Assembly (NCBI GenBank): GCA_016840465.1
Contig: JAEOSH010000064.1
Location: forward strand, 1 to 11,205
Direction of reading: 5' to 3'
DNA from: Candidatus Baldrarchaeum yapensis
GTDB taxonomy: Archaea; Asgardarchaeota; Baldrarchaeia; Baldrarchaeales; Baldrarchaeaceae
DNA length: 11,205 nt
How positions within the stretch are numbered: position 1 is the first letter of the stretch; each line of letters opens with the position of its first letter. The position numbers and the translations under genes are program-made. The notes beneath the pieces are model-generated. The model searched no databases, had not been told where the DNA came from, and was given only the letters and a program-made list of their open reading frames with translations. Shown here piece by piece: positions 1 to 11,205 of this stretch.

Positions 1-399
1 GTCGAGGAGATACAGAGGAAGCTGGGGCAGATTTTCGGTCTCCGCGGGATTTTCTGCAGGTCTGAGAGCATGGTTAGGGCGAGGATATCGTTCTGCTACC
101 TGCTACATCTCGTGTTTTCAATCATGGCGGCGGAGATTTCGGGGCTTGGTGCTTGCGTCATAGTATACGATTTGTGGAGGGAGTATTGCGGACTTGACGG
201 TCTTATTGCCGAGAGAAGGGAGAAAATTTGTTTATATCTGGATAAGTCTTCGCAAATGTATTTTTTTATCCACTTAATTGTGGTTGTTCAACCTCTGGAA
301 GTTATCGAGATGCTGAGAGAAGGCAGGCTGGATGGGATTTTAAAGAGAACAAAACAGTGGGAAATTTACTTCGGTGGGCACGAGCAAATTGCAACATGA
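1..399 (+). mobile_element. C-terminal part of a CDS open from the window edge; possible DDE (IS4/IS701-like) transposase C-terminus
   Basis: Frame +1 is open from base 1 to TGA 397-399. The first residues VEEIQRKLGQIFGLRGIFCRSESMVRARISFCYLLHLVF fit the 'xIExxxRxLKQxxGLxxxxxRSxxxVxxxIxxxYLL' pattern of DDE transposase C-termini (recalled pattern). No terminal inverted repeat identified. Confidence 0.4.
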
Positions 400-428
400 T
401 GGGCGCGCGACCTGCGCCAGTAAGTTTA

Positions 429-487
429 TTTCATAAAACTACTGACGGTGGTGTCAAACCTAAAGGTGATGTATCGATTTTATGAAA
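429..487. promoter_or_regulatory. Nested inverted repeats upstream of aor (candidate operator region)
   Basis: TTTCATAAAA (429-438) and TTTTATGAAA (478-487) form a perfect 10-bp inverted repeat enclosing TGAC-N6-GTCA (443-456). Confidence 0.35.
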
Positions 488-502
488 CCGCTTTGCACGC
501 CC

Positions 503-517
503 ATGAAAGTATAAATT
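503..517 (+). promoter_or_regulatory. BRE/TATA promoter of the aor-aldolase operon
   Basis: Purine-rich ATGAAAG followed by TATAAATT (510-517), ~40 nt upstream of the start codon. GAGGAG at 550-555 is SD-like. Confidence 0.55.
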
Positions 518-555
518 CCTTATGTACAGAATAAGGGGGAAGATCCCGAGAGGAG

Positions 556-2361
556 ATGGAGGTGTCTGAGATCTTCGGATGGACGGGAAGGGCTCTTCTC
601 GTAGATCTTTCAACCGGAATCACGAAAAGGATCGAGCTGGAGAGGGAGGTTCTGCTGAAGTTCATGGGAGGCCGCGGGCTCGGGGCGAAAATAGTGTATG
701 ACGGAGTGGATCCCCGAACGGACCCATTCCACCGGGATAACATTTTGGTGTTTGCGGTGGGCCCCCTCACGGCAACCAAAGTTTACACCTCTGGAAGGTA
801 TTGCGTTGTTTCGAAGTCGCCGCTTACAGGCGGTCTCTTTTACTCGAGTTCTGGCGGCTTCTTTGGCGCATCTCTTAAGAAGGCAGGGTACGATGCGATA
901 ATAATAAGAGGACGCGCATCGGATTCCGTTTACCTCTATATAGATGATGAGGAGGTGAAATTGGAAAAAGCATCCCATCTCTGGGGCAAGGGCACCAAGG
1001 AGGTAAGAGAGATTTTGAAAAGGGATCTGGGGCGGGAGTTCAGGGTGGTGTGCATAGGACCCGCGGGGGAGAACCTCGTAAGATACGCATGCATAGTGAA
1101 CGACATCTCAAATGCGGCTGGAAGGGGAGGATTAGGCGCCGTCATGGGATCTAAGAACCTGAAGGCCATAGCCGTGCGGGGATCTCGTAAGGTCAGGGTT
1201 GCGGACCCGGATGCCTTAAACGACCTGATGGAGAAGGCAAAAATAAGGGTCATATGGAATCCCATCCTCGATAAGGCCCTCGCATACTACGGCACCTCCT
1301 CTCTCGTGAACATAATAAACGAGCACGGAATGCTCCCGACGAGGAACTTCCAACTCGGGTATTTTGAGGAGGCTGACGCCATCTCCGGAGAAACCCTAAG
1401 GGAAAGGATATTTGTGAAGAGGGCGTCCTGCTACAACTGCCCCGTTGCGTGCAAGAGGATCACGAGGACAAAGTCTATGGGGGGAGAGGGACCCGAGTAC
1501 GAGACCATAGGATCTCTGGGATCTATGCTCATGATAGGTGACATAGAGAAGGTCGCTGAGATAAACTACCTGTGCAACGACCTCGGTCTTGACACGATTT
1601 CCACTGGTGTGACAATAGCGTGTGCAATGGAACTCTCCGAACGGGGAGTTATCGATGAGAAGATAGAGTGGGGGGATGCGGAAAAGGTGAAGGAACTCGT
1701 CGGGAAGATAGCGGCACGTGAGGGAATCGGAAATGAACTTGCCGAGGGGTCCAAGAGATTTGCCGAGAAATACGGAATGAGCGAATGTGCAATGCACGTT
1801 AAGGGTCTAGAATTGGCAATGTACGATCCTCGCGGCGCATTTGGCCAGGCGCTGTCATACGCAACATCTAATAGGGGAGGATGCCACCTTAACGCATACA
1901 TGATCGCCGTGGAGGTTCTGGGAGTTCCCTACCTCATGGATAGGTTCTCCCCGACCGGAAAGCCTCCCATCGTGGTGTATCTCCAGAACCTCGCCGCAGC
2001 AATCGACAGCATGGTGCTGTGCAAGTTCATGGCTTTTGAATTTGACGATGAAATGTTCGCGAACTTCCTGTCCGCCGTGACGGGCGAAAACTACACTCAG
2101 GAGACGGTGGTAAAAACAGGAGAGAGGATATGGAACCTCGAGCGCGTGTTCAACATACGCGCGGGAATAGAGCCATCCCAGGACACCCTCCCATCCCGCC
2201 TTCTGTCACCTCTCCAAAACGGACCCTGCAAGGGAAAGGTTCCCCCGCTTCGCCAGATGCTCCAAGAATATTATTACGTCAGGGGTTGGAGGGAGGATGG
2301 AATCCCAACTGCTGAGAAATTGAAGGAGCTGGGAATAGAACCTCCGGAGGGGTGGGAATGA
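556..2361 (+). CDS. aor: Tungsten-containing aldehyde:ferredoxin oxidoreductase (AOR family)
   Basis: 601 aa with AFOR-family motifs: GGRGLG, KSPLTG, CIGPAGENLVRYACI, AAGRGGLGAVMGSKNLKAI, [4Fe-4S] CYNCPVAC plus RGGCH, GPEYET, DLGLD. The start could alternatively be GTG 562, which has better SD spacing. Confidence 0.95.
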   Translation: MEVSEIFGWTGRALLVDLSTGITKRIELEREVLLKFMGGRGLGAKIVYDGVDPRTDPFHRDNILVFAVGPLTATKVYTSGRYCVVSKSPLTGGLFYSSSGGFFGASLKKAGYDAIIIRGRASDSVYLYIDDEEVKLEKASHLWGKGTKEVREILKRDLGREFRVVCIGPAGENLVRYACIVNDISNAAGRGGLGAVMGSKNLKAIAVRGSRKVRVADPDALNDLMEKAKIRVIWNPILDKALAYYGTSSLVNIINEHGMLPTRNFQLGYFEEADAISGETLRERIFVKRASCYNCPVACKRITRTKSMGGEGPEYETIGSLGSMLMIGDIEKVAEINYLCNDLGLDTISTGVTIACAMELSERGVIDEKIEWGDAEKVKELVGKIAAREGIGNELAEGSKRFAEKYGMSECAMHVKGLELAMYDPRGAFGQALSYATSNRGGCHLNAYMIAVEVLGVPYLMDRFSPTGKPPIVVYLQNLAAAIDSMVLCKFMAFEFDDEMFANFLSAVTGENYTQETVVKTGERIWNLERVFNIRAGIEPSQDTLPSRLLSPLQNGPCKGKVPPLRQMLQEYYYVRGWREDGIPTAEKLKELGIEPPEGWE

Positions 2362-2954
2362 GGGTTCCCGAAAGCGTGTATAAGGAACTGAAGGAGTATT
2401 GTGCGCGCCTTGCCAGAAGGGGTTACGTGACCGCACATGGAGGGAACGCTAGCATCAGAAGCGGAAACATAATGTGGATAACGAGACATGCGTCCTCACT
2501 TGAAAACCTTCGCCCCGAGGACGTAATCCAAGTATATATAGACAAGCCCTCAAGTTTCGATGCAATCGCGTCTACAGAGACGATAGTCCATCGTGAAATA
2601 TACAGAAGAACCCCTAATCTTGCGGTCCTTCACGCGCACCCTCCCCACACCGTTGCGATGTCCTTCTTTGTCGAGGAACTGATACCCCCGGACTCGGAGG
2701 GATACTATGTCCTGAAGAGGGTTCCGGTCGTGGAGGGAAGCCCCGGATCTCCGGAACTTGCGGAGAATGTTGCGAATGCCCTCAAGAAGTATCATGCGGT
2801 AATAGTGAGAGCGCATGGCGTATTCGCCGCAGCAAAGTTCATGGATATCGCATACCAGTACATATGCATGGTGGAGCACTCCGCAAAGATCCTCTGGCTT
2901 ACCGAGTGCCTCAAGATCCTCGGAAGGGAGATTATAAGGCCCCGAGTATTCTGA
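2358..2954 (+). CDS. Class II aldolase/adducin-family protein (FucA/MtnB-like, metal-dependent)
   Basis: GGNASIR phosphate loop, catalytic STE, metal ligands HAH and AHG. ATG 2358 overlaps the aor stop as ATGA. Confidence 0.9.
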   Translation: MRVPESVYKELKEYCARLARRGYVTAHGGNASIRSGNIMWITRHASSLENLRPEDVIQVYIDKPSSFDAIASTETIVHREIYRRTPNLAVLHAHPPHTVAMSFFVEELIPPDSEGYYVLKRVPVVEGSPGSPELAENVANALKKYHAVIVRAHGVFAAAKFMDIAYQYICMVEHSAKILWLTECLKILGREIIRPRVF

Positions 2955-2956
2955 AC

Positions 2957-3168
2957 TCACATCCTCCCAACGAAATTGAGTATCGCCCTGCACCACCCCT
3001 CCAGTATCTTCAAATTTTCTCTTTCAGTTCCGCGCGAAAGCGCACTGTACACGAAGCGCGGCCTTCCAACCTCCGACTTTGCGCCCCTCTTCCTTACAAC
3101 CCCATCTCCTCAAGGGTTTGTAGCACCCTATGTACGACGCTCTGATCCCTGTTGAAAGTTGCCGCCAA
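2957..3168 (-). pseudogene. 5'-truncated, frameshifted winged-HTH transcriptional regulator (COG3355/TrmB-like)
   Basis: The minus strand reads LAATFNRDQSVVHRVLQTLEEMGL* (3168-3094), then in a shifted frame VRKRGAKSEVGRPRFVYSALSRGTERENLKILEGWCRAILNFVGRM* (3097-2957). This matches the recalled 'LAxxLNRxRSTVYRxLQxL..GLV.R....GG.Y.Y.......L.EW' pattern. No N-terminus or start codon found. Confidence 0.72.
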
Positions 3169-3175
3169 GGGCCGG

Positions 3176-3632
3176 ACGCTCGCAAAGGTGGATGCTCTGC
3201 TCAGAACAGGAAGGATTATAGCTTTCTTAGATGACTGGTGTAGCTACGGCGCCGCTGACCTTGCGGGCCTGAGAAAACTATCGTATCCCACTACCGTTAG
3301 GATACTCAGGTTTTAGACACCTCCCTGATAACGCCGGACATCATAATAGAGAGACTTTCAGAAGGGGTGCGGACGCCGTGTTCGTGGGAGCATGCGAAGC
3401 CGGCGGGAATACCTTCTCTCCCGAATGTTCCAAAGGGTAAAAGAAAACGTGAGGACGGCAAGGGCTTCCTAGAGGATGCCGGAGTGGAGAAGGACAGACC
3501 GAGACATGATTTTTCGTGGTTGCCGCGGGCTCAGAATTTGTTATGCGTTTCAAGGAACTGCATGATTATGTTGAAGCCGTGGGATCCATACCACTGGGGA
3601 AACGGGAAAAGTTAAGGTCCCACCACGTGTAA
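3176..3632 (+). pseudogene. Degraded MvhD/FlpD-like (hydrogenase delta subunit) domain, probably the tail of an HdrA-MvhD or ferredoxin-MvhD fusion
   Basis: TLAKVDALLRTGRIIAFLDDWCSYGAADLAGLRKLSYPTTVRILRF* (TAG 3314-3316), then frame-shifted pieces DTSLITPDIIIE / FRRGADAVFVGACEAG / EYLLSRMFQRVKENVRTAR / GFLEDAGVEKDR / FVVAAGSEFVMRFKELHDYVEAVGSIPLGKREKLRSHHV* (TAA 3630-3632). These are collinear with MvhD 'KIVAFLCNWCSYAGADLAG..R.QYP..RIIRVMCSGRV.P..I..AF..GADGV.V.GC'. Confidence 0.8.
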
Positions 3633-3659
3633 ATTCAAATGAAACAGCAATCGACGGTG

Positions 3660-4244
3660 ATGTCGTTGTTAAAGGTTCTATGCACTTACGGAAGCCCACG
3701 GACCGGCGGGAATACGGAAATCCTCGTCAGATATGTGGCGGATAGATTTAGGGAGAGGAACGTGAGGGTATCGCTGATCAACCTGTGCGAATTGGAAATA
3801 AAGCCGTGTACCTCCTGTAGGAGATGTGTGAATAGAAGGGGGACGTGCTCCATCGACGATGATATGACTAATATCATCATCCCTGAACTTCTATCCGCAG
3901 ACGGACTGGTAGTTGCATCCCCTGTATACTTCAACAACGTATCAGCCTGTGTCAAGGCGTTCATAGACAGAACGTGGTGCCTGAGGGGGAAGCTTAAGGA
4001 TGTGGTGGGAGGCGGCATAGTCGTTGGGAGAGGGTACGGCGCCGAACTGGCGCTTGCCGCAATCCACGCGTTCATGCTGAAGCATGAAATGATTCTGGGA
4101 ATGAGAGGAGTAACCGGGTTCGGATACGAGAAGGGGGACATTGAGAAAGACAAAGAGGCGTTTAAATTGGCAGATAGACTTGTTGAAAGGATGTATGAAC
4201 TAATGCTAAAAATCAGAAGGTGGTGTCACCCGCCGAAATCCTAA
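3660..4244 (+). CDS. Iron-sulfur flavoprotein (Isf) / NADPH-dependent FMN reductase-like flavodoxin family
   Basis: GSPRTGGNT FMN loop, compact CTSCRRC-x6-C [4Fe-4S] motif, ADGLVVASPVYF, KAFIDR. Start uncertain (ATG 3639, ATG 3660 or TTG 3666). Confidence 0.9.
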   Translation: MSLLKVLCTYGSPRTGGNTEILVRYVADRFRERNVRVSLINLCELEIKPCTSCRRCVNRRGTCSIDDDMTNIIIPELLSADGLVVASPVYFNNVSACVKAFIDRTWCLRGKLKDVVGGGIVVGRGYGAELALAAIHAFMLKHEMILGMRGVTGFGYEKGDIEKDKEAFKLADRLVERMYELMLKIRRWCHPPKS

Positions 4245-4247
4245 ATC

Positions 4248-4253
4248 TTTTTT
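4248..4253 (+). terminator. Oligo-T tract, candidate archaeal intrinsic terminator of isf
   Basis: TTTTTT three bases after the TAA stop at 4242-4244. Confidence 0.4.
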
Positions 4254-4285
4254 ATCGCCACGTTTAACTCTACAAATCGACAATC

Positions 4286-4640
4286 TTAAGGCCTAGCGAA
4301 ACCCGTGACGTAGTCGCACTTTATAAGGAATATCACCGCCTCTGCAACCTCCTCCGGCCTGCCGAATCTTCTCATCGGAACCCTACTCAGTATTACCTTT
4401 TTTCTCTCCTCGGGGAGCCCGCGTATCGTGTCGGTCTCTATCGGACCGGGGGCCACCGCGGTCACCGTTATGTTGTACCTCAGCAGCTCCTGAGCAAGCG
4501 AGAACGTCATACCTATAAGCCCTGCCTTGGAAGCAGCATAGTGCGGCCCGACGGTGCCTCCCATCTTCCCGGCAACCGATGATATGTTTATTATCTTCCC
4601 GTTCTGACTCTCCGCCACTTTCACAACTTTTGATGCATGT
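4286..4640 (-). pseudogene. Internal fragment of a FabG-like short-chain dehydrogenase/reductase
   Basis: GKIINISSVAG, YAASK, NITVTAVAPGPIETD, RVPMRRFGRPEEVAEAVIFL and DYVTG are present. The N-terminal GxxxGxG Rossmann half is absent (the ORF-track N-terminus is read-through of the structured element). After DYVTG the frame ends FARP* instead of the usual '..VNGG..' tail. Confidence 0.85.
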
Positions 4641-4783
4641 GTGGTGGAGAGCCTTCCCGTCTCGGGGTCCATCGACGGGCTTTCGCGGGGAGCGGTGCTC
4701 CGTACATCCATCTGACCCTTCGCTCCGCCCTTTCGGGCTTCCCTCCCTCTCATCGCCCCTCCCACATCCCGGGCGGAGCCCGC
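4625..4783 (-). ncRNA. Candidate structured ncRNA resembling a stand-alone TnpB omega/reRNA (IS200/IS605 right-end derived)
   Basis: 96/140 GC over 4641-4780 (hand count). Helices: 9-bp GCUCCGCCC/GGGCGGAGC, GCCC-GAAA-GGGC, GGAGC-ACC-GCUCC, CCCGUC/GACGGG, plus a GGGUC/GACCC pseudoknot into the last loop. A TATA box lies at the correct distance upstream. The core GATGTACGGAGCACCGCTCCCCGCGAAAGCCC..GATG..GGGAAGGCT resembles archaeal tnpB 3'-end motifs as I recall them (not searched). The 3' boundary is uncertain. Confidence 0.5.
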
Positions 4784-4800
4784 TTAACACAACAGAAGTC

Positions 4801-4816
4801 CTTTATAAGGGTTTTG
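4801..4816 (-). promoter_or_regulatory. BRE/TATA promoter driving the structured RNA
   Basis: The minus strand reads CAAAACC-CTTATAAAG. The predicted TSS at ~4783-4778 coincides with the start of the GC-rich element. Confidence 0.6.
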
Positions 4817-4886
4817 AGGTTGCAAAGGTGCATGAGGGCAACAAATGCAACACTATGCGTTTCTGCCCCTAGGTACTTGCGGTTTT

Positions 4887-4921
4887 CATTGGAGGTCGCT
4901 GTTGTGACCTCCCTTTCAATG
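4887..4921. other. Stable stem-loop in intergenic DNA
   Basis: GGAGGTCGC-TGTT-GTGACCTCC (4891-4912; 9 bp with one G-U), extendable by CATTG/CAATG (4887-4891 / 4917-4921). Confidence 0.45.
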
Positions 4922-4999
4922 CTGTTGGAATTATGGGTCGAGTGCGTCTTTTTGTCCCAATATTTGCCACGGCGTTATTTTGGCCGGAGTGCTCCTTCT

Positions 5000-5012
5000 A
5001 AACGTTTAAATA
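5000..5012 (+). promoter_or_regulatory. BRE/TATA promoter of the membrane protein gene
   Basis: AAACG-TTTAAATA, 45 nt upstream of ATG 5057. Confidence 0.6.
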
Positions 5013-5056
5013 CTTCTTATTAGGAGGTATAGAAAGGAGTCGAAAGAGGGTTTCTG

Positions 5057-5497
5057 ATGGGCGAAGAAGAAACCCCGCGAGGAGCGATACTACTGGGCTT
5101 CTTGTTTCTACTGACGGGGTTCTTTCTGATATCTGCGGGAGCGTCTAGGATTTCGGAGTACGTTCAGAGATTGATGGAAAGGGTTCCGGGGCACGAACAC
5201 ATGGTTGCAACGCTGGGCGGTACCAGTAGCTATATGTTGATCCTATATGGCGTTTTGGCGGTGGCGTTGGCAATAGGTTTCTTCCAGAAGCAGGAGTGGG
5301 CGGCTGGGGGAGGATTTGTACTGCTAATAATAGCTCTTGCGTCCGGAGTTCTATCGATTTGGGAGCAGGTCGTTGCGTTCGGGGGATTTGAAGCGCTCAT
5401 AGCGGAGGCCCCACTATCGACGCTCATTTCAATGGCAGCATGCGCAATAATGGCGCTCATGCTTGTGTACATGGTTGTTGCGAAAGGGTGGAGGTAG
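5057..5497 (+). CDS. Hypothetical integral membrane protein (~4 TM helices)
   Basis: 146 aa with hydrophobic segments AILLGFLFLLTGFFLISAG, MLILYGVLAVALAIGFF, WAAGGGFVLLIIALASGVLSIW and LISMAACAIMALMLVYMVV. It has its own promoter. Confidence 0.8.
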   Translation: MGEEETPRGAILLGFLFLLTGFFLISAGASRISEYVQRLMERVPGHEHMVATLGGTSSYMLILYGVLAVALAIGFFQKQEWAAGGGFVLLIIALASGVLSIWEQVVAFGGFEALIAEAPLSTLISMAACAIMALMLVYMVVAKGWR

Positions 5498-5604
5498 CGG
5501 AACCTCCATTGTTCCACTTCCATTTTTCCTTGTGGTTAATCTTTTATTTACATTAAACGTAGAAGTATGTTACGGACGTTCATCGACTTCTTTCGGTGGT
5601 TCGG

Positions 5605-7047
5605 ATGGACGTTTCACCTATGGAGCCAAGTGTACTGGATAAAATATTTGAACCAAGGCGTATCGCCGTGATTGGAACCTCACGGGATCGAGGGTTCTTC
5701 TGGGTGAGATGTTTCTTGGAAATAGGGTTTTCAGGCGAAATCTTTCCAGTAAACCCAAAGGAAAAAGAAGTGTTGGGGCTGAGGTGCTACCCGAGCGTTA
5801 GGGACATACCTTGCGAAATAGACTTTTCAGTGATAGCCATCCCCGCCCCTAAGGTTCCGGACGTCCTGAGAGACAGTGCCGAGAAGGGCGCGAAGCTTGC
5901 AACGATATTTTCATCTGGTTTTTCGGAGACCGGAACCCGTGAGGGTATCGAACTTGAGAGGAAGATAAGGAACATCGTGGAGGAGTACGGGATAAGGGTG
6001 CTGGGGCCGAATTGCATGGGAGTTTACATACCGTCAAGGGGCTTGAGTTTCAGGCCCGATTTTCCCAAGGAGAGCGGGACTGTGGGCTTTATCTCACAAA
6101 GTGGAGGCAATGCCATCGGCGTTGTCCTATACGGGGAGAGCTGGGGAGTGAGGTTTTCCAAGGTATTTTCCTATGGAAATGGGGTAGATTTAGAGTGTAC
6201 CGAACTACTAGAATACCTAGGATGGGATCCGGAGACCGAAGTGGTAGGAATCTATGTGGAGGGTGTCAGAGACGGCAAGAAGTTTCTCTCTGTAGCAAGA
6301 AGGATCGCACAAGAGAAACCCTTAGTTGTATGGAAGGGCGGTGTTACTTCTGCTGGTTCTAAGGCTGCTGCGTCCCATACCGGTGCACTTGCGGGATCTG
6401 CGGAGATCTGGAATGCTGTTCTTAAACAGTGCAATGCCGTTGCCGTTTCAAGCATGGATGAAATGGTCGACATGTTGAAAGTGTTCACACAGGTGCCTGA
6501 GATTCGAGGTCGGAGGATCAGCCTTATTTCTATCAGTGGAGGTGCTAGCGTTGTTAACACGGATCTCGCGGAGAAGGGTGGTTTTGTGGTAGAAGAATTT
6601 CCTCAAGACTTGCAGGAGAAATTCCGTAGCAAGATACAACCAGTGGGGGTCAGTGTTAGGAATCCGATAGACCTTGCAGGGTCATTTTACGACTACGAGG
6701 CCTTGGAGTACATAATGGAGGAGATAAAGCCCCTGATAGACGTGTTGGTATTTGATTTGCAGATAATTTACCCGATACTCTGGAGGCGGATGAGAGAATT
6801 CGACTATCTTAGTACTCTGACAAAACTGGTCATTGAGGGATGCAAATCATACAGGGATGATGACAAGGTGTTCGTCGTAATTCTTCCTGTGATGCATTAT
6901 GAGAGAGAGTGGATTGATGTGAAGAATAAGTTGATCGCGGAGGGAGTGCCGGTATTTCAATCAACCGATCGCGCGATAAATGCGCTTGCAAAGGCCTATA
7001 GGTATTACAGGCGTTTAGAGAAATTAAAGGGCAATGTTGCACGGTAA
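5605..7047 (+). CDS. CoA-binding protein, NDP-forming acyl-CoA synthetase (ACD) alpha-subunit-like
   Basis: IAVIGTS..., FPVNP, RVLGPNCMG, ISQSGG, GN..D, KGG.T..G..AAASHTG (phospho-His), second ligase domain ISGG and NPIDL. No ATP-grasp domain. Start may be 5596, 5605 or 5620. Confidence 0.9.
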   Translation: MDVSPMEPSVLDKIFEPRRIAVIGTSRDRGFFWVRCFLEIGFSGEIFPVNPKEKEVLGLRCYPSVRDIPCEIDFSVIAIPAPKVPDVLRDSAEKGAKLATIFSSGFSETGTREGIELERKIRNIVEEYGIRVLGPNCMGVYIPSRGLSFRPDFPKESGTVGFISQSGGNAIGVVLYGESWGVRFSKVFSYGNGVDLECTELLEYLGWDPETEVVGIYVEGVRDGKKFLSVARRIAQEKPLVVWKGGVTSAGSKAAASHTGALAGSAEIWNAVLKQCNAVAVSSMDEMVDMLKVFTQVPEIRGRRISLISISGGASVVNTDLAEKGGFVVEEFPQDLQEKFRSKIQPVGVSVRNPIDLAGSFYDYEALEYIMEEIKPLIDVLVFDLQIIYPILWRRMREFDYLSTLTKLVIEGCKSYRDDDKVFVVILPVMHYEREWIDVKNKLIAEGVPVFQSTDRAINALAKAYRYYRRLEKLKGNVAR

Positions 7048-7370
7048 CTTTTCTTAGGATTTGGCTAGAAATCGTTATTCCTTTTCAATTTCCGTATTTG
7101 TATTACATGCACATAATTATGCAATTTACTGCTCCTGCGTGTCCAAAATTTTGCGCGAGTTTCCCATCTGAAATTAGAGGACGATCCGTAACTGTCAGAA
7201 CGTACAAGAAGAGCTATAAAAAATAGTAATTCACAAATTTATTGGAGCTGAATTGCTCAAACCGGCGAAGTATTAATCATTATCATAAATTTAGCAGTAA
7301 GTATCGACATTGGGAAATTTATCAATTTGTCTCTACATTTTTGAATGACGAGTTATGTGATGTGAAAGTG

Positions 7371-7526
7371 ATGGTTGAAATGGCAAGAAAAATTTTGATT
7401 TCTGAGGAGGCATTAAGAAAGATAGCCAAGGGGAAGATAAAGTACACGGGAAAGAAAATCAAGCCGGGGAGATGGATACTTAAGGAAAAAATTGGTGATT
7501 TCATTGGTAGTAAGAGTAAGGATTAG
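7371..7526 (+). CDS. Small basic hypothetical protein (51 aa)
   Basis: MVEMARKILISEEALRKIAKGKIKYTGKKIKPGRWILKEKIGDFIGSKSKD. Lys/AGA-rich coding-like composition, upstream TTTATCAA box at ~7318, and an overlap with the start of the next gene. No family recognised. Confidence 0.35.
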   Translation: MVEMARKILISEEALRKIAKGKIKYTGKKIKPGRWILKEKIGDFIGSKSKD

Positions 7527-7945
7527 GCTGAGGGCAAAAAATACTGGAAGGACGAAAGAATTAGTGGTGCTAGCGAATGGAGGAGCGGAAAGCCCGGCGC
7601 CGTGTATCGTAGTGGATCCGGAAACGGCTAAAGAAATAGGGTTATGACCAGTAAGGGAGGTTTCGCTAGGCAGAGGTTTATAGTGTGGAGGAGGTGTCGC
7701 ACACCACTGATGTGTTCGTAATAAGGAATGCGGTAGAGATTGAGCTTATAGATTTAGAGGAGGATAGAGTGCTTTCGCGATTAGATGCCGATTTAGTGAT
7801 ACAAGATAACGTTATGGAGCCTCTGATAACGGACATAACAATAAACGAGTTAGGGATTCAAGTCATAAGTAGTTTCAGTAAGGGGTTATGGCGGCACAGA
7901 GAAGACCCGCCAGACAAAGTGAGGAGGAGCTCCGAGGTCAAATAG
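7504..7945 (+). pseudogene. Archaeal retropepsin-like (clan AA aspartic protease-like) protein gene with a nonsense codon and a frameshift
   Basis: From TTG 7504 (SD GGTGA at 7494): MVVRVRIRLRAKNTGRTKELVVLANGGAESPAPCIVVDPETAKEIGL*(TGA 7645-7647)PVREVSL, then +1 frame AEVYSVEEV...LITDITINELGIQVISSFSKGLWRHREDPPDKVRRS. This matches the recalled archaeal family 'MxVRVxLRI...ALxNSG.E..P....P..A.ELGLWP ... LI.D....ELGI......GLWR..DP..VR.S'. Confidence 0.68.
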
Positions 7946-8265
7946 ATTCTTTTTAAAGAAAAGGGTAGGGCTTATGCTACAGTTAGGGGGTTGTTTGTAC
8001 AAATGATTAAGGTGATTTACATGCCCTTCAAGACCTTTACGAAATTTATAGGCGGCCTTCGTGAGTCATCTTGCGTAAGTGAGGCAATTAAGTGAGTAAG
8101 TGGTAGTTCAACGAGGATAGAGCAATTGTTTCTTGGTAATGCTCTCTTGTATGATGCTTTTGACTAAAAAGTCTCGCATGTGGATGCCGAGAATTTGTTT
8201 TTGGAATTTTTTAGATGGTCAATTTTCTTTACCGGGATGCTTAACATATTTCAAGGACGAAAATT

Positions 8266-8281
8266 GAGAAACGTTTATAGG
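8266..8281 (+). promoter_or_regulatory. BRE/TATA promoter of the DUF211 gene
   Basis: GAGAAACG-TTTATAGG, ~54 nt upstream of TTG 8335. Confidence 0.55.
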
Positions 8282-8334
8282 AGAGGAGGTTCCACTACTT
8301 GACGTGAACCACGCTAGAGAGGGATCGGGACAAA

Positions 8335-8631
8335 TTGAATAAAAATAGTATCAGGCGATTGGTATTAGACGTATTGAAGCCTCACAATCCCCCGACTCCC
8401 GTGCTTGCTAAGATTCTTGCGTCGATGGATGGAGTAGATGGGGTCAACATATCGCTCATTGAGGTTGATGCGGAGACAGAGACCGTCAAGATAACGATAG
8501 AGGGCCCGGATCTTGATTTTGACAGCATAAAGAAAAAGATAGAGGAGTGCGGTGCGAAGATACATTCAATAGATCAGGTGGTTGCAGGTAGGATCATGGT
8601 GGAAGAAGTAGATACCGAGCACACACGCTGA
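8335..8631 (+). CDS. DUF211 (COG1888) family archaeal protein
   Basis: IRRLVLDVLKPH.P, GVDGVNI.L.EVD.ETE..KITIEG.DLDF..I...IE..G..IHSIDQVVAG..VE signature. Confidence 0.9.
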   Translation: MNKNSIRRLVLDVLKPHNPPTPVLAKILASMDGVDGVNISLIEVDAETETVKITIEGPDLDFDSIKKKIEECGAKIHSIDQVVAGRIMVEEVDTEHTR

Positions 8632-9270
8632 TTAGATGAGAATATCGAGTGCTATTAGGAGGAGCGATGTGGCCATTCCTATTGCCAGTGTTTTAAGGCC
8701 GTAGATGAAGGCGGGCTCCTTTGTCGCCCTTCCGAGGAAAACTCCTAACATGAAGAGTATTGCGAAAATTGCAACAATTGTCGTAGGTATTGTATATTCC
8801 AGAGGTAGTATTCCGTGGAGGGAGAGCCAAGGCGGTATTAGCGATAGCAGGGCAGTGAGAAGCGGAGCAAACCCGTCGATCAATGCGATCATCACTGTTG
8901 CAAATCTGTTGGCTCTTGAAATTATGGTATCTTCGAGTTTTGCAAGCATTGCCGACTCCAGCTCTCGCAGTTTTCTCTCCCTTTCAGCCTTTTCGGTGAC
9001 ATATGCTCCAAAGATTCCTGAGATGCACATGGCAATGCTCCCGCCGATTCCGGCGCCGATTAGTATTTTTAGTGTATAAATATCCGGTACTGGGCCCTTT
9101 GCCAGTATTATTCCGAGAACGACCCCGAATATTGTGAGCGTTCCGTCAAATGCATTCAGCGCGAAATACCTCCTTGCAATTTCTCCTACTCCACTTATCT
9201 CGTTATATAAGCGGATTTTCTCCCTCCATTCACGAATTCGGATAATTACGCGCCTAATGGCGTCTCTCAT
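8632..9270 (-). CDS. VIT1/CCC1-family membrane protein (archaeal TIGR00267-like; putative Fe/Mn transporter)
   Basis: ARRYFALNAFDGTLTIFGVVLG, GIGGSIAMCISGIFGAYVTEKAE, LRELESAML and DGFAP signature with TM helices. Start is likely ATG 9270 (SD GAGGT) rather than 9309. Confidence 0.87.
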   Translation of the reverse strand: MRDAIRRVIIRIREWREKIRLYNEISGVGEIARRYFALNAFDGTLTIFGVVLGIILAKGPVPDIYTLKILIGAGIGGSIAMCISGIFGAYVTEKAERERKLRELESAMLAKLEDTIISRANRFATVMIALIDGFAPLLTALLSLIPPWLSLHGILPLEYTIPTTIVAIFAILFMLGVFLGRATKEPAFIYGLKTLAIGMATSLLLIALDILI

Positions 9271-9681
9271 TTTCGCGGCATTACCTCTCACAGATCCCTG
9301 AGTATGCACTTACAGTATGGGGTTTCACCAATTTATCTTTTTTTGATCCGCAGATTAGAAGATGTTTTAAGTGATGTTGGATCTTCGGCAAGTTAACAAG
9401 TCTTTTTACAATGCGCTGGCCGTCCTACTATATTTCGAGTTAACGTGCTTACTTCCGCGAGGATTTACCTTACTTTCCTCGTGTCAGCGGCGTTAGGTTC
9501 GGGGAACGTTTATGGCATCATCCGGACAATTTTGTAATAGAAGCCATCGACTTCATCATATGCGGTGGCGATATGTCGGGTTGCTGGTTGCATGTGGGGA
9601 AATGGTGGTTACATGGATCGTGGGAATCAGGTTCCGGTAATAAGAATCTCCGAGCCGCAGAAACTTCCATCTTTACTGAAG

Positions 9682-10377
9682 ATGCCAGGAATCGGGACAA
9701 GTGCAACCAAGAGAAGGTTAAAGCAGACATTCATTCGCCTGCTTCTAAACATATATCATAGGTCCATGATGCGTCCCAGAAAGGTTAAAATTCTCGATAA
9801 GACTTTTATTGTCTTACCTGGAACGTTTTCGCCAGTGTGGACACTGACCAGCAGATTCCTAGCATTGAATTTAGACGTCAGGGAGGGTGAGAAGGTGCTG
9901 GATGTGGGAACAGGATGCGGAGTCCAGGCAATATTCGCGGCAGATGTTGCATCAGAGGTTGTTGCTACCGATATTAACCCCATAGCGTGCGAGTGTGCAC
10001 GCATTAATGCGCTTATAAATGGTGTTTTTCCAAAGATGGATGTCAGACAAGGCGATCTGTTCGAGCCAGTTGGAGGAGACGAGAAGTTCGATCTCATAAT
10101 ATTTTCACCGCCCTATCTTGATGGAGAGCCACGGGACATGCTCGAAAGGAGTTGGATGTGTGGAAAAGGGCACGATGTAATAAGGCGCTTCTTCAGGGAG
10201 GCTAGACGTTACTTGAGGGAGGGAGGAAGAGTGAGAATGGTTTACTCGACTATTGCTGATACGGATATTCTTCTTCAAATACTTGAAAGGTACAGATGGG
10301 ATTGGAGAGTCGTTGCCAGAAAGAAGTACCCACTGGAGGAAATATTTGTGCTGGAGGCGAGGCCTTATGAAGGTTAG
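9682..10377 (+). CDS. HemK/PrmC-related class I SAM-dependent methyltransferase
   Basis: VLDVGTGCG motif I, VVATDINP, GDLFEP, FDLIIFSPPY, and a G.D.I.RF...A.RYL..GG.V.M tail. Start uncertain (9613, 9682 or 9766/9769). Confidence 0.87.
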   Translation: MPGIGTSATKRRLKQTFIRLLLNIYHRSMMRPRKVKILDKTFIVLPGTFSPVWTLTSRFLALNLDVREGEKVLDVGTGCGVQAIFAADVASEVVATDINPIACECARINALINGVFPKMDVRQGDLFEPVGGDEKFDLIIFSPPYLDGEPRDMLERSWMCGKGHDVIRRFFREARRYLREGGRVRMVYSTIADTDILLQILERYRWDWRVVARKKYPLEEIFVLEARPYEG

Positions 10378-11188
10378 GGCGCAGCAGGCAAAATCCCATG
10401 TGCTTGAGGAGATATTGGAATTTCTGAGAGAGAAGTTGGGTGATCGAAGGCTTAACGGTGTGATCCTTGAAGATGTGAGGATAGGATTGTTGTATGCGGG
10501 TGTTAAATTGTCGTCTGGTCATGGGGGCGTTGCTTATACATTTATGGACGAGGCGATCGCGTACATGCGTGCGAGATGTATGGAGAGGAGAACTTTCTTC
10601 TCCGGCATGAGGCTGGTGGATGCCTTGAAACTTTCATTCTCTTGGGATCTAGTAGAGGCAGCGGTGGGAGTAGCAGCCATCAATGCGGCGTCACAATTAG
10701 TTTTTGAAGAGCGGGCGAGCGAGTACGAGTTTTCTGATGTTGATGTTGTTGAACTCGTGAAAAAGGATGATGATGTTGTGATGGTGGGGTATTTTGCACC
10801 TTTGGTTCCGAGAATCCTTAAGAAGACGCCAAATTTGGTGGTGATAGAGAGGAAACCAGCGCCGGGCGATATTGAGATATTGCCGGACTTTGCGTCGGAG
10901 AAGGTGTTACCCGAGGCGGACGTTGTGATAGTATCTGGAAGCACCCTTGTGAACAAGACTATCGATAGAATATTGGAGTTGAGCAAGAACGCCAGAGACG
11001 TGGTGCTCTTGGGCCCGACCGCAAGTGTTATTCCGGATCCTTTGTTCAGGAGGGGGGTGACCGCTGTTATGGGGATTAGGATAACGGATGCTGATAAGAT
11101 GCTTAAGATAGTGAGTGAGGCTGGTGGGACGCGATGGCTTTTAGCGGAGTGCGCCGAGAAGTTCGCAATTCTCAAGGAAAGAAAGTAA
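10367..11188 (+). CDS. DUF4213/DUF364 (enolase-N-like plus Rossmann-like) family protein
   Basis: DVRIGLLY.GVKL..G..GVA, AAVGVAAINA, VVMVGYF.P, VIER.P, ADVVIVSGSTLVNKTID.ILEL, LLGPTAS..P..LF..GV. ATG 10367 with SD GGAGG overlaps the methyltransferase 3' end by 11 bp. Confidence 0.87.
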   Translation: MKVRAQQAKSHVLEEILEFLREKLGDRRLNGVILEDVRIGLLYAGVKLSSGHGGVAYTFMDEAIAYMRARCMERRTFFSGMRLVDALKLSFSWDLVEAAVGVAAINAASQLVFEERASEYEFSDVDVVELVKKDDDVVMVGYFAPLVPRILKKTPNLVVIERKPAPGDIEILPDFASEKVLPEADVVIVSGSTLVNKTIDRILELSKNARDVVLLGPTASVIPDPLFRRGVTAVMGIRITDADKMLKIVSEAGGTRWLLAECAEKFAILKERK

Positions 11189-11205
11189 TACCGGATAAGT
11201 ATAGG

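Follow-up and report, generated by a model that had tools for sequence, protein, structure and literature searches.

A protein-less IS607-family element carrying a probable TnpB omegaRNA scaffold behind a TATA-like box in an Asgard archaeon

The window analysed here, the entire 11,205-nt contig C28 of Candidatus Baldrarchaeum yapensis, carries on its minus strand, at 4869-4599, a repeat that we interpret, with a probability of about 0.8, as a non-autonomous IS607-family MITE bearing a TnpB omegaRNA scaffold; from its sequence we infer that both mobility and guide use would occur in trans. The element retains a left end (LE) with a TATA box, a hairpin formed by tnpB zinc-finger codons, and the last ~115 nt of tnpB plus the right end (RE), and the hairpin and this 3' portion together appear to make up the scaffold. 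It would have arisen from an element with a serine-recombinase tnpA and a tnpB through loss of both genes. This interpretation is built on a repeat family, its homology to full-length elements, conserved and covarying helices, the sense strand of the folded RNA, and junctions with a GG dinucleotide and a G-run. The core of the original prediction, a TnpB guide-RNA scaffold with no nuclease gene of its own behind a promoter-like TATA box, is upheld by alignment to ten full-length tnpB 3' ends. The features discussed below are collected in Table 1.

Table 1. Features of the element and its right flank in the window
Feature	Position	Strand	Evidence or remark
Whole repeat unit (mini-IS607 / MITE)	4599..4869	-	13 near-full copies, unrelated flanks
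Left end (LE): G-run with the GG core, followed by CAGAAACGYATAGTGTTGCATT...	4822..4869	-	matches LE of L009 (C96), L031, L037
BRE/TATA-like box AAAACCCTTATAAAG	4801..4815	-	kept in every copy of this genome and in the G003 copy (68% identical)
Predicted transcription start zone, 20-26 nt past the TATA box, at the foot of stem 1	4779..4785	-	archaeal TATA-to-start spacing
Stem 1: outer 4779-4771/4730-4722, inner 4764-4761/4737-4734	4722..4779	-	homologous to L009:2278-2335
Deletion junction: lacks ~100 nt present in full-length tnpB (RuvC-III codons)	4713..4721	-	MITE compared with ten full-length 3' ends
Helix H2: 4704-4700 with 4688-4684; loop holds CCGCUC (4695-4690)	4684..4704	-	95% paired
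Helix H3: 4679-4674 with 4661-4656	4656..4679	-	95% paired, 3 compensated pairs
Terminal hairpin H4: 4653-4641 with 4618-4606, 13 bp	4606..4653	-	96% paired, 7 compensated pairs
Right-end terminus GAACGG; final GG = IS607 core dinucleotide	4599..4604	-	invariant in 24/25 sequences
Predicted guide segment GAAGAUAAUAAACAUAUCAU, first codons of the SDR fragment	4579..4598	-	each copy has a different sequence past the conserved end
C-terminal half of a short-chain dehydrogenase (SDR) gene, truncated at the element's right end	4286..4600	-	Pfam adh_short, profile positions 129-192/195, E 4e-20

A BLASTN search of the organism's own genome (2.27 Mb in 100 contigs) returned at least 13 near-full copies of the repeat at 75-96% identity, together with some fragments; the window copy is one of ~14. 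Their flanks are unrelated, and the alignments break off at the same two points. Because similarity ends at the G-run and right after ...GAGAGTCAGAACGG, the unit is 271 bp long, running from GGGGCAGAAACG... to ...GAGAGTCAGAACGG. The island, first described as an orphan, is one of many mobilised copies and not a lone cassette, and its proposed limits of 4625 and 4816 had cut off the left end, the 3' arm of the terminal hairpin and the true 3' boundary. Several of the copies are located at contig ends, and those on C75 and C76 are visibly decayed. A covariance model of the 3' domain found 21 sites in the same genome. The GC content of 4625-4790 was measured at 64%, somewhat below the 69% first given for the island, in a window of 48.7%. 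Within the repeat, the only protein similarity is to a C-terminal tnpB remnant (TnpB residues 341-402), and neither tnpA nor further tnpB similarity was found elsewhere in the window, in agreement with the earlier statement that no tnpA or tnpB ORF lies nearby. The copies at C39 and C69 have an identical 25-nt left flank (C39:1-25 and C69:3441-3465), which reflects either a duplicated segment or another repeat. Contig C82, which also carries a full mini-element, holds a 48-nt LE-only match (C82:5702-5749, 98% identical) followed by a weak omegaRNA-model hit up to position 5958; the segment C82:5702-5958 is another short derivative.

The same assembly contains one full-length tnpB that matches the repeat, on contig C96 (locus L009). 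There, a tnpA-tnpB element with left end GGGCTGAAACGTATAGTGTTGCATT and right end ...GCGGAGAGTCAGAACGG encodes a TnpA of 204 aa with HTH_17 and Resolvase domains, i.e. a serine recombinase, and a TnpB of 436 aa (Cas12f1-like_TNB, E 1e-21), an arrangement characteristic of IS607. Over its final 115 nt, the repeat shares 91% identity with the C96 tnpB 3' end plus RE, and the two left ends align over 31 nt at 87%. The repeat interior keeps a remnant of the TnpB zinc-finger codons (CPxCG...SPNG), while the ~100 nt with the RuvC-III codons of full-length elements are absent between this remnant and the 3' domain. Consequently, the repeat has the attributes of a MITE: its LE and RE correspond by homology to those of a serine-recombinase element, it is present in multiple copies at unrelated sites, and it has no coding capacity of its own. 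The parent therefore belongs to the IS607 family, with a serine-recombinase TnpA rather than a Y1 enzyme and with a GG core dinucleotide, and not to IS200/IS605 as had been proposed. The proposal that the nuclease is encoded elsewhere was borne out by the compatible tnpB on C96. Nothing pointed to a nuclease-dead, TldR-like partner; the cognate C96 TnpB retains the RuvC D, E and D motifs together with the zinc finger.

The C96 TnpB family, with the same 3' end, extends at 51-81% amino-acid identity to MAGs of Bathyarchaeia, Archaeoglobaceae, Thermoproteota, Thermococcus, Undinarchaeota, Methanobacteriota and Asgard archaea. The C96 tnpB itself (L009:1323-2633) has no stop codon inside the element, so that its ORF crosses the right end and gains 35 flank-encoded residues, and a frame that stays open past the right end was also seen in several other members of the family.

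To examine the RNA structure, base pairs were counted in an alignment of the final 128 nt from 15 MITE-type copies and 10 full-length tnpB 3' ends, 25 sequences drawn from many archaeal phyla. Three helices, H2, H3 and H4, were paired in 95-96% of cells and contained 12 compensated pairs in total, two of them in H2 (at one pair, CG in 15 sequences and GC in 9). The covariation score of the whole tested structure was 0.213, compared to 0.115 in shuffles, and none of 500 shuffles reached 0.213; slid controls were 32-46% paired. The loops of H4 vary freely between MITE subfamilies while its arms remain paired. Most compensations stem from comparing the MITEs with full-length elements and with the copy from G003, a different genus; within the own-genome MITE copies, most of the structure could simply be inherited.

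Stem 1, a hairpin of 9-13 bp, derives from the zinc-finger codons. Its arms read GCUCCGCCC/GGGCGGAGC in the organism's own MITEs, CUCGCUC/GAGCGAG in the G003 MITE, and, for example, CCGCCUCUGCCCG/UGGGCGGAGGCGG and CCCUGUGCCC/GGGCACAGGG in full-length elements. Pairing is thus retained despite differing sequences in all three groups, and stem 1 covaries. G-U pairs are frequent, with UG in 22 sequences at one pair and GU in 16 at another. Since these would be A.C on the opposite strand, the folded RNA is the one in tnpB sense, which corresponds to the minus strand of the window. Single-sequence folding of both strands gave no signal above shuffles (z = +0.39), so that the evidence for structure comes from comparison and not from energy. 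An alternative at H2 suggested by RNAalifold (GCGG with loop CCGU, and CCG with the terminal CGG) was rejected because the full-length elements carry GGGG/CCCC, which is compatible with H2 only.

The outer stem 1 and H3 had both been foreseen, and both are present and backed by compensatory changes. A predicted hairpin at 4738-4727 is also present. Another, at 4701-4689, can be formed by the sequence but competes with the better supported H2, and the 13-bp terminal hairpin had been overlooked.

The pseudoknot originally proposed between GGGUC and GACCC fared less well. Both segments exist (GGGTC at 4718-4714, GACCC at 4669-4665), but only 51% of cells are paired, there is no convincing compensation, and we rejected it. 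In its place, the H2-loop sequence CCGUUC can pair with the 3'-terminal GAACGG in 93% of cells. This pairing is never compensated because GAACGG is invariant, and we put forward a pseudoknot between the H2 loop (4695-4690) and the 3' terminus as a hypothesis. The RNA end had been placed near 4625, a position that falls in the loop of the terminal hairpin; the scaffold terminates at 4599. The window copy has an A.C mismatch in H2 (4703/4685), an A.C mismatch in H4 (4645/4614) and a C.A mismatch in the pairing of the H2 loop with the 3' end. With three mispaired positions across the helices and the possible pseudoknot, this copy may be weakened.

A BRE-TATA was correctly located in the original prediction: the BRE-like AAAAC lies at 4815-4811 and TTATAAAG at 4808-4801. 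The box also occurs in the 68%-identical copy of another genus of the same order (G003, L014). It is homologous to TTTTATAAAG, which the full-length elements L031 and L037 carry immediately 5' of the tnpA ATG, and was therefore retained from the parent's left end, not invented. Of the two origins considered for the promoter, kept or gained, only the first thus applies to this promoter-like box. The deletion places it 20-26 nt ahead of stem 1. Regions upstream of tRNA genes in the same genome show a TATA pattern of the AAxTTTTTAAA type, roughly similar to the MITE box; we take this resemblance as suggestive, not as proof, that the box is a promoter. In relatives, tnpB-less derivatives (L067, L068) have a strong TATA box, AAACATTTATATG, ahead of a trimmed scaffold.

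Among 151 sampled genomes of the phylum, the covariance model of the 3' domain matched 19, with up to 13 matches per genome, and many of the matched loci lack tnpB. Several relative genomes have 10-13 hits each. Designs of the same omegaRNA 3' domain that have no tnpB were seen at L067 (G001:C110), L068 (G004:C291), L070, L072, L075 and L091 (G063, G069, G087). One such design combines the LE GGGCAGTAACATAGAGTG and the strong TATA box AAACATTTATATG with an insertion of ~45 nt in the H2 loop.

The junctions of the repeat are those of an IS607 element. At the LE they read NNGG-GG-CAGAAAC in 11 of 13 copies, with GAGG and AAGG in the other two and TGGG for the C96 element; at the RE, all copies read CAGAAC-GG. 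The GG core dinucleotide is therefore found at both junctions, and there are neither inverted terminal repeats nor a longer target duplication. For the copy on C92, keeping GGGG between the flanks yields the longest junction-spanning ORF (192 aa), which we regard as weak support because Pfam assigns no family to either half of the interrupted ORF. Previous work on IS607 elements described a strict GG core, a TGGG target that is also the TAM, scarless donor joints, and restoration of the element after TnpB cuts the donor joint (10.1101/2023.11.20.567912); G-rich TAMs have been reported for IS607 TnpBs (PMC11061315). The repeat junctions fit the published GG core, TGGG target/TAM and G-rich TAMs.

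As expected of an omegaRNA that ends at a transposon boundary with a variable flank beyond it, the copies diverge immediately after GAACGG. Because the scaffold ends at 4599, the predicted guide starts at 4598, inside a broken SDR gene. Each copy's 16-nt guide is unique in its own genome at 0 mismatches and matches its own flank only. Near matches to the AT-rich guide of the window copy were rejected as targets, as they have no G-run TAM.

These features suggest how the element might operate. TnpA from the full-length C96 copy would move it in trans via GG core sites, and the TATA box would drive a transcript of ~200 nt that starts near 4781 and runs through the scaffold into the flank. TnpB supplied in trans would load this RNA, with the ~16-20 nt after 4599 serving as guide. 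It would then cut the GGGG-flanked empty site left by excision, and recombination would restore the element; such cutting and restoration would correspond to the published IS605/IS607 retention model.

The window copy landed in, or beside a rearrangement of, an SDR gene. The SDR fragment forms the right flank and is co-oriented with the element. The sequence on the left (4871-5056) is not SDR; because it is not the other half of the gene, this is not a simple insertion. In the copy on C80, the left flank (C80:246-300) consists of the first 18 SDR codons, while the RE of the window copy adjoins the SDR part from ~codon 124 of what seems to be the same gene; the ~105 codons of the middle are nowhere in the assembly. 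Contig C80 stops 28 nt past the last base that distinguishes its copy from that in the window. From these arrangements, the split could reflect recombination after two insertions, a deletion next to the element, strain variants or a chimeric contig. At 4286-4765 (-), the tnpB-derived frame is in frame with the SDR fragment and yields a chimeric ORF of 159 aa (…TGRLSTTHASKVVKVAESQNG-KIINISS…), which is probably accidental. Elsewhere in the window, 7100-7400 is AT-rich (GC down to 0.31) and has no long ORF; it lies between an acetyl-CoA synthetase-like gene and the next genes.

A resemblance to HgcC/sotRNA-type RNAs had also been suggested. HgcC and the sotRNAs were described from tnpB genes of the IS200/IS605/IS1341 type, not from IS607. 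Like HgcC and other archaeal tnpB 3'-end RNAs, the element is a GC-rich structured RNA from an archaeal tnpB 3' end, but cmscan finds no HgcC match in it, even at E up to 10. Across the whole window, Rfam covariance models gave no relevant match at gathering score, and for 4300-5100 at E up to 10 they returned only an unrelated lncRNA model outside the element. HgcC, IS605-orfB, RAGATH-18, H/ACA and C/D sRNA were rejected accordingly, as none matched even at this permissive cutoff, and we conclude that the element is not HgcC.

We weighed three other explanations. The element might be an inert relic, that is, a real IS607-derived MITE that has ceased, in the window copy or across the family, to be transcribed or used by TnpB, with helices and TATA box simply inherited. 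The three mismatches of the window copy at otherwise paired positions, the visible decay of the C75 and C76 copies, and the 86-96% identity of the within-genome copies, which makes them poor as independent evidence, would all agree with this. Yet stem 1 has changed in a compensatory manner between the organism's own MITEs and the G003 MITE, where coding constraint is absent, the TATA box is still there in a copy that is 68% identical overall, and the arms of H4 stay paired between MITE subfamilies whose loops are free to differ. We therefore consider a relic unlikely, while giving it appreciable weight.

It is far less probable that we are dealing with a single domesticated host guide cassette of the IS200/IS605 type, HgcC/sotRNA-like, working with TnpB or a TldR-like protein. 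The scaffold is TnpB-derived and promoter-led, as such a cassette would be; however, the copy census contradicts it, since the repeat is multi-copy and has transposon ends, and the parent has a serine recombinase instead of a Y1 TnpA. The lack of an Rfam HgcC hit, guides that match only their own flanks, and the catalytic motifs kept by the cognate TnpB argue in the same direction. We assign a still slighter chance to the idea that the inverted repeats are only DNA sites for the TnpA recombinase, with no RNA involved. IS607 ends must indeed include sites that TnpA binds, and the terminal CAGAAC-GG does not vary, but IS607 TnpA acts on double-stranded DNA and does not need hairpins (10.1101/2023.11.20.567912). 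Moreover, the G-U pairs are strand-specific, and the helices fall within the 3' part of tnpB, from which TnpB omegaRNAs are known to arise. A MITE with an omegaRNA scaffold thus remains our preferred reading.

Protein-less omegaRNA elements are already published as a type, and the window element is a clear example of it, not a new principle. Minimal PATE-like IS200/IS605 elements of Geobacillus stearothermophilus (Meers et al., 10.1101/2023.03.14.532601) are protein-less but retain both ends; an omegaRNA is often encoded as well, which the TnpB of another element must use. The window element shares with them the lack of proteins, both ends and the omegaRNA; in contrast, PATEs are moved by a Y1 (HUH) TnpA via single-stranded hairpin ends, whereas the window element belongs to the serine-recombinase IS607 family with GG core junctions. 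With CboIStron (10.1101/2023.11.20.567912) and ISFba1 (PMC11061315) it has in common a serine-recombinase parent, the GG core, a G-rich target/TAM at the LE, and an omegaRNA that overlaps the tnpB 3' end plus RE. It differs from both in that the two genes are deleted, there is no RAGATH-18 or other Rfam match, and there is no group I intron. For OMEGA systems, standalone effector-less omegaRNA loci that work in trans have been described (Altae-Tran et al. 2021, as reported in PMC10691335). As far as that account goes, the likeness lies in mobilised scaffold copies that have no nuclease or transposase gene, with an effector-encoding copy in the same genome; the window element differs in that it comes from an Asgard archaeon and has a scaffold of IS607/TnpB type to which an archaeal TATA box is directly joined, and its use in trans is putative.

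Taken further, several of the Asgard IS607 mini-elements may have formed independently, each with the TATA box brought in front of a trimmed scaffold. One TnpB could then be served by at least a dozen self-expressed guides, the mini-elements would be hyperparasites that borrow both transposase and nuclease, and the scaffold lacking ~100 nt would be a natural minimal omegaRNA of a thermophilic TnpB clade. We regard this larger picture as possible rather than probable. For this genome, the finding accounts for the GC-rich islands that look like a structured RNA with its own promoter, as well as for the contig breaks there. It provides a clean archaeal (Asgard) IS607 case of an effector-less, promoter-led omegaRNA element and a covariance-supported scaffold model made up of stem 1, H2, H3, H4 and the terminal GAACGG. 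The naturally shortened scaffold, from a thermophilic TnpB family that extends across many archaeal phyla, could guide the design of minimal omegaRNAs.
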